Part shown: positions 1 to 64,000 of the stretch, one piece after another | How the letters are laid out: every line of letters starts with the position of its first letter | How positions within the stretch are numbered: position 1 is the first letter of the stretch | Assembly: GCA_021821445.1 (NCBI GenBank) | Contig: JAKACK010000002.1 | Location: 3,224-67,223 of the forward strand | Direction of reading: 5' to 3' | Length of the DNA: 64,000 nucleotides | Origin: Candidatus Micrarchaeota archaeon | GTDB lineage: Archaea > Micrarchaeota > Micrarchaeia > Micrarchaeales > Micrarchaeaceae | Made by a program: the position numbers and the translations under genes | Notes under the pieces: model-generated | Databases searched by the model: none | Told to the model about the DNA's origin: nothing | The model's input: only the letters and a program-made list of their open reading frames with translations

Positions 1-857
1 ATAGGTAATGTATCTTCAATTGATAAGAAATTTATATAATTGCTATTATAGAAATTTCCAAGGTCTTCTGCAGATTGATTATAATGTGCAGGTGCCCAAT
101 ATAAGGTTGGTAAATCATGGTCACCAAATGATGAATATCCTTTAAATAAATTAGAGAAATTTCCGAATCTACCTAATGCTAAAGCCATTGCCCACCTATT
201 TTCTCCACAAAATATACAGGTTATTGATCCAAGATAGATAACTGAAGGCTTTCCATTTACTACTATAGAGTGATTTAATTTCACCACTTCAGGGTTTGAT
301 CCAATAGCTGAACCGAATATACTACTGCCAAATGATCCATTAAGTATCATTTCTCCAGCAGTTTCAAAATAACTATCATTTGCATTATTAAATATAGCTA
401 ATTCACTTGAATTGAATGGCTGATTTATATTTGTTAATCTGCTTCCAAATGATTGATTGGCTTTTATTATTGGATCTTCCGGTATGGATGTGTTAGGTCT
501 TATTAATTTTGAAGTTATATTTATATTTGGGTCACTAATTCCTTTTGGTTGGGCAGATACTGAAGTATTTGTAGATAAATGTAAACCAGATATTTTATTT
601 GATAATTGGTTTAATTGACTTGAAAGACTAAAGTACACTAAGATTATTATTATGAGTAAAATCAGAGAAGATAAATATGGTAAGTATTTGTTATAATCCA
701 CTTTATTCTGTTTATTCTCAATTTTTTCATCAGAATTTTCAGATTGACCCGCTTTCATTGGTTCATATCTTAATTCTTTTTGAGTTTCATTTGTATTATT
801 TGCATTAGAAGTTTCTGTTTCATTTGTATTATTCTCAATTTTTTCATCAGAATCTAT
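1..857 (-). CDS. DUF929-family membrane-anchored thioredoxin-like protein (runs off window edge; absent from ORF track)
   Basis: Manual translation gives an acidic repeat N-terminus, one TM helix (YLPYLSSLILLIIIILVYF), then NGKPSVIYLGSITCIFCGENRWAMALALGRFGNF, the CxxC...RW...AL.RFGNF signature. SD AGGTG precedes ATA at 857. First in-frame ATG is at 758. Confidence 0.8.
   Translation of the reverse strand, partial: MDSDEKIENNTNETETSNANNTNETQKELRYEPMKAGQSENSDEKIENKQNKVDYNKYLPYLSSLILLIIIILVYFSLSSQLNQLSNKISGLHLSTNTSVSAQPKGISDPNINITSKLIRPNTSIPEDPIIKANQSFGSRLTNINQPFNSSELAIFNNANDSYFETAGEMILNGSFGSSIFGSAIGSNPEVVKLNHSIVVNGKPSVIYLGSITCIFCGENRWAMALALGRFGNFSNLFKGYSSFGDHDLPTLYWAPAHYNQSAEDLGNFYNSNYINFLSIEDTLP
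712..853. repeat. Perfect 25-nt direct repeat (712-736 and 829-853) encoding SDEKIEN twice; inner 17-nt repeat (784-800, 817-833)
   Basis: ttattctcaattttttcatcagaat occurs twice, 117 nt (39 codons) apart. Confidence 0.9.
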
Positions 858-945
858 AGTAACACCTAATTTGCTTTAATTATATTCATTTTTTATTAAT
901 ATATTTATAACTTTACTAAAAAAATTTATTATAGGTGTAAATTGT

Positions 946-1764
946 TTGGAAACGCGGGAAAAGGAAGTATCACTTTATAAATTAAAAGATTATGATTTTA
1001 GTGTATTTGACCTAATAGATGCGCATTGTCATTTAGATCAGTTAACTTCCGAAGAGATATCTGATTCTTTAAAGTATATTGATATTATGTTAACAAATAG
1101 TGTTGATTTAATTTCATGCATAAAAAATTTAAAATTAGTTGATAATAAACATATTTTTGCCCTTATGGGGATACACCCAGAGTTTGCTTTAAAGTTGAAG
1201 AATTATGAGATTGATTATATAGTAAATTTTATAAGGGAGAATAAAGCAAGAATAAAAGGCATCGGAGAGATTGGGTTAGATTATAGTATTGCAAAAAACT
1301 TAAAAACAAATATACTTAAGCAAAAAAGGGTTTTTGCCAAAATGCTAAAATTAGCAAATGAACTTGATTTACCTGTATCTGTACATTCTAGAGACGCAAT
1401 TGATACGGTACTTGATATGCTGCATAAATATAAAATAAAAAAAGCGCATATACATTTCTTTGAGGGGGATGAAGAACAAGCAATGCGTACTGTTAATTAT
1501 GGGTATATGATATCTATACCACCATTGATTTCTAAAAAAAGAGTAAGAGCTATAAAAAGTGTGCCTATTGAAATGCTTATGGCAGAAACAGACTCCCCTA
1601 CAGCAGGATCTTTACCTAAAAATGTTATTGAATCTGTAAAGATTATTGCGGAAGCAAAAAATATAGATAATGAGACTGCTGCTAAAATTTTAACACACAA
1701 TACGAAAAGATTTTTTAACCTCAATGATCCAACAACGGCATTTTTAAGAAATTCTAAAAAATGA
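946..1764 (+). CDS. tatD: TatD-family hydrolase/nuclease
   Basis: Motifs DAHCHL, GIHP, IGEIGLDY, VHSR, HFF, ETDSP. Exact start is uncertain. Confidence 0.93.
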   Translation: METREKEVSLYKLKDYDFSVFDLIDAHCHLDQLTSEEISDSLKYIDIMLTNSVDLISCIKNLKLVDNKHIFALMGIHPEFALKLKNYEIDYIVNFIRENKARIKGIGEIGLDYSIAKNLKTNILKQKRVFAKMLKLANELDLPVSVHSRDAIDTVLDMLHKYKIKKAHIHFFEGDEEQAMRTVNYGYMISIPPLISKKRVRAIKSVPIEMLMAETDSPTAGSLPKNVIESVKIIAEAKNIDNETAAKILTHNTKRFFNLNDPTTAFLRNSKK

Positions 1765-1842
1765 AAAGTATTAATAAATATGTAATTAAAATAATTCATA
1801 TTAAGTGTTTTTATGTTTCGTTTTAATTTCTTATTAATTTAT

Positions 1843-1917
1843 GGGCCCGTAGCTCAGCTTGGACAGAGCGGCAGCCTTCTAAGCTGATGGTCACGGGTTC
1901 AAATCCCGTCGGGCCCG
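1843..1917 (+). tRNA. tRNA-Arg(UCU), no intron
   Basis: Acceptor GGGCCCG/CGGGCCC, anticodon loop CTTCTAA, T-loop GTTCAAATC. Confidence 0.97.
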
Positions 1918-2008
1918 CTTATACAATATGATTACATATAGAGCCCAAAATGTTACCTTTTTTAACATAGTTTTAACATGGAGAAGTGTTGAGAGAGGAA
2001 TATCGAAT

Positions 2009-2566
2009 TTATCTATCCTGTTCTTGTTTTAGATCACGTTCTAAACGCTTAATGGTAAGGCCTAAGAAGCTGATCTCTTGAACTCTAGGTGCAAGAAGTA
2101 ACACAATTATAACACCCCCTAATATTATGAGATTGCTATCTAAAACAATTACTTTGACTTCACTTAAAACTAACATAATAAATGTAAGCAATGCTAATAC
2201 TTCTGTATAACGTTTAAATTCATCTATCGCTTTTGTATACTTATTTTTCTTGACTTTTATTAGATCAAAACCCATTTTGTTTTTATTATTAGGGATGACT
2301 AAAAATGCTTCTATTGACTCATCAAAAATTGACAATATCTCCATTATCTCAATTTTTCCCATTTTAACTGAAGAATCGTCTGTTCTAGCTTTGAGTTCAT
2401 AGATCGCCTTTATTTTCCTACTTTCGACATCTATTAAACTAATATCAAATTTATGTCTACACCATTCAACCTCTCGTACTATCTCATATTTATTTTGATT
2501 GATCTCTGTTTTATATTTAGCTTTCAAGAAAGCGACAACTTTATCTGCCAACTCGGATTCTTTCAT
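2009..2566 (-). CDS. Putative PD-(D/E)xK nuclease-like domain fused to two C-terminal TM helices
   Basis: ESELA...REV...FDISLID...IYELK resembles an REase-fold core. Hydrophobic segments VLALLTFIMLVL and LIILGGVIIVLLLA follow. SD GGTG. Confidence 0.55.
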   Translation of the reverse strand: MKESELADKVVAFLKAKYKTEINQNKYEIVREVEWCRHKFDISLIDVESRKIKAIYELKARTDDSSVKMGKIEIMEILSIFDESIEAFLVIPNNKNKMGFDLIKVKKNKYTKAIDEFKRYTEVLALLTFIMLVLSEVKVIVLDSNLIILGGVIIVLLLAPRVQEISFLGLTIKRLERDLKQEQDR

Positions 2567-2647
2567 ATTACACCATCATAATTTGTCCTTATTTAAACTC
2601 TCTTCAATTACTCTCTTTTGTTATTCCCTAAAAACTATAAATCTAAA

Positions 2648-5503
2648 TTATCTGTTTTTAGATTTTTGTTTGCTTGTGCTTTGATTTGTATTCACCTTAA
2701 TATCATCAATTGATTGATATGCTTTACTTATTTTATATTCAGGATCAGATGTTCTAAGTAAGTTTCTAGCTAAGTAATACCTAACATTTGTTGAGCTTAT
2801 ATATTTGTTTTCTTCCCCCATTTCTAGTTTTAAGACTGTACATCCGTTTATTGCACCTTCTGGAAACTCACCAACTGCTATTGGTAAGTATTTCATAAAT
2901 GAGCTAATTGCTTCTTGGGTACTTGGTACTTTTACTATTAATTTTTTACCCTCCCAAACAATTTTTACTATATGGTCATGTCCTGCTATATTTACTAAAG
3001 CAGTAGTCCTCTTTTTTATATTATGTCTTGATAGATCTGTTTCTTTAGCGGCATTTTCATGGGATAATGCAAAATTAACTCCATTTATAGATTTTTCGCC
3101 CGCACCAAAATCTCCTCCGACTATAGCGGTTAATCCTTTCAGAGCATTATCTATATTTTTTACCAATTTCCCAACCGATGCAGATTTTGGATTTGCTTCT
3201 AATAAACCTGCTTTATAACCCTCCAATTTTAATCTTATGGCATTAGTTATAACAGTAGATTCGTCTCTGTGTCCCTGTCCATCTGTTTTATTATAATGAT
3301 TTCCAGATACCGATAGAATAGTTCCTCCTCTTTCAGCTACATCTTTTACCAAATCATAAATTTTATCTAAAAATACCATTACCTGTTCATCTATATTTGG
3401 CATCATTTTTTTTGAATTCAGTTCATAAAATTTAGAAAGTACCTCTGGATTGTTCTTCCTTAGGTAATCCTCAACTTTTGTTTTATTTGCAAGTGAATCG
3501 ACTTCGTTTGGTTCTGCTCCATGATTCTTATAAAATCCATCTAACATATCCCCCATTAAAAATAGTACATTTATTTTTTCTTCTTTCATCTTTTCAACAG
3601 ATTTTGTTATTACCGATATTTCTGATTGATTACCTATATGCGTATCACTTAAAATTCCTAATAAAAGCTCATCCCCCTCGTTTTGATGCTTATTTATTTT
3701 ACTGATTGAGTCTTCTAATCTTTGTTTTATTTCTGGATAATACTTCTTGAGTTCCCAATCTTTTAATTCTGAAGGTAATTTATTTAATGCGACATGTTTT
3801 TCTAGATCTTTATTAGTGTATTTGCTTAAATTGTAATCTATATCTTTATCCTTTATTTTCTCCCATCTATCATTAAGAATTTTATATTCATTCTTAATTT
3901 TTTCATTATATGCCTCTTTTAATTTGTCTGCAGTTATTGTAATATATTCAAAAGGATTCTCTAAATTAGAATGCACTTTAATTATTGACATGTCACTACT
4001 CAATGCACTATTTTGCATAGTTTTGGTATAAGGTGTGTTTATACCCCTATTCCAACATTCAGATACTTTTTCTGGGTCTGTGAATGGACCCTGAGACAAT
4101 GCAACTGTCAGATTTGGAGACCCATTTTCTGATGGTTCTATAGTTAATGATGAAGAATTATTTTTCTCGGATATTACTACAGTATCAAGTTTTTTATTAT
4201 ATTCGCCTTTTAATAAGTCATTTTCATTAAACAAATATGTTTTTTCAATCACATTATTATTATTTGCATTGCTTATAATACCTGAGGATATAGCTGTTAA
4301 ACTTGAAGCAGTTAATAAATTAAATTTGTATTCATATTTTCCACTTCCTAAACTTATAATTTTATTATTTATTACCTTTTTATTTTCATCATTTGATACT
4401 TGGAAGTCTATCTTTCTTTTTCTTCCAAAAGCATCTTTTAAATATCCTAAATAATATAGATTTGATAATTCTGTAAGTATTGCTTGAGATTCAGTATTTG
4501 TTTGGGAATTAGATGCAAATCTATCTATAACCTCGTTTTCTTGATTTGATTTGCTTTCCTCATCCAAATCATTCATTTCTATAATTTTATTTGTAATTAA
4601 TCTTATTGAACTTGATAATGCCTTTGATTCTGCAGTTAACTTGTTTAATTCGGTTGAATCGGATGTTTCTTTAATCTTTTTTGATATTTCTATTGATTTC
4701 TCAGTTTTAGATTTTAAATCTTGTTCAAGCTTATGTTTATTTGCACCATAATTTTGTATTGATGCAAAATAAAGTTTGTTCAATAATTTTAATCTTTTTT
4801 CTGCCTCTGTCTTTTCTTCTCTATTCATATTTTCCTTTATATTTATATTTCTGAGCTCTTTTTCATCATTTTCAAGTTTTTTAATTAAAATCTCCAATTT
4901 TTCATTATACTTTTTAGACCCTTCTGTACTTTTATTATCGGCTTTAAATTTATCTAATGCTACTTTATCTTTATTTCTAATTTGTAATAATTTATTTTTG
5001 GGCTCTTTCATAGAATTTAATATCTCTATACGTGAATTTATTATAAGATTTTCCTCTTCTAATTTTGATTCTAAACTTTCTTTATCATATTTGTGAGATA
5101 ATGCATGTTTATATAACATTGCTAATGTTCCTTTAATTGCTTCTATATTTTTTGTATCGTCATCACCATAAACATAAGTTATATTGCATTTTTCTGGTAC
5201 TGCTTTGATTATTCTTTGCATGATTGGTTTCATAAAAACAGCGGCATCGTGTGGTGTGTTTATTTCTTTAATTGTAGTTGCAGAGTAATTATTATTTCTA
5301 GGTCCACCATTTACAGGTATAAATGGAAGAAGTCCTGAACCTATTATAAGTGTATTCGGTTTTTCATCTGTTTTTAAATTTTCTATATAACTTGCCAAAC
5401 CAATTAAATTTTCTTTACTCATATATTTTTTGGAACCACCAATATTACCTATAGAAAATATTTTGTAAGTATCTCTATTTTTAACCCTTTTTCCACCACC
5501 CAT
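2648..5503 (-). CDS. 951-aa protein: degenerate N-terminal metallophosphoesterase-like region with long coiled coil plus intact C-terminal calcineurin-like phosphoesterase
   Basis: C-terminal motifs LSDTHIG, MGDMLDG, SGNH, LSH, AGHDH. K/E-rich heptads at aa ~135-330. SD GGTGA. Confidence 0.75.
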   Translation of the reverse strand: MGGGKRVKNRDTYKIFSIGNIGGSKKYMSKENLIGLASYIENLKTDEKPNTLIIGSGLLPFIPVNGGPRNNNYSATTIKEINTPHDAAVFMKPIMQRIIKAVPEKCNITYVYGDDDTKNIEAIKGTLAMLYKHALSHKYDKESLESKLEEENLIINSRIEILNSMKEPKNKLLQIRNKDKVALDKFKADNKSTEGSKKYNEKLEILIKKLENDEKELRNINIKENMNREEKTEAEKRLKLLNKLYFASIQNYGANKHKLEQDLKSKTEKSIEISKKIKETSDSTELNKLTAESKALSSSIRLITNKIIEMNDLDEESKSNQENEVIDRFASNSQTNTESQAILTELSNLYYLGYLKDAFGRKRKIDFQVSNDENKKVINNKIISLGSGKYEYKFNLLTASSLTAISSGIISNANNNNVIEKTYLFNENDLLKGEYNKKLDTVVISEKNNSSSLTIEPSENGSPNLTVALSQGPFTDPEKVSECWNRGINTPYTKTMQNSALSSDMSIIKVHSNLENPFEYITITADKLKEAYNEKIKNEYKILNDRWEKIKDKDIDYNLSKYTNKDLEKHVALNKLPSELKDWELKKYYPEIKQRLEDSISKINKHQNEGDELLLGILSDTHIGNQSEISVITKSVEKMKEEKINVLFLMGDMLDGFYKNHGAEPNEVDSLANKTKVEDYLRKNNPEVLSKFYELNSKKMMPNIDEQVMVFLDKIYDLVKDVAERGGTILSVSGNHYNKTDGQGHRDESTVITNAIRLKLEGYKAGLLEANPKSASVGKLVKNIDNALKGLTAIVGGDFGAGEKSINGVNFALSHENAAKETDLSRHNIKKRTTALVNIAGHDHIVKIVWEGKKLIVKVPSTQEAISSFMKYLPIAVGEFPEGAINGCTVLKLEMGEENKYISSTNVRYYLARNLLRTSDPEYKISKAYQSIDDIKVNTNQSTSKQKSKNR

Positions 5504-5695
5504 TGTTTCACCAATTAAAGATTAGAAATTATGCTTTTAAACACTCCTTTTTAAAAAATTTTTTAAAAAAACCATAGGTTTGTAGTTAACTTTTTAAACT
5601 TATTTTACTAATTATAATTTGCAACGAAAATATGTCTATTTTTACAAAAATATCTGCTTTTAAAAACTTATTTTATATTTAAAAACTAGTAAAAG

Positions 5696-5808
5696 TGCAG
5701 GGGGTGAGATTTGAACTCACGAAGGCGCTAAGCCACAGGATCTTAAGTCCTGCGCATTTTTCTGTGACTTTTTTTGCCTTAAGCCAGACCAGTCTCTGCC
5801 ACCCCTGC
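5696..5808 (-). tRNA. tRNA-Leu(UAA) with non-canonical ~29-nt D-loop intron (20/21; about 5759-5787)
   Basis: Acceptor GCAGGGG/CCCCTGC, anticodon arm CAGGA-CTTAAGA-TCCTG, long variable arm. The extra D-loop segment forms a relaxed BHB with intron helix TGGCTT/AAGTCA. Confidence 0.92.
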
Positions 5809-5822
5809 ATATTTAAAAAAAT

Positions 5823-6587
5823 TCATGCATACATAGAAGGTCCTTCTGTATTGTATGAGTCTTTATAAGTTTGATGGTTTTCTTTATTTTTCTTTATTAT
5901 GTCTTTTATTTTACTTTCAACTTCTTTAGCTTCTTTATCCAGTTCTTTTATATCTATATTAAGATTGAGCAACTTATTTATATATTTTATTGCTGATTCT
6001 GCGTACTTTGGGTCAATGATATCCGGATTTACTGGAATTAATATAGTTACATCATTAAGATTATTTTCAATCGCTTTAGTCATCAACAATGCACTTATAC
6101 CAGTTGCGACGCCCTCGTCAATTTGTGATATGCCCAGACTTTTTATATTTTCAAGAAGCTCTTTTTTTGAAGTCATCGCAAATGCCTTTGAGTCCATATC
6201 TGAATTATCCGTATCGTTTTTATCTGAAATCTTATAAGGCATACCATTTACAGATACTACTTCAGATATCTTATTTTCAGATATAAAATCATTTATTTTA
6301 TCACTAACTTCATATATTAATTCCATTGGTATCTGGAATTCTGCAAATATCGTTATAATTTTAAATTTTTCTGAAACATATATTCTTATAGGTGGCATGG
6401 GTATAGTTTTATGTATGGCTATCAAAGGTGGGAATTTATCAGATTCTAAATATCCTGCATAGGTCATTCCAAGTTTATCTATCATATAATTTATTACCAT
6501 AGGTCCTACTAAACCTATACCTGGAAATCCTTCTATAAATGAATAATCTTTAAGATCCATCTTCTTATTCCATTTTATATTAATCAT
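5823..6587 (-). CDS. Proteasome assembly chaperone (PAC2 family)
   Basis: EGFPGIGLVG, FPP, PPIRIY, DPKYA and C-terminal SMYA (HbYX-like). Confidence 0.9.
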   Translation of the reverse strand: MINIKWNKKMDLKDYSFIEGFPGIGLVGPMVINYMIDKLGMTYAGYLESDKFPPLIAIHKTIPMPPIRIYVSEKFKIITIFAEFQIPMELIYEVSDKINDFISENKISEVVSVNGMPYKISDKNDTDNSDMDSKAFAMTSKKELLENIKSLGISQIDEGVATGISALLMTKAIENNLNDVTILIPVNPDIIDPKYAESAIKYINKLLNLNIDIKELDKEAKEVESKIKDIIKKNKENHQTYKDSYNTEGPSMYA

Positions 6588-6745
6588 CTTATCATATTAT
6601 TTTCTCAGTTAAAACTTTTAAATATTCGCTATTTTGACTGGATTTTACTTTTCTTATTGAAAATACATTATTGCTCTCGCAACTACATATAAAAAATAGA
6701 ATAGTTATTTAAATATATCTGACGATAATAATATCGGTGTAAAAA

Positions 6746-6967
6746 ATGGAACAGATTGGAAAAGAACAGATTAAAAGAGAAGCAGGATATCTATATTATC
6801 TAGGAAGTGATGGATATGTATGGAGAACACCTATGAAGTCAAACCCAAGTGGTAAGAAGAGTAAGCTTGGAAAAGAACAGATTAAAAGAGAAGCAGGATA
6901 TCTATATTTTATAAATAAAAAAGGATATGTTGCAAGAAGCAAAATGAATAGAGGAGGAAGAAAGTAA
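6746..6967 (+). CDS. Small basic protein with two internal repeats (GKEQIKREAGYLY); possible nucleic-acid-binding protein
   Basis: SD GGTG and upstream TATA. K/R/G-rich. Function is inference. Confidence 0.8.
   Translation: MEQIGKEQIKREAGYLYYLGSDGYVWRTPMKSNPSGKKSKLGKEQIKREAGYLYFINKKGYVARSKMNRGGRK
6756..6908. repeat. Perfect 42-nt direct repeat (6756-6797, 6867-6908)
   Basis: ttggaaaagaacagattaaaagagaagcaggatatctatatt occurs twice, 111 nt apart. Confidence 0.95.
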
Positions 6968-6981
6968 TTAATCCCTTTTGC

Positions 6982-7380
6982 TTAAAATTCTATTTTTGTA
7001 TTTTTATCAATTTTATAATTTTTTATATACCCTGCACTTAATTCTATGATATATTTCGATTTATACTTTGGATAGTATACAGGACAATTGAACATGCTCT
7101 TACAAGCAGGTATATTCTCCTTTATATCGATAATGGATTTATCTTTATCTAACCAAATTATGTCGATAGGAAAATTCATTTTATACATCCATATCCCATA
7201 TTTACTTTCAGTGGTGAAAATAAAGAGCATACATTCATTTGTATTTATTGATTCTGTATACATTAAACCTACCATGCGTTTAATGAAATTGTCAGAAATT
7301 GATGCATTTAACTCATTATCTCCAATCTTAATTAATTTTTTAACATATTTTTCTCTACTTTTTAAGAATTTCAGTACCAC
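6982..7380 (-). CDS. DUF192 family protein
   Basis: RMVGLMY...MLFIF...IWMYKMNFPIDIIWLD...YIIELSAG. GTG at 7380 follows GTGGGGA. Confidence 0.9.
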   Translation of the reverse strand: MVLKFLKSREKYVKKLIKIGDNELNASISDNFIKRMVGLMYTESINTNECMLFIFTTESKYGIWMYKMNFPIDIIWLDKDKSIIDIKENIPACKSMFNCPVYYPKYKSKYIIELSAGYIKNYKIDKNTKIEF

Positions 7381-7465
7381 TAAATCCCCACTAATAAAAT
7401 AATTCAATTTCTGTATATAATGTTATATTTGATAGGTAAAACTTTAAATAGCATTAACAATTTAA

Positions 7466-7482
7466 TTATAACTGAGTTATAA
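7466..7482. promoter_or_regulatory. Putative suf operator, perfect 8-1-8 inverted repeat TTATAACT-G-AGTTATAA
   Basis: Lies between the TATA box (TTTAAATA, 7443-7450) and the sufB SD, over the expected transcription start. Confidence 0.65.
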
Positions 7483-7491
7483 AGTGGTAAT

Positions 7492-8907
7492 ATGGCAGAG
7501 TTATACAATGAAGTTTTACAGGAAGAAAATGATTATGCTAATAAGTATGGATTTAGCGATAAATTACTTTACGAAGAAATGCAAAAAGGACTTTCAGAAG
7601 ATATTGTCAGATTTATATCTAAAACAAAGAATGAACCTGAATGGATGTTAAATAAAAGGTTGTTAGGATATAAGATGTTTGAAGAAAAACCAACACCTAA
7701 ATGGGGTCCTGATTTAAGCAAGCTCAATTATGACGAAATTTATTATTATAAGAAACCAAAGAATAGTAAAAATGTTGATAATTGGGATCAAGTTCCAGAT
7801 GATATAAAAAAGACGTTTGATAAATTGGGTGTACCAGAGGCTGAAAGAAAATTTTTTGCAGGAGGAGCTGCACAATATGATTCGGAGGTTGTTTACCATC
7901 ATCTTCAGCAGGATTTAGAAGCTAAGGGAGTTATATTTACAGATATGGATACAGCTGTAAAGAAATATCCAGATTTAGTAAAAAAATATTTTGGAAGTGT
8001 TATACCTCCAACAGATAATAAATTTGCAGCATTAAACACGGCAACTTGGTCTGGAGGCAGTTTTATATATGTACCTAAAGGAGTAAAGTTAGCGATGCCA
8101 TTGCAAGCTTATTTCAGAATAAATGCAGAAAGCTCAGGGCAATTTGAAAGGACGTTGATAATTGCAGATGAAGGGGCAGACGTAACTTATATAGAAGGTT
8201 GCACGGCACCTATTTATATAGCATCAGCATTACATGCGGCAGTGGTAGAATTAGTTGCTCATAAAGATGCGCATATAAGATATGTTACAGTGCAGAATTG
8301 GTCTAAAAATGTTTATAATCTTGTTACACAGAGGGCAACAGCCGGAGAGAATGGACATGTAGAATGGATAGATGCGAATATAGGTAGCCAAGCAAATATG
8401 AAATATCCAAGCATATACCTGAATGGTGAAGGGGCAAAAGGAGAAATATTATCCATAGCAGTTGCTGGAAAGGATCAAATACAGGATACTGGAGGTAAAG
8501 TATTCCATCTGGCACCAAATACAACTTCAAAAATTATTTCAAAGAGTATAACAAAAGGAAATGGATTAACAACATATAGGGGATTAGTCCATATAGATAA
8601 AAGAGCACTTCATTCAAAATCAACAGTTAAATGTGATGCTTTACTACTTGATGAAAATTCAAAGACAAATACATATCCATATAATGAGATATACGCAGAT
8701 GATGCATTCATAAGTCATGAAGCTACAGTTGGAAGATTAGGTGAAGATGAATTATTTTATTTAATGTCAAGAGGTTTAAGTGAAGATGACGCTATTGCAA
8801 CAGCAGTACTTGGATTTATACAACCTTTAGTTGATGTACTTCCATTAGAATATTCACTTGAATTGAAAAGACTGATAAAAATGGATACAAGTAATTCCAT
8901 AGGATAA
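7492..8907 (+). CDS. sufB: Fe-S cluster assembly scaffold SufB
   Basis: QYDSEVVY, WSGGSFIYVPKG, GQFERTLII, EGCTAP, CDALL, SHEATVG, YLMSRG. Confidence 0.97.
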   Translation: MAELYNEVLQEENDYANKYGFSDKLLYEEMQKGLSEDIVRFISKTKNEPEWMLNKRLLGYKMFEEKPTPKWGPDLSKLNYDEIYYYKKPKNSKNVDNWDQVPDDIKKTFDKLGVPEAERKFFAGGAAQYDSEVVYHHLQQDLEAKGVIFTDMDTAVKKYPDLVKKYFGSVIPPTDNKFAALNTATWSGGSFIYVPKGVKLAMPLQAYFRINAESSGQFERTLIIADEGADVTYIEGCTAPIYIASALHAAVVELVAHKDAHIRYVTVQNWSKNVYNLVTQRATAGENGHVEWIDANIGSQANMKYPSIYLNGEGAKGEILSIAVAGKDQIQDTGGKVFHLAPNTTSKIISKSITKGNGLTTYRGLVHIDKRALHSKSTVKCDALLLDENSKTNTYPYNEIYADDAFISHEATVGRLGEDELFYLMSRGLSEDDAIATAVLGFIQPLVDVLPLEYSLELKRLIKMDTSNSIG

Positions 8908-8928
8908 ATAAACAGGAGGTTGAAAGAT

Positions 8929-10131
8929 ATGTACAACAATTATATGGATATAATGAAAGAGGCAAATTCCCTTTATAATCAGAAATTTCAGAATGTTGAC
9001 TTTTATTCTGATTTGCTTTATAAAAAATATAATGCTAAATTAGAGTTAAAGACACCTGATAAAAATATTAGTGGTGCTAAAATTGAAGATTTGAATTTTG
9101 ATAAACAGGATTTTGATTTTAATTTGGTTATAATTGATGGATTTGTTTCAAAAAATAATAGTGATTCGGTAAAGGTTTATGAACCTGAAAATTTTGCAAA
9201 TGAGCTGCTTAAATACAAGTTATTTGATAATTCAAATAAATATGCAGTATATGCTCATGCATTTTCTAAGAACATAATTTACATAGAACCAAAAGAAGGA
9301 GAAAAAATAAATATATCTATAAATGTTGATAAGAACCCATACCCCATTCAATTAATAATAAATTCAAGTGCAGAAAAAGCAACAGTAAATGTGATAATTA
9401 ATTCTGGAAAATCAAAGGATACACCAGTACAACTTATCATGAATGAGGTAACTTTAGGGGAGAACTCAAATTGTGATTTGAACATATTACAGCTTGATGG
9501 AAAGTCAGATGTGGTTAATATGTTAAAGAGCAAAGGAAATCGTTACTCTTCATTAAACTTAAATGAATCTTACTTTGGAAATAATATAACAAAAGAGGAA
9601 GCGTATTTGGATGCAGCAGATGAAAATGCTTCAGTTGCGGTTTATAAAACAGTACTTGGAAAAGAAGATCAAAAATTCGATATATTTACAGATATAATAA
9701 ATAGAGAGAGACTTACAAAATGCAATTCCACTATATCTGCTATAGTATCGGATAGTTCAGTTTGCTATTGTAAAGATGTTGCAGAGGTTTTAGAGTCAGC
9801 TAAAAATTCATTCTCAAACATAAGTCAAAAAGGATTAATAAATGATAAAACAGCCCATTTAGACTTAATGCCTGATATGTCTATAAAAGAGAGTTATACA
9901 AAGGCATATCATTCTAGCTACTCATCACCTATAGATGAAGGTGATGTTTTTTATCTTTTATCTAGAGGTATTGATAGGAAACAGGCTGAATATCTTATAA
10001 AAGAGGGATTTTTGTCTTCTAATCTAAAATATATAAAGGATGAGAAATTTAGAAACATTGTGATTAATAGAATTGATAGTATACTGAAGGATAAAAGTAA
10101 AATTTATGAATCTGTAGAATCTGTAAGATGA
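8929..10131 (+). CDS. sufD: SufD-like protein
   Basis: C-terminal P.M.I...AYHS....ID...FYLLSRG...GF. Follows sufB. SD GGAGGT. Confidence 0.85.
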   Translation: MYNNYMDIMKEANSLYNQKFQNVDFYSDLLYKKYNAKLELKTPDKNISGAKIEDLNFDKQDFDFNLVIIDGFVSKNNSDSVKVYEPENFANELLKYKLFDNSNKYAVYAHAFSKNIIYIEPKEGEKINISINVDKNPYPIQLIINSSAEKATVNVIINSGKSKDTPVQLIMNEVTLGENSNCDLNILQLDGKSDVVNMLKSKGNRYSSLNLNESYFGNNITKEEAYLDAADENASVAVYKTVLGKEDQKFDIFTDIINRERLTKCNSTISAIVSDSSVCYCKDVAEVLESAKNSFSNISQKGLINDKTAHLDLMPDMSIKESYTKAYHSSYSSPIDEGDVFYLLSRGIDRKQAEYLIKEGFLSSNLKYIKDEKFRNIVINRIDSILKDKSKIYESVESVR

Positions 10132-10135
10132 GATA

Positions 10136-10444
10136 ATGATTGAATATGAGATTTTTTTGAAACAGTTTCTTCCAAAGTTGAGAAGTGATTCTGCTAAATT
10201 GCTTAATGAAAAGTATAAGCTGAATCAGATGGAGATAGCCAGTAAATTAGGTATAACGCAAGCTGAAATAAGCAAATACTTAAATCATATAAATACAGAT
10301 GCGATAAGTTATAAAATAAAAAAGAAGGATGTACAAGAATTTGTAACAAATTTAATAAATGAAAATGAGTTACAAGCTCAAAAAGTTGTTTGTAGAATAT
10401 GTCCGGTAAATTCGAAAACAGTTTGTTCTTTTAAAATTAAATGA
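10136..10444 (+). CDS. HTH transcriptional regulator with C-terminal CxxC-x7-C
   Basis: FLPKLR...LNQMEIASKLGITQAEISKYL is a COG2522-like HTH. Ends in CRICPVNSKTVC. Confidence 0.8.
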   Translation: MIEYEIFLKQFLPKLRSDSAKLLNEKYKLNQMEIASKLGITQAEISKYLNHINTDAISYKIKKKDVQEFVTNLINENELQAQKVVCRICPVNSKTVCSFKIK

Positions 10445-10457
10445 TGAAAGTGATAAT

Positions 10458-11192
10458 ATGATTTTAGAAATAAAAGATTTACATGTAAAAACAGGGGATA
10501 AGGAGATAATAAATGGATTAGATTTAGTTGTTAAAGAGGGAGAGATGCATGTGTTGATGGGTCCGAATGGTTCAGGAAAAACAACATTGGCAAAAACCAT
10601 TATGGGTCATCCTGCATATAAGATAACACAAGGAGATATATTAGTAGATGGAAAAAGCATAAAAGATTTATCAACTGACAAAAGAGCAAAGTTAGGTTTA
10701 TTCATACAGTTCCAAGAACCTGTTGAAATTGATGGGGTCGGATTTGTAAACTTTTTAAGAAGCGCAGTTGAATCAACAACAGAACAAACAGTGAATATAA
10801 GGGAATTATTGAATAATATAAAAACAGATGAATCAAACTTAAAGATTAACTCAACTCTGATAGATAGACACCTTAATAAAGGATTTTCAGGAGGAGAGAA
10901 AAAGAAATCTGAGATACTTCAGATGAGTATACTCAAACCAAAAATAGCGATATTAGATGAACCTGATTCCGGTCTTGATGTGGATGCGATAAAAGTTGTC
11001 GCAGATAACATAAATAGAATTTCAAAGGAAACAGGGATGGGTACGATAATAATAACCCACTACAATAGAATCCTTTCTTATATGAAACCACAATTCGTGC
11101 ATGTGATGGAAAAAGGAAAGGTTGTCAAGAGTGGAGGACTTGAACTTGTTGAACAGATAGAGAAAGAGGGTTATAACGAAATAGATAAATGA
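10458..11192 (+). CDS. sufC: Fe-S assembly ATPase SufC
   Basis: GPNGSGKT, GFSGGEKKK, LDEPDSGLDVD, ITHY. Confidence 0.97.
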   Translation: MILEIKDLHVKTGDKEIINGLDLVVKEGEMHVLMGPNGSGKTTLAKTIMGHPAYKITQGDILVDGKSIKDLSTDKRAKLGLFIQFQEPVEIDGVGFVNFLRSAVESTTEQTVNIRELLNNIKTDESNLKINSTLIDRHLNKGFSGGEKKKSEILQMSILKPKIAILDEPDSGLDVDAIKVVADNINRISKETGMGTIIITHYNRILSYMKPQFVHVMEKGKVVKSGGLELVEQIEKEGYNEIDK

Positions 11193-11210
11193 TATTTAAG
11201 GTGATAAAAT

Positions 11211-11615
11211 ATGTCAATGGATATATACGCGGAAGAACTATTGTCACATTATGAACATCCCCACAATAAAGGAGAAATAGCCACAGCAGAAACTAAAATG
11301 CACGAGCACAACAACACATGTGGTGATGACATAACGGTTTATTTGAAGATAGATGGAGATAAAGTAGATGATGTGAAGTTTGATGGGGATGGATGCTCTA
11401 TAAGTATAGGAACTACTAGTATGTTAACTGATTATATAAAAGGCAAATCAATTTCAGATATTGAAAAGATGGATTTTACAACAATTAAAAATTTAATAAA
11501 TATAGATCCAGGACCAGCTAGACTTAAATGTGCTACAATATCATTAAAAGCAGTGAAAGAAGCGATATTTAATTATGAAAAGAAGGAAGTTGATGATTCA
11601 ACTAAGGATCTTTAA
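11211..11615 (+). CDS. sufU: IscU/SufU-like scaffold protein
   Basis: HYEHPHNKG, CGDDI, GCSIS, RLKCA. Confidence 0.9.
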   Translation: MSMDIYAEELLSHYEHPHNKGEIATAETKMHEHNNTCGDDITVYLKIDGDKVDDVKFDGDGCSISIGTTSMLTDYIKGKSISDIEKMDFTTIKNLINIDPGPARLKCATISLKAVKEAIFNYEKKEVDDSTKDL

Positions 11616-11645
11616 TTCTTTTTTATTTATAATAAAAATAGTAAG

Positions 11646-11659
11646 GCCTTTTAAAAGGC
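11646..11659. terminator. 14-bp perfect palindrome GCCTTTTAAAAGGC between convergent sufU and small ORF
   Basis: Self-complementary and near T-tracts. Function inferred from position. Confidence 0.4.
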
Positions 11660-11673
11660 TAAATGTTTTGCAT

Positions 11674-11820
11674 TCACTTTTCTTTTTTTCTCAAAAGTTC
11701 TTTATTTTTGCTGATTTCTAATAACTCTTCTATTCTTTTAAAAGATAGAGTTACAGGTTTCAGATCAACACAGTTGACTTCTGGGAATCTTGTTTCTTTT
11801 CTTATTTCTATTTCTGTCAT
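11674..11820 (-). CDS. Unannotated 48-aa small protein (MTEIEIRKETRFPEVNCVDLKPVTLSFKRIEELLEISKNKELLRKKEK)
   Basis: Strong SD GAGGTGA 4 nt before ATG, and upstream AAAAATTTATAAG promoter-like sequence. Below the ORF-track length cutoff. Confidence 0.65.
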   Translation of the reverse strand: MTEIEIRKETRFPEVNCVDLKPVTLSFKRIEELLEISKNKELLRKKEK

Positions 11821-11943
11821 TTATTCACCTCGTTAATAAATAAATATAAATTGAGGCAATGTTTGGTTGTCTTGTGAATACTATATATGATTGATAGGCT
11901 TATAAATTTTGCTAAAAATTCAGTACATTTTAATACTATAAAA

Positions 11944-12016
11944 TGGGGATGCCGAGATTTGAACTCGGATTACTAGCTCCCGAAGCTAGCAGTCTGCCAG
12001 GTTAGCGTACAACCCC
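11944..12016 (-). tRNA. tRNA-Pro(CGG)
   Basis: Anticodon arm CTAGC-TTCGGGA-GCTAG, T arm CCGAG-TTCAAAT-CTCGG. Weak D stem and a U5-U68 mismatch. Confidence 0.9.
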
Positions 12017-12125
12017 AACTTTAAGTCATTATATTAATAATGAATTATCTATTTATACTTTTGAATTTTTGCAAAAATTTTTTGTAATAGAATTGTTTTT
12101 ATATTTGAAATTTAGATATATTATT

Positions 12126-13088
12126 ATGTACACTTCAGAGAACTTAGATTTTGCTTATAGATACCCATTTACAGATACTGCTAAGGATATCATTAATTCA
12201 TTAAATATAACATCTGTTGATTTTAAATATCTTGAATTAGGGAAAGCTAAAGCCTCTGCAGATATAAACGATTCTATAAAATATTACGATATATCAATAG
12301 ACTCTATAAAAATAGATGAGCTTATAAGTTATGTGTACGCTAGAATGATGTTGTTATCTCTTAATAAACTAGATTATAATGAAAAGTTTGCCCTAGGTGA
12401 ATCAAAAAGAGTTTTTGAAGCTATGGGTAAGGATTCGGAAATAAATATATTTAGACTTTCGAGTTTTTTTAGTATAAATTTGAGAAAGGATATAGATAAA
12501 GATTATCTTATAAAATTTGATTCGTATCTTCACAACATACCTAAGGATCCAATGTTTGCATTGTCAAATCAAGAGTTACACCAAGGATTTGTAAGAATAA
12601 GTTTTAGCAAATTAAAATTTATATTAAAACAAGCGACTTATAATTATATAAAATCAGGATTATTGCAGGATGAAAAAATAAAACTTCCGAAGGAAATTAG
12701 GGATTATGCAAAGGATATAAAAGATGAACATAAGGTAAAGATTAGAAATACAGGTAGTATGGCTTGGATAGAAAAATTATTGGATACTCCAATAACTGAT
12801 GTGAGGCATAGAACTGTAAATTTAATCTTAGCACCTTATCTGACTAATGTTAAAGGGCTAAGTGTAGATGATGCATTTAAAATAATTTCAGATTATATTG
12901 AGAGATGTAAATTAGTAAATCCTGATACTAAGATTAATGAGACTTATATAAGATATCAGTGTGAATACGCAAAAGACAAAAAGTTAAAACCTTTATCTTT
13001 ATCAAATGCAAAAGAACTTCTTGCAGGAGTAATTGATTTTGAAGTTAGTAATGAAGATGTAAATAAGAATAAAAAATCTAAAAAGTGA
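12126..13088 (+). CDS. priL: DNA primase large subunit, N-terminal PriL domain plus PriX-like C-terminal domain
   Basis: AYRYPFT, ISYVYAR, FALGES, LSNQELHQGFV are PriL-N motifs. WIEKLL...DVRHRTVNLILAPYLTNVKGL is PriX-like. Confidence 0.85.
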   Translation: MYTSENLDFAYRYPFTDTAKDIINSLNITSVDFKYLELGKAKASADINDSIKYYDISIDSIKIDELISYVYARMMLLSLNKLDYNEKFALGESKRVFEAMGKDSEINIFRLSSFFSINLRKDIDKDYLIKFDSYLHNIPKDPMFALSNQELHQGFVRISFSKLKFILKQATYNYIKSGLLQDEKIKLPKEIRDYAKDIKDEHKVKIRNTGSMAWIEKLLDTPITDVRHRTVNLILAPYLTNVKGLSVDDAFKIISDYIERCKLVNPDTKINETYIRYQCEYAKDKKLKPLSLSNAKELLAGVIDFEVSNEDVNKNKKSKK

Positions 13089-13162
13089 ATTTTATCCTAA
13101 TTATAATTAGATTCAAACTTTAATTGAAATTAAAAGAAGATTTTATACTTTATAAAAAACAT

Positions 13163-13276
13163 GCTAAACAGCAATATGCTTTTCCACCCGAGGGCAGTAC
13201 ACACATATCGTTAACATGCTTAGCTTCCGAGTTCGGAAAGGGATCGGGCGTTTCCATGTTCCTGTTACCGTTTAGC
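13163..13276 (-). rRNA. rrf: 5S rRNA, stand-alone
   Basis: CCCGATCCCTTTCCGAACTCGGAAGCTAAG, GTACT, closing helix GCTAAAC/GTTTAGC. Promoter AAAAGCTTTATAAATA about 30 nt upstream. Confidence 0.95.
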
Positions 13277-13472
13277 ATCATTATTATGTATCTCAATATT
13301 TATAAAGCTTTTGTAAAATTATTTGGATAAAATTGATTGAATAAATGCTACCTTATCGTTATATATTAGTAAACTTTTATTTAAAGGTAATATATAGACT
13401 TTTGACGAAAAATTTATAAAGTATAAAAGCTTTATACGTAAATAATACCTTATATTACATTCAGATGATTAA

Positions 13473-14567
13473 ATGGAGGATAAAACTAATAGAGAAACAA
13501 ATGATTTTATAACTTTTATGAAAGAACAAGGTAAACTAATTAATCAAAAATTAGAGGAATCTTTAGGAAATGAAAACTCTAAGCAGAATATTCAAAAATT
13601 ACTTGGAAGAGGAGGCTATAAATACGATAGCAATTCTATAGAAAAAAGTATAATAGATCCCGCATGGTATTTAGTTTCACAGGGAGGTAAAAGATTAAGA
13701 CCTGTATTTACTCTTCTGGTTATAGGACTTTTCAAAAAGGATTTTGATGATTATATTGAATTTTCTATAATACCTGAGGTTTTACATACTGGTACTCTTA
13801 TTCACGATGATATTGAAGATAAATCTATTAAAAGAAGAAATGCTGATTGTGTACATATTAAATATGGTTTGGATATAGCTTTGAATTTAGGAGACTTTAT
13901 GTTTTATTTCCCAATGAAAGCTTTAATTGATAGTGATAAATTATCAACTGAACAAAAATTAAAAATTACTAGAGAGTATATAAACGATATGTTAAAATTA
14001 GGTATAGGGCAGGGAGTAGATTTGGCGTGGCATAATTACTTAGTAAATATATCAGACATAAGCGAAGAAAATTATTTAAGAACTGCTTTTGATAAGACAG
14101 GAGCTTTGCTTGGATTTGCAGCTAAATTAGGTGCAATAATAGGAAATGCAAATGAAAAACAAGTTGAAGCACTTGGTAAATTTGGAGCTACGATTGGAGT
14201 ATCTTTTCAAATAAGAGATGATTATCTTAATATAGAAAATTCTAAAGTTTCGGACAGTAAAGGAGGTATAGGGGATGATATAACCGAAGGAAAAGTTACA
14301 TTGTTTGTTTTGCATGCTCTAAAATTAGCTAATCCGACAGATAAAAAAAGGTTAATTGATATCTTAAATTCTCATACATCTAATGATAAATTAAAAAAAG
14401 AAGCTTCAGATTTACTAATTAAATATAACTCAGACGGATATGTAAAAGATATGGCAGATTCTTTAATTGAAGAGAGTTGGAAAGAGATTGATAGTGCATT
14501 TCCAGATTCCCCATCTAAAAAAAGATTGAAAGAGATGGTTGGATTTATTTTGAATAGAAATTTTTAA
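13473..14567 (+). CDS. trans-Polyprenyl diphosphate synthase (IdsA family), copy 1
   Basis: GGKRLRP, HDDIED...RR, GQ..D, KTG, FQIRDDYL. Confidence 0.93.
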   Translation: MEDKTNRETNDFITFMKEQGKLINQKLEESLGNENSKQNIQKLLGRGGYKYDSNSIEKSIIDPAWYLVSQGGKRLRPVFTLLVIGLFKKDFDDYIEFSIIPEVLHTGTLIHDDIEDKSIKRRNADCVHIKYGLDIALNLGDFMFYFPMKALIDSDKLSTEQKLKITREYINDMLKLGIGQGVDLAWHNYLVNISDISEENYLRTAFDKTGALLGFAAKLGAIIGNANEKQVEALGKFGATIGVSFQIRDDYLNIENSKVSDSKGGIGDDITEGKVTLFVLHALKLANPTDKKRLIDILNSHTSNDKLKKEASDLLIKYNSDGYVKDMADSLIEESWKEIDSAFPDSPSKKRLKEMVGFILNRNF

Positions 14568-14577
14568 AGGTGTAATT

Positions 14578-15621
14578 ATGGATAAAATAGAAAATGTTGA
14601 TAGTTTTAAGGACTTTATAGCACTTTATAAAAATAGTGTATATAACAGGATAACAGATTATATGGAAGGTATAGAACCTGAAGCTTATATTGGTATGGTT
14701 AGATGTTATATTGACAGGAAAGGGCAATATAGAAGACCATCTTACGTATTACTTTGGAATTTACTTTATGGTGGTAAATTTGATGATGCTTTATTACCTG
14801 CAGCTTCACAACAGGTATCTGAAGATTGGCTTTTAATGATAGATGACTGGATGGATGATAATGATTTACGAAGAGGAGGTAAGTCTGCTCATCTTATATA
14901 TGGGGATAGATATGCTATCAATGCTGCAAGTAATTTACAAAGTATAAATTGGAAAATTGTTTATGATGCATGTAAACAATTAGGAGATCCAAGACAAAAA
15001 CGTTATTTTGATAAATTTTATGATATTATAAATGTGACACACCAAGGTCAGTATAGAGATGTACACTTAACAAGAGATGTAAAAGATATTACTAAATTTA
15101 CAAAAGAGGATTATTATGAATCTATACATGCAAAATCTGCTTATTATAGTGTTTATGGTCCTATGCAGCAAGGTGCTATAATAGCAGGAGCACCTGAAGA
15201 GGTAATAAATCAGATTAAAGAATATGGAACTCCAGCAGGATTGGCTTTCCAAATTAAAGATGATATACTTGATTGTACATCTACCCCAGAACAGCTAGGA
15301 AAATCTATAGGTACAGATGTAAGGGATGGTGTAAAGACTGTTATATTATGGAGCGCAGTTCAAAACGCATCATCAACTACGCTTAACAAAATGAAAGATA
15401 TATACATGAAGGATCCCAACCAAAAGACTAAAGAGGATATCTCTTATATATTAGATAAGTTCAATGAATTAGGTTCAATAGATTATGCAGAGAAGGAAAT
15501 GAAGGCTTTAATAGAAAAAAGTATAGATAATTTCAATAAATATACAACAAACATACAGGAATCTAATATAAAAGATCTTGCAAGAGAAGGAATAGGTTAC
15601 GTATCTAATAGAAAAAATTGA
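14578..15621 (+). CDS. trans-Polyprenyl diphosphate synthase (IdsA family), copy 2
   Basis: GQYRRP, IDDWMDD..LRRG, GQYRD, KSA, FQIKDDILD. Confidence 0.9.
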   Translation: MDKIENVDSFKDFIALYKNSVYNRITDYMEGIEPEAYIGMVRCYIDRKGQYRRPSYVLLWNLLYGGKFDDALLPAASQQVSEDWLLMIDDWMDDNDLRRGGKSAHLIYGDRYAINAASNLQSINWKIVYDACKQLGDPRQKRYFDKFYDIINVTHQGQYRDVHLTRDVKDITKFTKEDYYESIHAKSAYYSVYGPMQQGAIIAGAPEEVINQIKEYGTPAGLAFQIKDDILDCTSTPEQLGKSIGTDVRDGVKTVILWSAVQNASSTTLNKMKDIYMKDPNQKTKEDISYILDKFNELGSIDYAEKEMKALIEKSIDNFNKYTTNIQESNIKDLAREGIGYVSNRKN

Positions 15622-15629
15622 TTTATTTA

Positions 15630-15680
15630 GAGGGCCCATACTTACGTATGAGCCCACATATCTAGGGTTTAGGTATGCAT
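15630..15680 (-). ncRNA. Putative ~50-nt antisense sRNA
   Basis: BRE/TATA GAAAAAGTTTATAAATATT (15714-15696). 5' single-stranded GCAUACCUAAACCCUAGA. 3' 10-bp hairpin GGGCUCAUAC-GUAA-GUAUGGGCCC, whose G.U pair and GNRA loop exist only on the minus strand. Confidence 0.7.
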
Positions 15681-15845
15681 AACTATTTTTTAGAAAATAT
15701 TTATAAACTTTTTCCCTATGTAATGTTTTTGTTATAGAAAAACATATGTATATAGTAAAGTATAAATATATTTATTAAAATACATATAAACGAGGAATGC
15801 GATGACTAACGCAATATAAATAGTCCCTATAAAATATAGGCGTCT

Positions 15846-15881
15846 TCTAGGGTTTTAGGTATGTCTAGGGTAGTAGGTATG
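15846..15881 (+). repeat. Two tandem 18-nt repeats TCTAGGGT(TT/AG)TAGGTATG, each ending in an in-frame ATG; third copy at 15661-15677
   Basis: Read directly from the sequence. Confidence 0.9.
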
Positions 15882-16154
15882 GCAAATGAAAAAGAAGAAT
15901 TTGGAGAGATTTTGACTTTTCTTCTGTCGAAGAAAAACAAGGAATATTCGCTAGATAAAATGAAAGATCCAATACTTTTATTCAATAGTGATTCAAGGAC
16001 TAAAGAACAAATAATTTGGCTATTAAATGAGATAGTAGATGCCAAAAAAATAGCAGAAGCTTTAATGGAAAGCACACTTGAACAACACAACTACGAAATA
16101 AAAATAAAAGTAAATGGAGATTCGTTAGCTATGGAATCTATAACAACAGTTTGA
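15861..16154 (+). CDS. Hypothetical protein (97 or 91 aa; alternative ATG at 15879)
   Basis: Open frame with coding-like composition and upstream TATA (~15761). Family not recognised. Confidence 0.7.
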   Translation: MSRVVGMANEKEEFGEILTFLLSKKNKEYSLDKMKDPILLFNSDSRTKEQIIWLLNEIVDAKKIAEALMESTLEQHNYEIKIKVNGDSLAMESITTV

Positions 16155-16165
16155 TTTTTTTCTTT

Positions 16166-16687
16166 TTAATATTTTATTAATGATTTAATTGGATAATTAC
16201 CAATTTTTTCACGAGCACCTAACCCTTCCAATTCGATTAAAAATGATAATGCAGTTACATTTCCACCTAATTCATTGACTATATCTATAGCCGCTTTAGA
16301 AGTACCTCCGGTTGCCATTAAATCATCACAGATTATTACATTATCTCCTTTTTTAATAGAATCTGCATGCATTTCTATTGAATTTGTTCCATACTCCAAT
16401 TCGTAATCCTTAGTTATTTTTTTATATGGGAGTTTGCCTTTTTTTCTTACTAAAATTAATCCTTTATTCAATTTATAAGCTAGAGCTGCACCTAAGATAA
16501 ATCCTCTTGCATCTATAGATGCAATATAATCAAATTTTATATCTTTCAATTGATCTGCCATTAAATCAATTGCGGAATGAAATGCTTCATTATTATGTAA
16601 AAGTGGTGTTACATCCTTAAAAACTATCCCTTCCTTAGGAAAATCCGGTATATCTCTCACATATTTCTTTAAATCCTCTAGTCCCAT
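16166..16687 (-). CDS. apt: Adenine phosphoribosyltransferase
   Basis: IPDFPKEGIVFKD, DARGF, RKKGKLP, YELEYG, DDLMATGGT. Confidence 0.97.
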   Translation of the reverse strand: MGLEDLKKYVRDIPDFPKEGIVFKDVTPLLHNNEAFHSAIDLMADQLKDIKFDYIASIDARGFILGAALAYKLNKGLILVRKKGKLPYKKITKDYELEYGTNSIEMHADSIKKGDNVIICDDLMATGGTSKAAIDIVNELGGNVTALSFLIELEGLGAREKIGNYPIKSLIKY

Positions 16688-16751
16688 TTAATCACACTAA
16701 TATTTATTAGATAAAATTATAAAGCAATAATATGAAATTATAAATGATAAC

Positions 16752-17300
16752 TTGCTTGAATTTGACGATATAAGATTAGAGTGTTGCAAAGACGTATATT
16801 GCCCTAGAGAAGATTCATTTATATTAATGGATGCGGTTAAGCAATTTGCATTTGGATCTGTTTTAGATTTAGGTTGTGGAACAGGTATACAAGGTATAAC
16901 TGCACTAAAAAAAGGTCTGGATGTTACTTTTGCAGATATAGATAAAAAAGCGTTAGAATGCACAAAAAACAATATTAAAATAAATAGCTTAGAAGGAAAA
17001 GTAGTTGAAAGTAATATGTTTTCTAGCATTGATAAAAGATATAATACAATAATATTCAATCCGCCTTATTTAATTTCGGATAAACTTAATGCTATTGCAT
17101 TAGATGGAGGTAGAGAGGGTAGACATTCCATAGATATATTTTTATCGGAATTTAATAATTATGTACTTCCAGAACATATAATTTTATTGTTAGAATCATC
17201 ATTAAATAATTATTATAAAGATGTGAAAAAATATAATGCAGAGATTGTTCAAATAAATAAGAACTTTTTTGAAACTCTTGTTGTTCTTAAATTTAAATAG
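16752..17300 (+). CDS. HemK2/Mtq2-like N5-glutamine methyltransferase
   Basis: VYCPREDS, LDLGCGTG, FNPPY, DGGREG. Confidence 0.9.
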   Translation: MLEFDDIRLECCKDVYCPREDSFILMDAVKQFAFGSVLDLGCGTGIQGITALKKGLDVTFADIDKKALECTKNNIKINSLEGKVVESNMFSSIDKRYNTIIFNPPYLISDKLNAIALDGGREGRHSIDIFLSEFNNYVLPEHIILLLESSLNNYYKDVKKYNAEIVQINKNFFETLVVLKFK

Positions 17301-17348
17301 ATTAAAACTTATAAATATATAAAGGGACAAATCTATAATGGTGTTGAT

Positions 17349-17834
17349 TTGGTAGATCTTGAATTGGTTGATTTAAATAATGAAGATGAGATAGAATGTA
17401 TAATAGGTCAAGCAGGATTCATAAAAACTATAGAAGATTTATATGAAGCTTTAGTTACATCTACTCCTAAGATAAAATTTGGTATTGCATTTTCGGAAGC
17501 CAGTGGAAAATGCCTTGTTAGAAGTGAGGGTAACGATGATAGTTTAATTAAATTGGCAGAGGAAAATGCTTTAAAGATTGGTGCAGGTCACTCATTTATT
17601 ATATTTTTCAAAGATGCATTTCCTATAAACATATTGAATAATATAAAAAATGTACAGGAGGTATCTAGAATTTATTGTGCTACTGCAAATCCGATAAGTG
17701 TTTTAATTGTAAAATCAAAGCAGGGAAGAGGCATAGCAGGTATTATAGATGGTTATACACCAAAAGGAATTGAAACAGCTGATGATAAAAAGGATAGGCA
17801 TGATTTATTGAGAAAATTTGGTTATAAACTTTAG
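17349..17834 (+). CDS. Adenosine-specific kinase family (COG1839/DUF355)
   Basis: FIKTIEDLYEAL, FGIAFSEASG, GAGHSF, YCATANP, GRGIAGIIDG, FGYKL. Confidence 0.9.
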   Translation: MVDLELVDLNNEDEIECIIGQAGFIKTIEDLYEALVTSTPKIKFGIAFSEASGKCLVRSEGNDDSLIKLAEENALKIGAGHSFIIFFKDAFPINILNNIKNVQEVSRIYCATANPISVLIVKSKQGRGIAGIIDGYTPKGIETADDKKDRHDLLRKFGYKL

Positions 17835-17836
17835 AT

Positions 17837-18448
17837 TTACTTTTTGGTATAAATTATTCTTATAAAGTTGTGTTTAATTTTAATATTTTTGATATTTAAA
17901 TTTGCCTTATTGCCATAATTTATTAAATCGGATTTGTAAACCATATGTTTTTTAGCTAAAAAATATTCTATTTTTTCAGTAATCCCTTTACCTTTTGTTT
18001 TTAAAAATTCATAAATTATTATTTCACCGTTTTTATTTAAATGATGTGATAGGTATATAAGTGAACCCACTTTGTCATTCCAATGATGCATTGACAATGC
18101 ACTTATGATTATATCAAATTTAATTTTAAATGGAATATAAGTACTGCTACCTACATTGAAAGTTGTATTCTTTTGTTTATTTTTATTTGCAATTTCAATC
18201 ATATATAATGATGGATCTATACCAAATAGGTTTAAATTTTTATTTTTTAATGCCAAATCGTTAATTATATTTCCGGTTCCACAACCAATATCAATTAGGG
18301 TTTTAAACTTTCTTTTGTATAAATCAGATTCGACAAATTTATAAAATGAATTAATCTTAGTTATTTTATTTTGAAATATGGAATAAAGATTTGAAGTTAT
18401 ATATCCAAATTTTTCTTCGCCACTTTTATATAGATTTACTTTTTTCAT
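17837..18448 (-). CDS. Class I SAM-dependent methyltransferase
   Basis: IDIGCGTG, GIDPS, FDIIIS..SMHHW. Confidence 0.88.
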   Translation of the reverse strand: MKKVNLYKSGEEKFGYITSNLYSIFQNKITKINSFYKFVESDLYKRKFKTLIDIGCGTGNIINDLALKNKNLNLFGIDPSLYMIEIANKNKQKNTTFNVGSSTYIPFKIKFDIIISALSMHHWNDKVGSLIYLSHHLNKNGEIIIYEFLKTKGKGITEKIEYFLAKKHMVYKSDLINYGNKANLNIKNIKIKHNFIRIIYTKK

Positions 18449-19505
18449 TTTTAGTAACCCTTTTATTCTCGTATATTTTTTCAGATAATTTTAATATATA
18501 ATTTGCATAACTATGAATGGATTCAGGGTTTTTAATATTGAGTTTTACCTTTTTATCAACAGATGCTCCTGCTGCCCTTTCATGGCCATTACCACCTAAA
18601 ATACTTGCTATTTCAATACTGTTTACTTTATCGTTTGATCTAATACTTATTTTATTTTCTTTAGGTCCTATAAAAATTGATATATCACAATTTGTAGTAT
18701 CTTTTATTATTGATGCTGCTTTATTTGATTCTATGAAATTAGCAAAACCAACTCCAACTATTATTTTATTTGAAAGTTGCTTTTTAAAAATATTTTTCTT
18801 TAAAGTTATAATGCTATCCTTCTCCTCTATTATATACTGATTGGCATAATCCTTTATTCTGTCTGAATCTATATTTCCTTCTGATATAACCTCTACTAAT
18901 TTACTCAAATCATTTAAATGGTGATTATTTATGTAAGTTATAGCTTCGATTAAATTATTTATTGTTTCTCCCTTATTTGGAAGATTAAAATCTGTTTTAT
19001 GGGCTATGTTGGATAATTTTTCACCAAGATTGGTATCTTTGAAATACGAGATTATTAAATTTTGATATACGAGTTCTGCACCACAATATTTTCCATTATC
19101 TCCCCCAATTATATAATCGCACCTCCTTCCAATATCATTTATAGCTTTATCTGTCCAATTGTGATGGTCTAACCATATTATTTTAGAATTTGTAGCTTTA
19201 AGGTGATTTATTAAATCAGTAAATAGAGGTATAGTTTTTTCATCTATACCTAAATCAGATAGTATTATTATTTTACTTTTATTATCTGATTTTACTATAT
19301 CTAATACCTCTTTTATCTTTTCTGGAGTGTAATCACAGAATAGAATATTTTGTATAGGTATCTTAAAATAATGCCTTATTATAGATGCACTACCTATACC
19401 GTCAAAATCCGCTATGTGCGTTATATTATATACTTTTGAAGGATTTTCTATAGATTCTTCTATAACCTTACTTATGTCTAAATTTGTATATCTGAAAGTC
19501 TTCAT
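18426..19505 (-). CDS. DHH/DHHA1 phosphoesterase (NrnB/nanoRNase-like)
   Basis: ITH.ADFDG, SDLG, WLDHH, CGA, SIRS, GGNGHERAAG. Confidence 0.9.
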   Translation of the reverse strand: MKTFRYTNLDISKVIEESIENPSKVYNITHIADFDGIGSASIIRHYFKIPIQNILFCDYTPEKIKEVLDIVKSDNKSKIIILSDLGIDEKTIPLFTDLINHLKATNSKIIWLDHHNWTDKAINDIGRRCDYIIGGDNGKYCGAELVYQNLIISYFKDTNLGEKLSNIAHKTDFNLPNKGETINNLIEAITYINNHHLNDLSKLVEVISEGNIDSDRIKDYANQYIIEEKDSIITLKKNIFKKQLSNKIIVGVGFANFIESNKAASIIKDTTNCDISIFIGPKENKISIRSNDKVNSIEIASILGGNGHERAAGASVDKKVKLNIKNPESIHSYANYILKLSEKIYENKRVTKNEKSKSI

Positions 19506-19515
19506 CTATTCACAT

Positions 19516-19686
19516 TTATTTCTTTTGTAATACCCAAATGTAGCCATGCATTCTTGATTTTGCTTCGATTAATTTATCCATATTTGATTTAGGGTTTACA
19601 TTAACTTTAGATTCTAGACGGTCCAATTCTTTTTTATATCCATTGATTCTTTCAATCAAAAAATCCTTATATTCCTCTGCATTCAT
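19516..19686 (-). CDS. Unannotated 56-aa small protein (MNAEEYKDFLIERINGYKKELDRLES...YIWVLQKK)
   Basis: SD GAGGT before ATG. Stop lies 10 nt before the DHH start. Upstream TTTAAATA. Confidence 0.65.
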   Translation of the reverse strand: MNAEEYKDFLIERINGYKKELDRLESKVNVNPKSNMDKLIEAKSRMHGYIWVLQKK

Positions 19687-19821
19687 AACATTACCTCTTA
19701 ATTTTATATTTAATTTAACTTAATTTTTATCTATTATTATATTGTTTACTAGATATTTAAATATTTACAATTAGTCAAACTCCAGATTATTTTAGGGGCT
19801 TAAAAAAGTATTTATAAAAAG

Positions 19822-19946
19822 CGCCAGGGTAGGGATTTGAACCCTAAAGCCCTTGCGGGCACCGGTTTACCTGTTTGCATCACTAATCAGCTCTTGATGT
19901 TTTAAAAACTCAAGACCGGCGCGATACCGGTTTCTGCCACCCTGGC
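19822..19946 (-). tRNA. tRNA-Ser(UGA) with 41-nt canonical 37/38 intron (19868-19908)
   Basis: Acceptor GCCAGGG/CCCTGGC, variable arm GCCC-GCAA-GGGC, BHB central helix CUUG/CAGG with 3-nt bulges. Confidence 0.93.
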
Positions 19947-19996
19947 TTTATGATATTTTTAGAATGAAAATATTTAAATCTAATTATGTGATTTTT

Positions 19997-21766
19997 ATGT
20001 TACTAGATAAATTATATTTATATTTTGATGATAAATTAAATAGTCTCAACAAGAATAAAAATACTAATAATATTAATATAGGCAAAACTATTTATAAATT
20101 ATATAAAAGTTCTAATATTAATATAGGGATTTATAGGAAACCTGATATTGATTTTTCTTATTTTTGGAAAAAAACGGATAAGGTTTGTAATATAATTTTT
20201 GAAAAAGAAAGAAATTCTAATGTACTTATTTCTGGTATGAGTGGATCTGGTAAGAGTACGGTTATGAAAGACATTTTATTACAATTATACAAAAATGTAC
20301 CTGTATTAATCATAGACCCTAATGGAGAATACGAGACTATTATCAATGAATTAGGAGGTAAATATTTAGATGCAGAATCTTACGCAATAAACCCTCTTTC
20401 TTTAGATGGGATTAGTGTAAATGAACGTATATCAGAGATTTCAACAACTTTTGAAAACTTATTTAATCTTGGAAGCCATCAGTCTTATAAGTTAAGACAG
20501 ATTATACATTATATATATAGAAATAAGGGTATTAGCAATTTAAATGAAAAAAGCATAGAAATAGAACCGAATATGACAGATCTTATAAATGAAATGAATC
20601 TATTTATAAAAAATTCAAATGTAAAACAGGAAATTTACTCATTATCTAATATGAAAAATAAATTTGAGTTAATCAACAATATAACAAGAAATGCAGTAAA
20701 TTTAGATATTAGTTTTATAACAAAAGGACTTTCAGGTTTAGGATTATCTAAAATAAAGGATGAAAAATTACGTTTCTTATATCTTCATGAATTATTTAAT
20801 AGGATATACAATATGATGCATGATCAAAGCATTGAACAAGGCCCTAGATTATATATTTTTATAGATGAAGCGGATACAATTGTAAGTGAAGATGTTTATA
20901 AGGAAACATTATCTAAATTCTTTGAAGAAGGTAGAAAGTATGGATTTGGTACTATTATTGCAACTCATCAAGTTTCATCTTTACCTAAACAAATGGTAGC
21001 TAACTCTTCAATTTTTATATCCTTTTACTCAAGGGAACCTACCGAATTAAACTATATATCAAATATCTATTCAGCATCTACAAATGAAACTAATCAGGTT
21101 ATAAAATCTATGATAAGTAGATTAAAGCAAAATCAATTTATGCTGTTATCTTATTCTAATAATAACCCAATAGTAGTGCAGGGTAAATCTTATAAAAATT
21201 TTGATTTAAGGCTAATAGATAATGATAGTGAAAACAATATAAACAGTAATAAGATTAAAGCTTATAAATACATTAAGGATAATTTAAGATACCCTGTTTT
21301 ATATTCTGATCTAATTAAGCAGCTTCCAGAAAATATTATACAAAATTATATAGATAAAGGTATTTTAGATCAGATATATATTAAAGATAAAAGATACGTT
21401 ATGCTTAAAAAAGGAAATGTTAGTATAAAACATGAAGCAAACATAGCATATTTTATAGATTTATTTAATAAGTGGGGAATAAAAGTTTACAAGGGATTTG
21501 GAAGTAATAAACCTGATATAATATGTAATATCAATAGAAAAAATATTGCTATAGAATATGAAACAGGAAAGAAAAATTTAGCAGATACGAAGAGAATGAT
21601 AGAAGGGAGATTCCCTTATTTTTATTACGTGATCATTATAGTTGATAATAACTATTATAAAATTTATAAAAGTTATCTAAAACGTAAAAATGTGTTTATT
21701 TTTGATAATAAAAATGAGAATAGTATAATTGAATTTATAACAGAGTTAAAAAAAGATAAAATTTAG
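19997..21766 (+). CDS. HerA/VirB4-like P-loop ATPase with C-terminal PD-(D/E)xK nuclease-like domain
   Basis: Walker A GMSGSGKS, IIDPNGEY, Walker B IFIDEA, EGRKYG...ATHQ. C-terminal KHE...KPDII...IAIEYETG. Confidence 0.82.
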   Translation: MLLDKLYLYFDDKLNSLNKNKNTNNINIGKTIYKLYKSSNINIGIYRKPDIDFSYFWKKTDKVCNIIFEKERNSNVLISGMSGSGKSTVMKDILLQLYKNVPVLIIDPNGEYETIINELGGKYLDAESYAINPLSLDGISVNERISEISTTFENLFNLGSHQSYKLRQIIHYIYRNKGISNLNEKSIEIEPNMTDLINEMNLFIKNSNVKQEIYSLSNMKNKFELINNITRNAVNLDISFITKGLSGLGLSKIKDEKLRFLYLHELFNRIYNMMHDQSIEQGPRLYIFIDEADTIVSEDVYKETLSKFFEEGRKYGFGTIIATHQVSSLPKQMVANSSIFISFYSREPTELNYISNIYSASTNETNQVIKSMISRLKQNQFMLLSYSNNNPIVVQGKSYKNFDLRLIDNDSENNINSNKIKAYKYIKDNLRYPVLYSDLIKQLPENIIQNYIDKGILDQIYIKDKRYVMLKKGNVSIKHEANIAYFIDLFNKWGIKVYKGFGSNKPDIICNINRKNIAIEYETGKKNLADTKRMIEGRFPYFYYVIIIVDNNYYKIYKSYLKRKNVFIFDNKNENSIIEFITELKKDKI

Positions 21767-21971
21767 ACTAATTAATTGATAAGTTTGTAATCCAAATTAT
21801 TCAAAAATTAATAATGAATATATAAAGATGTATTTTAATTTATATAGTGATTGACTTTATATTATTAATAATTTATTTTAGATTTAAAAATAATTAATTT
21901 ATTAGAAAATCTGGATTAAATGTTTATTTTTATTATCAAATTGATAATTTTTGATTAAAAAAGATGATAAA

Positions 21972-22904
21972 ATGTTAGATAATGACCAAAGTTGTGAAAT
22001 TAACCAATATGAATTAAAAGAAAATCACAAACTTGAAATTAATTATAAAAAAACCTGTGAATGTCCTGATAACCATATAAGTTGTATTGATGCTAAAACA
22101 TGGTTAAAATCTCAGGTAGCAATACAAGAATTTTATTATGAAAAAAGAGATATCAGAAATAAAAATATTCACCCTGCAACTTTTCCAATAGGATTACCGA
22201 AATTTTTTATAAATTTGTTAACACATGAAGGGGAGCTAGTTTTAGATCCATTTGGAGGATTAGGAACAACATTAATTGCTGCAAGGGATTTAAAAAGAAA
22301 TGCTATTGCCTTTGATTTAAAAAATGAATATGTGACTTATGCTAATAAGAGATTAAAAAATTTATTACCTACTAATTCTACTACACAAATAGAGATAAAT
22401 GATAATGCATTGAATATAAATGATTATTTATATGAAAATACAGTTAAATTAATAGTAACTTCTCCACCGTATGCTAATTTATTAAATCATAAAAGAAAAA
22501 ATAAAAGTAAAAGAGGAGATTTAAGGAAAGATAAATATTATGACAAAATACAGCAATATTCTGATAACAAAGATGATTTAGGGACATTAGAAATTGATGA
22601 CTTTGTAGATAAATTAGGTATGATTTATAAGAAATTATTTCCTTTATTGGTAGAAAAAGGGCATTCTGTAATAGATATAACAGATATATGGGATAATAGT
22701 GTTAAATATGGTAGAAGATTACCATTACATTTGAAAACAATAAATAAAATGGAAAGTATTGGATATGAACTTAGAAATATTATAATATGGGATAGAAGAA
22801 ATTTAATAAATAAGGTAGGTATATTTGGTTGGCCTAATAATTATATTACCTTAGGGACAACTTTTGAGTATTTATTGGATTTTTGGAAACCACCTAAGGC
22901 ATAA
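21972..22904 (+). CDS. Amino-DNA methyltransferase (probably m4C, SPPY type)
   Basis: HPATFP, VLDPFGGLGTT (motif I), VTSPPY (motif IV), IIIWD. Confidence 0.9.
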   Translation: MLDNDQSCEINQYELKENHKLEINYKKTCECPDNHISCIDAKTWLKSQVAIQEFYYEKRDIRNKNIHPATFPIGLPKFFINLLTHEGELVLDPFGGLGTTLIAARDLKRNAIAFDLKNEYVTYANKRLKNLLPTNSTTQIEINDNALNINDYLYENTVKLIVTSPPYANLLNHKRKNKSKRGDLRKDKYYDKIQQYSDNKDDLGTLEIDDFVDKLGMIYKKLFPLLVEKGHSVIDITDIWDNSVKYGRRLPLHLKTINKMESIGYELRNIIIWDRRNLINKVGIFGWPNNYITLGTTFEYLLDFWKPPKA

Positions 22905-23589
22905 TACCATTTAAAGAAAAATATTTCATATCTTTGCCTAATTCGTTAATATCTTTAAATCTTTTACCTTTTTTAGATTTAATGTAATCTAAGGTGCCTT
23001 TAGGAACATAACAATAACCGTTAGTATTTTTTAGGCTTTTATCTATGACATTTATATTTTCCTCTGTAAATTCTGTTGGTTGATTAAAAAAACCTGCTAA
23101 ACTATCACCATCAAATTTTAAACCTCTTGTACCTCTTTCCCTTAAGGAAACATTTTTAACTTCTATTCGGTGTATTTTGTTTTTATCCCCTTTATAGTAA
23201 ATAGTAAAATCGGTATGATTTTTTCTCCTAACATAATCCCTATCCTTTATTAAACCCTCTTTTTGAATTTCGTAATTTATACATAATTCTGCAATAGAAC
23301 CTGATAAAGGTTGTACAGATTGTCTAATTTTTATAGACACTTCTTCCATAAAATTGCTATACTCAATATTATTTACCATTCTTTTTTTAAGAAAAGCTTC
23401 TTTTATTTTTTCTTTATCCTCATCTGATATTTTTAAAGCTGATATAAAATTCTCGAGTTCGTATTTATAATATTTTTCTTTTTCTTTTATTAAAATTTCA
23501 TAAGTTTTTTTATGTAATTCTAATATATCATTTTCGTTTTTCAAATTTTCCAATGCTTTATTAAATATTTCTTCTGATGTTAATTTCAT
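22894..23589 (-). CDS. Putative type II restriction endonuclease (CCGG-family-like)
   Basis: QS...SG...E, TDFTIY, IEVKNVSLRER (K-x-x-x-L-R-E-R as in the Ecl18kI/EcoRII-C group). Convergent with and overlapping the MTase by 11 nt. Confidence 0.7.
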   Translation of the reverse strand: MKLTSEEIFNKALENLKNENDILELHKKTYEILIKEKEKYYKYELENFISALKISDEDKEKIKEAFLKKRMVNNIEYSNFMEEVSIKIRQSVQPLSGSIAELCINYEIQKEGLIKDRDYVRRKNHTDFTIYYKGDKNKIHRIEVKNVSLRERGTRGLKFDGDSLAGFFNQPTEFTEENINVIDKSLKNTNGYCYVPKGTLDYIKSKKGKRFKDINELGKDMKYFSLNGIMP

Positions 23590-23883
23590 ATTATCAACTA
23601 ATTTTATAATTATATATATAAATTACTTTTTTTAATATACAAATTTATCTTCATAAATCAATCTATTTAAATTTGCTTTTTAGATTATAAATAGGTGTGT
23701 TATATAGAGATATATAATAAGTAGAGACTAGATATTGTGATTAATAAATTAATTTTTGACTAATTTATTTCAGTATGAATTTATTCTATAATATTTTATT
23801 ACTTTTATTTATAATTATCAAAAATTTTTAATAACGCATTATGATAATATTTGATTAATAACAATTATCATTTAACAGTATTT

Positions 23884-24678
23884 TTATTTTAAAATTGACT
23901 CTTTTCTGAAACTTTTTATACCTACATAAAGAATAATTGAATCTATTATTATCAACAATATTATTATTGCAGAAAAGAAAAATGAGTTCAGATCTGCTAT
24001 CCCTATTATTGATACAAACGGTAAAACTAATATTGGAAGTATCATTAAGGTACTAATTTGTTGAGCTTCTTTAACCCCCTTAACATGAGATGATACAAGA
24101 ACTACTAGACCAATTGCTGCTATAGCTAAAAATGGAGCGGTTAATAACATTAAAAGCCATGGTAATGTTGGCAATATATTCAAATGAAATATACTTTGTG
24201 AGAAATAATCTGTTACACCACCATAAATACCAAATATAGCCACCGTGAGTATCATTGTTGGAACAAATGAAGCTAAAATTTTACCAAATAGTAATTCAGA
24301 TTTTGATATTGGCATCGATAAAAGGGATTCTGATGTCCCTCTTTCTTTTTCACCTGCAAAACTATCTGCAGCTATTACTGAAGCTGTAAAAATAGGCATT
24401 GTTAAAAATACAGGCCCTAATACATTTATAGAAAAAAATTCCATAAATTTTAGACTTCTTATGCTGCTAGATAATACAGAGGTAGATACTTTTATTGCAG
24501 ATGGCAATAATTTTGAGGTTATAGTTGGAGCTGCATATAATGTTATATAAAAAGTTATTAGTGGGAGTATTACTGCAAAAAATACAGGTATTCCTATCAT
24601 GGGTCCATATATTGATATGCTTGAAAAGGTTTCTTTCAAATCCTTCTTCATCAAAGCATTAACTTTAAATAATTCCAT
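23884..24678 (-). CDS. ABC-2 type transporter permease
   Basis: AADSFAGEKERGTSESLL..PIS..ELLFGK and about 6 TM helices. Confidence 0.9.
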   Translation of the reverse strand: MELFKVNALMKKDLKETFSSISIYGPMIGIPVFFAVILPLITFYITLYAAPTITSKLLPSAIKVSTSVLSSSIRSLKFMEFFSINVLGPVFLTMPIFTASVIAADSFAGEKERGTSESLLSMPISKSELLFGKILASFVPTMILTVAIFGIYGGVTDYFSQSIFHLNILPTLPWLLMLLTAPFLAIAAIGLVVLVSSHVKGVKEAQQISTLMILPILVLPFVSIIGIADLNSFFFSAIIILLIIIDSIILYVGIKSFRKESILK

Positions 24679-24854
24679 AATAATGTTTTATATTATACAA
24701 TTTTAAATGTTTAATAATTAATTTAGTAATAGGTTTATTATTAGACTGTGAATTTAATAATCTTAATATGAACAGTTCTAAAATTTATTCAGATAAATTT
24801 ATTTATTATGATAATATTTATTATTAATATTTAAATTTGAAATAAGGTGCTATT

Positions 24855-25853
24855 ATGTCGGATTTACCAAAAGTTATAAAGGATAAAATGAGTCATCAGG
24901 GATATCATTTTGTTGGAAAGCATTCTGCTGTTAAAATATGTGAATACACTGCAAATGGATTAGAAGGAAAAACTTTATGTTATAAATATTCTTTTTATGG
25001 GATACATAGTTGGCAATGTATACAGAGTACTCCTGCTATAGGATGTGATCTTGCGTGTAAATTCTGTTGGAGATTAATACCAGAAGAAATGGGTGTACCT
25101 TGGAATGAATTAAATGCAGCGGATAATTGGGATGATCCTGAAAAAATTGTTGATGGGATGATAGAAGAACAACGAAAGATAGTGAGCGGGTATAAATCAG
25201 TTGCAGACACAGAATTAAAACAAAGAAGATGGAAGGAAGCTAGAGAACCTAAACATGTGGCTCTTAGTCTTACTGGAGAACCTACATTTTACCCAAAGCT
25301 AAGTAAATTACTTGAAACATTCCATAAAAGAGGTATAAGTACTTTCTTAGTTACAAATGGTACACTACCTGAAGTTATAAAAAATTTAAACCCCCTTCCA
25401 ACTCAACTTTATATATCAGTAGAAGCTCCAGATGAAGAAACTTACAATAAAGTTGTTCGCCCTAAAATAAATAGTAATGCTTGGGGCAGATATATGGAAA
25501 CTCTAAATATGCTAAAAACACTTAAAACCAGAACTGTTTTGAGAATGACATTAGTTAAAGGTTTAAATATGAACAATATAGAGGGTTATGCTTCATTAAT
25601 AAAAACTGCACAGCCTAATTATGTTGAAGTTAAAGGTTTTTCATATATTGGCGGAGCTAGAAATGAAAGCAGAGGTTTACATATGTCAAGTATGCCAACA
25701 CATGATGAGATAAAGGATTATGCAAATAGATTAGCAGAGTTAAGCAGATATAAAGAAACTTCAGAGCACAGACCAAGTAGAATTGTATTATTATCAAGAG
25801 ATGAAGAATCTGCTAAAAACAGAATAATAGATTTTAGTAAGATAGGACAATAA
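24855..25853 (+). CDS. taw1: 4-demethylwyosine synthase (radical SAM)
   Basis: HSAVKIC, CYK..FYGI.S..CIQ, CDLACKFCWR, SLTGEPT, VTNG, EVKGF. Confidence 0.95.
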   Translation: MSDLPKVIKDKMSHQGYHFVGKHSAVKICEYTANGLEGKTLCYKYSFYGIHSWQCIQSTPAIGCDLACKFCWRLIPEEMGVPWNELNAADNWDDPEKIVDGMIEEQRKIVSGYKSVADTELKQRRWKEAREPKHVALSLTGEPTFYPKLSKLLETFHKRGISTFLVTNGTLPEVIKNLNPLPTQLYISVEAPDEETYNKVVRPKINSNAWGRYMETLNMLKTLKTRTVLRMTLVKGLNMNNIEGYASLIKTAQPNYVEVKGFSYIGGARNESRGLHMSSMPTHDEIKDYANRLAELSRYKETSEHRPSRIVLLSRDEESAKNRIIDFSKIGQ

Positions 25854-25857
25854 TGAA

Positions 25858-26187
25858 TTATAAATCCTTTTTTTTATTTAAAAATATTCTTTTTTTTGTA
25901 CCACAATTTAAACAGGTATAAAGTATAAATCCTTCTTTAGATATACGAATGCTTGTTGTTTTTCCTGGAATTAAAGGTAAATTACATTTTTTACAGATTT
26001 TATTTTTAATTTCAGGAGGTAATTTTACCTTATAGTGCGTTGATAATTTTTTAATTTGTTTAACTAAATAGATTGAATAATTTAAATCATCTATATTTTT
26101 TATAGATAAAAGAAAAAGAATTTTAATCCTATTATAAGCTATACTTTTAGCTAATGTTTTTTCTTTTTTAATTAAAGAATTTCTCAT
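25858..26187 (-). CDS. rnp4: RNase P protein component 4 (Rpp21)
   Basis: IAYNRI..LF, ICKKC..LIPG, TCLNCG zinc ribbon. Confidence 0.88.
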   Translation of the reverse strand: MRNSLIKKEKTLAKSIAYNRIKILFLLSIKNIDDLNYSIYLVKQIKKLSTHYKVKLPPEIKNKICKKCNLPLIPGKTTSIRISKEGFILYTCLNCGTKKRIFLNKKKDL

Positions 26188-26201
26188 TTTATTACTATTA
26201 C

Positions 26202-26726
26202 TTATTCTATATTGAGGTTTTCTAGTATTTTATCAAATAACTCGTCTGTTTTATTTGAATCCTTTACTGTTATTATATTATCAGATATTTCTATATCCTT
26301 TGATGATATAATACCATGGAAAAGTTTTACAAATCTGACAGTATTTGGATCTGATTCTAATGTTGATATCTTTTTATCTGTGATTATATTAGCACGTGCG
26401 ATTATGCTCGTTGAATTGCCAAATGCAATAATAATTTTTTTTGCTTCATTAAATAGGGTTATTATATCAAGTAGAGGTCTAAATTCATACAGTTTGTACT
26501 CATCAATACCTTGACCATCAATTAATATTATACCATCATAATCAGAAGTTGTAACTATATTTGTATTAACATCAATATCTACTATATCACCATGTAAACC
26601 ATGCGCAGATCCACTTGTATAACTACTTATTTTATAATCCAAATCCCATCGTTCTAGAAATAATTTTACTGAAGATAAAGTCTCATCTTTAAAATCTTTT
26701 GGTGAAACGAATATAAGGAATTTCAT
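26202..26726 (-). CDS. DJ-1/PfpI family protein, no nucleophile Cys
   Basis: DFKDE, YDGIILIDGQG, KIIIAFGNS where AICxxP is expected. Confidence 0.75.
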   Translation of the reverse strand: MKFLIFVSPKDFKDETLSSVKLFLERWDLDYKISSYTSGSAHGLHGDIVDIDVNTNIVTTSDYDGIILIDGQGIDEYKLYEFRPLLDIITLFNEAKKIIIAFGNSTSIIARANIITDKKISTLESDPNTVRFVKLFHGIISSKDIEISDNIITVKDSNKTDELFDKILENLNIE

Positions 26727-26820
26727 TGGATCACTATATAGTTATATTTTATAAGGAAAACTTTTATATATTGCTTTTTAAAATCGAAATTTTATAACAA
26801 AAAGAATCTATCTTAAAAAT

Positions 26821-27804
26821 TTATTTATTTTGTTTTTTTCTTTTAGTTGCTTTGCTTTTCTTTACTGATGTTGTTTTAGTTATTGATGTTGTAGCTGAAG
26901 GTGTTGCTGGTGATGCTGCAGGTGGTGTTGGGGGTATTGGCTTTGCTATTGTTAATATTGCTTTTAATGCGTAAGCTGATAGTTTTTCTTTAATCTCTTT
27001 TACATCTTCCACATTTGCATCAGCTTCAATATCTATTCCATAAGATAATTGATTTATATCTGTTACACTTAATTCTGAATTTACAATTTTTTTATCAGCA
27101 TTTATTAGATTAATAAATTTATCTTTGAATATATCATAATCGACTAGCTTTACATCTATTTCAACATGAGATTTAACTCTTATAGTACCTACTCTTTTGT
27201 GATTAAATACTACCGCTTGATTCATTATATTATTTGGAATAACTATTGGTGTATTATCCTCGCCAAGCATTTCAGTATACATTATTCCTATTTTTGTAAC
27301 AGTTCCTATAAATCCTGGTATTATAGTATCGTGTTGATATGTTGGACCTATTAATCCATATTGCCATGTTGATATTGTTACTTTTTCTCCAACAGAAAAA
27401 GGTTTTGATGCAATTAATTCAAAACCTGCTATTAGGTTTCCAACTGTATTTTGGGCTGCTAAACCTACTACTATACCTAAGAAACCCGCCCCTACTAATA
27501 TTCCAGTTACATTCACATGTAATGCATTCAGTAGCATTATTGCAAGTATTGTATAAGCTATAACTTGGAATAGATCTCCTAATACCTTTGTTTCGCTTTT
27601 TGCTTTAATAGTACGTCTTTTGATTGTATTAGATATGAGCTGTATAACTATTATTCCTATTATAAGCAACAATGCTATGTGTATCCATTCAAGGTAATTT
27701 GATATATCTAAAATTTTTGAGTATAAATCGATTGTTTTTGATATTATCAACCCTATAATTATTATTATAATACCAATTATAGCTCTCTTTTTATACAATT
27801 GCAA
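26821..27804 (-). CDS. mscS: Small-conductance mechanosensitive channel with low-complexity C-tail
   Basis: GAGFLGIVVGLAAQNTVGNLIAG, KPFSVGE, IPNN. P/A/T/S- and K-rich tail. Confidence 0.92.
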   Translation of the reverse strand: MQLYKKRAIIGIIIIIIGLIISKTIDLYSKILDISNYLEWIHIALLLIIGIIVIQLISNTIKRRTIKAKSETKVLGDLFQVIAYTILAIMLLNALHVNVTGILVGAGFLGIVVGLAAQNTVGNLIAGFELIASKPFSVGEKVTISTWQYGLIGPTYQHDTIIPGFIGTVTKIGIMYTEMLGEDNTPIVIPNNIMNQAVVFNHKRVGTIRVKSHVEIDVKLVDYDIFKDKFINLINADKKIVNSELSVTDINQLSYGIDIEADANVEDVKEIKEKLSAYALKAILTIAKPIPPTPPAASPATPSATTSITKTTSVKKSKATKRKKQNK

Positions 27805-27825
27805 AATTTACCACCAAAAAATAAA

Positions 27826-28605
27826 TTAACTTTCCATATAAGGTGCTAAGTAATATGACACTATTGCGTCTCCTATTTTATAACTTAGTTTTATAGGCTG
27901 ATCTGTTTTCATAGAAAGTGAAATATTTTCGCTTGAAGGGCATGCGTTTACCATTCTTGTGAGATAATCTAAATTAAATGTTGCTGATGATGGTTTTTTT
28001 GCTTCAAGACGTTGTATTATATCTTTATCTACTTTGAATTCTTCTTTTACCTCTCCTGCATCTCCTTTAGCAGAGATTATAAAAGAATCATCTTCAGCTT
28101 TAAACCCGACATAAGTTGATAATTGAGCTGCATCTTTTAATATACTTTTAAAGAAATCCCCTTTTATATCAATAAAAGACTCAAACTCTATTTTTGGTTC
28201 ATTATCACTAGATTTTTTAACATCTATTAATGGTAATGTATAATCTCTATGCCCATTTGAACCTATAAATTCAAGGGCCATTTTATTTTCTTTATCTTTC
28301 ATAAGAAGCTGTTCTCCACTCCTTGAGCTCAATAAAATTTTACTTAAATTATCTAAATTTAATCCTATATATGAATCGTGAGATTCTTTTTCTGCGGCTT
28401 CCTTATCTTTCTTTTCTGTTATGTTATATTTTGAAAAAATCTTGTTAGGTGCCATAAAGTAAACCATACTAATACCTGAAGGATCCATAGCTTTTAAACT
28501 TATACCCTCTTTTGATATATTAAATGAACCTTCATCGACTAAACTAACAATTGAATCTATACAATTTTTCCAATACTTTGCATCGTCTATTTTTATCTCA
28601 AACAT
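27826..28605 (-). CDS. pcn: PCNA sliding clamp
   Basis: LVDEG.F, AMDPSGISMV, FNLDYL, YYLAP. Confidence 0.95.
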   Translation of the reverse strand: MFEIKIDDAKYWKNCIDSIVSLVDEGSFNISKEGISLKAMDPSGISMVYFMAPNKIFSKYNITEKKDKEAAEKESHDSYIGLNLDNLSKILLSSRSGEQLLMKDKENKMALEFIGSNGHRDYTLPLIDVKKSSDNEPKIEFESFIDIKGDFFKSILKDAAQLSTYVGFKAEDDSFIISAKGDAGEVKEEFKVDKDIIQRLEAKKPSSATFNLDYLTRMVNACPSSENISLSMKTDQPIKLSYKIGDAIVSYYLAPYMES

Positions 28606-28718
28606 ATCTACCGCCTAATTGTTTTACCCATTATAGTTTATTTAGAAAATAATATAAATGTGTCCAATTATTGCTAATTGACCTTTTGTTTCTTTATAAT
28701 TAGAAATATAAATATCAA

Positions 28719-28806
28719 TGGGCCTGGAGAGATTTGAACTCTCGACCTACGGCTTTCTTATTTACATTATAAGACCGCCGCTCTGACCATGCTGAGCTAC
28801 AAGCCC
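28719..28806 (-). tRNA. tRNA-Ile(UAU) with 13-nt 37/38 intron (28755-28767)
   Basis: GCGGT-CTTATA|intron|A-GCCGT. BHB central helix CUUA/UAAG fixes the anticodon as UAU. Acceptor GGGCTTG/CAGGCCC, discriminator A. Confidence 0.9.
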
Positions 28807-29071
28807 CTGATATGTAATATTAATATGTAAATATTTAAATTATTTTGCCATATCTTGTTTATTTATTTTTGATTTTTTGTATTTTTATAGATGTGCATTT
28901 ATAAAATACTTTATTAACGAATATTAAGAGTTTCTATATTAATTATGAATATTTAATCTTAATCTTTAATATAAGCGCTTATTTTTAGAAAAGAATAACT
29001 AATCCATACTTTGTTCATTGTGAAAAGATTTTTAATCTATTATGAACTTAATTACATTCAATAATGATAAC

Positions 29072-29998
29072 ATGAATAGCAGACAATATAAAATATTTGG
29101 ATTACTTATACTAAGTACAGTTATATATGCATTAAATGGCACGCTTGAATATATTTTGTTAAAACATTTTGAACTTTATACGTTTTTCTTTCTCTGGAGT
29201 TTTGGTGGTGTACTTTCATTACCTTTACTCGTGCATATAATGGGTATGCGAAATGATTTATTTAAAAATTTAAAAGGGCATATTGTCAGTATAGCTGGAG
29301 GATCGTTTCTTGTTATATGTGACCTTTCTCTTTTCATGGCTTTTAAATTATATTTCCTTGCAAGTGTTTACCCACTCATTGCAGTAAGCTCATTAATATT
29401 CTTTGTTATTGACTTAGTTAAATATCATTCAAAGCTTAGTTCAAGAGTAATTGTATTTGTTATGATAGGTATAATTCTTGTTATAATAGGTACTCTTTTA
29501 ACAGAGAGTATAAATTATTCATTCAATTACTCTATACTACCCTTTGCAATAGCGATAATAGTCTTTGCAGGTTTAGGTTATTATGCGGTATTTTACAACA
29601 TACATGAGTATAGTATAGGCTCAAAAATCAGCTCTATTACAATTATATCATTCATCACATCAATAGTTCTGCTCTTTATTTTACCTCCAGATAAAATCAT
29701 ATATCAGGTACAATCAGTTTATTCTATAATGGTGGTGATTAGTGGTATGCTCTTTATTACTGCACTCGCGTTAGAATTAAAAGTAGTAAAAATAACTGAA
29801 AATGTGACACTTTATAAGACAGTGGCTTTAAAGAACTTAATAAATAACTTTACATATTTGGATACGGTATTAGTATTGTTGTTAAGTGTTGTGATAGGTA
29901 GTTTTGTACCTATTGAAATTCTTGGCGGTTTTATTATAGTTTTTGGCGTAGTTATAATAGCAAAAGCAGATGAAAAAGAGGGGAGGGGGAATTCATAA
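29072..29998 (+). CDS. Multi-pass membrane protein, DMT/EamA-like
   Basis: About 10 TM helices in two halves, ending EILGGFIIVFGVVII. Confidence 0.7.
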   Translation: MNSRQYKIFGLLILSTVIYALNGTLEYILLKHFELYTFFFLWSFGGVLSLPLLVHIMGMRNDLFKNLKGHIVSIAGGSFLVICDLSLFMAFKLYFLASVYPLIAVSSLIFFVIDLVKYHSKLSSRVIVFVMIGIILVIIGTLLTESINYSFNYSILPFAIAIIVFAGLGYYAVFYNIHEYSIGSKISSITIISFITSIVLLFILPPDKIIYQVQSVYSIMVVISGMLFITALALELKVVKITENVTLYKTVALKNLINNFTYLDTVLVLLLSVVIGSFVPIEILGGFIIVFGVVIIAKADEKEGRGNS

Positions 29999-30069
29999 AT
30001 TATGAATATTTATTATCTTATTTTTATTTAATACCAAAAATGAAAATGAAGAAATATTTAATTATCATA

Positions 30070-30158
30070 TGCGCCAGCCGGGATTTGGACCCGGGCCTCT
30101 GGCTTTTTTCATATAATATATGGGAAGCCAGTATCCTACCAGGCTAGATTACTAGCGC
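30070..30158 (-). tRNA. tRNA-Gly(CCC) with 16-nt 37/38 intron (30105-30120)
   Basis: Acceptor GCGCTAG/CTGGCGC, anticodon arm CTGGC-TTCCCA|intron|A-GCCAG. T-loop reads TCCAAAT. Confidence 0.9.
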
Positions 30159-30179
30159 TTGAATAAGGTTGCTAATGAA

Positions 30180-30953
30180 TTAACGAATATAGGATCTGTT
30201 ATTATTATCTTTTTGTTCGCTTGGCATAGGTACATTAGAGGATAATTGATTTTCTAATTCTTTTATCATTTTTGCTGTTTTTTCTATTATTGAATCTATC
30301 TTAGTCATATCAATGTTTAAGTTTAGGTTCTTTGAAAGTACCTTTAATACAGATTTTGCTGCATTTGGATCCATATCAATTAAGGAAGATTCTCCCATGA
30401 TACATATACTATCAATTTTATTCATTTTTGCAAATGCTACTATCAATCCAGCTGAACCAAATATTGTACCTCTGGATTCTCCAAATACAACACCTGATTT
30501 TTTAAATTTCGTTATAACTTTATCAGAAGATGCATTTCCAAGTGCACGTGGTTTATCCGTATAATTTCCTGATATATTATAACCGCCTATTGTTATAATC
30601 TCTTTACCTTTTAAGGTATTTACAAAAAAATCTACAATTTTGTTATTGACGATGTATTGTCCTTCGGGTGTTACTGCTTGATCTTCACCTGTTAATACTA
30701 TTATATCGTTTTTTGTTTTTGTCTTTAATTTATAAAATCTATTGCCAACAAGCTTTATTTTTCCATTTTTTAGCATTACCACTCTTGGAGGAAAATGTTG
30801 TGAATATAAGGTTGCAATTTTTTCTCCTTTAAATTCACGTATTAATTGTTCTGCAACTAATTTCCCAACTGCACCTATACCTGGTAATCCTACTAATAGA
30901 ATAGGAGATTTTAATTTTAAGCCTTTTTTATATTTTATAAATGTTTTTTCCAT
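30180..30953 (-). CDS. PAC2 family protein (aIF2alpha-linked)
   Basis: GLPGIGAVGKL, FPP.V, ITIGGY, GSAGL, MGES, DPNAA. Confidence 0.9.
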   Translation of the reverse strand: MEKTFIKYKKGLKLKSPILLVGLPGIGAVGKLVAEQLIREFKGEKIATLYSQHFPPRVVMLKNGKIKLVGNRFYKLKTKTKNDIIVLTGEDQAVTPEGQYIVNNKIVDFFVNTLKGKEIITIGGYNISGNYTDKPRALGNASSDKVITKFKKSGVVFGESRGTIFGSAGLIVAFAKMNKIDSICIMGESSLIDMDPNAAKSVLKVLSKNLNLNIDMTKIDSIIEKTAKMIKELENQLSSNVPMPSEQKDNNNRSYIR

Positions 30954-30971
30954 TTTTAGCATCTCATTTAT

Positions 30972-31766
30972 TTATAATGTGTTTATTATATCCTCTTTAT
31001 CCTTCTTCAATTTCTCTTTTTCCATTCCAAAATTGATATTTTTTAATGATGAATTGATTATAGATTCTGCTTTTTTTATTTTATCCTCTGCTTCAGGGTA
31101 ATTTTTAGCTTCTGCAGATATGTGATATTTAGGAGCACTTATATAATATATTTTTGAACCTGTCTCTTTTTCCACTTTTTCAAGAGTATTTTTTATTTCA
31201 TCAATACTGGTTTTTGAATCTAATGCTCCTATTGTCATTATATATGATACAATATGTTCCTTTTCTTTTCTACTAGATCTAATAATAGATAATATTTCGT
31301 TTTGCAAATCAATTGGTAATTTAGAATCCTTTAATACTTCATCTTTTTCTGATAACTTTGATAGAAAAGTTGTATAATTTGAAAATTCCGAGATTATTAT
31401 TGATTTAATTTCATTCTTTTGATCTGTTAAGTTAGATACTTTTGTGGCCTGTGCAACTATAGCTTCAGATCTTTTTTCAAGGTTATATTCATTAATTTTT
31501 TCTTTTGAACCACTAGGTGTAACTTTTTTAAGAGATACGTCAATAGTTCCTTTTGCTTGATCAATATATATTATTTTACATACAACTCTTTGATTTATGT
31601 GTAAAAATTCGTGAATATTTTTTATCCATCCTGAAGAAATTTCTCTTAATGGTAAGAATACCTCAAGATTATTATATTCTATTAATTTACAATAAGCTCC
31701 AAATGGTGATATCTTAGATACCTCTCCTATAACCAAGCTTCCATATTTAGGTATCCTATTTTCCAT
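30972..31766 (-). CDS. eif2a: Translation initiation factor 2 subunit alpha
   Basis: S1 domain GAYCKLIEY...EISSGWIKNI...IDVSLKKV, and SAPKY. Confidence 0.95.
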   Translation of the reverse strand: MENRIPKYGSLVIGEVSKISPFGAYCKLIEYNNLEVFLPLREISSGWIKNIHEFLHINQRVVCKIIYIDQAKGTIDVSLKKVTPSGSKEKINEYNLEKRSEAIVAQATKVSNLTDQKNEIKSIIISEFSNYTTFLSKLSEKDEVLKDSKLPIDLQNEILSIIRSSRKEKEHIVSYIMTIGALDSKTSIDEIKNTLEKVEKETGSKIYYISAPKYHISAEAKNYPEAEDKIKKAESIINSSLKNINFGMEKEKLKKDKEDIINTL

Positions 31767-31781
31767 AATATATCACATAAT

Positions 31782-32063
31782 TCATATTTTAAATTCTAAT
31801 TTTTTCTTTGTTCTAGTACCGAATACTCTTTCTACTGTGTATGAACAAGTCTTGCATTTTAAAAGTGCTTTTTGTCTTTTTCCTACTTTTTTAACAGTAG
31901 CTTGTCCTTTTACTTTTCCAATATAACCTGTTCTCTTTCTGGCGTTCCTTCTAGTTCCTTCTGTTAATCCTCCTTCAGGCTTTTTTGTGTAAAATTTAAC
32001 AGTATGTGTTGTATTCTTATCACACTTCGGACAATATGTATTAATTTCTTTTGGGACTTTCAT
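31782..32063 (-). CDS. rpl44e: 50S ribosomal protein L44e
   Basis: MKVPKEINTYCPKC...HTV...CKTC. Confidence 0.95.
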   Translation of the reverse strand: MKVPKEINTYCPKCDKNTTHTVKFYTKKPEGGLTEGTRRNARKRTGYIGKVKGQATVKKVGKRQKALLKCKTCSYTVERVFGTRTKKKLEFKI

Positions 32064-32193
32064 AATATCACATTTTATATTATATAATTACAACGAGCAT
32101 AAATAATTCAATATAAATTTATAAAACAATTAAGTTATATATTATTATTGTAATATTAATTTATATATTTGTATGTTTTTGCTTTATGCTTTT

Positions 32194-32808
32194 CTATACT
32201 TCTATTGCTAAATTGCTCGTAGTTATAAAATTAATATCACCATTATTTTCGATTTTAAATATTTCATCTTTATGTATAGGCCCTAATTTTTGGCCAGAGG
32301 GTAATATAATTTCAGGTATGTCTATTAAGGCTTTCAAGTTTCCTTCTTGTGTTATTTCTGAGGGATTATTTTCGCATGTATCTGATTGTGATATAGATTG
32401 TTCAGTTATGTCTAAATCTTCGTTTGTATTGGATATGTTGTTATCGTTTAAAGTTTCTAAAGGTTTGTTTTTATTTATTTCGTCAATTTCATTAGATTCT
32501 ATTTTTGTATTTTTTATAGTGGATAAAATTTTTAAGTATAAATCTTGTTCAATTTTAGGTAATGTTTGAGGAATTGGTTTATTGTATGCTGCATAAATAG
32601 CTATCTTTTTCTTTCTTTTTTCAAACAGATTAATAAGTATTTTTTTAGCATTATCTTTTTTTGAAGTGCCCAAATCAGAACTTTTTAAAGTGTTTATAAA
32701 ATTTAATGCATCAATATAAAAGTTTTTATCTATGTTTACTAATTCGTTAGATTGTCCCTCTTCAATAGATGTTTTCCAAAGTAAAGAATAATTAAAAGTA
32801 TTTTCCAC
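32194..32808 (-). CDS. gins: GINS subunit (Gins51/15-like)
   Basis: EE...L...DKNFY, KRKKKI, EQDLY, acidic linker, B-domain DIPEI....KLGP..K.EI. Lies upstream of L44e as in the conserved cluster. Confidence 0.8.
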   Translation of the reverse strand: MENTFNYSLLWKTSIEEGQSNELVNIDKNFYIDALNFINTLKSSDLGTSKKDNAKKILINLFEKRKKKIAIYAAYNKPIPQTLPKIEQDLYLKILSTIKNTKIESNEIDEINKNKPLETLNDNNISNTNEDLDITEQSISQSDTCENNPSEITQEGNLKALIDIPEIILPSGQKLGPIHKDEIFKIENNGDINFITTSNLAIEV

Positions 32809-32812
32809 ATAG

Positions 32813-32986
32813 ACCCCTCAATTCCACTATTCACAGCTCTTATTTATATAATATATATTTTTAAAAAAATCAATATAAATATAAAATTTATTTTATTTTA
32901 ATTATTACATTTACTTTTACTTTTTAGGTATTTTAAACCTTTCTTTTTAATTAAAATATCTATAATAAATAGTGGAAGTTAGGGGT
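32813..32986. repeat. 19-bp inverted repeat (17/19 identical) AATAGTGGAANTNAGGGGT flanking a 136-bp AT-rich spacer
   Basis: acccctcaattccactatt (32813-32831) and aatagtggaagttaggggt (32968-32986). Confidence 0.85.
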
Positions 32987-33041
32987 GGGTAAATAAAAAG
33001 TAATAACTTATTTCTCATACATTTAATAAATTCAAAATTAG

Positions 33042-33116
33042 TAGCGAGGGGTGGATTTGAACCACCGACCTCCGGGTTATGAGCCCGGCGGGCACTCCAG
33101 ACTACCCTACCTCGCT
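33042..33116 (-). tRNA. Initiator tRNA-Met(CAU)
   Basis: A1-U72, three G-C pairs in the anticodon stem (CCGGG-CTCATAA-CCCGG). Confidence 0.97.
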
Positions 33117-33232
33117 ATTAAAGCTATATTTAATTAGGGTAAATCAAATAAAAAGTTTACAGTAAGAGTTTGTTATTAAACATATATAAATATTTCGCAA
33201 AAGCAATAAAACTAATCTTAAAAACATGTAAA

Positions 33233-33988
33233 TTAAAATTTACCTACTTTCAACTTTTTAAGCATTTGTGAATCTTTTGCAAGATTTATAGCTTGTGTTT
33301 TACTAACTCTCTTTAAAGATGATTCACAATTAGGACATTTAAAGTTTGTTTCAAATGCAGAATCAAATGTAAATATAAGTTTATCTGTCTCATAACACTT
33401 TTCACATACAAAATAATCATTGCAATTATCATTAACATTCAATTTTGATGAAGATACTGAAACCACGTAATTAAGAAAATCTTTTATCTTGCTTATATTT
33501 ATATACCAATAAAAGGATAACCACCCTTCATTGCTTTTAGAAACAATATAATTTGTAACTCCAAATCCTTGTAATATGTTTAATATCCTTCTAACAGAAT
33601 TAATTTTAAGATCTAAATCTTGTGATATATCTTCATCTGTTTTTGGGTGTAATAATTCTTTTATAACATCAATAGAATTTTTACTAACCCTATGATCAAG
33701 ATAAGAAGTAACTAAATCATTTTTAGATAAATCTTCAATTACTTCAGCAATTTGCTCTTGTACCTCTTTATCTCCATAAAGTTCTTTTTCTAAATCATCC
33801 CTGTCAAATTTATTAGTTTTCTTCTGTGTGTTATCTTTAGTAATTTTTACTACTCCAACCTTATTATTTTTAACTTTAGGTGAGATTTTTGTTTTCAAAT
33901 TAGAATTCTTTTTTAAATCCTTTTTTTTAATAGCTGCTACCTTTACCTTCTTACCTCTCTTACTCAAACCATTATTTTTATTAGACAT
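33233..33988 (-). CDS. tfe: Transcription factor E alpha with Lys-rich N-terminal extension
   Basis: TDEDIS..L.LKINSVRRILN.L, GWLSFYW, FVCEKC...FDSAFETNFKCPNC. Confidence 0.9.
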   Translation of the reverse strand: MSNKNNGLSKRGKKVKVAAIKKKDLKKNSNLKTKISPKVKNNKVGVVKITKDNTQKKTNKFDRDDLEKELYGDKEVQEQIAEVIEDLSKNDLVTSYLDHRVSKNSIDVIKELLHPKTDEDISQDLDLKINSVRRILNILQGFGVTNYIVSKSNEGWLSFYWYINISKIKDFLNYVVSVSSSKLNVNDNCNDYFVCEKCYETDKLIFTFDSAFETNFKCPNCESSLKRVSKTQAINLAKDSQMLKKLKVGKF

Positions 33989-34157
33989 ATTTAGCACCAT
34001 TAAAAGATATTTTAATTAGTATATATTATGAATTTTATATTATTTAAAGGTTCCCTATAAAAGAGATTTTATTTTTATTTTAATAAAATCACAATAAATT
34101 TTTTCTTAAAAAATTTTAGGTGAGATTAATAGCATATTTAACTAAAACTAAACAATA

Positions 34158-34937
34158 TCAAAAAATTGCAGATTCTAAGAATATATAAATACCAAAAATA
34201 ATCACAATTGCTGCAAATATCTTCCTAAGTAAATTCTTATCCATTTTAACTGATATACGAGTACCAAAATATCCACCTAATATACCTCCAATTATGAACA
34301 ATATTGATAATTCAGGTAAAACATCTCCAGCAAATGCATATCTTATTGCAGTTCCAATTCCAAAAGTACCTACAACAAATAAAGAAGTTCCTATAGCTTG
34401 ATTTATTTTTATTTTCACAGATGACATTATACCAGGTACTATTAGAAATCCACCCCCTATTCCAAAAAATCCGGAGGCAAATCCTACAAGTGATGAATAA
34501 AGTACTAATTTCTTCTTTTTAATAGTCTTAAGTGATTTACAATTTTGATCTGGGAGTGTTTTACATTTACTAACATACATGTATAATCCTATTACCACCA
34601 TAAGCACTGCAAATAAAGCCAGTAAACTTTTTCCAGGTAAATAAAGACCAACTTCTGAACCTATAAAAACACCTACCAAACCGATTAATGCAAATATAGC
34701 ACCTACTCTGAAATTCACATTTTTATCTTTTGCATGCTGATAAAAATTTATAAAAGCATTTATACCTACAGCTAATGCGGTTGTACCTATAGCTTTATGT
34801 GGTTCGTTTATACCTACAAAATAAATAAATAGAGGAATAGCTAATATAGATCCACCGCCTCCTATCAAGCCAAGGCTAAATCCAACAAGTAAACCAGAAA
34901 TTACTGATAATATTGATTGTAATAAGGTAACTATCAT
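34158..34937 (-). CDS. TauE/SafE (TSUP) transporter
   Basis: Duplicated GLIGGGG/GIGGGF and AIGT motifs, 8 TM helices. Confidence 0.92.
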   Translation of the reverse strand: MIVTLLQSILSVISGLLVGFSLGLIGGGGSILAIPLFIYFVGINEPHKAIGTTALAVGINAFINFYQHAKDKNVNFRVGAIFALIGLVGVFIGSEVGLYLPGKSLLALFAVLMVVIGLYMYVSKCKTLPDQNCKSLKTIKKKKLVLYSSLVGFASGFFGIGGGFLIVPGIMSSVKIKINQAIGTSLFVVGTFGIGTAIRYAFAGDVLPELSILFIIGGILGGYFGTRISVKMDKNLLRKIFAAIVIIFGIYIFLESAIF

Positions 34938-35097
34938 CTATTAATTATAATAAAGAGAATCATTAAATACCTATATAGTTTTGCTAATAAATAAGGCATC
35001 TAACAAAATTTTTTCGAGAACATATATATTGAAAATTATAATAATATCAATAAAATGTATAAAAATATATAAACCTCTTTAATTATAAAATAAAAAA

Positions 35098-36177
35098 TCA
35101 ATTTTTATTATTCTTTTTTGGTCTAGAATTATCCTTATTATCATTTTTTTCGTCTGTATTTTTATTATCATCTGTGTCTGTGCTTTTTTCAGACGCAGTT
35201 TCAGAAGAATTAGGATTGCCTACATCTCCTATACCTGCTAACTTATCTATACCTAAAACCCCTACAGGTGTTGGTATTCCAAGCCCTCTTGACTCTGTAG
35301 GTATAAATATTAGATGATTTTTCCCACTTATACCGATTTCATAAAGCATGTTAAGTGCTCTGAGTTGCATCGCATATATATTTGAATTGTAAGTTTTAGC
35401 TGCTGCCACCATATTGACCGCTGCAAGCTTTTCTGATTCCGCAAGTATAACTCTTGCATCACGTTCTCTCGAAGCTATAGCCACTTTTGCCATTGCATCC
35501 TGAAGATCGTCTGGTATTTTTACATCTCTTATTTCTACAGATATTACATCAACTCCCCAAGGAGATACTCTTTGATCTATTAATGCTTTTACCTGTGCTG
35601 CAATCTCACTTCTTCCCACTATCATTTTACTGAGCTCTACCTTTCCTATTACATCTCTAAGTGCTGTCTGCGCTGCTAATGAAACAGATTGTTGCATATC
35701 ATTCACTTGTAACGCTGTCTTCTCTGGATTTTCTATTCTAGTAAACATTATCGCATCTACATCAACTCCAACATTATCCTGTGTTAAAGTTTTCTCTGCA
35801 GAAAAAGTAGCGGAAAATGTTCTTAAATCAAATTTGTATGGCATTCTCTGAATCAAAGGTATTATGAAAAACAAACCAGGTCCATAAGTACCCTTATATT
35901 TTCCTAATGATAATATAGGGGCTCTGTTCCACTCTTGAAGAACCTTTATACTCATAAGAAGATATATAACTAATATTATTATGAATACTATAATTCCAGA
36001 TATTATGCTAGAAGTTGCAGCATAAGCTATCAAAAAGAATACTGCAGATATTATTATACCTATAATTATTGCTAACAAAGAATTTTTGGTCATACTATTG
36101 CTACTTTTATATGTATAATAATAATCAGGAATTTTGTTATCAGGAACATTTGCTGTTGATTTAATATTTTGAACCAT
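35098..36177 (-). CDS. SPFH/stomatin-like protein
   Basis: GPGLFFIIP, DLRT, TLTQDNV.V.VDA, AQTALRDVIG, WGV.V..VEIRDV. Confidence 0.93.
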   Translation of the reverse strand: MVQNIKSTANVPDNKIPDYYYTYKSSNSMTKNSLLAIIIGIIISAVFFLIAYAATSSIISGIIVFIIILVIYLLMSIKVLQEWNRAPILSLGKYKGTYGPGLFFIIPLIQRMPYKFDLRTFSATFSAEKTLTQDNVGVDVDAIMFTRIENPEKTALQVNDMQQSVSLAAQTALRDVIGKVELSKMIVGRSEIAAQVKALIDQRVSPWGVDVISVEIRDVKIPDDLQDAMAKVAIASRERDARVILAESEKLAAVNMVAAAKTYNSNIYAMQLRALNMLYEIGISGKNHLIFIPTESRGLGIPTPVGVLGIDKLAGIGDVGNPNSSETASEKSTDTDDNKNTDEKNDNKDNSRPKKNNKN

Positions 36178-36325
36178 AATCTTACCATTAATATTTAGCA
36201 TGCAACATATATATCACTACCTATAAGCATTGTTAATTTTGCTTTATTCATTAACAGGGAATCTAAAATTAGCATATATATAAGAATTTCTCTTCAAAAA
36301 AAACAAAATATATTAAAGATTTACT

Positions 36326-37249
36326 TTAATCACTCTTGCTACCTTTTTCAATCCTTAATCTCTCATGCCTTTCCATAATCTTTGCCCATGAACCATTCAC
36401 TTTCAAAATTTTTCTTAGAGATCTACCTGCTAAAGGCTTTCTAATATCTTTTGTGATGTCTCTTATTTTATCTAAATCTTTTTGAGATAAATCGAAATTT
36501 TCACAATTCATTATTTCAGTCGCATGTGTCATTGAAGATATTTTTGGAATTGCAATTACATTTTTATCTGATATGGTGTATTTTAGTGCTACTTGAAAGG
36601 CATTTACATTATATTTTATTCCAATCTCTGATAACCTATTATATAGATTTTTATAATTCTCAATCAGACCTCTCCCGAGAGGACTATAAGCAATCACAGA
36701 AATTTTACTGTTTTTACAAAAATTAAGTAATCCTGAATCTTCTATCTCTGTAAAAGCAACGTTATATTCAAGTTGATCTGATACAATTTTATTATTTTTC
36801 AAACATGACATAGCCTCTTCTAATTCATTCTGATTGAAATTGCTTACGCCTATATATTTTATTTTTTCTTGTCCGACCAAATATTCCATCGCACTTAAAG
36901 TCTCTTTTATATTAATATGATGATTTGGCCAATGTATCTGATAAAGAGTTATCTGCTTTACTCCAAGTTTTGATAAACTTTCATTACAAGATTTTATCAC
37001 ATCATCATAATGCAAATGATTTGGAGAAACCTTCGTTACTATAAATGGTTCCTTATTTATTGTTCTGAATATACTACCTAGTTTAGATTCATTTTGATAC
37101 ATCTCCGCAGTATCTATGAAGTTTACTCCATTTTCAAATAGATAATTTACCACTTTTGGTATTTCATTCAAATCAGGTATTAATTTCCAAGTACCTAACC
37201 CTATCTCAGAAAATTTTGTATTTGAATCTCCCAATACTTTTGATTTCAA
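36326..37249 (-). CDS. Aldo/keto reductase
   Basis: IGLGTW, IDTAEMY, YQIHWP, IGVSNF, AYSPLGRG, AIPK. Confidence 0.95.
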   Translation of the reverse strand: MKSKVLGDSNTKFSEIGLGTWKLIPDLNEIPKVVNYLFENGVNFIDTAEMYQNESKLGSIFRTINKEPFIVTKVSPNHLHYDDVIKSCNESLSKLGVKQITLYQIHWPNHHINIKETLSAMEYLVGQEKIKYIGVSNFNQNELEEAMSCLKNNKIVSDQLEYNVAFTEIEDSGLLNFCKNSKISVIAYSPLGRGLIENYKNLYNRLSEIGIKYNVNAFQVALKYTISDKNVIAIPKISSMTHATEIMNCENFDLSQKDLDKIRDITKDIRKPLAGRSLRKILKVNGSWAKIMERHERLRIEKGSKSD

Positions 37250-37253
37250 TAAA

Positions 37254-37799
37254 TCATTCCTTTTTGTATATCAGTAGATAATGGGATTTATAATAATATT
37301 TATCAATTAATTTTAATCCTTTTTCTTCAACAGTTGAGGTTACTGAAGATGCACTTAAACGTATACTTATAGGTGGACCATAAATAACTCCCTCCGCTTC
37401 TTTATCCCAATCCAAATCTATAAAATATCCACCATCTCTTATCAAACTATTTAGCTTAGTTATTGACTGCAACCCTATATCGTGTAACGCATTTGCTATA
37501 AAAACAACATCAACACTTTTATTCGGTAAAGATATCGATTCTACAACAGATTTTACTATTTTTATGTTTTTATAATCTGCCAAAATCTTTCTCATAACTT
37601 TTATTGCAGATTCTGATTGGTCTATTGCTATAACAGTTTTTGCATATTTTGATAATTCAGCTGCAAATACCCCTCCTCCCGCGGCTACATCTAACACATC
37701 TTGTTCTTTTATTAAATCTGCTATATTACTTAAAATCGGTAATAATTCTGCAGATCTTTCATTTAATTTCTCATAATCTATAGAATCCCAATTATTCAT
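37254..37799 (-). CDS. Class I SAM-dependent methyltransferase
   Basis: LDVAAGGG, AIDQS, VDVVF...ALHD, DW.K...GPP...RL. Confidence 0.88.
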   Translation of the reverse strand: MNNWDSIDYEKLNERSAELLPILSNIADLIKEQDVLDVAAGGGVFAAELSKYAKTVIAIDQSESAIKVMRKILADYKNIKIVKSVVESISLPNKSVDVVFIANALHDIGLQSITKLNSLIRDGGYFIDLDWDKEAEGVIYGPPISIRLSASSVTSTVEEKGLKLIDKYYYKSHYLLIYKKE

Positions 37800-37902
37800 T
37801 TTATCAGTTATAAATAGCATTTAAAATTTTTAGATTTGTGTTTTTAAATTAACCTAATTTATAGATATTTATGATTTTATAGTCTAAAAATTAGAAAATC
37901 TA

Positions 37903-38502
37903 TTAAGAAATTGATAAATTTTTATTTGGTAAGATTTTGAATTTGTAGTCCTTCAATTTCTCTTCAAGCATATTTGGGTCTGATATACAAACAGTACTAT
38001 TAATTTTTGATAAAAACTTAGCTTCTATCATATTGTAATCTGTTAATATTAATATTGAATTTATACCATTTTTTATCGCACTTCTTATTACTTTTGGATT
38101 ATCATCTATTATTAATATAGGCTTTTCTCCATTTTCAGATTCGCATTTTTTATTATCTTTAACCCTTTCAATTTTAACTTCAAGCCCCCTTTTTTGAAGT
38201 TCTTCCTTTATATCTTCAATATCAATATCCTTTAAATTGGTGTTTGCAGTCCTAACCACTATTTCAATGCCTTTATTCTGTATGTCCTTTAATCCTGTTA
38301 TAACATTCTGATTCAATGCTTTCTTAAAATCTATTTTCTTTGCAGCTTTAGAAAAAACAAAAGGTACACTATCAACTATATCAAATATAGTTTCTTTATA
38401 AATATTCTCTAATCTTGAATTAGAAGATCTCAAAAACCTCTTGAATGTTTCACTAACATCATTTACCAAACACCCATCAAAGTCTACAACCACAAAAGAC
38501 AT
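37903..38502 (-). CDS. HAD-superfamily hydrolase
   Basis: VVVDFDGCL (motif I), VRTAN, IIDDNP (motif IV). Confidence 0.75.
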   Translation of the reverse strand: MSFVVVDFDGCLVNDVSETFKRFLRSSNSRLENIYKETIFDIVDSVPFVFSKAAKKIDFKKALNQNVITGLKDIQNKGIEIVVRTANTNLKDIDIEDIKEELQKRGLEVKIERVKDNKKCESENGEKPILIIDDNPKVIRSAIKNGINSILILTDYNMIEAKFLSKINSTVCISDPNMLEEKLKDYKFKILPNKNLSIS

Positions 38503-38722
38503 TTTATCTGTTAAAAATAGTATTTAAGATATTTAAATGACGTATAAGTAGTTCGTCTTTTAGCTAAGATACTATTTCCTCATAATTTATAAAAATATAT
38601 ATCAATACACACTTCAAAAAATTTTAAATTATATTATTAAATTAATAATAAAATTTATAAAATTAACATTATACCAACTTTTAAATATTTAATAAACCAG
38701 ATATATAAAATAGGTGTTACAA

Positions 38723-40105
38723 TTGGAAAAAGAGAAAAAAGCTAAATTTACTTCTAGCCTAACGGATTCCTTCGTAAAAATATTATATAATGAAAAGATA
38801 AATGCAAAAGAAATTGCTGAACAATTAAATAAAAACCCCCTTTTTACAGAGATTAAGGAACCTATTAATTATAAATTAATAAATTTTATAAAATCAAATT
38901 CACCTGAAAAAATTCAAAATAAAGCATTAGAAGTGTTGACAGAAGAAGTTAAAATTGATAATAAGGAAAATTTAGGTAAAACAACAAGAGAATCAAAAAA
39001 TAATAATATTGAAATTAAAGAATTACTAGCTGAAAAATTAGACCTAAATCAAGACCCTCAAATCTATGAAATTCTTTCAAATGATACAAATTCAAGAGTG
39101 GTAATAACGTTAATGCAAAATCCTACATCATCACCTTATAATTTTAAAGATGAAGTGTTTAACAAATTAAAAAATAACAAATATTGGGAAGGAAGTAATG
39201 ACATTGCATGGAATCTTATATTATATGCAGAAAAACCAGAAGAAAGTTCATTTAGGCTTCAAGAGGAAGATCTATCTTACTTGTATAAATTAGAAAGTTC
39301 AGATCCAATTTATCAGAGAAGAAGTTATATAGCAAAAAATTTTGATGATAGATTTGCTAAAGGATATGGTTATGCAATTAATAATCTTGCAAATGATTCT
39401 AATATATATGTATTATCAAATTTAATCCACAATATAAATACCCCTGTTGATGTTTTATTTAAAGTATACGAAAATTTAAATAAAGGTTTATACAAAGAGG
39501 GAAGTACCACTCTTGCAGAAGAATTAAAGGACATTTTAAAAACTAGATCTCCAGATAGAGTTAAATTACATTTGAAAATAAATACTAACGTATTAATGGA
39601 TTTCAATACCGATGAAGATAAAATTAATTATTATAGCGATTTAATTTTAAGGGATATGCTTTCAACGAACAACTTTTTAAAATATATTAAAAAAGAGCAC
39701 AAGGGGATAAAAGATAAAACAATTATGCAAGCGGCTGATTGGTTATCTGAAAATTATTATTCTTCAGCATCATATGATGCTAAGAATAGAGCAAAAGAAG
39801 TAATTGAATGGGGATGTAAGGGTATAGGGAAAAAGGCATTAAAAGAGTATATTGCCACAAAACCAAATTTGCCTGATCGTATATATGAAGTATTAATAAA
39901 CTCTATTTTTAGTAAAAAAGATATAAAAACAAAAGCATTACAAAATGTTAGTGCGTACTATATAAGTAAAAATCATGAAAAAATCAAAAATTTGATTTAT
40001 AAAAACAGCGATTTTGCATCTGCAATTTTAAGTAATTCTCATGCACCTGAAGATATTGTACAATTAATAAAAGATAATCCAAAATACAATAAAAATACAA
40101 ATTAG
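38723..40105 (+). CDS. Hypothetical alpha-solenoid protein (LRV/HEAT-like repeats)
   Basis: Recurring ILSNDTNSRVVITLMQNP, LANDSNIYVLSNLIHNINTP, IATKPNLP, ILSNSHAP. SD AGGTG plus TTG. Confidence 0.65.
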   Translation: MEKEKKAKFTSSLTDSFVKILYNEKINAKEIAEQLNKNPLFTEIKEPINYKLINFIKSNSPEKIQNKALEVLTEEVKIDNKENLGKTTRESKNNNIEIKELLAEKLDLNQDPQIYEILSNDTNSRVVITLMQNPTSSPYNFKDEVFNKLKNNKYWEGSNDIAWNLILYAEKPEESSFRLQEEDLSYLYKLESSDPIYQRRSYIAKNFDDRFAKGYGYAINNLANDSNIYVLSNLIHNINTPVDVLFKVYENLNKGLYKEGSTTLAEELKDILKTRSPDRVKLHLKINTNVLMDFNTDEDKINYYSDLILRDMLSTNNFLKYIKKEHKGIKDKTIMQAADWLSENYYSSASYDAKNRAKEVIEWGCKGIGKKALKEYIATKPNLPDRIYEVLINSIFSKKDIKTKALQNVSAYYISKNHEKIKNLIYKNSDFASAILSNSHAPEDIVQLIKDNPKYNKNTN

Positions 40106-40268
40106 GGAAATAAAACTAGATTCAAAAGAAATTTAGAAAAATTTTAAGTTGAATAAATAATTAGTCTAAGAGCTAAAAGAAAAGCTTTTTATATTTACCT
40201 AAATAATAAATATTAAGTTTTATAATTTTTATTTCTACTAATTAATTGAATTTAAAATTGTGATTTAA

Positions 40269-40778
40269 ATGGGAGCATACAAGTATATACAAAATACATT
40301 TGTCAATGAATACAAAGATCGTACTGATGAGTATAAAAATAGGTTGACACAGTGGAACAAAGAAAACTCAACAATGAGAGTGGATAAACCCACAAATATA
40401 GCACGTGCAAAAAAACTCGGTTATAAAGATAAACAAGGTGTAATAATAGTACGTATTAAGGTAAGAAAAGGAAGACGTAAAAGGGCTACTGTTGGTGGAG
40501 GAAGAAAACCATCAAAGAGTGGAAGGTTCTTCTCAAGACAAATATCCTTACAATCAATTGCAGAAGAGAGGGCGAGTAAGCACTATTCAAATTGTGAAGT
40601 CCTAAATTCATATTACGTTGGTGATACAGGATCTTATAAATTCTATGAGGTTATATTATTAGATAAGAATAGTCCTGTAATAAAAAAAGATAAGGTTTAT
40701 AAAAACATAATCAGTCAATCAGGAAGGGCAGAAAGAGCATTGACAAGTAGTGGAAAAAAGCATAGAGTCAAAGAATGA
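40269..40778 (+). CDS. rpl15e: 50S ribosomal protein L15e
   Basis: MGAYKY, PTNIARAKKLGYK.KQG, IAEERA, VLNSYYV, YEVILLD. Confidence 0.97.
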   Translation: MGAYKYIQNTFVNEYKDRTDEYKNRLTQWNKENSTMRVDKPTNIARAKKLGYKDKQGVIIVRIKVRKGRRKRATVGGGRKPSKSGRFFSRQISLQSIAEERASKHYSNCEVLNSYYVGDTGSYKFYEVILLDKNSPVIKKDKVYKNIISQSGRAERALTSSGKKHRVKE

Positions 40779-40782
40779 TCTA

Positions 40783-41058
40783 ATGCCAGTAGCGAACAAT
40801 AAAAAGAAAGAAGAATTTGATTTTGTTACGAAAATATCTTTTCCAATTAAATTGGCGACTAATTTGGAAGATACAATTTATAATTTAAAGAATTATAAAA
40901 AAGTAAAAATAACAGTTAAGAAAAATAAAAAAATATGTGAAATGTTGATAAATGCAAAAGATATACCATCACTGCGTGCATCATTTAATTCGATAACACG
41001 CGATTTGTCTGTAATAAAAAATACAGAAAAGGTATTGAATACCAAAAAGCTAATGTAA
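40783..41058 (+). CDS. pcc1: KEOPS subunit Pcc1-like
   Basis: INAKDIPSLRASFNS..R matches the Pcc1 A.D...LRA..NS motif. Confidence 0.7.
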   Translation: MPVANNKKKEEFDFVTKISFPIKLATNLEDTIYNLKNYKKVKITVKKNKKICEMLINAKDIPSLRASFNSITRDLSVIKNTEKVLNTKKLM

Positions 41059-41178
41059 ACAATGTAAAAATATATAAATTTATACTTACAAACCTATATG
41101 GCTTTAAACAACATTTAAATATATTTATCTTAAATTGTTATTAAGTTCATCTTATAAAAATTATTTAGGAGTGTAATT

Positions 41179-42135
41179 ATGGCAGGAATGCAATTTTGGA
41201 ATAGCAGAAGAGCTAGGAACAGACTACCCAGACTTAGAGGTAAGGTTAATCTTAAATTAGATAAACCATCATTATCAAATGTTGTTGGATTCAAGGTTGG
41301 GATGTTAAGTCTCAGTCTTATTCAGAATACATCAAACGCTTTGAATGTTGAAGCTTTTAAAGGAGCAACTATATTAGAAATACCCGAAACAGAGGTTTAT
41401 GGGATAAGACTTTATAAAAAAGACCAAAAAACAGGTTATGTTGTCTCAAGTGATACTATATATGATAAAAAAATTGCTGAAAAGCTAAATATGAAAAAAA
41501 TAAAACTAGATACTCAAAAATTAGACGAATTCAAAAAGAAACTTAATGATTATGAAAGAGTTTCTGCATTATTGGTATCATATCCTAAAACAATTTCAGC
41601 TGAACAAAATCACATTGAAAGATATGAAAGCAAAATAATAGGAGATTCAATAGAATCTAATTTTGATTTTGTAGCAAGTTTAATAGGTAAAAAGCTTCAA
41701 CCTGAAGATGTATTTAAAGTAGGGGAGCACATTGATCTTAGCTCAGTATCCAAAGGAAAAGGATGGCAGGGACCAATAAAAAGAAAAGGAGTTAGAAGGC
41801 AATTCCACAAGGCAACTGAAAAAATAAGACATGTTGGTGCATTAGGTGCATTTACACCTGGTAAGATTCTTTATACAACTCCAAGAGCTGGACAGATGGG
41901 GTACAATTATAGAACTGAAAAGAATAAGGTATTGCTTAAAATAAGTGATATTTCAAAAGACGATATAAATCCTAAATCTGGATTTAAAAATTATGGTCTT
42001 ATTAAGGGAAATTATTTAATAGTAAGCGGATCAGTACCTGGAACATCAAAAAGAGTAGTTAGAGTCAGAAAGTCCCTTTCAAGTAATAAAGTTGAAAAAG
42101 AGGTTAATATAAATTATATAAGCACTAAAAGTTGA
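41179..42135 (+). CDS. rpl3: 50S ribosomal protein L3
   Basis: GFKVGM, SKGKGWQGPIKR, RAGQMGY, GSVPG. Confidence 0.97.
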   Translation: MAGMQFWNSRRARNRLPRLRGKVNLKLDKPSLSNVVGFKVGMLSLSLIQNTSNALNVEAFKGATILEIPETEVYGIRLYKKDQKTGYVVSSDTIYDKKIAEKLNMKKIKLDTQKLDEFKKKLNDYERVSALLVSYPKTISAEQNHIERYESKIIGDSIESNFDFVASLIGKKLQPEDVFKVGEHIDLSSVSKGKGWQGPIKRKGVRRQFHKATEKIRHVGALGAFTPGKILYTTPRAGQMGYNYRTEKNKVLLKISDISKDDINPKSGFKNYGLIKGNYLIVSGSVPGTSKRVVRVRKSLSSNKVEKEVNINYISTKS

Positions 42136-42140
42136 TTTTT

Positions 42141-42929
42141 ATGCAAATTCCAATTTTAAATTTAGAAGGTAAAGAAGAAAAAAAGATTGAACTTCCAGAA
42201 ATTTTTTCAGGCACTCTTAAACCATGGTTAGTTAGGAGAGCAGTTATATCAGAACAAACGTATAAGTTACAGCCACAAGGTCATTTCGTACTTGCAGGAA
42301 TGCAAACAACTGCTGCATACTATGGTGCAATGAGTTCATATAGAACCGGAAGACATATGGGAAAAGCAATAAGACCTAGAGAAAAATTAGGAGATGGAGT
42401 ACAGGGTAAGGTAAGACGTATACCATCATCAGTTAAAGGTAAACGCGCACATCCACATTTAATAGAGAAAAAGATAGTTGAACTTATAAATAAGAAAGAG
42501 TATCAAAATGCAATAAAATCAGCATTATCAGGTTTATTTAATGAAGAAAATATAAAGCATATAATAATTACAAAGCAAGCAGCAGAAATAAAAAAATCAA
42601 AAGAAATGAAAGAATTTTTGATAAAATTAAACCTTTATTCCGAATTAGAGAATTTAGTACCAAGAAGAAGAAAAGGATTAAGGAAATTAGCAAATCAAAA
42701 AAAGTACAAGCATGTTGTACTATTAGTTGCATCGGATAATTCTCCAATATTAAAGGCAGGTAAAAATATTCCAGGATTAGATGTATCTGCAGTTTCAAAC
42801 TTAAAAATGAACAAACTTGCACCTGGTGGAGATCTAATTCAAAATGTAATTTTTACAGAAGATGCTATTGAAGAATTACCAAAAATAATTGAAAAATTCG
42901 ATGTAGACAAGCAAGCATTGAAAGAGTGA
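42141..42929 (+). CDS. rpl4: 50S ribosomal protein L4
   Basis: AGMQTTA, GKRAHP, KNIPGLDV, LAPGG. Operon position. Confidence 0.95.
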   Translation: MQIPILNLEGKEEKKIELPEIFSGTLKPWLVRRAVISEQTYKLQPQGHFVLAGMQTTAAYYGAMSSYRTGRHMGKAIRPREKLGDGVQGKVRRIPSSVKGKRAHPHLIEKKIVELINKKEYQNAIKSALSGLFNEENIKHIIITKQAAEIKKSKEMKEFLIKLNLYSELENLVPRRRKGLRKLANQKKYKHVVLLVASDNSPILKAGKNIPGLDVSAVSNLKMNKLAPGGDLIQNVIFTEDAIEELPKIIEKFDVDKQALKE

Positions 42930-42933
42930 TAAA

Positions 42934-43185
42934 ATGTCAAAATTAATGTATCCAATCGGAACTGAAAAAGCGATAACACAGATAAGTAAAGACAATACCT
43001 TAACTTATGTGGTTGAATTATCTGCTACCAAATATGAAATAAAAAAAGAATTTGAAAAAATGTTCAATGTAAAGGTAGAATCTGTAAGAACTATGAATTC
43101 TCCATTAAACAAGAAGCATGCATTTATAAAGTTGAATAAAGATTTCAATGCTAGCGATGTAGCAATGAAACTTAAATTGGTGTAA
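42934..43185 (+). CDS. rpl23: 50S ribosomal protein L23
   Basis: TEKA, ATKYEIK, FNVKVESVRT, AFIKL. Confidence 0.95.
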   Translation: MSKLMYPIGTEKAITQISKDNTLTYVVELSATKYEIKKEFEKMFNVKVESVRTMNSPLNKKHAFIKLNKDFNASDVAMKLKLV

Positions 43186-43188
43186 TAA

Positions 43189-43896
43189 ATGGGTAAAAAA
43201 TTAAAACAGCAAAGAAGAGGAAAAGGTAGTGTAGCTTATAGAAAGCTTCCAGGAACCTTTGATATCAGTGTAAACTACCCACAAGTTGAGAATAAGGTAG
43301 GGGAGGTTATAAACATTTTCAATCATACTGGACATACCGGTCCAATTATGGAAGTATTATATGAAGATTTTAGCACAGGATATCTCATGGCACCTGAAGG
43401 TATAAGTATAGGGGATAAAATTTATATAAATAAAGACAACTCATATTCATTAGGTTCTGTACTTCCATTATCTAAAATAGTTGAAGGTACACCAATATAT
43501 AATATAGAATTTAAACCAGGTGACGGAGGAAAAATGATAAGATCTGCAGGATCTTATGCATTTATATCAACTCGCGATGAAGGTAAAGTAACAGTAACTC
43601 TTCCATCAAAAGTTCAAGTTGTATTGAGTGATAAATGTAGAGCACAACTTGGCGTAATTGCAGGAGGAGGTAGAAAAGACCAGCCAATTGTAAAGGCCGG
43701 TAAAAATCATTATATTAAACATGCAATTAATGCATTATGGCCTGTAAACAGAGGTGTAAAAATGAGTCCTGTTGATCACCCATTCGGAGGAAAACAGCAC
43801 CACAAAGGAAAGAGCAGCATGACATCAAGAAATGCACCTCCAGGAAGAAAAGTTGGAAATATTGCGGCAAGACGTATAGGAAGAAAGAAGAGATGA
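43189..43896 (+). CDS. rpl2: 50S ribosomal protein L2
   Basis: QRRGKGS, PGDGGK..RSAG, RGVKM.PVDHPFGG, APPGRKVG. Confidence 0.97.
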   Translation: MGKKLKQQRRGKGSVAYRKLPGTFDISVNYPQVENKVGEVINIFNHTGHTGPIMEVLYEDFSTGYLMAPEGISIGDKIYINKDNSYSLGSVLPLSKIVEGTPIYNIEFKPGDGGKMIRSAGSYAFISTRDEGKVTVTLPSKVQVVLSDKCRAQLGVIAGGGRKDQPIVKAGKNHYIKHAINALWPVNRGVKMSPVDHPFGGKQHHKGKSSMTSRNAPPGRKVGNIAARRIGRKKR

Positions 43897-43900
43897 TTAA

Positions 43901-44287
43901 ATGGTAGAAAAAATAGCATTTGAAGGATTACTGCCTGAAGAGGCAAAAAACTTAACTAATGATCAATACCTAAAGTTGATCAAGTCAAGGCAGAGAAGAA
44001 CACTTAAGAGAAATTCCTTACAGATAAAGGAATTAAACAAAATCATAGAAAAACATAGAAAAACAGGCAAACCAATAAGAACTCATACAAGAGAAGCTGT
44101 GATAATGCCATCTTGGGTAGGTTTAGAAATACAGGTACACAATGGAAAGGTATTCCAACCATTAAAAATAGAAGCAAATATGCTTGGTCATAGATTAGGA
44201 GAATTTGTATACACAACAAAGAGAGTAGTACAATCAGCACCAGGAGTTAGAGCTACACGTGGAAGTAAGGCACTTGCACAGAAATGA
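43901..44287 (+). CDS. rps19: 30S ribosomal protein S19
   Basis: RTHTR, HNGKVF, MLGHRLGEF, PGVRATRGS. Confidence 0.97.
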   Translation: MVEKIAFEGLLPEEAKNLTNDQYLKLIKSRQRRTLKRNSLQIKELNKIIEKHRKTGKPIRTHTREAVIMPSWVGLEIQVHNGKVFQPLKIEANMLGHRLGEFVYTTKRVVQSAPGVRATRGSKALAQK

Positions 44288-44303
44288 TATATTGGTGATT
44301 TAA

Positions 44304-45077
44304 TTGAATTTTTCATATAATGGAGATAAAACAAAAGTTGCATTTGCAGGACAAGCAGATATCAATGCCAGTTATAAGGATCTTAGCATGGTATGTGAAT
44401 CAATAAGATATAAAAGCATACCTTATGCATTAAAGGTTCTAAATGGAGTTATAAAAGATAATACCCCTATAAAATATAGCAGATACAATAAAGGCATGGG
44501 AGCTAGACACGAACTTGGAGGTAAAAAAGGAAGATACCCAGTTAAATGTGCAAAGATAGTTAAGGACATATTGAGTTCTGCAGTCTCAAATGCCATAAAT
44601 AAAGGTTTTGATGAGACTAAGCTTGTTGTTATCCATGCATCCTCAAATAAAAATCAGATAATAATGAGAACACCTCCAAAAGGTAATATATCATGGGGTA
44701 GAGGAATGTATGGTTACTCAGCAACTAGAAGAAGTGATCTTGAATTTTCAAAAGTTGAATTAGGAGTTGCAAATCCAGAGGATATTGAATTAAGTCCAAA
44801 AGCTAAAGATTTGATAAAACTATTTAGTAAACAGGCTAAACGTTTAGTCCCTGAAGAATCAAAGTTTCCAACTAAAAAGAAGAAGGACAATAAAGCAAAG
44901 GAATCAGTAAAGAAAGAAAACGAAACAAAGGAAGAGGCAATAACAAAGGAGAAGGAAGCTGAAAAACCTAAGGAAGCAGAGTTCAATAAAGAAATCGATA
45001 ATCTTAAGCATAGTCAAAATATAAAGGATAATGTAAAACCTATCAAAAATGTAAATTTGGGTAACGATAGGTATTAA
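44304..45077 (+). CDS. rpl22: 50S ribosomal protein L22 with long charged C-terminal extension
   Basis: SYKDL, GRYPVKCA, NAINKG. About 90 extra K/E-rich residues. Confidence 0.93.
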   Translation: MNFSYNGDKTKVAFAGQADINASYKDLSMVCESIRYKSIPYALKVLNGVIKDNTPIKYSRYNKGMGARHELGGKKGRYPVKCAKIVKDILSSAVSNAINKGFDETKLVVIHASSNKNQIIMRTPPKGNISWGRGMYGYSATRRSDLEFSKVELGVANPEDIELSPKAKDLIKLFSKQAKRLVPEESKFPTKKKKDNKAKESVKKENETKEEAITKEKEAEKPKEAEFNKEIDNLKHSQNIKDNVKPIKNVNLGNDRY

Positions 45078-45099
45078 ATTTCAGATTTATGGTGAATAA

Positions 45100-45900
45100 A
45101 TGACAAGTGAATATAAATTTATAGATGATGCAGAAATTAAGCTTAATATATCTACTTATTTAAGCAAAGAACTTGACAGAGCAGGATTTTCAGGAGTTGA
45201 AATACAAAAAACTCCTATGATAACAAGAATAACCGTACATGTATTAAATCCTGGAAGGGTTATAGGCAGATCAGGAAAGTCTATAAATACATTGACTGAT
45301 GCTATAAAAAATAACTTCAATATACAAAATCCTCAAATAAGTGTTATGGAAGTACAGAATAAAATGTTAGAACCACTTCTTGTTGCAAAAGATCTTGCAT
45401 TTAAACTTGAAAGGGCTATGAATCCAAGAAAAATAATTGAATTTACACTTAGAAATATAATGAGCAATGGTGCCATAGGCGCTGAAATAATATTGGGAGG
45501 TAAACTTGCAGCAAAAGGCGCAAGAGCTAGAACAATAAGAAAAAGCATCGGCTATATACCAAAAGCAGGTGCAGTTACAGAACTTGTAAATGAAGGGCAT
45601 GCAACTGCATATCCAAAATATGGTGCAATTGGTGTTTTTGTAAGGATAGTACCACCAGGAACCGTATTTCCAGATAAAATAAACAAAAAAGCACAGGATA
45701 ATAATATAGTATTGAGTAACGAATCAAGTGAGTCTTCATCTGAAACAGAGCCTTTAGAAAATAAAGAAGAACAAGCAATAGAAAAAAATGAAGAAAAAGA
45801 GATAGAAGAAAAAGTATCAGATAATAAGGAATCTGAAAAAGAGGACTTAGAAGAAGCTAAAAGCGAAGAGGAAGCTGAAAAAGAGAAAAAAGCTGAATAA
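45100..45900 (+). CDS. rps3: 30S ribosomal protein S3 with acidic C-terminal tail
   Basis: RAGFSG, KTP, PGRVIGRSG, GAEIILGGKL, YGAIGV.VRI.PP. Confidence 0.96.
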   Translation: MTSEYKFIDDAEIKLNISTYLSKELDRAGFSGVEIQKTPMITRITVHVLNPGRVIGRSGKSINTLTDAIKNNFNIQNPQISVMEVQNKMLEPLLVAKDLAFKLERAMNPRKIIEFTLRNIMSNGAIGAEIILGGKLAAKGARARTIRKSIGYIPKAGAVTELVNEGHATAYPKYGAIGVFVRIVPPGTVFPDKINKKAQDNNIVLSNESSESSSETEPLENKEEQAIEKNEEKEIEEKVSDNKESEKEDLEEAKSEEEAEKEKKAE

Positions 45901-46011
45901 ATTCTTCTTCTAATTCTTAAGAAGAAACGATATATTTAAAAGCATTATCTTATTAATTAATATTAATATCAGGTTTAGGTATCTATATATATCTTGAGGT
46001 GTAATAAATTC

Positions 46012-49000
46012 ATGAGTGCGATTCTTGCTATAATAATTGCGTTTATAACTCTGTTTGTACCTGGAGAGTTATTAGCGTTAGCACTTTTGAATAAAACTAA
46101 ACTTAATTTAATTGAAATATCTGTAATCGGATTTATATTTGGCCTTATAGCTGTTCCTACCTTAACATGGATAGAATCTTACTTTATGTTTGTAATACAC
46201 TTTTTCGCATTCTCATTAGGTTTATTTGAAATAAATGCTGTTGTATTAACTATAATAGGTATCATCTTATGTTTTTATGATGGTATATTCTCAGTACCTA
46301 AAATAAAAGCATTTATAAGTGTCAATTCTATTGATAGAAGCCTATATAAACTAACAAATGAACAGGTACGTGAAAAACTTGTTTTGAGTGAAGAAGGTAA
46401 GGCATTAGTAGAAAAAGATAAATCCGCCGAATTAAAATTAGAAGAAGAGTATGAAAACGAATTATCAAAAGCAGAAGATGATCAAAAAGCGCAGATAGAG
46501 TCAAATTTTAAATCAAAGAAAACTGATTTAACCCTTCAACATAGAAATTCTGAGATAGTTTTGTTAAATAAAATAAACAAAGAAAAGGAGGGTAAAACAA
46601 CAGGAGAATCAAAACCATTCACGTCAAGAATAAAATCTAATTGGGTATATGCTGTATTGATAATAATAATGTTTATCTCATTTTATATTGGTATGATGAG
46701 CGAGGTAATTGCCCCTGTATTCTTCCAATTTGATCCTTATTTCTACATGCTATCAGCACAATCAATAATAACGTACGGTTACCAGTTACTTTATACACCT
46801 TATGCGTGGCCAGCTGTAACAAAAGGAGTTGTTTTAAGAGCACAACCTATTATACCTTATTTGAGCGCATATTGGTATAGTCTAGCTAATTATTTAGGTC
46901 CGCATTATACAACGTTCAGTACATCATTGATGGCTTATGCTTCAAGTTTCTACCCACCAATAGTAGGTGCTTTGTTAGTTTTTGTAATATTCATGCTATT
47001 GTATAGAGAATACAATAAGTATATAGCGTTGATAGGTGCAGCTTTAACTGCAACTATGCCAATACTAGTCACAGAATTTACTGCAGGAATGCAGTTGACA
47101 GAACCTTGGGGTATATTTTCATTATTCTTCTTCTTTATGGCTTATTTACTAGCTGTTAAAGATATGAAAAGTACAAGACTTGCAATTTTTGCTGGTATAG
47201 CATTCGCATCTACATTCTTAGGAGCTCACTATTATACTGTAGATATGGGAGTTTTAGCATTATACATACTTATTGAAGGAATAATAGACTTATTGATGAG
47301 AAAGGGTATCTCAAAAGATTTCTATAAAATGAATATAAAGGTAATAGCAGTAATAGCTGTATTCCTAGCAATATACATGCCTTATCATGCAACATTCAGT
47401 GAATCAGTACCAAAGATATTAGGTATACCACTTACAGTTGCAGGACCTGCATTAGCATTGCTATTAATTGCAATAATGGATTATGGTCCTAAATTACTCA
47501 ATAAGTACCAGATAATTTTTCATACATTGGACAAAAAAGTTTATGCAGAATGGATCGGTTTAATAATAATAATAACTTTGATAGCTATAGTAACAACACC
47601 ACTAGGAAAGCCTGTAATTAAAATTATTGAATTGAGTAAAAAGTTTACTACTCCCTCATCTGCTCTATTTATGACTGTTGCAGAATATGAACCTTCTGGT
47701 TTGATGTTTAATTTTGGATTAAATGGATTCGGATTTATCGGTTCATCTGTATTTGGAGTTCCAATCATGGTTTGGTTAGTCTCTATAATTTCGATTGTAC
47801 TTATACTAGCGGGTATAATATATAGGAGAAGCGAAACTGGTGTATTTTATCTCGCTATCGCTATACCTTTAATGTTTGCAGGATTCAGCGAAGTAGAATA
47901 CATGCCACACTTCGGAACCGCTTATATAATATTATTCTGTATAATACTAGGAGAATTAATCTATTTAGTAAAATCAAAGTTCAATTTCAAAAACGAATTG
48001 AATATAAACATAAATGATTTATACCACGATAATAAAGACTACGTATACGCAATTATGCTATTTGGTTTATTCTTTATCTCAACCATTTTAGGAATAATAG
48101 CAGCTGCCCTTTTGATATTCAAATACAAACATAATAATAACACAATGTTCGCAACATTAGGTGTATTCTTAGTAATATTAATAATAGGTTCAATAGCAAC
48201 AAATACAATATTATTAGGTGAATCAGCTTCATGGACAACAGCATTTTATGCACAGGCATTATATAACCCATCAAATCCAACTGCAAATAACGCTTGCGAT
48301 AGTTCAATTGGAGATGATCTATTCTGTAATACTGTCCCATCCTATTGGATAAGTTTAACAAACTGGATGAAAACAAATATAGGACCCTATGGACCAAGAG
48401 TTTTATCCTGGTGGGATTATGGAGATTGGATTAACTGGTTTGGTCACACAGATTCGGTTCTAAGAGGAGATAATGCAAATGCTAGTGAAGATTATGCAGT
48501 AGCAGCGAGTTACGTATTAGGCCCTAAATTCGGTTTCAATTCTACCCAAATGCAAAATATGATGGATGGAAATCAAACCGCATATGTTGTATTCGATAAG
48601 GGTATAATATCAAAATGGGGAGCTTTAGACTTCCTTGCATGCGTGGATATAAATGCAACCTCAGAGGCATATGCAATAAATGCAGGTAAAGCAGTTGGTG
48701 CACCTTATAAATTAGGTACATCACCATGTGAAATAGACCATGATCCACAATACAGTCTCGTGCCATTATCTGTACTTGAACCTAATTCAACATCATCTGT
48801 AAACCCTGCAGATTACTGTATATCAATATCAACCTCAACCGAAACCTATGCAAAGGTATACTTCATAACTAACGAATCATTAGGCAGTTCTCATTATTGT
48901 ATGAGCACTACACCAAATTCAAATGGTGCTGTACAATTATATTATAGTAATGGAACTGCAATGAATGCTTATATAAACTTAGGGGATTATGTTGGAGAAG

Positions 49001-49311
49001 AACCTCTAAATATAAATGGAACAGAAGAGACTTATGTAGAATATGAAAATATATACACACCTAATGGGCCAAATGACACAATAACAAATGCACCTTCATA
49101 TTATTACACTTCTAATTTCTACAAAGGATTTTTCTTAGGGAAATTAAAAGGATTCCATCAGGTTTATTCGTATGTAAATGATACAAAAGGGGTAAACGAT
49201 GTGAATTATACAGATCCAATAAGATTATTTGAATTGAATAATTTCACAGGGAAACTTCCTCCTGTACCTGTAAAGCCAAGTTTCATAGTAAATAATATGA
49301 CTATGCCATGA
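46012..49311 (+). CDS. aglB: Oligosaccharyltransferase AglB (STT3 family)
   Basis: FDPYFY, TVAEY, SWWDYGDW, DK motif DKGIISK, many TM helices. Confidence 0.93.
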   Translation: MSAILAIIIAFITLFVPGELLALALLNKTKLNLIEISVIGFIFGLIAVPTLTWIESYFMFVIHFFAFSLGLFEINAVVLTIIGIILCFYDGIFSVPKIKAFISVNSIDRSLYKLTNEQVREKLVLSEEGKALVEKDKSAELKLEEEYENELSKAEDDQKAQIESNFKSKKTDLTLQHRNSEIVLLNKINKEKEGKTTGESKPFTSRIKSNWVYAVLIIIMFISFYIGMMSEVIAPVFFQFDPYFYMLSAQSIITYGYQLLYTPYAWPAVTKGVVLRAQPIIPYLSAYWYSLANYLGPHYTTFSTSLMAYASSFYPPIVGALLVFVIFMLLYREYNKYIALIGAALTATMPILVTEFTAGMQLTEPWGIFSLFFFFMAYLLAVKDMKSTRLAIFAGIAFASTFLGAHYYTVDMGVLALYILIEGIIDLLMRKGISKDFYKMNIKVIAVIAVFLAIYMPYHATFSESVPKILGIPLTVAGPALALLLIAIMDYGPKLLNKYQIIFHTLDKKVYAEWIGLIIIITLIAIVTTPLGKPVIKIIELSKKFTTPSSALFMTVAEYEPSGLMFNFGLNGFGFIGSSVFGVPIMVWLVSIISIVLILAGIIYRRSETGVFYLAIAIPLMFAGFSEVEYMPHFGTAYIILFCIILGELIYLVKSKFNFKNELNININDLYHDNKDYVYAIMLFGLFFISTILGIIAAALLIFKYKHNNNTMFATLGVFLVILIIGSIATNTILLGESASWTTAFYAQALYNPSNPTANNACDSSIGDDLFCNTVPSYWISLTNWMKTNIGPYGPRVLSWWDYGDWINWFGHTDSVLRGDNANASEDYAVAASYVLGPKFGFNSTQMQNMMDGNQTAYVVFDKGIISKWGALDFLACVDINATSEAYAINAGKAVGAPYKLGTSPCEIDHDPQYSLVPLSVLEPNSTSSVNPADYCISISTSTETYAKVYFITNESLGSSHYCMSTTPNSNGAVQLYYSNGTAMNAYINLGDYVGEEPLNINGTEETYVEYENIYTPNGPNDTITNAPSYYYTSNFYKGFFLGKLKGFHQVYSYVNDTKGVNDVNYTDPIRLFELNNFTGKLPPVPVKPSFIVNNMTMP

Positions 49312-49323
49312 AAATGGAAATAA

Positions 49324-49558
49324 TTTAAGTAGGTCTTAATAAACTATTTTTATTTTGCATTTAGCTCTAATAAATTGAATAATGCAATAAGGAAAAGTGA
49401 GTCAATCTTATTAACGAAAAGTCCCAATAACAGATATAGCAGAAGTCCTACCTGTAAGGGCTGTAGTAGTTCACTATAAAATTAAGTATTAATAAAGTGA
49501 ATTAAGTAAAAACATCAAAACTTATTACAGGTTCACATTTTCAGGATTAATACTTAAA
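49324..49558 (+). ncRNA. Candidate ~235-nt structured ncRNA of unknown family
   Basis: Closing helix 49324-37/49543-58 and five internal helices, plus a crossing pairing. G.U pairs favour the plus strand. Folded by eye. Confidence 0.6.
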
Positions 49559-49600
49559 AAATATTAAATAAAATTAATTTTCACCATCAAAAATTCTTAC

Positions 49601-50278
49601 TCATATCAACAACAATATTATTATGGCTATAAGGCTCCCAAACATACTAGCAAAGAAATTTGTACTATATTTAGTTCCAATATGCTTTTCTTCAAAGTAG
49701 CCTAATAAAGAATCAAACAAAGTTCCTGCTAGTCCACTAATAACTGCAGCAGCAAATAGCACAGAGGGATTAACTCCATGAATATACAAGAATGAATAAG
49801 CGAATAGGATTATTAAACCTATTAAAATAGCACCAACCAAACCTGCAAAAGTACCAAGAGGTGTTATACCTCCTGAGGTACCTTTTTTAACTCTTTTTAA
49901 TGTAAATAGCATTATAGGTTCTCCATCCAATACTCCTATTTCACTACTAAATTTATCGGCTGCGACTGCTGCAACACCCCCAACGAAGGCAAAAATTAAC
50001 GCTATAGGATAATTTAGGTAAAGAAAATAATAAAGAATAACTATTATAAGAGGCCATAAACCGTTTGCAATTACATTTTTTACTCCTCTACTATCTTCAA
50101 ATAATCTCTTTTCTATCTTATACTTTTTGCCTATAAAACTAACTATTGCTGATATTATTAAGAACCAAAACATCAATATGAAGAAAAAAAGTCCAAAAGC
50201 TCTTCCAAGTATTATCATTAATATACCAATCGCTAAGCCTAATATCGTAGCCTTCGGATTTAAAGTTAAAAAGTTCAT
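49601..50278 (-). CDS. DUF92 (TMEM19-like) membrane protein
   Basis: RGVKNVIANG, ADKFSSEIG, GTSGGITPLG, DSLLG, TNFF. Confidence 0.92.
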   Translation of the reverse strand: MNFLTLNPKATILGLAIGILMIILGRAFGLFFFILMFWFLIISAIVSFIGKKYKIEKRLFEDSRGVKNVIANGLWPLIIVILYYFLYLNYPIALIFAFVGGVAAVAADKFSSEIGVLDGEPIMLFTLKRVKKGTSGGITPLGTFAGLVGAILIGLIILFAYSFLYIHGVNPSVLFAAAVISGLAGTLFDSLLGYFEEKHIGTKYSTNFFASMFGSLIAIIILLLI

Positions 50279-50353
50279 ATTTAAGCCATTTTTTTATAAT
50301 TTTAAACAGTTCAATATAGAAATATTTTTAAATATTCAATAACTATTAATGTT

Positions 50354-50426
50354 AGTTCTATACTGTGGAAGGTCATAGAACTGGTCGCCTTGTCAGCACA
50401 AGAAGTGTGCTGACCTATTCCTTTTT
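50354..50426 (+). ncRNA. Candidate ~73-nt two-hairpin ncRNA
   Basis: Stems AGTTCTAT/ATAGAACT and GTCAGCACA/TGTGCTGAC, 3' U-tract, TATA TTTAAATA at 50327-50334. Confidence 0.55.
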
Positions 50427-50497
50427 ACTAAATTATATTTGGAATAAACTATTATATATTTTCTTTATTAATTATATTATTGTTCTAATCATAGAGG

Positions 50498-51457
50498 ATG
50501 TTTAATATGGCAAAAGAAAAAGCAGTGCGCGAAATTGAAGATTTGCCTGGAATAGGCGAAGCTACCGCTGAAAAGTTGCGCAATGCAGGTATCGATTCAT
50601 TAGATAAAATTGCAGTATATGCACCACACGATTTATCCGATTTAGTAGGTATAAATGTAGAAGCCGCAAAAAAAGCTATAATCGCAGCCCAAGAAGCAAC
50701 AACTATAGAGTATTCTACCGGAAGTGAAGTTAACGAAATTAGAAAAGAATTGGGTAAGATATCAACCAATTCAAAGAGCCTTGACGAATTGATTGGAGGA
50801 GGAATTGAGACGAACGCTATAACAGAGGTTTATGGTAAATTTGCATCTGGAAAAACACAGCTTGGCTTCCAGCTATCTGTAAATGCCCAATTACCAAAAG
50901 ATAAGGGGGGTCTTGATGGCAATGTTCTATTCATAGATACAGAAGGTACTTTTAGACCTGAAAGAATAGAAGCGATAGCATTAAACAAAGAGCTCGATCC
51001 CGAAAAGACATTAGGAAATATATACGTTGTCAGAGCAATAACAACAGACCAACAAGTCTTAACCGTAGAAAGGGCAGATAAATTGATAACTGAAAAGAAT
51101 ATAAAGCTTATAGTTGTTGATTCATTAACTGCGTTATTCAGATCTGAATTTGTGGGAAGAGGAGCATTAGGAGAAAGGCAACAGAAATTGAATTCTCATA
51201 TACACAGATTGCAGCAATTATCTGATAAATTTAATATTGCAATTTACGTAACAAATCAAGTTATGGATAATCCAGGTATATTATTTGGGGATCCAACTAC
51301 ACCTATAGGAGGGAATGTATTAGCGCATGCAGCTACAACTAGATTATATTTCAGGAAAAGCAAAGAGGATAAAAGGATAGTTAGATTGGTTGATTCTCCA
51401 AGCATGCCAGATGGTGAATGTGTTATAAAAGTAACACCTAATGGCATAAGCGATTAA
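50498..51457 (+). CDS. radA: DNA repair and recombination protein RadA
   Basis: EDLPGIG HhH, GKFASGKT, IDTEGTFRPER, VVDS, GRGALGERQQ, TNQV, GGNVLAHA. Confidence 0.98.
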   Translation: MFNMAKEKAVREIEDLPGIGEATAEKLRNAGIDSLDKIAVYAPHDLSDLVGINVEAAKKAIIAAQEATTIEYSTGSEVNEIRKELGKISTNSKSLDELIGGGIETNAITEVYGKFASGKTQLGFQLSVNAQLPKDKGGLDGNVLFIDTEGTFRPERIEAIALNKELDPEKTLGNIYVVRAITTDQQVLTVERADKLITEKNIKLIVVDSLTALFRSEFVGRGALGERQQKLNSHIHRLQQLSDKFNIAIYVTNQVMDNPGILFGDPTTPIGGNVLAHAATTRLYFRKSKEDKRIVRLVDSPSMPDGECVIKVTPNGISD

Positions 51458-51461
51458 AAAT

Positions 51462-51929
51462 TCAATCAAGTGCATTCTTAAAACTAATTGAAAGCTCCCT
51501 ACCCTCATAAAATGAGTGTAAAAATACAGCTACTGCAGATACTGAAGAGTGCGGTTGTTTAGTTATGCTTATAGTAAAATCAGATAGTTCATTTAAATAA
51601 TTCAAATCCTTACTTGACACTACTAAAATAAGATTGCGGTAATTCCTTAACACTCTTATATTATCCTTAAGCATTTTACCTCCTAATGTAAGATAAACTG
51701 TTTTGTAAACCCGTTTCTCTCTTAATAAGGATCTTCCATTGGCATTAAATTTTACTTCAAATTCTCCTCCCATGGATTTATTTATTTTATTTATATATCT
51801 CTTAATTTTTTTATAATCTATTTTAGGATCGGTGAATACTATAGAAGACGCCCCAAAAGCCCTGGAGGTTAGAGATAGGTCTAAAGCGGTATCATAGTCA
51901 TAATTTCCAAAGACTGCAACAATAATCAA
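51462..51929 (-). CDS. trm56: Divergent tRNA (cytidine56-2'-O)-methyltransferase-like protein
   Basis: LTSRAFGA, MGG.F, YLT..G, QPHS.V.A.AVFL, FKNA. The conserved RLGHR..RDKR motif is missing. Confidence 0.7.
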   Translation of the reverse strand: MIIVAVFGNYDYDTALDLSLTSRAFGASSIVFTDPKIDYKKIKRYINKINKSMGGEFEVKFNANGRSLLREKRVYKTVYLTLGGKMLKDNIRVLRNYRNLILVVSSKDLNYLNELSDFTISITKQPHSSVSAVAVFLHSFYEGRELSISFKNALD

Positions 51930-52014
51930 TAAATCATCATTATTTAAAATACTAATAAATTATATAAAACTTTTATATAATCAATGTGATTTAAGCTGAT
52001 TTATTAACGTGTTA

Positions 52015-52034
52015 ACCGCATTCTCTATAGCGGT
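52015..52034 (-). terminator. GC-rich hairpin just after gyrA stop (ACCGC/GCGGT)
   Basis: Short inverted repeat in AT-rich intergenic DNA. Role is inferred. Confidence 0.3.
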
Positions 52035-52045
52035 ATAAGAGCATA

Positions 52046-54472
52046 TCATTGAATTAGCTCTTCTTGTTTGCTTATTATCATTGCGGTGGCTACAACATCT
52101 CCCTCATTTCTATTTATTAATCTCACTCCGCTTGCATTTCTACCCGTTTTTCTAACACCACTTGCTTTAAACTGTATAGACATACCTTTTTTAGTCATAA
52201 GCATTAATACATCATCAGGTTTTGTTGCTAATGCCATAACCACATTTCCTGTCTTATTGTTTATCTTTAAATTCCTTACTCCTTTTCCTCCACGTTTCTG
52301 AAGTCTATATTTGTCTATTTCTGTAGCTTTTCCATAACCATTTTCCGTGAACGTGAGTACATAGTTATCTTTATAAGCAGTTATAAGGTTCTTTACTTTA
52401 TCGTTATCTTTAAGCCTTATACCTATTACTCCGCGAGCATTTCTACCTAGAGCTCTAAAGCCATTTTCATTAAATCTTAACGCAGTTCCTTTTTCTGTTA
52501 TTATGACTATCTCGGAATCTCCATTAGAAAGTACAACATCTGCAATTGTATCATCCCCCTTTAATGAAAGTGCTCTTATACCTTTAGTTCTTGGATGTGA
52601 GAATAATTCAGCATTTGTTTTCTTTATAATTCCATTAGTTGTTATAAATATTATAAATTTGTTTTGGAACTCCTTTGTATTTATCATGTTGTTTATTTTC
52701 TCCCCTTCGCTAAGCTTTATAAGATTAACAGCCGCTTTACCCGAAGCATATCTGCTTCCTTCAGGTACGTTGTAAGATTTTAGCCAGTATGCTCTACCTT
52801 TGTTAGTTATAAATAATAGATAATCCTTTGTCTTACACTCTATACTTTGTTTTATAAAGTCACCTTCCTTTAAGCCTATTGTTGTAACTCCTCTTCCTCC
52901 CCTTCTTTGAGATCTGTATTCATTAGCATTTATTCTTTTTAGATAGCCCTCATTGGTTAGTATTATAACTTCATCTTCATCTTTTATTAAATCTTCATCA
53001 GTTATATCCATCATTCCAAGATTTAGCTCAATTTCTGTTTGTCTCTCCTTTCCATATCTATTTTTTATCTGAATGGTCTCTTCCTTTATTATCTTATAAA
53101 TTTCCTCCTCGTTGTTTAAAATATTATGATAGTAATCTATATTTCCTATCAATGTCTTATTTTCTGCTTCTAAAGCAGATTTTTCTAAATTCGTAAGTTT
53201 GCTAAGTTTCATATCCAATATAGCTGAAGCTTGTTTATCCGATAATTCATATTTTTCCATTATTGAAGTTTTAGCCTCTTTTGTGTCTGAACTTGCTTTT
53301 ATTGTAGATATTATAGCATCTATATTTTCAATCGCAACCAACAAACCTTTTACTATATGTAATCTATCCTCTGCAACCTTAAGATCATATTCAGTCCTAT
53401 TCTTTATAACCGAAATCCTATGCTCTACAAATATCTTTATAAAGTTGCGAAGATTCAATGTGAGAAGCCTATTACCCATAACTGCTATATTCATCACAGG
53501 TAACGAAAGCTGTAATTGTGTGTGTTTGAATAACAAGTTCATAACAAATTCAGGGTCAACATCCTTTTTAGTTTCAATAAATACCCTTATACCCTTTTTA
53601 TCGCTTTCATCCCTTAATCCAGATATAGTCGTTATTACCTTATTTTTTACTAAGTCACCTATCTTCTGTACAAGAGCCGCCTTATTTACAGTATAGGGTA
53701 TTTCAGTTATAATTATAGCGTTTCTTGAATTTATCGTCTCTATATGGTATTTTGCTCTAATTATAACACTACCTCTTCCTGTAATATAAGATCTTCTAAG
53801 GTTATCTGTATCAAATACAACTCCGCCAGTTGGAAAATCAGGACCTTTTACATATTTAAGAAGTTCTTCAGAAGTAATTTCTTTATTATCAATATAAGCT
53901 ATAATTGCATCTGAAACCTCATTTAAGTTATGGGGTAGTATATTTGTTGCCACACCAACAGCAATTCCTGATGATCCATTAAGCAAAAGGTTAGGTATTT
54001 TTGATGGCAAAACCACCGGTTCTTTTTCTGTGTTATCGAAGTTTGGTACAAAAGGGACTGCATTTTTATCAAGGTCCTCCAGCATTTCTTCTGCAATTCT
54101 CCTCAATCTTACTTCAGTATACCTTTGTGCAGCAGCAGGGTCTCCATCTATAGATCCCATATTACCTTGCCCTTCAACAAGCATGTAGTTCATTGAAAAA
54201 TCCTGCGCCATTCTAACTAATGTTTCATAAGCAGCGCTATCTCCATGAGGATGGTATTTACCAATAACCTCTCCAACAATTCTAGCACTTTTCTTAGTTT
54301 GTTGGTCATGAAGATTATTTATCCTATACATTGCATAAAGTATTCTCCTTTGTGCAGGTTTTAATCCATCACGAGCATCAGGCAATGCTCTGCCCTCTAT
54401 AACACTCATCGCATAATCGATGTAACTCTTTTGCATCTCATTTTCTATTGCAACCTCAATATTCTCTGCCAT
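52046..54472 (-). CDS. gyrA: DNA gyrase subunit A
   Basis: RDGLKP, YHPHGD, AAQRYT (catalytic Tyr), GyrA-box QRRGGRG, beta-pinwheel CTD. Confidence 0.98.
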
Positions 54473-54479
54473 ATAATCA

Positions 54480-56381
54480 TCATATATCTAAGAAAGAAAC
54501 TTCTGTAGAATGTGCTTCTAAGAACTTTCTCCTATCTTCAACATTAGCACCCATAAGGGTATTAAATATAGAATTGGCCAATTCAGCATCCTTTATTAAA
54601 ATCTTTTTGAGAATTCTATTTTCAGGATTCATTGTAGTCTCCCATAATTGATCAGGATTCATTTCTCCCAATCCCTTGTATCTGTTTACAATTCCCTTAC
54701 CGTTGTTAGCTTCAAGAATTTTATTTAGCTGATCATCACTATAAGCGTATTTTATTTCTTTACCCATTACTATCTTATACAACGGAGGTTGAGCGGAATA
54801 TACATAACCTCTTTCAATTATCTCTTTTAAATACCTATAAAAGAATGTCAACAGTAATGTTTCTATATGGCTACCATCAACATCTGCATCTGTAAGGAAT
54901 ATTATCTTATGGTATCTCACGTTATCAGCATTAAATGAATCTTTAATGCCCGTACCTAAAGCGGTAACTAAGGTATGAAGTTCAGCATTAGCAAATATCT
55001 TTTCGGTAGATGCTTTTTCTACATTTAAAACTTTACCCCTTAGAGGCATTATAGCTTGGAACATTCTATCACGCCCTTGCTTACTAGAACCAGCTGCGCT
55101 ATCCCCCTCTACTATGAATATCTCAGATTTTGAAGGGTCATTTTCAGTACAATCAGCCAATTTTCCAGGTAATACAGAACCTTCAAATAAGCTTTTCTTT
55201 CTCGCTAACTCCCTTGCCCTCTTTGCAGCTTCTCTCGCTTCTGAAGCCCTTACGATTTTTTCAATTATTTTGTTTGCCTCCGTTGGGTTCTCTTCTAAGT
55301 AATAATTTAATTCAGTATAAACTGCATTTTCAACTATCTGTTTTACATAAGTATTTCCTAACTTTTCTTTAGTTTGACCCTCAAACTCGGGATTTTCCAT
55401 CAACACAGAAACTATACCTATTAACCCTTCTCTAGTATCCTCTCCTTCTATATTTGGAAGACTCTTTTTCCCAATATTTTTCTGTATGTAACTTGCTATT
55501 GACCTAGTCAATGCAGAGTGCAATCCAGAAACATGCATACCTCCTTCAGGTGTCTTTATATTATTAACAAATGATAAAAGTTCTTCACTATAAGATTTAA
55601 CATACTGCAAAGCAACACTAACTTTTAAGCTGTCAACTTCCTTTGTTATAACTATGGGTTTTGATATCTCTTCTTTATTATCCCTAATATAAGCAATGAA
55701 ATCCTCTACTCCCTTTTCAGAATAAAAGGTTTTTTCACTGACATTATCATCTCTAGCATCTACAAGAGTGATTTTTAGTCCAGGATTAAGGAAAGTTATA
55801 TCTCTAAGTCTATCAATTAACGCAACAGTATCAAATGAACTCACTGAAAATATCTCTTTATCAGGTTTAAATTTCATTGTAGTTCCACTTTCCTTTGTAT
55901 CACCTATTACTTTTAATTCTGATATAGGCAAACCCCTACTAAATTGCTGCTCATATACCTTTCCTTCTTTTTTTACTGTAACCTGTACATATTCAGATAA
56001 AGCATTCACAACAGTGACTCCAACTCCATGCAATCCTCCTGATACTTTGTATGTTTTATTGTTGAACTTAGCTCCTGAATGCAGTGATGTCATTATAACT
56101 TCAAGTGCAGGCTTATTTAAACCGGGCATTATATCTACAGGAATACCTCTTCCGTCATCTGAAACTTCTGCAACATCCATGTTGTCTTCGTTTGTAAGTT
56201 TTATATATATATTTTTGCAATAACCTGCAGTTGCTTCATCAACTGAGTTATCTATAACTTCATATAGCAAATGTGTAAAACCAGAACTTCCTGTAGAACC
56301 TATATACATACCAGGTCTTTTTCTTATTCCTTGTGCACCTGTGAGCACTACAATATCCTTAGCACTATAATCATTATCCAA
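54480..56381 (-). CDS. gyrB: DNA gyrase subunit B
   Basis: [52 protein letters not shown]. Confidence 0.98.
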
Positions 56382-56422
56382 TTTATCACCAAAAAAGATT
56401 AATTTTATACATATAATATTAC

Positions 56423-56528
56423 AATGTCAGCCTTTTAATTCTTTCTCACAATTGCTGTCATTACCTTCGACGACAAAAATATTAATGAAAAACCCTAATA
56501 AATATCTAATATAATACCGTCGTCAAAA
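56423..56528 (-). ncRNA. Candidate structured leader/sRNA upstream of gyrB
   Basis: 12-bp helix UUUUGACGACGG/UUGUCGUCGAAG with four G.U pairs on the minus strand, followed by helix AAUGACAGC/GCUGACAUU. Confidence 0.45.
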
Positions 56529-56572
56529 TCATAAAAATAAGAAATAATAATTTCAATTAAAAATCTAAAGAT

Positions 56573-57226
56573 TTAAGAGGCCGTAGGCTTAAAAGATTTA
56601 AAACCCTCATAAATCTCTGAAATTCCTCTTATAACAATATAAGTTACCAATATTGCTGTCAATATATATCCGATTAATATGGGGTAGTTTAAGTCCCAAA
56701 CTAAAATTAAATACGAGAAAGTAACGAATTTTGTTATCTGTATACCTGCTCTGCTAAAATTAGAAGAGAAGATCATATCTGTGAATTTCGATTTCATTTT
56801 AGATGAAGTGCCTTTAGCTCCAAGAAGTGCATCTGCAAAGGAATGACGTACAATTATTATCAGTATAACAAATAATGGTAATACATGTAGAAACACAAAA
56901 ACAGCCCATAATGCATATTCTGTTACTCTATCCCCTGCTATATCTAATCTAGGACCATAAGGTGCTATTTTAGATACCGCATGTTTATAAGCAACAACTT
57001 TTTTATGCATATCCTTATTGCCCATAGTGCTTTTTATATAAGTAATAAATCCAATTTTACCTTTACTAGCTTCACTAACTGCAAAAAAACCATCAAGAGC
57101 ATCTGAAGCTAAATCTAAAGCAAACAAAATTATAGTGAATAAAGGATCAAACTTTATCACTATTAAATATACAATGAGAATCATTATAGCCGTTCTTATA
57201 TAAGTTGTTAGATCTGCTTTTCTCAT
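56573..57226 (-). CDS. CDP-alcohol phosphatidyltransferase family protein
   Basis: ADLTTYIR, SDALDGFFA...GPRLDIAGDR (with an insertion), TM helices. Confidence 0.85.
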   Translation of the reverse strand: MRKADLTTYIRTAIMILIVYLIVIKFDPLFTIILFALDLASDALDGFFAVSEASKGKIGFITYIKSTMGNKDMHKKVVAYKHAVSKIAPYGPRLDIAGDRVTEYALWAVFVFLHVLPLFVILIIIVRHSFADALLGAKGTSSKMKSKFTDMIFSSNFSRAGIQITKFVTFSYLILVWDLNYPILIGYILTAILVTYIVIRGISEIYEGFKSFKPTAS

Positions 57227-57249
57227 TTAATTACCTAAAAATAATGGAT

Positions 57250-58707
57250 TTAACTTGCAGTTAAATTAACTGAAACATCTATCCCTCTTTCTCCATTAAT
57301 GAACATCGTATAATTACTTCCATTAATTGGTACTACCGCAATTGGTTTATTAAAAGGAATTCTTATAGAAGTATTATAATTTGTCAATTTGACCGATATG
57401 TTTCCATGCAACATAGACGCATTTGCAGCTACATTTGATTTTGAATTAATTGGGTGAATATAATTGTTAAACAGGTAAATTTCTCCTAAATAAACAAAGG
57501 TATAATTTGAATGTGGTGCAATTACATATCCTGAATTTATATACTGATGCATATCATTCAAATGTGGTATATATAGCTCACCATTATCACTTATTAAGAA
57601 GTTAAGTACATTATGATACCTTTCATTAAATACAAATTTTGAGAAACTTGAATTTACTACTATTTTATTTATTATTGTATTGCTGATCAAACTATGGTTT
57701 GTTAAAAATATAGGTTTTATTTTATAACTACTATTAATTACTCCAGATATACCTTTTCCACTACTATTTATATTAAATTTACTTGATTGATTATAACCAA
57801 ATCCACTACCATTTACATTAAATTTACCTGATTGATTATAACCAAATTTATATGGCATCATAGGTGTTATACCTGTATAATTTAACCCCACTATATTCAT
57901 AGATCCAAATAACATAACATTTCTTATTGTAATCGGATAATTATTATTATTTGTTAAAGTAAATGAAAAAAGTGTACTATTATTTTTGTATCCGACTAAA
58001 TTTTCATTACTAATTGTTAAATTAGGTTTAAATTGATTTAATCTTGCATTAACAGAAAAATTAACGTGAAGTTTTTTACCTAAAATAAAATCAGATTTAT
58101 TCAAATAAGTTTTATTTAATCCAAGTGCATAACCATATGGTTCAAATCCGAAAGAACTTTGATTTTCTGATGAATTATAAAATTGAATTACAGAGGGATT
58201 CAAATCAATCAATAAACCTAAATCTGATTTATTAAATAAGGTTGAATTAAATTCAAAACTATTTGGGGTTGATAGGTTATAAGTTTTATTACCTATTGAC
58301 ATATGACCATTTTCTAGATATAAGGTAATGTTATTTATCAAAATACCTCTTTTAATTTTTACTACTCCTAAAACCTGTGAATAATTACTTAAATTGAGCA
58401 GATTTATCCTTCCCTTATAATTTGTATTTATTACACTATTATTAGATAGACCTAACCTAAAACCTGTATAATTTATATATAAAGAGGTAGTATTTGTTGG
58501 AAGTTCCAAAGGGTCTGTTATTTCTATAGATACATTTTTAGGGGCGTAAAAACTATAAGTTGAATTTGTCACTACTGAATTTGTTGTTACTACTTTATAA
58601 TTAGTAGGAGTAGTATAAATGTAAATAGCTAATATAACCAATATAATACCTATTATTAGGTACGCAATATATTTTATACCTTTAGAACTTTCATTATTCG
58701 AATTCAT
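57250..58707 (-). CDS. Membrane-anchored Asn-rich surface protein (DUF4382-like N-domain)
   Basis: N-terminal TM helix, IEITDP...SLYINYT...GRINLLNL..SQVLG, many NxS/T sequons. Confidence 0.7.
   Translation of the reverse strand: MNSNNESSKGIKYIAYLIIGIILVILAIYIYTTPTNYKVVTTNSVVTNSTYSFYAPKNVSIEITDPLELPTNTTSLYINYTGFRLGLSNNSVINTNYKGRINLLNLSNYSQVLGVVKIKRGILINNITLYLENGHMSIGNKTYNLSTPNSFEFNSTLFNKSDLGLLIDLNPSVIQFYNSSENQSSFGFEPYGYALGLNKTYLNKSDFILGKKLHVNFSVNARLNQFKPNLTISNENLVGYKNNSTLFSFTLTNNNNYPITIRNVMLFGSMNIVGLNYTGITPMMPYKFGYNQSGKFNVNGSGFGYNQSSKFNINSSGKGISGVINSSYKIKPIFLTNHSLISNTIINKIVVNSSFSKFVFNERYHNVLNFLISDNGELYIPHLNDMHQYINSGYVIAPHSNYTFVYLGEIYLFNNYIHPINSKSNVAANASMLHGNISVKLTNYNTSIRIPFNKPIAVVPINGSNYTMFINGERGIDVSVNLTAS
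57758..57847. repeat. 45-nt tandem duplication (3 mismatches) encoding FGYNQS(G/S)KFN(V/I)N(G/S)SG
   Basis: Copies at 57758-57802 and 57803-57847. Confidence 0.9.
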
Positions 58708-58770
58708 ATAATCTACAAATTAATAACAATATTCATATATATATAACTTTCTAATGAATAAAGTGTTTAT

Positions 58771-59034
58771 ATGGTAACTGATACTGCAAAAGATATAATA
58801 AAAAAAGGAGAGATTGTGCTAGAGGTTAATAGGTCAGGTATAACCCAAAAATTAACTTTTAAAATTAAAAGGATAAAAGTAAGCAATGTAGAGTATGTTG
58901 AATTATTCTCTGATAAATTGATAGGATTTAGTGAATTACAAAGATTATCAAACGAAACAGGACTTCCAATAGAAAGCAATAATATAAAGGCATTTCCAAC
59001 TGGTTTAGGTATAAAAGATTTTATCAATTTATAA
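58771..59034 (+). CDS. Hypothetical protein (87 aa)
   Basis: ATG after AGTG, coding-like composition. Family not recognised. Confidence 0.7.
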   Translation: MVTDTAKDIIKKGEIVLEVNRSGITQKLTFKIKRIKVSNVEYVELFSDKLIGFSELQRLSNETGLPIESNNIKAFPTGLGIKDFINL

Positions 59035-59042
59035 AAATAAAA

Positions 59043-60830
59043 TTAAACTATCTCATCTGTCGCAATATCTGCATTTCCTGTAGCTGTATAATTTTGTTTG
59101 TTTAATGTATAATTTATTGTTAAATTATAATCTGTTCTAGTCGTATGTATAGGTATTGGTATATTGTAGCATTCTAAAAGAATTGAATTCGATGATTTTG
59201 GGATCAAAGTGGTATTTATTGGCGTGTACTTCTTCATTCCAGGTACATAACATGAACCATTATTCAATAATACTGTTTTATTTAAATTATTGGTTATATT
59301 CAAAGCCACTATATCCGTTGCATAGTCAAAGCCAACAAAACCACATGAAAGGTTTTTCGTACTTATACTACAATTACTTTGCACAGATGGTTTCCACTTA
59401 TATACATTTTGGCTTATATTAAGGGCATTTATTAAGTTATCTCCATTTACTGCTGACGCATTTTCGTAATAACTTTTTGTAAAGGAATATAGGTTCAAAC
59501 TATAATTAGATCCTAACTCAGTTGAATTTACTAAACTGTAATTTGTAAAATACTTCTTTTGATAAACAGGATTTATTAAAGTAGAACAAACATCTACTCC
59601 TGTTGTTATATTTCTATATACTCCTCCATAGCATATTCCATTATAAGTTGAGATATTGACAGGTTTAAGATTATCTAAAACTTGTGAAGAAAATACCCCA
59701 TATCCATTTTCAAATAAGTTATCATAACCTAAATTAGTTTTATTCAAAAAGGTAATTTGCCCTAAAGAAGAGTAATTAGAATAAATGAATCCTCCTTCAT
59801 ATTTAACAACATTAGGATTTGACTTTAAACTATTAACAATATCAGTAAATTCATCAGGTGTATAATTTTTGGATATAATATTTTTACAATTAAATGGCAA
59901 AGAGTTATTATAGACACTTACAATTTTATTCCATCCAAAATTGTAATAAGTACAAATACTCGTTGAATTATTATATTTAAAATAATCTCCAGTTAAACCA
60001 TCAAAATTAAATTCATTTCCCTTATACCCTTCAATACCTAATTCCGAATTAATCTCAGGTGTTGTAAGGTTACCCAATATCCAAAGATTTGATATTGCAG
60101 ATCCATTATTATATTTAGCATAAACACCATTGGTAATATTCGTAACAAGTGCAAAATAAGTTACAGTATTGCTAATTAATCCATTTGTAGATCCAAAAAG
60201 ATTCTTAAATGTTGTTAAATTGTAATTTGAGGACATCACTGATGAAAATCCAATACCCTTAGGTGATAAGTCATATTCATAAGTCTCATTAATTCCTTTA
60301 TTTGGTATAGATACATATAGATCAGGGGATTCTACAGGTGAAACATTCAAATTAAATCCGCTACTTGCATTCTTTTTATCTGTTATATTAAATAAACTTG
60401 CGGGATCTATTATACCTTCAAAATAATAACTCCCATTTTGTGCAAAGGTGTAATTAAAAGTCAAGTTTACAGTTTTATGGGCAGGCAAAGAAACCGTATA
60501 TGTCTTAATTGTGTTATTATTTAAGTAAACATCAAGTGGAATTTTATGCATATTTGAAGATCCTAAATTTTTTACATTCATACTTATTCCGATCTTACTA
60601 AATGGATATAATGAGTTAGAGGTATTATAATAGATAGGTTTTAAAGTTATTGATACATCATAAGAGTTGCTAACTCGCATGTTGAGGTAAATATAAAACG
60701 CAATAACTACGATTACTATTATTAAAATATAGAAAATTAAACTTCTGCTGCTTATCTTATACTTTTTAGAATTAGTATCAATTCCAGTATTATTACTTAT
60801 AGCATTATTATCATTTTTTTTATTAGTCAA
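59043..60830 (-). CDS. Membrane-anchored surface glycoprotein with CARDB/Ig-like domain and Cys-containing C-domain
   Basis: TM helix, VKNLGS...YLN...LPAH...FNYTF..NGSY...IDP, many sequons, paired Cys. Confidence 0.72.
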   Translation of the reverse strand: MTNKKNDNNAISNNTGIDTNSKKYKISSRSLIFYILIIVIVVIAFYIYLNMRVSNSYDVSITLKPIYYNTSNSLYPFSKIGISMNVKNLGSSNMHKIPLDVYLNNNTIKTYTVSLPAHKTVNLTFNYTFAQNGSYYFEGIIDPASLFNITDKKNASSGFNLNVSPVESPDLYVSIPNKGINETYEYDLSPKGIGFSSVMSSNYNLTTFKNLFGSTNGLISNTVTYFALVTNITNGVYAKYNNGSAISNLWILGNLTTPEINSELGIEGYKGNEFNFDGLTGDYFKYNNSTSICTYYNFGWNKIVSVYNNSLPFNCKNIISKNYTPDEFTDIVNSLKSNPNVVKYEGGFIYSNYSSLGQITFLNKTNLGYDNLFENGYGVFSSQVLDNLKPVNISTYNGICYGGVYRNITTGVDVCSTLINPVYQKKYFTNYSLVNSTELGSNYSLNLYSFTKSYYENASAVNGDNLINALNISQNVYKWKPSVQSNCSISTKNLSCGFVGFDYATDIVALNITNNLNKTVLLNNGSCYVPGMKKYTPINTTLIPKSSNSILLECYNIPIPIHTTRTDYNLTINYTLNKQNYTATGNADIATDEIV

Positions 60831-60834
60831 AAAA

Positions 60835-61290
60835 TCACCTTTTCTTTAATTCACCGATTACCGTTACAATTTTATCTTTTATCGGTTCTATTTCTGAATT
60901 TATATAGTAATTTAGCCATTCAGATTCATTATATTGCTCTACATCTGTTGGTATTAAAATATAATATTTTCCTTTTGAATGGTCAATTATATTCATATTT
61001 TTAAGGTGTAATAAATGATATCTTAATGTTTTTTCATTTATTTCACCCCAATTGCTTATTATATAATTTTTTATATCTAAAACAGTTGGATTGATCTTTT
61101 TACTAAATTGAAAATATAACATTGCATCAAAAACATATATAGAGCTTAACCTAGATTCTCCAGGATTTATTATACCTAAAGTTAAAGCTAGCCATCTAAC
61201 CATTGATCTTCTGGTTTCAATAACCTCTCCAGTCAACTTTAAATCTCTCAGTATTATTTCTCTATCTATTAACTTAGATTCGTTAAGCAA
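60835..61290 (-). CDS. Winged-helix DNA-binding protein
   Basis: RWLALTLG...GESR, INEKTLRYHLLHLKNMNII...KGKY. SD AGGTG plus TTG at 61290. Confidence 0.75.
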   Translation of the reverse strand: MLNESKLIDREIILRDLKLTGEVIETRRSMVRWLALTLGIINPGESRLSSIYVFDAMLYFQFSKKINPTVLDIKNYIISNWGEINEKTLRYHLLHLKNMNIIDHSKGKYYILIPTDVEQYNESEWLNYYINSEIEPIKDKIVTVIGELKKR

Positions 61291-61396
61291 ATTAAAGACA
61301 CCTATATTAAAATTCAATCCTAAATTATTTATAAGTAAGCAATAAAAATTAATACTATCTATATCATACAAAGGGATAATATAAAAGGTGATAAGG

Positions 61397-61741
61397 ATAA
61401 CAACAGAATTGGATGCAGAGTTTACACCAAAAAATCAAAAAAACAATCAAAATGAAATAAATGTATCCTTAAAAATAAAAAATAATTCTAAAGATTATTA
61501 TTGGTATGAATTTGAGATTGGTGTTAACGACCCATTATCATTAGTGTATGATCGAAAATTATCAAAAGGTAAATTTAGGCTAGGTATCCTAAATAGTACC
61601 GAAGAAAAAATCAAGGAGTTTAGAATATATAATTTAGAAAAAAATCAAAATCCAATTTACAATTTTAACATAACGATGTATGTATACGATAAAGATGGTG
61701 CTATATCAGAAAGGCTTGACCGGAATTTTGAAGACAAATAA
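61397..61741 (+). CDS. Hypothetical beta-sandwich protein (probable ATA start)
   Basis: The ORF-track GTG at 61388 lies inside the SD AGGTGA. ATA at 61397 has the usual spacing. Confidence 0.65.
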   Translation: MTTELDAEFTPKNQKNNQNEINVSLKIKNNSKDYYWYEFEIGVNDPLSLVYDRKLSKGKFRLGILNSTEEKIKEFRIYNLEKNQNPIYNFNITMYVYDKDGAISERLDRNFEDK

Positions 61742-61748
61742 AGCCATA

Positions 61749-62027
61749 TTACCTTTTTATAATAAAAGTATCTTTGAATTTATCAATATTGTCAGGTAAA
61801 GGTAATTCTTCAATATTGTAAACTTGAATTCCATAATCTGTATAAATATTTATTGAATTTATGAATTTTTCAACTAAATTGTCATCACCCAAAATAAGAA
61901 TTTCAACACTTCCATCTTCCATATTTTGAACATAACCATTTATTCTATATTTATCCGCTAGATTCTTTACAAAAGCTCTATAACCAACACCTTGAACTAT
62001 ACCATGCACGTGTATAAGCTTTTTCAA
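61749..62027 (-). CDS. acyP: Acylphosphatase
   Basis: VHGIVQGVGYR, GYVQNMEDGSVE. Confidence 0.95.
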   Translation of the reverse strand: MKKLIHVHGIVQGVGYRAFVKNLADKYRINGYVQNMEDGSVEILILGDDNLVEKFINSINIYTDYGIQVYNIEELPLPDNIDKFKDTFIIKR

Positions 62028-62029
62028 GT

Positions 62030-63142
62030 TTAACCACCAAATCTAAAGAAGAATCTTTTTATCATAAGTTTTAAGCTATCCATATCCCCGTATTTACCGA
62101 AAAAGGAATCAAGTCCAAATATATTCATCATCAATAAATTAAAATCAAATAGTCTGTTATTGAGTGATGAATAGTAAGAATGCAATATTTTATGCATTTT
62201 TAAATCATTTCCATAAGCTTTTCTCCAATCTCTATCATAATTCTGTAATGGTTTAGCTAATTTTATTGTATCCATTATTGATTTATAAGCTATATCTGCA
62301 CAGGATAATCCAAATATTAATCCACCACCTGTCGTAGATTTTGTTTGGCCTGCAGCATCACCTAAAAGTAAAACATTTCCAATAGCAGTTTTTTTCCTAA
62401 TTGAAATTGGTATTAAACTAGCATACACCGAATCCTGTTCAGCATTTTCTCCAATTATTTTATCTAAATAACCCCTACTTTTTAATTTGTCAAATGCAGT
62501 TTTACTAGTATAATTTGATTTAGGCTCTGTACCAATCCCAATTTCTGTTTTAGATTTAGAATATGGTATAGCCCAGCTAAAAAATCCTTTTGATATAGAG
62601 TTATCAAAAAATAGCTGTACCCTATCTAATTTGTTATATGCTGTATTTGAATATTGGACCTTATATGTCAATACATAATTAGATATTTCCGGAAATCCAA
62701 ATGCTTTTGCTGTATATGATACAACCCCATCTGAGCCAACTATTATTGTATCCCCATCATCTAAATTTCTTATTTCATTTAAATTCATTCTTTTTCCTAA
62801 ATGAACATTAGCTCCGCTTTTCATCGCGTTTTTATATGAATTTGATATCAATACCTTTCTATCTAAAACATACGCTTTTGGCTCTTTAGATAATACACTT
62901 AATTTTTTATTATTAGAATGTATATCTGCACCATACAATGTATTTATGAGCGCGCCTGTATAATCTATATTCAATCTTTTAACTCCGGAAATAGATAACA
63001 CTCCAGAGGCCTTGTCAGCACCATATTCAATATTCTTTTTTCCATCATATACATCTACATTTATACCGTTTTTAGCCAAATTCTCAGCTAACCTCAAACC
63101 CATCATTCCAGCTCCAATTATAACTACCCTATCATAAACCAA
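62030..63142 (-). CDS. Geranylgeranyl reductase family FAD oxidoreductase
   Basis: IIGAG, LDRK, GSDGV.S, FSWAIP, GDAAGQTK.TTGGG. Confidence 0.85.
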   Translation of the reverse strand: MVYDRVVIIGAGMMGLRLAENLAKNGINVDVYDGKKNIEYGADKASGVLSISGVKRLNIDYTGALINTLYGADIHSNNKKLSVLSKEPKAYVLDRKVLISNSYKNAMKSGANVHLGKRMNLNEIRNLDDGDTIIVGSDGVVSYTAKAFGFPEISNYVLTYKVQYSNTAYNKLDRVQLFFDNSISKGFFSWAIPYSKSKTEIGIGTEPKSNYTSKTAFDKLKSRGYLDKIIGENAEQDSVYASLIPISIRKKTAIGNVLLLGDAAGQTKSTTGGGLIFGLSCADIAYKSIMDTIKLAKPLQNYDRDWRKAYGNDLKMHKILHSYYSSLNNRLFDFNLLMMNIFGLDSFFGKYGDMDSLKLMIKRFFFRFGG

Positions 63143-63242
63143 TATAACTCACATTATTAAATTTTACAACAAACTATATTAAGCATAATTTAAAAAAGGT
63201 ATAAATATAGTAAAGTTCATAATATAAATAATAAGTGATACA

Positions 63243-63608
63243 ATGGTTAAAAAAAGCACCAATAAAACTGATGTTAAAAAGAAGGTAGTTAAAAAACAAG
63301 TCGTTAAAAAGGAGGCAAATTCGTCATTAGATAACCCTAAAATAAACATACAGAATATTGTTGTAAGTGCTGATTTACATGCAACAATAGATTTATACAG
63401 TTTATCAAGAGAAGTTAGAGCAGTAGATTATGAACCTGAACAATTTCCAGGTGCTATATTCAGAGTACCTGAATCAAAAGCAATAATACTATTCAAAAAT
63501 GGTAAAATGATCTGTACAGGTTCTAAAACAGAAAAGGAGGTAAAGACCATATTGGAATATGTATCAGGTGTTGTATCAAAATATGTTGTATCAATGAACA
63601 AGAGCTAA
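63243..63608 (+). CDS. Single-repeat (half) TATA-binding-protein homolog with Lys-rich N-tail
   Basis: INIQNIVVSADL..IDL...YEPEQFPGAIFR...IILFKNGKMICTGSK is one complete TBP repeat. The ORF ends with no room for a second. Confidence 0.88.
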   Translation: MVKKSTNKTDVKKKVVKKQVVKKEANSSLDNPKINIQNIVVSADLHATIDLYSLSREVRAVDYEPEQFPGAIFRVPESKAIILFKNGKMICTGSKTEKEVKTILEYVSGVVSKYVVSMNKS

Positions 63609-63611
63609 TAA

Positions 63612-64000
63612 TTATTTTTTCTTTGCTTTATACAAAATTTTATCAAATTCTTTAAAGAAATGCTCCCATGAGTATTCTTTTTTAACTCTTTTTAATCCTT
63701 CCTTACCAAATTTTTCTATTAAATTAGGATTATTTACTAAATAATCCATCTTTTCAGCCATTTGAAGCTCATTGTTGACTAAAAATCCAGTTTTATTATT
63801 TATAACCGTCTCTTTTGGGCCCCCCTCATTTACAACTATCACAGGTTTTGAACTTGCCATACCCTCCAAAGGAACTAAACCATAATCCTCATTTATCGGA
63901 GGATAAAGTACTGCAGATGCATTTGCATATAAATTTAGTAATTTTTTGTCATCTACATTCGTTAATATTTTTATGCCCTCTGTATTATTTGCAAACTTCT
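63612..64000 (-). CDS. GT4 family glycosyltransferase (5' part outside window)
   Basis: LYANASAVLYPPINEDYGLVPLEGMASSKPVIVVNEGGPKETV...TGFLV. Confidence 0.92.
   Translation of the reverse strand, partial: KFANNTEGIKILTNVDDKKLLNLYANASAVLYPPINEDYGLVPLEGMASSKPVIVVNEGGPKETVINNKTGFLVNNELQMAEKMDYLVNNPNLIEKFGKEGLKRVKKEYSWEHFFKEFDKILYKAKKK

Follow-up and report, generated by a model that had tools for sequence, protein, structure and literature searches.

Organisation and distribution of the locus

The window (the whole 64,000-nt stretch of DNA analysed here) belongs to a Micrarchaeota genome of 840 kb and 29% GC, and the locus under study occupies a 240-bp gap with a polyprenyl synthase gene (14578-15621) on one side and an unannotated ORF (15861/15879-16154) on the other. 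Two divergent promoters lie in the gap (Table 1), the minus-strand one predicted to drive a small RNA and the plus-strand one an mRNA whose leader carries a predicted pseudoknot and two sites complementary to that RNA. The synthase gene is part of a tandem pair of polyprenyl synthase genes (13473-15621) immediately upstream of the module, and a polyprenyl synthase gene also adjoins the module in some other genera. Across contigs from four DNA runs and three studies no letter differs between positions 15454 and 16462, so the tandem sites are not an assembly error. A gapped 16-mer is found three times in the genome, where about 0.0006 copies are expected, and every copy is at this locus.

Table 1. 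Features of the module, with window positions and the basis of each assignment.
Feature	Position	Strand	Basis
Small-RNA promoter (purine-rich BRE and TATA)	15696..15714	-	Sequence and aligned TATA in relatives
Predicted small RNA of about 50 nt (inferred ends)	15626..15678	-	Fold z -5.2 and counterpart hairpins
Antisense segment, predicted weak hairpin with AACCC loop	15656..15678	-	Folding and pairing energies
3' GC-rich hairpin, U.G pair, GUAA loop	15632..15655	-	Folding and compensatory changes
Protein-gene promoter AGTAAAG-TATAAATA, predicted start near 15791	15754..15768	+	Fixed spacing, alignment
Predicted 5' H-type pseudoknot	15798..15825	+	Covariation
Pseudoknot stem 1	15798-801/15810-813	+	
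Pseudoknot stem 2 (loop 3 A-rich)	15804-807/15822-825	+	
Small hairpin preceding site 1	15826..15840	+	
Target site 1, ends in upstream in-frame AUG	15846..15863	+	Sequence
Target site 2, spans ribosome-binding site and conserved AUG	15864..15881	+	Cofolding
91-aa protein (97 aa counted from 15861)	15879..16154	+	No known family
U-rich run, likely terminator	16155..16167	+	Sequence

With the window protein as query, we found relatives in 7 of 61 genomes; a 7-sequence profile then matched 66 of 129 family genomes, and the final profile matched 66 of 88 and 52 of 82 genomes in two families of one order, which we infer to be Micrarchaeales, with no match among 230 other genomes of the phylum that were searched. 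Among 1.84 billion representatives, a profile search gave 83 matches, while a search for related loci based on the deep alignment brought out no usable pattern. The comparisons use 72 loci from 21 genera, comprising 64 of the 66 profile matches and 8 of 10 further loci; those dropped lay inside a long unrelated ORF (G267), were truncated (G109), stood at a contig edge (G016) or had a short upstream region (G133). The same layout recurs over both families: a hairpin RNA with its own divergent promoter stands opposite a forward promoter, which is followed by the pseudoknot, the sites and the protein. The module is a single copy in most genomes. Second whole-module copies within one genome occur at L118, L107, L153, L209, L210/L211, L213 and L224, and in some of these the RNA has another seed, which fits the target of that copy and suggests insulated paralogous pairs. 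In the genomes searched from genera g19 and g27 we found neither the protein nor a strong leader match, and these may be module losses. Elsewhere in the window, two tRNA matches from Rfam (28719-28806 and 30070-30158; 88-89 nt, with a long arm or an intron) were missed by ARAGORN, and the genome contains two short ORFs (115-121 aa from the first ATG) with a TBP-like motif, G000:C37 near 66465 and G000:C3 near 31768, possibly a split or half-size TBP.

The predicted small RNA and its probable pairing with the neighbouring message

On the minus strand, TTTATAAATATT begins at 15707. The copy at the 5S gene begins at 13306, which is 31 nt before the Rfam 5S start (13275), and this spacing puts the start of the small RNA near 15676-15678, in agreement with the original prediction, which had assumed a 5S-like distance. 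The core that the promoter was said to have in common with 5S is present, but its TATA 12-mer is not distinctive, with 15 copies in the genome where 6.7 are expected. Aligned over 46 loci, the minus-strand TATA has an invariant T11, and it stands 29-31 nt from the first GC-rich triplet of that strand in 58 of the 72 loci, a spacing that holds regardless of the direction of the upstream gene. Manual correction was needed for six of the minus-strand promoters and for three of the pseudoknot anchors. We also recovered the minus-strand hairpin with its G.U pair and GNRA loop, which folds with a z of -5.2 as against -3.4 for the plus strand. The proposed 17-nt 5' tail is indeed complementary to the target sites, but it is predicted to form a weak hairpin and is not free. 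A counterpart hairpin was picked at all 72 loci, where the RNA (predicted length 50-90 nt across relatives) usually has a hairpin at each end, the 3' one strong, with an exposed seed between them; in the genus of the window the seed is located within the 5' hairpin itself. Seven of the eight consensus pairs of the 3' hairpin show compensatory change, and several signals favour the minus strand: this hairpin is stronger on the minus strand at 47 loci, on the plus strand at 17 and tied at 8 (13 versus 5 genera), the loops most often seen when it is read on the minus strand are cUACGg (11) and cUUCGg (8), and its internal mismatches are G.U on the minus strand 11 times and on the plus strand 3 times. 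At L130 the leader and the ORF are present, but no GC hairpin lies within 550 nt upstream. A search for sequencing runs that cover positions 13400-18400 brought up no RNA run, a result that counts neither for nor against a transcript.

Both tandem sites exist as originally described, the first pairing over 17 bp with one bulge and the second over 8+8 bp, and so do both in-frame AUGs (15861 and 15879). For the ORF, given as 91-97 aa, both starts are thus available, but it is the second AUG (91 aa) that matches the starts of same-genus homologs, which have a single target site; relatives in general have one to three sites per locus, ending at the ribosome-binding site (RBS). Among 790 start regions the small RNA pairs best with that of its neighbour (-28.3 kcal/mol; next -20.8), and in cofolding it covers the end of site 1 and the whole of site 2, including the conserved AUG, at a net -14 to -17 kcal/mol. 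Over the 72 loci, the median energy of an RNA with its own leader is -28.0 kcal/mol, compared with -19.6 for RNAs from other genera, and at 58 loci no more than 5 of 100 shuffles were as good as the own pairing. The own RNA outdoes every other-genus RNA in only 26 of the 72 because a core such as UCUGGG is common to genera, and this type of core includes the Shine-Dalgarno word, itself under separate selection. The longest word common to RNA and target is 8 nt for own pairs and 5 nt for other-genus pairs; counted singly, 66 of 72 loci and 19 of 21 genera have an own word above the median for other genera. Where tail and target differ, the changes are biased toward G.U-compatible ones (62 versus 32), a bias that is borderline by genus (11 versus 3, p 0.057). 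All 72 RNAs reach -10 or better when paired to the last 25 nt, but this figure has no control and we do not count it as support. In a held-out test on 40 loci of the second family, chosen by the forward promoter and leader model alone, 36 had a divergent hairpin, and 20 of these 36 passed the shuffle test, some starts having been misplaced by the script. The RNA tail and its targets therefore change together between genera, as the original prediction had asked to be checked in related genomes, and no homolog without both RNA and repeats appeared across the relatives compared.

Comparative sequence thus points to a small RNA complementary to the neighbouring mRNA, as in antitoxin RNAs, and we consider it highly probable that it acts as an antisense silencer of that message. 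The earlier proposal of a "dedicated translational silencer" is well supported by the comparison as far as antisense silencing goes, but "dedicated" may be too narrow, because the leader is reused by restriction-modification loci.

The leader, the protein and the orphan leaders

The pseudoknot was absent from the original prediction. It lies a few bases from the predicted mRNA start, and there is one pseudoknot per leader. A forward TATA is present at each of the 72 loci and in 70 of them precedes the pseudoknot anchor by 45-50 nt. Over 71 distinct sequences, 85.7% of the cells are paired, seven of eight pairs are altered on both sides, and the covariation score was reached by none of 500 shuffles. 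Slid controls are paired at 27-41%, a comparison biased in favour of the structure because it was proposed from the same sequences. The own stem 2 is better than cross-genus combinations in 19 of 21 genera. Leaving the pseudoknot aside, the window leader is no more structured than its shuffles (z 0.09) and thus gives no evident sign that the RBS is sequestered in cis, as is typical for type I toxins; many relatives have a degenerate copy of the 3' hairpin of the small RNA just before site 1. Rfam gave no match for the module in the window. Other readings were considered as well. That of a DNA-damage operator was rejected, as radA has no AAAGTA-TATA element while genes without any relation to it do. 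A downstream strand that would unfold the pseudoknot is not a general feature, being significant in 3 of 68 module leaders, that of the window not among them, and in 9 of 24 orphan leaders. A type III toxin-antitoxin locus, in which tandem pseudoknot repeats that bind an RNase toxin, and a terminator, precede a ToxN, CptN or TenpN gene, does not fit a leader with a single pseudoknot, and none of these families is among the Pfam, NCBIfam or PADLOC matches.

The protein was described as acidic, soluble and different from a classic membrane toxin, and its pI of 4.9 and net charge of -5 agree with this. Among 65 homologs, 54 are acidic, a 19-residue hydropathy above 1.6 occurs in 1, and 64 have no membrane helix, so that the hydrophobic membrane peptide typical of type I systems is not what these loci encode. 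Across relatives the protein has 82-200 aa and 9-38% identity to the window protein, and the start Met is the only invariant position. Two AlphaFold models (pLDDT 92 for the window protein and 93) predict two long helices followed by a C-terminal beta-hairpin. As the original prediction held, the ORF is of an unrecognised kind: searches of Pfam, NCBIfam, PADLOC, PHROGs and PDB sequences gave no significant match, only isolated single-member ones. Fold searches gave nothing above background (best Z 5.7, no Foldseek E below 0.2), which does not in itself make the fold new. A resemblance to the small subunit of TFIIA was rejected as noise (E 1.2-2.7, TM about 0.2, and not among the matches listed for the second model). 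GnsA recurs weakly (profile E 0.18; Foldseek E 2.7 and 0.27), and E. coli GnsA (Pfam GnsAB_toxin) resembles the protein in its helix and beta-hairpin but is without the long second helix; homology was rejected, with a profile-profile probability of 4% and the GnsA family not found in five of five genomes. The ymcE-gnsA pair is listed as type II (PMC8484670). One homolog (L049:700-1065) has a 24-aa insertion with a CxxC motif between the helices. In 47 of 65 homologs the stop is followed, at no more than 70 nt, by a U-rich run, and beyond it a methyltransferase that is HemK-like by motif lies downstream in 30 of the 65 loci.

The leader also occurs on its own. Forty leader matches from outside the training set comprised 19 full modules with diverged proteins, among them second copies with their own seeds, one leader and ORF without the hairpin, and 20 orphan leaders. 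In 10 of these 20 the next sizeable gene is a DNA methylase or restriction-modification subunit, at a distance of 0.5-0.9 kb in two cases; in the others it is a PLD-type nuclease (1), a HerA-like gene (1), a 55-aa ORF with UvrD behind it (2) or a gene without identification (6). A model of the orphan leader returned 30 loci, of which 12 were new orphan leaders, preceding a methylase (8), a PLD nuclease (1), genes without identification (2) or a contig end (1); the four held-out loci without a hairpin lie upstream of three methylases and one HerA-like gene. One orphan leader is identical at 162 of 188 nt between two families while the downstream genes differ, which points to horizontal spread. 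Many orphan leaders retain a UUUCUGGGU-like site 3' of the pseudoknot, and at L165 and L174 the seed special to the host genus is present. When orphan leaders were paired with the RNA of their host, leaving out four loci without an anchor, 8 of 23 passed the shuffle test and the median rank was 10 among 26 genera, which makes trans control plausible only. We regard control of the restriction-modification loci in trans by the host small RNA as a tentative proposal with the odds somewhat against it; the data would equally suit loci that had simply captured a strong promoter together with a stabiliser. No orphan leader was found in the genome of the window.

The genes that follow portable leaders cover C5, N6/N4, D12, type I/IIG, type III and PLD nuclease genes (L159:1500-1660, L158, L160-L165, L168, L172-L174, L176, L178, L180, L186, L187, L212, L218 and L220), and such leaders often have a strand complementary to the pseudoknot downstream and an inverted repeat around the TATA box. 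Coding remnants of a helix-turn-helix kind stand beside the orphan leaders L122, L141, L145 and L160, and the same remnant precedes a methylase in the genome of the window (G000:C28 near 4189); we take it to resemble the C-terminus of a casposase, a likeness for which Pfam gave no support. At L139:506-818 and L143:635-799 the orphan leader is followed by a 55-aa ORF, presumably PC4-like but with no Pfam match at 1e-5, and then by the UvrD helicase. In the window itself, a HerA-like ATPase is followed by a DNA methylase and a probable endonuclease (19964-23589), near a tRNA-like stretch, and this methylase/endonuclease pair has no pseudoknot leader.

Possible functions of the module

The layout, the covariation and the strand signals are established by sequence comparison. 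Our main reading, to which we give a probability of about 0.7, is that this is a conserved Micrarchaeales pair in which the divergent small RNA silences the neighbouring mRNA at the RBS and start codon. The predicted RNA would base-pair over both and keep a small soluble protein untranslated, while the pseudoknot would make the mRNA long-lived or recruit ribosomes. If the small RNA turned over faster than the mRNA, a fall in its synthesis, for example on host loss, starvation or infection, would let the stored mRNA be translated, and mobile restriction-modification loci that adopted the leader would share the same control. The protein lacks a membrane helix, none of its residues is both catalytic and invariant, and it may for that reason be an oligomeric effector of growth arrest or dormancy that acts by binding another protein, an idea whose chances we put somewhat short of even. 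Such a module would work like the divergent type I toxin-antitoxin loci to which the original prediction compared it, zor/orz among them, and its own toxin-antitoxin nature is putative; non-membrane exceptions such as the SymE-like toxins exist among type I systems.

The closest parallels are tisB/istR-1 and timP/timR of enterobacteria, which likewise have a separate antisense RNA gene whose product pairs with the 5' leader, a pseudoknot within that leader in both tisB and timP, and a small protein (PMC7708055, PMC11228461). In those accounts the product is a short membrane peptide, whereas here it is a soluble, acidic protein of 82-200 aa whose toxicity is putative; the present module is also archaeal, places the RNA directly over the RBS, often with two sites, and has no sequence or Rfam relation to either system. 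Within the archaea, sRNA162 of Methanosarcina mazei is described as masking the RBS of a transcription-factor mRNA with a single-stranded linker and as having both a neighbouring and a distant target (PMC3510493), but it is unrelated in sequence, while our module has an RNA of about 50-90 nt, an order-wide distribution, a pseudoknot leader and a target of no known family. Antisense RNAs are also reported to control the EcoRI and Eco29kI restriction-modification operons (PMC3874152), there made from reverse promoters inside the operon, whereas here a portable leader would be read in trans by a chromosomal RNA.

Several alternatives bear on this reading. With a likelihood approaching, but not reaching, one half, the same RNA mechanism serves an ordinary circuit whose target is a non-toxic regulator or accessory subunit, such as a transcription or restriction-alleviation factor. 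The acidity of the homologs, their lack of membrane helices and the occurrence of the leader before methylase genes are in keeping with this, as is the single copy found in most genomes of two families, a near-universal chromosomal retention that is unusual for toxins; yet a dedicated divergent antisense gene together with a pseudoknot at the 5' end is how tightly repressed toxins are organised, and the identity among the proteins is low for a core subunit. It is much less probable that there is no minus-strand RNA and that the three repeat copies are same-sense protein sites on RNA, perhaps for the encoded protein, or DNA operators. The TATA boxes are nearly palindromic, the purines upstream of them differ modestly by orientation (4.9 versus 4.1 of 6), and the plus strand of the hairpin folds too, but the upstream copy keeps a minus-strand TATA at its fixed distance whichever way the upstream gene points, the UNCG loops are on the minus strand, the repeat word varies between genera and is still matched within each locus, and antisense pairing exceeds same-sense pairing in most loci compared.

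Slightly less probable again, and improbable on any count, is a ligand-sensing riboswitch to which the antisense RNA would be a second input. At the 5' end of the mRNA, a compact H-type pseudoknot whose A-rich loop 3 is conserved resembles the preQ1-I and SAM-II kinds in its features, and methyltransferase genes are frequent nearby, both downstream of the protein and after orphan leaders. Loops 1 and 2 have no conserved unpaired nucleotide, however, and their variability argues against a ligand pocket; moreover, stem 2 varies from 3 to 8 bp, the pseudoknot is clear of the RBS in most loci, and a comparison of 12 loci with Rfam at E up to 5 found nothing. Antisense silencing at the RBS remains the reading that we prefer.

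The module is real and conserved, and it is apparently undescribed. Literature searches at title and abstract level gave no description of it, in line with the original remark that no such system was recognised from DPANN archaea, and motif catalogues in supplements or subscription journals could include the pseudoknot; the same searches brought up no Micrarchaeota paper about a regulatory small RNA and no clear example of an antisense-RNA toxin-antitoxin system in archaea, which the module would be if its protein were toxic. It adds three new objects, the small RNA, the pseudoknot leader and the protein family, and offers a concrete connection of RNA control with the expression of restriction-modification genes. 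We think it unlikely that there is an order-wide regulon in which one chromosomal RNA governs all messages with the pseudoknot leader, the growth-arrest protein as well as mobile restriction-modification genes; were this true, loss of the RNA through host detachment or viral shut-off of transcription would set off dormancy and DNA defence at the same time. The usual view of genome-reduced DPANN archaea is that they regulate little. That a module with two RNA elements has been kept over two families in genomes of less than 1.3 Mb implies that it is central to the way these archaea live in dependence on their hosts.

Follow-up and report, generated by a model that had tools for sequence, protein, structure and literature searches.

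A conserved single-repeat TATA-binding protein in Micrarchaeia as a putative lobe of a split TBP

Analysis of a 64,000-nucleotide stretch of a Candidatus Micrarchaeota genome (hereafter the window) revealed a gene, tbpA, that encodes a real, stand-alone TATA-binding protein (TBP) of a single repeat. Comparison with relatives indicates that this type is a real, conserved and lineage-wide variant of TBP. Based on sequence searches and structure models, tbpA appears TBP-like in every test run, yet it lacks the two tandem repeats per chain that mark a canonical TBP. With one repeat per chain, a saddle needs two chains. We propose, with a probability of about 0.62, that tbpA (class A, or A) is one lobe of a split TBP, and that it would pair with an unlinked second half (B) into a two-lobed saddle, as predicted by the complex model. 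The features of the locus are listed in Table 1.

Table 1. Features of the tbpA locus, in window coordinates
Feature	Position	Strand	Remark
BRE (AAAAGG) and TATA box (TATAAATA, 63200-63207)	63194..63207	+	AAAAGG-TATAAATA, 11.2 bits, reached by 2/2000 shuffles of the region
SD-like GTGAT, 3 nt before ATG	63235..63239	+	spacing as in the genome-wide GGTGAT motif
tbpA, single-repeat TBP, class A paralogue	63243..63608	+	ATG start, 121 aa
N-terminal basic tail of 30 aa, including 10 K and 6 V	63243..63332	+	length and sequence differ among orthologues
TBP repeat, PF00352, residues 33-113	63339..63581	+	one lobe in the AlphaFold model
Q37-N38-I39-V40, strand S1	63351..63362	+	predicted antiparallel partner of the other half's S1, at the saddle centre
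YEPEQFPG acidic stirrup, C-repeat type; F68 = first intercalating Phe	63429..63452	+	
F84, second intercalating Phe, in LFKNGK	63492..63494	+	alignment to solved TBPs
Geranylgeranyl-reductase-like FAD oxidoreductase, divergent	62030..63142	-	conserved upstream neighbour of class A genes
GT4 glycosyltransferase, 3' part, convergent	63612..63998	-	domain match

A preliminary description, made from the DNA letters alone, had stated that the gene encodes exactly one TBP repeat, and this is borne out. A single stretch of the protein matches PF00352, covering profile positions 1-84 of 85 with 77.5 bits against a cut-off of 22.9, and tblastn revealed no second repeat near tbpA in any frame, the sole other strong match in the genome being on contig C3. 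The motifs Q37-N38-I39-V40, Y63-EPEQ-F68-PG and L83-F84-KNGK align with both repeats of the TBPs from S. acidocaldarius (E 1e-35 against tbpA), M. jannaschii and P. woesei. Alignment with solved archaeal TBPs thus agrees with the earlier statement that the QNIV motif and both intercalating phenylalanines are kept. The stirrup YEPEQFPG, which we take to have a TFB-binding role, is invariant in 37 of 37 Micrarchaeia repeats, as is F84. Among 32 class A proteins the core position N11 is nearly invariant and V13 invariant, and N38, V40, F68 and F84 are invariant or nearly so. A and B both retain the DNA-facing Asn, Val and Phe positions together with the acidic stirrup. At positions of strand S4 that presumably face DNA, class A has V-x-I and class B has A-x-L. 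The S3-S4 loop of tbpA is one residue shorter than in most class A proteins (window 63477-63482), a deletion common to G001, G002, G007 and G402 and absent from the other class A proteins. The Lys/Val-rich N-terminal tail was also described correctly for residues 1-30, though it varies among orthologues; basic tails also occur in B and in single-copy TBPs. In NCBIfam, tbpA falls below all whole-protein TBP cut-offs (181-347; best score 82.5 bits), which is a weak test because a two-repeat relative also falls below its cut-offs.

The gene has its own TATA box and SD-like sequence and lies between a divergent and a convergent gene, all four as first described. The BRE-TATA matrix used to score the promoter had been built from genes of the source genome in co-directional arrangement, which leaves the divergent tbpA outside the training set. 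The divergent ORF encodes 370 aa and matches TIGR02032 with 131 bits, below the cut-off of 158.8. A geranylgeranyl-reductase-like gene is divergent from class A in 94 of 113 loci, and a convergent ORF cluster lies downstream in 95 of the 113; neither count is de-duplicated. An Rfam scan of 56000-64000 gave no match. Promoters of the source genome (G000), of G002 and of G035 have the ordinary AA-NN-TWTAWAWA layout. TATA asymmetry in co-directional sets was 0.30 in G000, 0.31 in G002, 0.20 in G035 (B only) and 0.21 in G304 (two-repeat), with overlapping bootstrap ranges. Palindromic TATA boxes had been predicted for the B-only genome; the A+B genomes showed no clear excess of asymmetry over it. 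In G097 the motif search settled on no TATA motif.

The source assembly is fragmented, 84.8% complete and contains gaps, so a recent truncation, a pseudogene or an assembly error of a full TBP had to be considered. This explanation is refuted. A single repeat of this kind is found in 80 of 80 related loci, none of which carries the full TBP that a truncation or misassembly would have left in relatives, and no second repeat lies nearby, in agreement with the earlier view that tbpA is not a frameshifted full TBP. The conservation and dN/dS analysis suggested there revealed purifying selection: dN/dS is 0-0.022, that is about 0.02 or lower, in the six of ten class A pairs that are unsaturated. 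In the remaining four, both tbpA pairs among them, pS exceeds 0.8 with pN below 0.07 (0.056-0.066 in the tbpA pairs), so that the protein has been preserved despite saturation at synonymous sites. In addition, the gene is present on contigs of other runs. A contig of run X6 covers 62400-63668, including the entire gene, with 1 difference. One from run X7 extends over 62400-64000 and departs from the window by 2 substitutions and 1 insertion; being near-identical, X7 may be the source of this DNA. Finally, the complete chromosome G402 (locus L065) has the same arrangement: about 630 kb separate A from B, and a full TBP is absent.

The source genome (Micrarchaeota archaeon, 840 kb in 37 contigs) contains two TBP matches, both single-repeat: tbpA and B, a protein of 115 aa on contig C3 (L001:1477-1824, minus strand). 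The two are 49% identical and unlinked. A search for a canonical TBP or a second half elsewhere in the genome had been recommended; the second half was found, whereas the Pfam profile detected no two-repeat TBP, and nothing was added by a profile specific to Micrarchaeia, even with matches up to E = 1 admitted. Since the genome is 84.8% complete, a missing full TBP is possible on this genome alone. Named relatives of tbpA are nearly all from Micrarchaeota, and the closest named protein, from Ca. Mancarchaeum acidiphilum, has 119 aa and is 80% identical. NCBI records call several half-TBPs 'hypothetical protein', and the factor is therefore easily missed.

No TFB was found in the source genome (loci considered: whole genome and L394:10522-11595), whereas 78 of 80 relatives have one, among them both genomes of the same genus. 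The short contig C2 begins, at its cut end, with a match to the gene that adjoins tfb in G002, and a neighbouring ORF is missing too. Because the tfb flank falls at this cut start, the absence is probably an assembly gap, and a loss of TFB in this genome was rejected. Given the ordinary BRE-TATA layout and TFB in the relatives, the downstream machinery looks standard. Extra TFIIB-repeat matches, possible TFB expansions, were seen in G242:C1 (10), G026:C3 (5) and G304:C1 (5), against the usual 2.

The distribution of half-TBPs was examined across the class. In the own family of the source genome (f1), 85 of 88 genomes have at least two TBP matches, two have one and one has none; the 82 genomes of the sister family f3 divide into 44 with one match, 35 with at least two and three with none. 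Both are match counts per genome, with positions for 150 of the 684 matches. No genome of the f3 genera g25, g29, g32 and g35 has a second match. In the 41 genomes with all positions, every match is a single-repeat ORF, barring two two-repeat ORFs in G011 (L003, G011:C43) and G029 (L212, G029:C77). We do not accept these two as native, because their contigs are short (8.4 and 3.7 kb) and their repeats fall outside the Micrarchaeia group; they are probably contamination and were excluded from the repeat trees and the repeat-identity count. Among single-contig genomes, A and B lie far apart with no other TBP in G002 and G402, and a lone half is present in G032 and G035, where the sensitive profile gave the same result. 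B was the half found in 15 of 15 single-copy f1 and f3 genomes examined, none having A alone (G006, one of these, has a further partial match). The sole A-only result came from G403, a small fragmentary genome.

Among 80 genomes from 31 other families of the class, a chosen sample in which kin are not independent, 40 have a two-repeat TBP (11 families, f4-f6, f8, f9, f13, f19, f21, f23, f33 and f34, plus the genome G375). The other 40, from 20 families, have only single-repeat ORFs, with one match above 80 bits in 38 of them. The single-repeat state is found in 23 of the 34 families sampled. Some genomes showed further peculiarities. G112:C1 (L138, L235, L236) carries three unlinked single-repeat TBP genes, two of them nearly identical in the core. 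Short diverged TBP-domain-like ORFs of 99-114 aa (19-42 bits) are present besides the main TBP in L253 (G274:C12), L254 (G182:C12) and G042:C9. Three records titled Methanothrix, Acidiferrales or Marsarchaeota (L061, L085, L059) contain Micrarchaeaceae-type half-TBP loci, have genome sizes of 0.7-0.8 Mb and appear to be mistitled.

The two halves differ in their genomic position. The gene rpl21e is divergent in 79 of 108 B or single-copy loci and in 9 of 11 two-repeat loci, and in none of the class A loci (counts not de-duplicated). Class A forms a clade (SH-aLRT 100) on a long branch (0.34), sister to the B of f1 and f3 (87). On this comparison, B holds the usual TBP position beside rpl21e, and tbpA is an extra, relocated duplicate, because its clade is sister to B, is never found beside rpl21e and has its own conserved neighbour. 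The start codons, called by rule, also differ. Class A genes begin with ACG behind a GGTG SD in 59 of 80 loci (L057-L136), with ATG in 14 and ATA in 2, and 5 are uncalled, whereas B in f1 begins with ATG in 21 of 26. Genes of tbpA's own genus and most f3 class A genes start with ATG (L027, L029 and L174 were also examined). An ACG start would mean that class A is made in smaller amounts.

The AlphaFold model of the tbpA core (pLDDT 86.7) revealed one TBP lobe. All top Foldseek matches are TBPs, with TM scores of 0.81-0.84 over the query (M. jannaschii, yeast) and about 0.45 over the target. Given two cores of A and two of B, the complex prediction formed two A:B pairs with a score of 0.61 against 0.00 for the best control, in a job unlike the tool's calibration and from alignments of 32 rows ordered by genome, which could favour A:B. 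Of 157 solved complexes, 116 come up to the mark for complexes, as do 2 of 215 mismatched pairs. At least 87% of contacts are common to the runs, and the partner pLDDT is at least 80. In the modelled A:B interface the S1 strands are antiparallel, with B core residues 11-14 against A core residues 8-13 (A residues 35-40), and the H2 helices take part in the interface. The score of this model may reflect its likeness to solved TBPs.

The preliminary description had suggested that a homodimer would give a fully symmetric TBP, with a heterodimer partner as an alternative. The symmetric form fits paralogue B and the single-copy families better than tbpA, since the model pairs A with B and the single-copy genomes examined in f1 and f3 keep B. 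As the model prefers A:B when both are offered, a heterodimer partner suits tbpA better. A could still pair with itself and, as a symmetric homodimer, serve some promoters as an alternative TBP that acts independently of B: it keeps every motif that a lobe needs, genomes with one half only must run on single-repeat homodimers, and A and B differ at the DNA-facing positions of S4. We consider this unlikely, since the model given two copies of each paired A with B, and the single-copy genomes and the poor quality of the one A-only genome described above argue against it. Less likely again is that A is a regulator, which pairs with B to lower or redirect B activity or coats DNA via its basic tail. 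A is dispensable in part of f3, its mostly ACG start would keep levels low and its branch is long, which would suit such a role; strong purifying selection on both Phe, on Asn and on the stirrup speaks against it, the tail is not conserved, and basic tails are not peculiar to A. The repressor or chromatin protein raised at the outset found nothing positive that points to either.

The reading we favour is still that A and B pair, and for this we propose the following mechanism. A and B would rebuild the saddle, bend the TATA box and recruit TFB like an ordinary TBP. The S1 strands of the two chains would pair antiparallel, with the H2 helices packed over S1. The B:B homodimer would be the basic form, given that B is all that lineages lacking A have, and A:B a second, asymmetric form. 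With a single match in 44 of the 82 f3 genomes, A:B would not be the essential form everywhere. The dose of A might be set by its start codon, ACG giving less protein in most of the family and ATG being used in tbpA's genus. With the TFB stirrup present on both lobes, the direction of transcription would come from TFB reading the BRE. The accessible part of PMC7408454 has no passage on such BRE-set polarity. As for its history, the single repeat would come from the C-terminal repeat of an ordinary archaeal TBP; B would have stayed in place, and A would be a copy that moved later.

Phylogenetic analysis against N- and C-terminal repeats, another check recommended earlier, grouped the halves with C repeats. 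In a tree of 153 rows and 87 columns from a quick search, all Micrarchaeia-type repeats fall together (SH-aLRT 95) within the C repeats of other archaea, with the singles as a subgroup (85). Forcing the Micrarchaeia N repeats together with ordinary N repeats was rejected (AU p 0.0096; 70 rows, 87 columns). The two repeats of Micrarchaeia TBPs are unusually similar, with a median identity of 65.5% in 28 proteins compared with 38% in 139 others. Four two-repeat TBPs with Micrarchaeia-type repeats (P0124, P0125, P0126, P0133) make up N and C groups apart from the rest; they may stem from another duplication or belong to a sister lineage. The three- or four-repeat matches P0122, P0123, P0128 and P0155 were considered and are not of the Micrarchaeia type; P0123 is a TBP of 272 aa with three repeats, the first two nearly identical.

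A tree of RNA polymerase (1538 columns) separates single- from two-repeat families at one branch, with SH-aLRT 99 under IQ-TREE LG+G4 (47 of 89 taxa) and again 99 under a mixture model (32 taxa); FastTree on all 89 taxa did not recover the split as one branch. The midpoint root, placed with no outgroup, lies among single-repeat families. L302 (G300), L311 (G142) and L314 (G025) encode RpoB in a single ORF of about 1100 aa, whereas it is split in the others examined. In the RNA polymerase tree G375 was grouped with its single-repeat family f12. The two repeats of its TBP (L234, G375:C30:5300-7000) are 85% identical and nest among f12 singles, which indicates a recent re-fusion of two copies; an N gap follows the second repeat.

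The preliminary description also likened tbpA to the proposed ancestral TBP. The likeness holds for architecture and not for descent: the halves are derived, because they nest among C repeats, and the single repeat is by this evidence a return to the proposed ancestral form. That it is instead a relic surviving from before the TBP duplication is very improbable. The RNA polymerase midpoint root among single-repeat families, again with no outgroup, is on the side of a relic, as is an architecture equal to the monopartite prototype proposed in the parts available of PMC3597702 and PMC12917281. The position of all Micrarchaeia-type repeats inside the C repeats (95) and the AU test (p 0.0096) are on the other. 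A relic would also require the archaeal root to lie inside this class, a placement for which we know of no support. Derivation from a C-terminal repeat is thus the account we retain, and, with no outgroup genome, two orders of events are possible: TBP may have split first and the repeat been duplicated again later, or the repeats may have been homogenised before the split. Taken as a whole, the Micrarchaeia may replay the origin of TBP, a scenario that we advance tentatively and at slightly less than even odds. An early cut would have left one repeat, working as a symmetric homodimer, as the only TBP; the two-lobed form would then have re-arisen both fused, in the two-repeat families and recently in G375, and unfused, as A:B with an ACG-tuned dose in most of the family.

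These proteins bear on assumptions made about TBP in general. The two repeats are taken as one duplication of a one-lobe prototype (PMC4910066 and PMC3597702, in the parts available), and first and second repeats form two clades in 34 species in an analysis that relies on a single duplication (PMC4910066, likewise in part). A monopartite prototype is also assumed in the part available of PMC12917281. As Micrarchaeia repeats are alike for recent reasons, the single-duplication assumption behind a repeat-similarity clock is broken. The known one-lobe proteins are described in the accessible parts of PMC4910066 and PMC3597702 as non-essential or of unknown function, whereas in this class many genomes seem to have no TBP other than one-lobe proteins. 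TBP is reported in most DPANN genomes with no comment on size in the part seen of PMC8407392, and the main text of PMC5498576 mentions neither TBP nor TATA. In the literature consulted, supplements and most subscription papers aside, we found no description of a lineage relying on a single-repeat TBP; a mention elsewhere is possible. Natural proteins of this kind could show whether a symmetric homodimer starts directional transcription, with polarity from TFB and BRE alone. They also allow one to address what a second, different lobe adds (A:B compared with B:B) and how fusion changes the factor.

Comparison with canonical archaeal TBP (two PF00352 domains; PDB 1mp9, 2z8u, 1ais/1pcz) revealed the same lobe fold in tbpA, with TM scores of 0.76-0.84 over the query, and the same Asn, Val and Phe positions and YEPEQFPG stirrup. 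BRE-TATA promoters and TFB are likewise found in tbpA's lineage. However, canonical TBP has two repeats per chain and tbpA one in 121 aa, so that its saddle would form between chains. Similar to tbpA, halobacterial TbpA has a single TBP domain, and it clusters with true TBP repeats; it is described as functional but non-essential and as closely resembling the full TBPs that its species also has, which sets it apart from tbpA (PMC3597702, whose accessible part does not mention Micrarchaeum or ARMAN). The setting also differs, as many Micrarchaeia genomes have no TBP besides the half, and no full TBP was found in the source genome or in single-contig relatives. The single TBP-domain proteins of Thermococcales (e.g. 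NP_578195) are likewise stand-alone domains, of about 90-97 aa, but are described as strongly diverged, forming their own cluster and occurring beside a full TBP (PMC3597702, same part). In contrast, tbpA groups inside TBP repeats, scores 77.5 bits against PF00352 and keeps the DNA-facing motifs. Further counterparts are the two-repeat TBPs of Micrarchaeia themselves, which carry the signature FPGAI...LFKNGK of tbpA in both repeats and share the rpl21e locus with B, whereas their two repeats, unusually alike, are fused in one chain.
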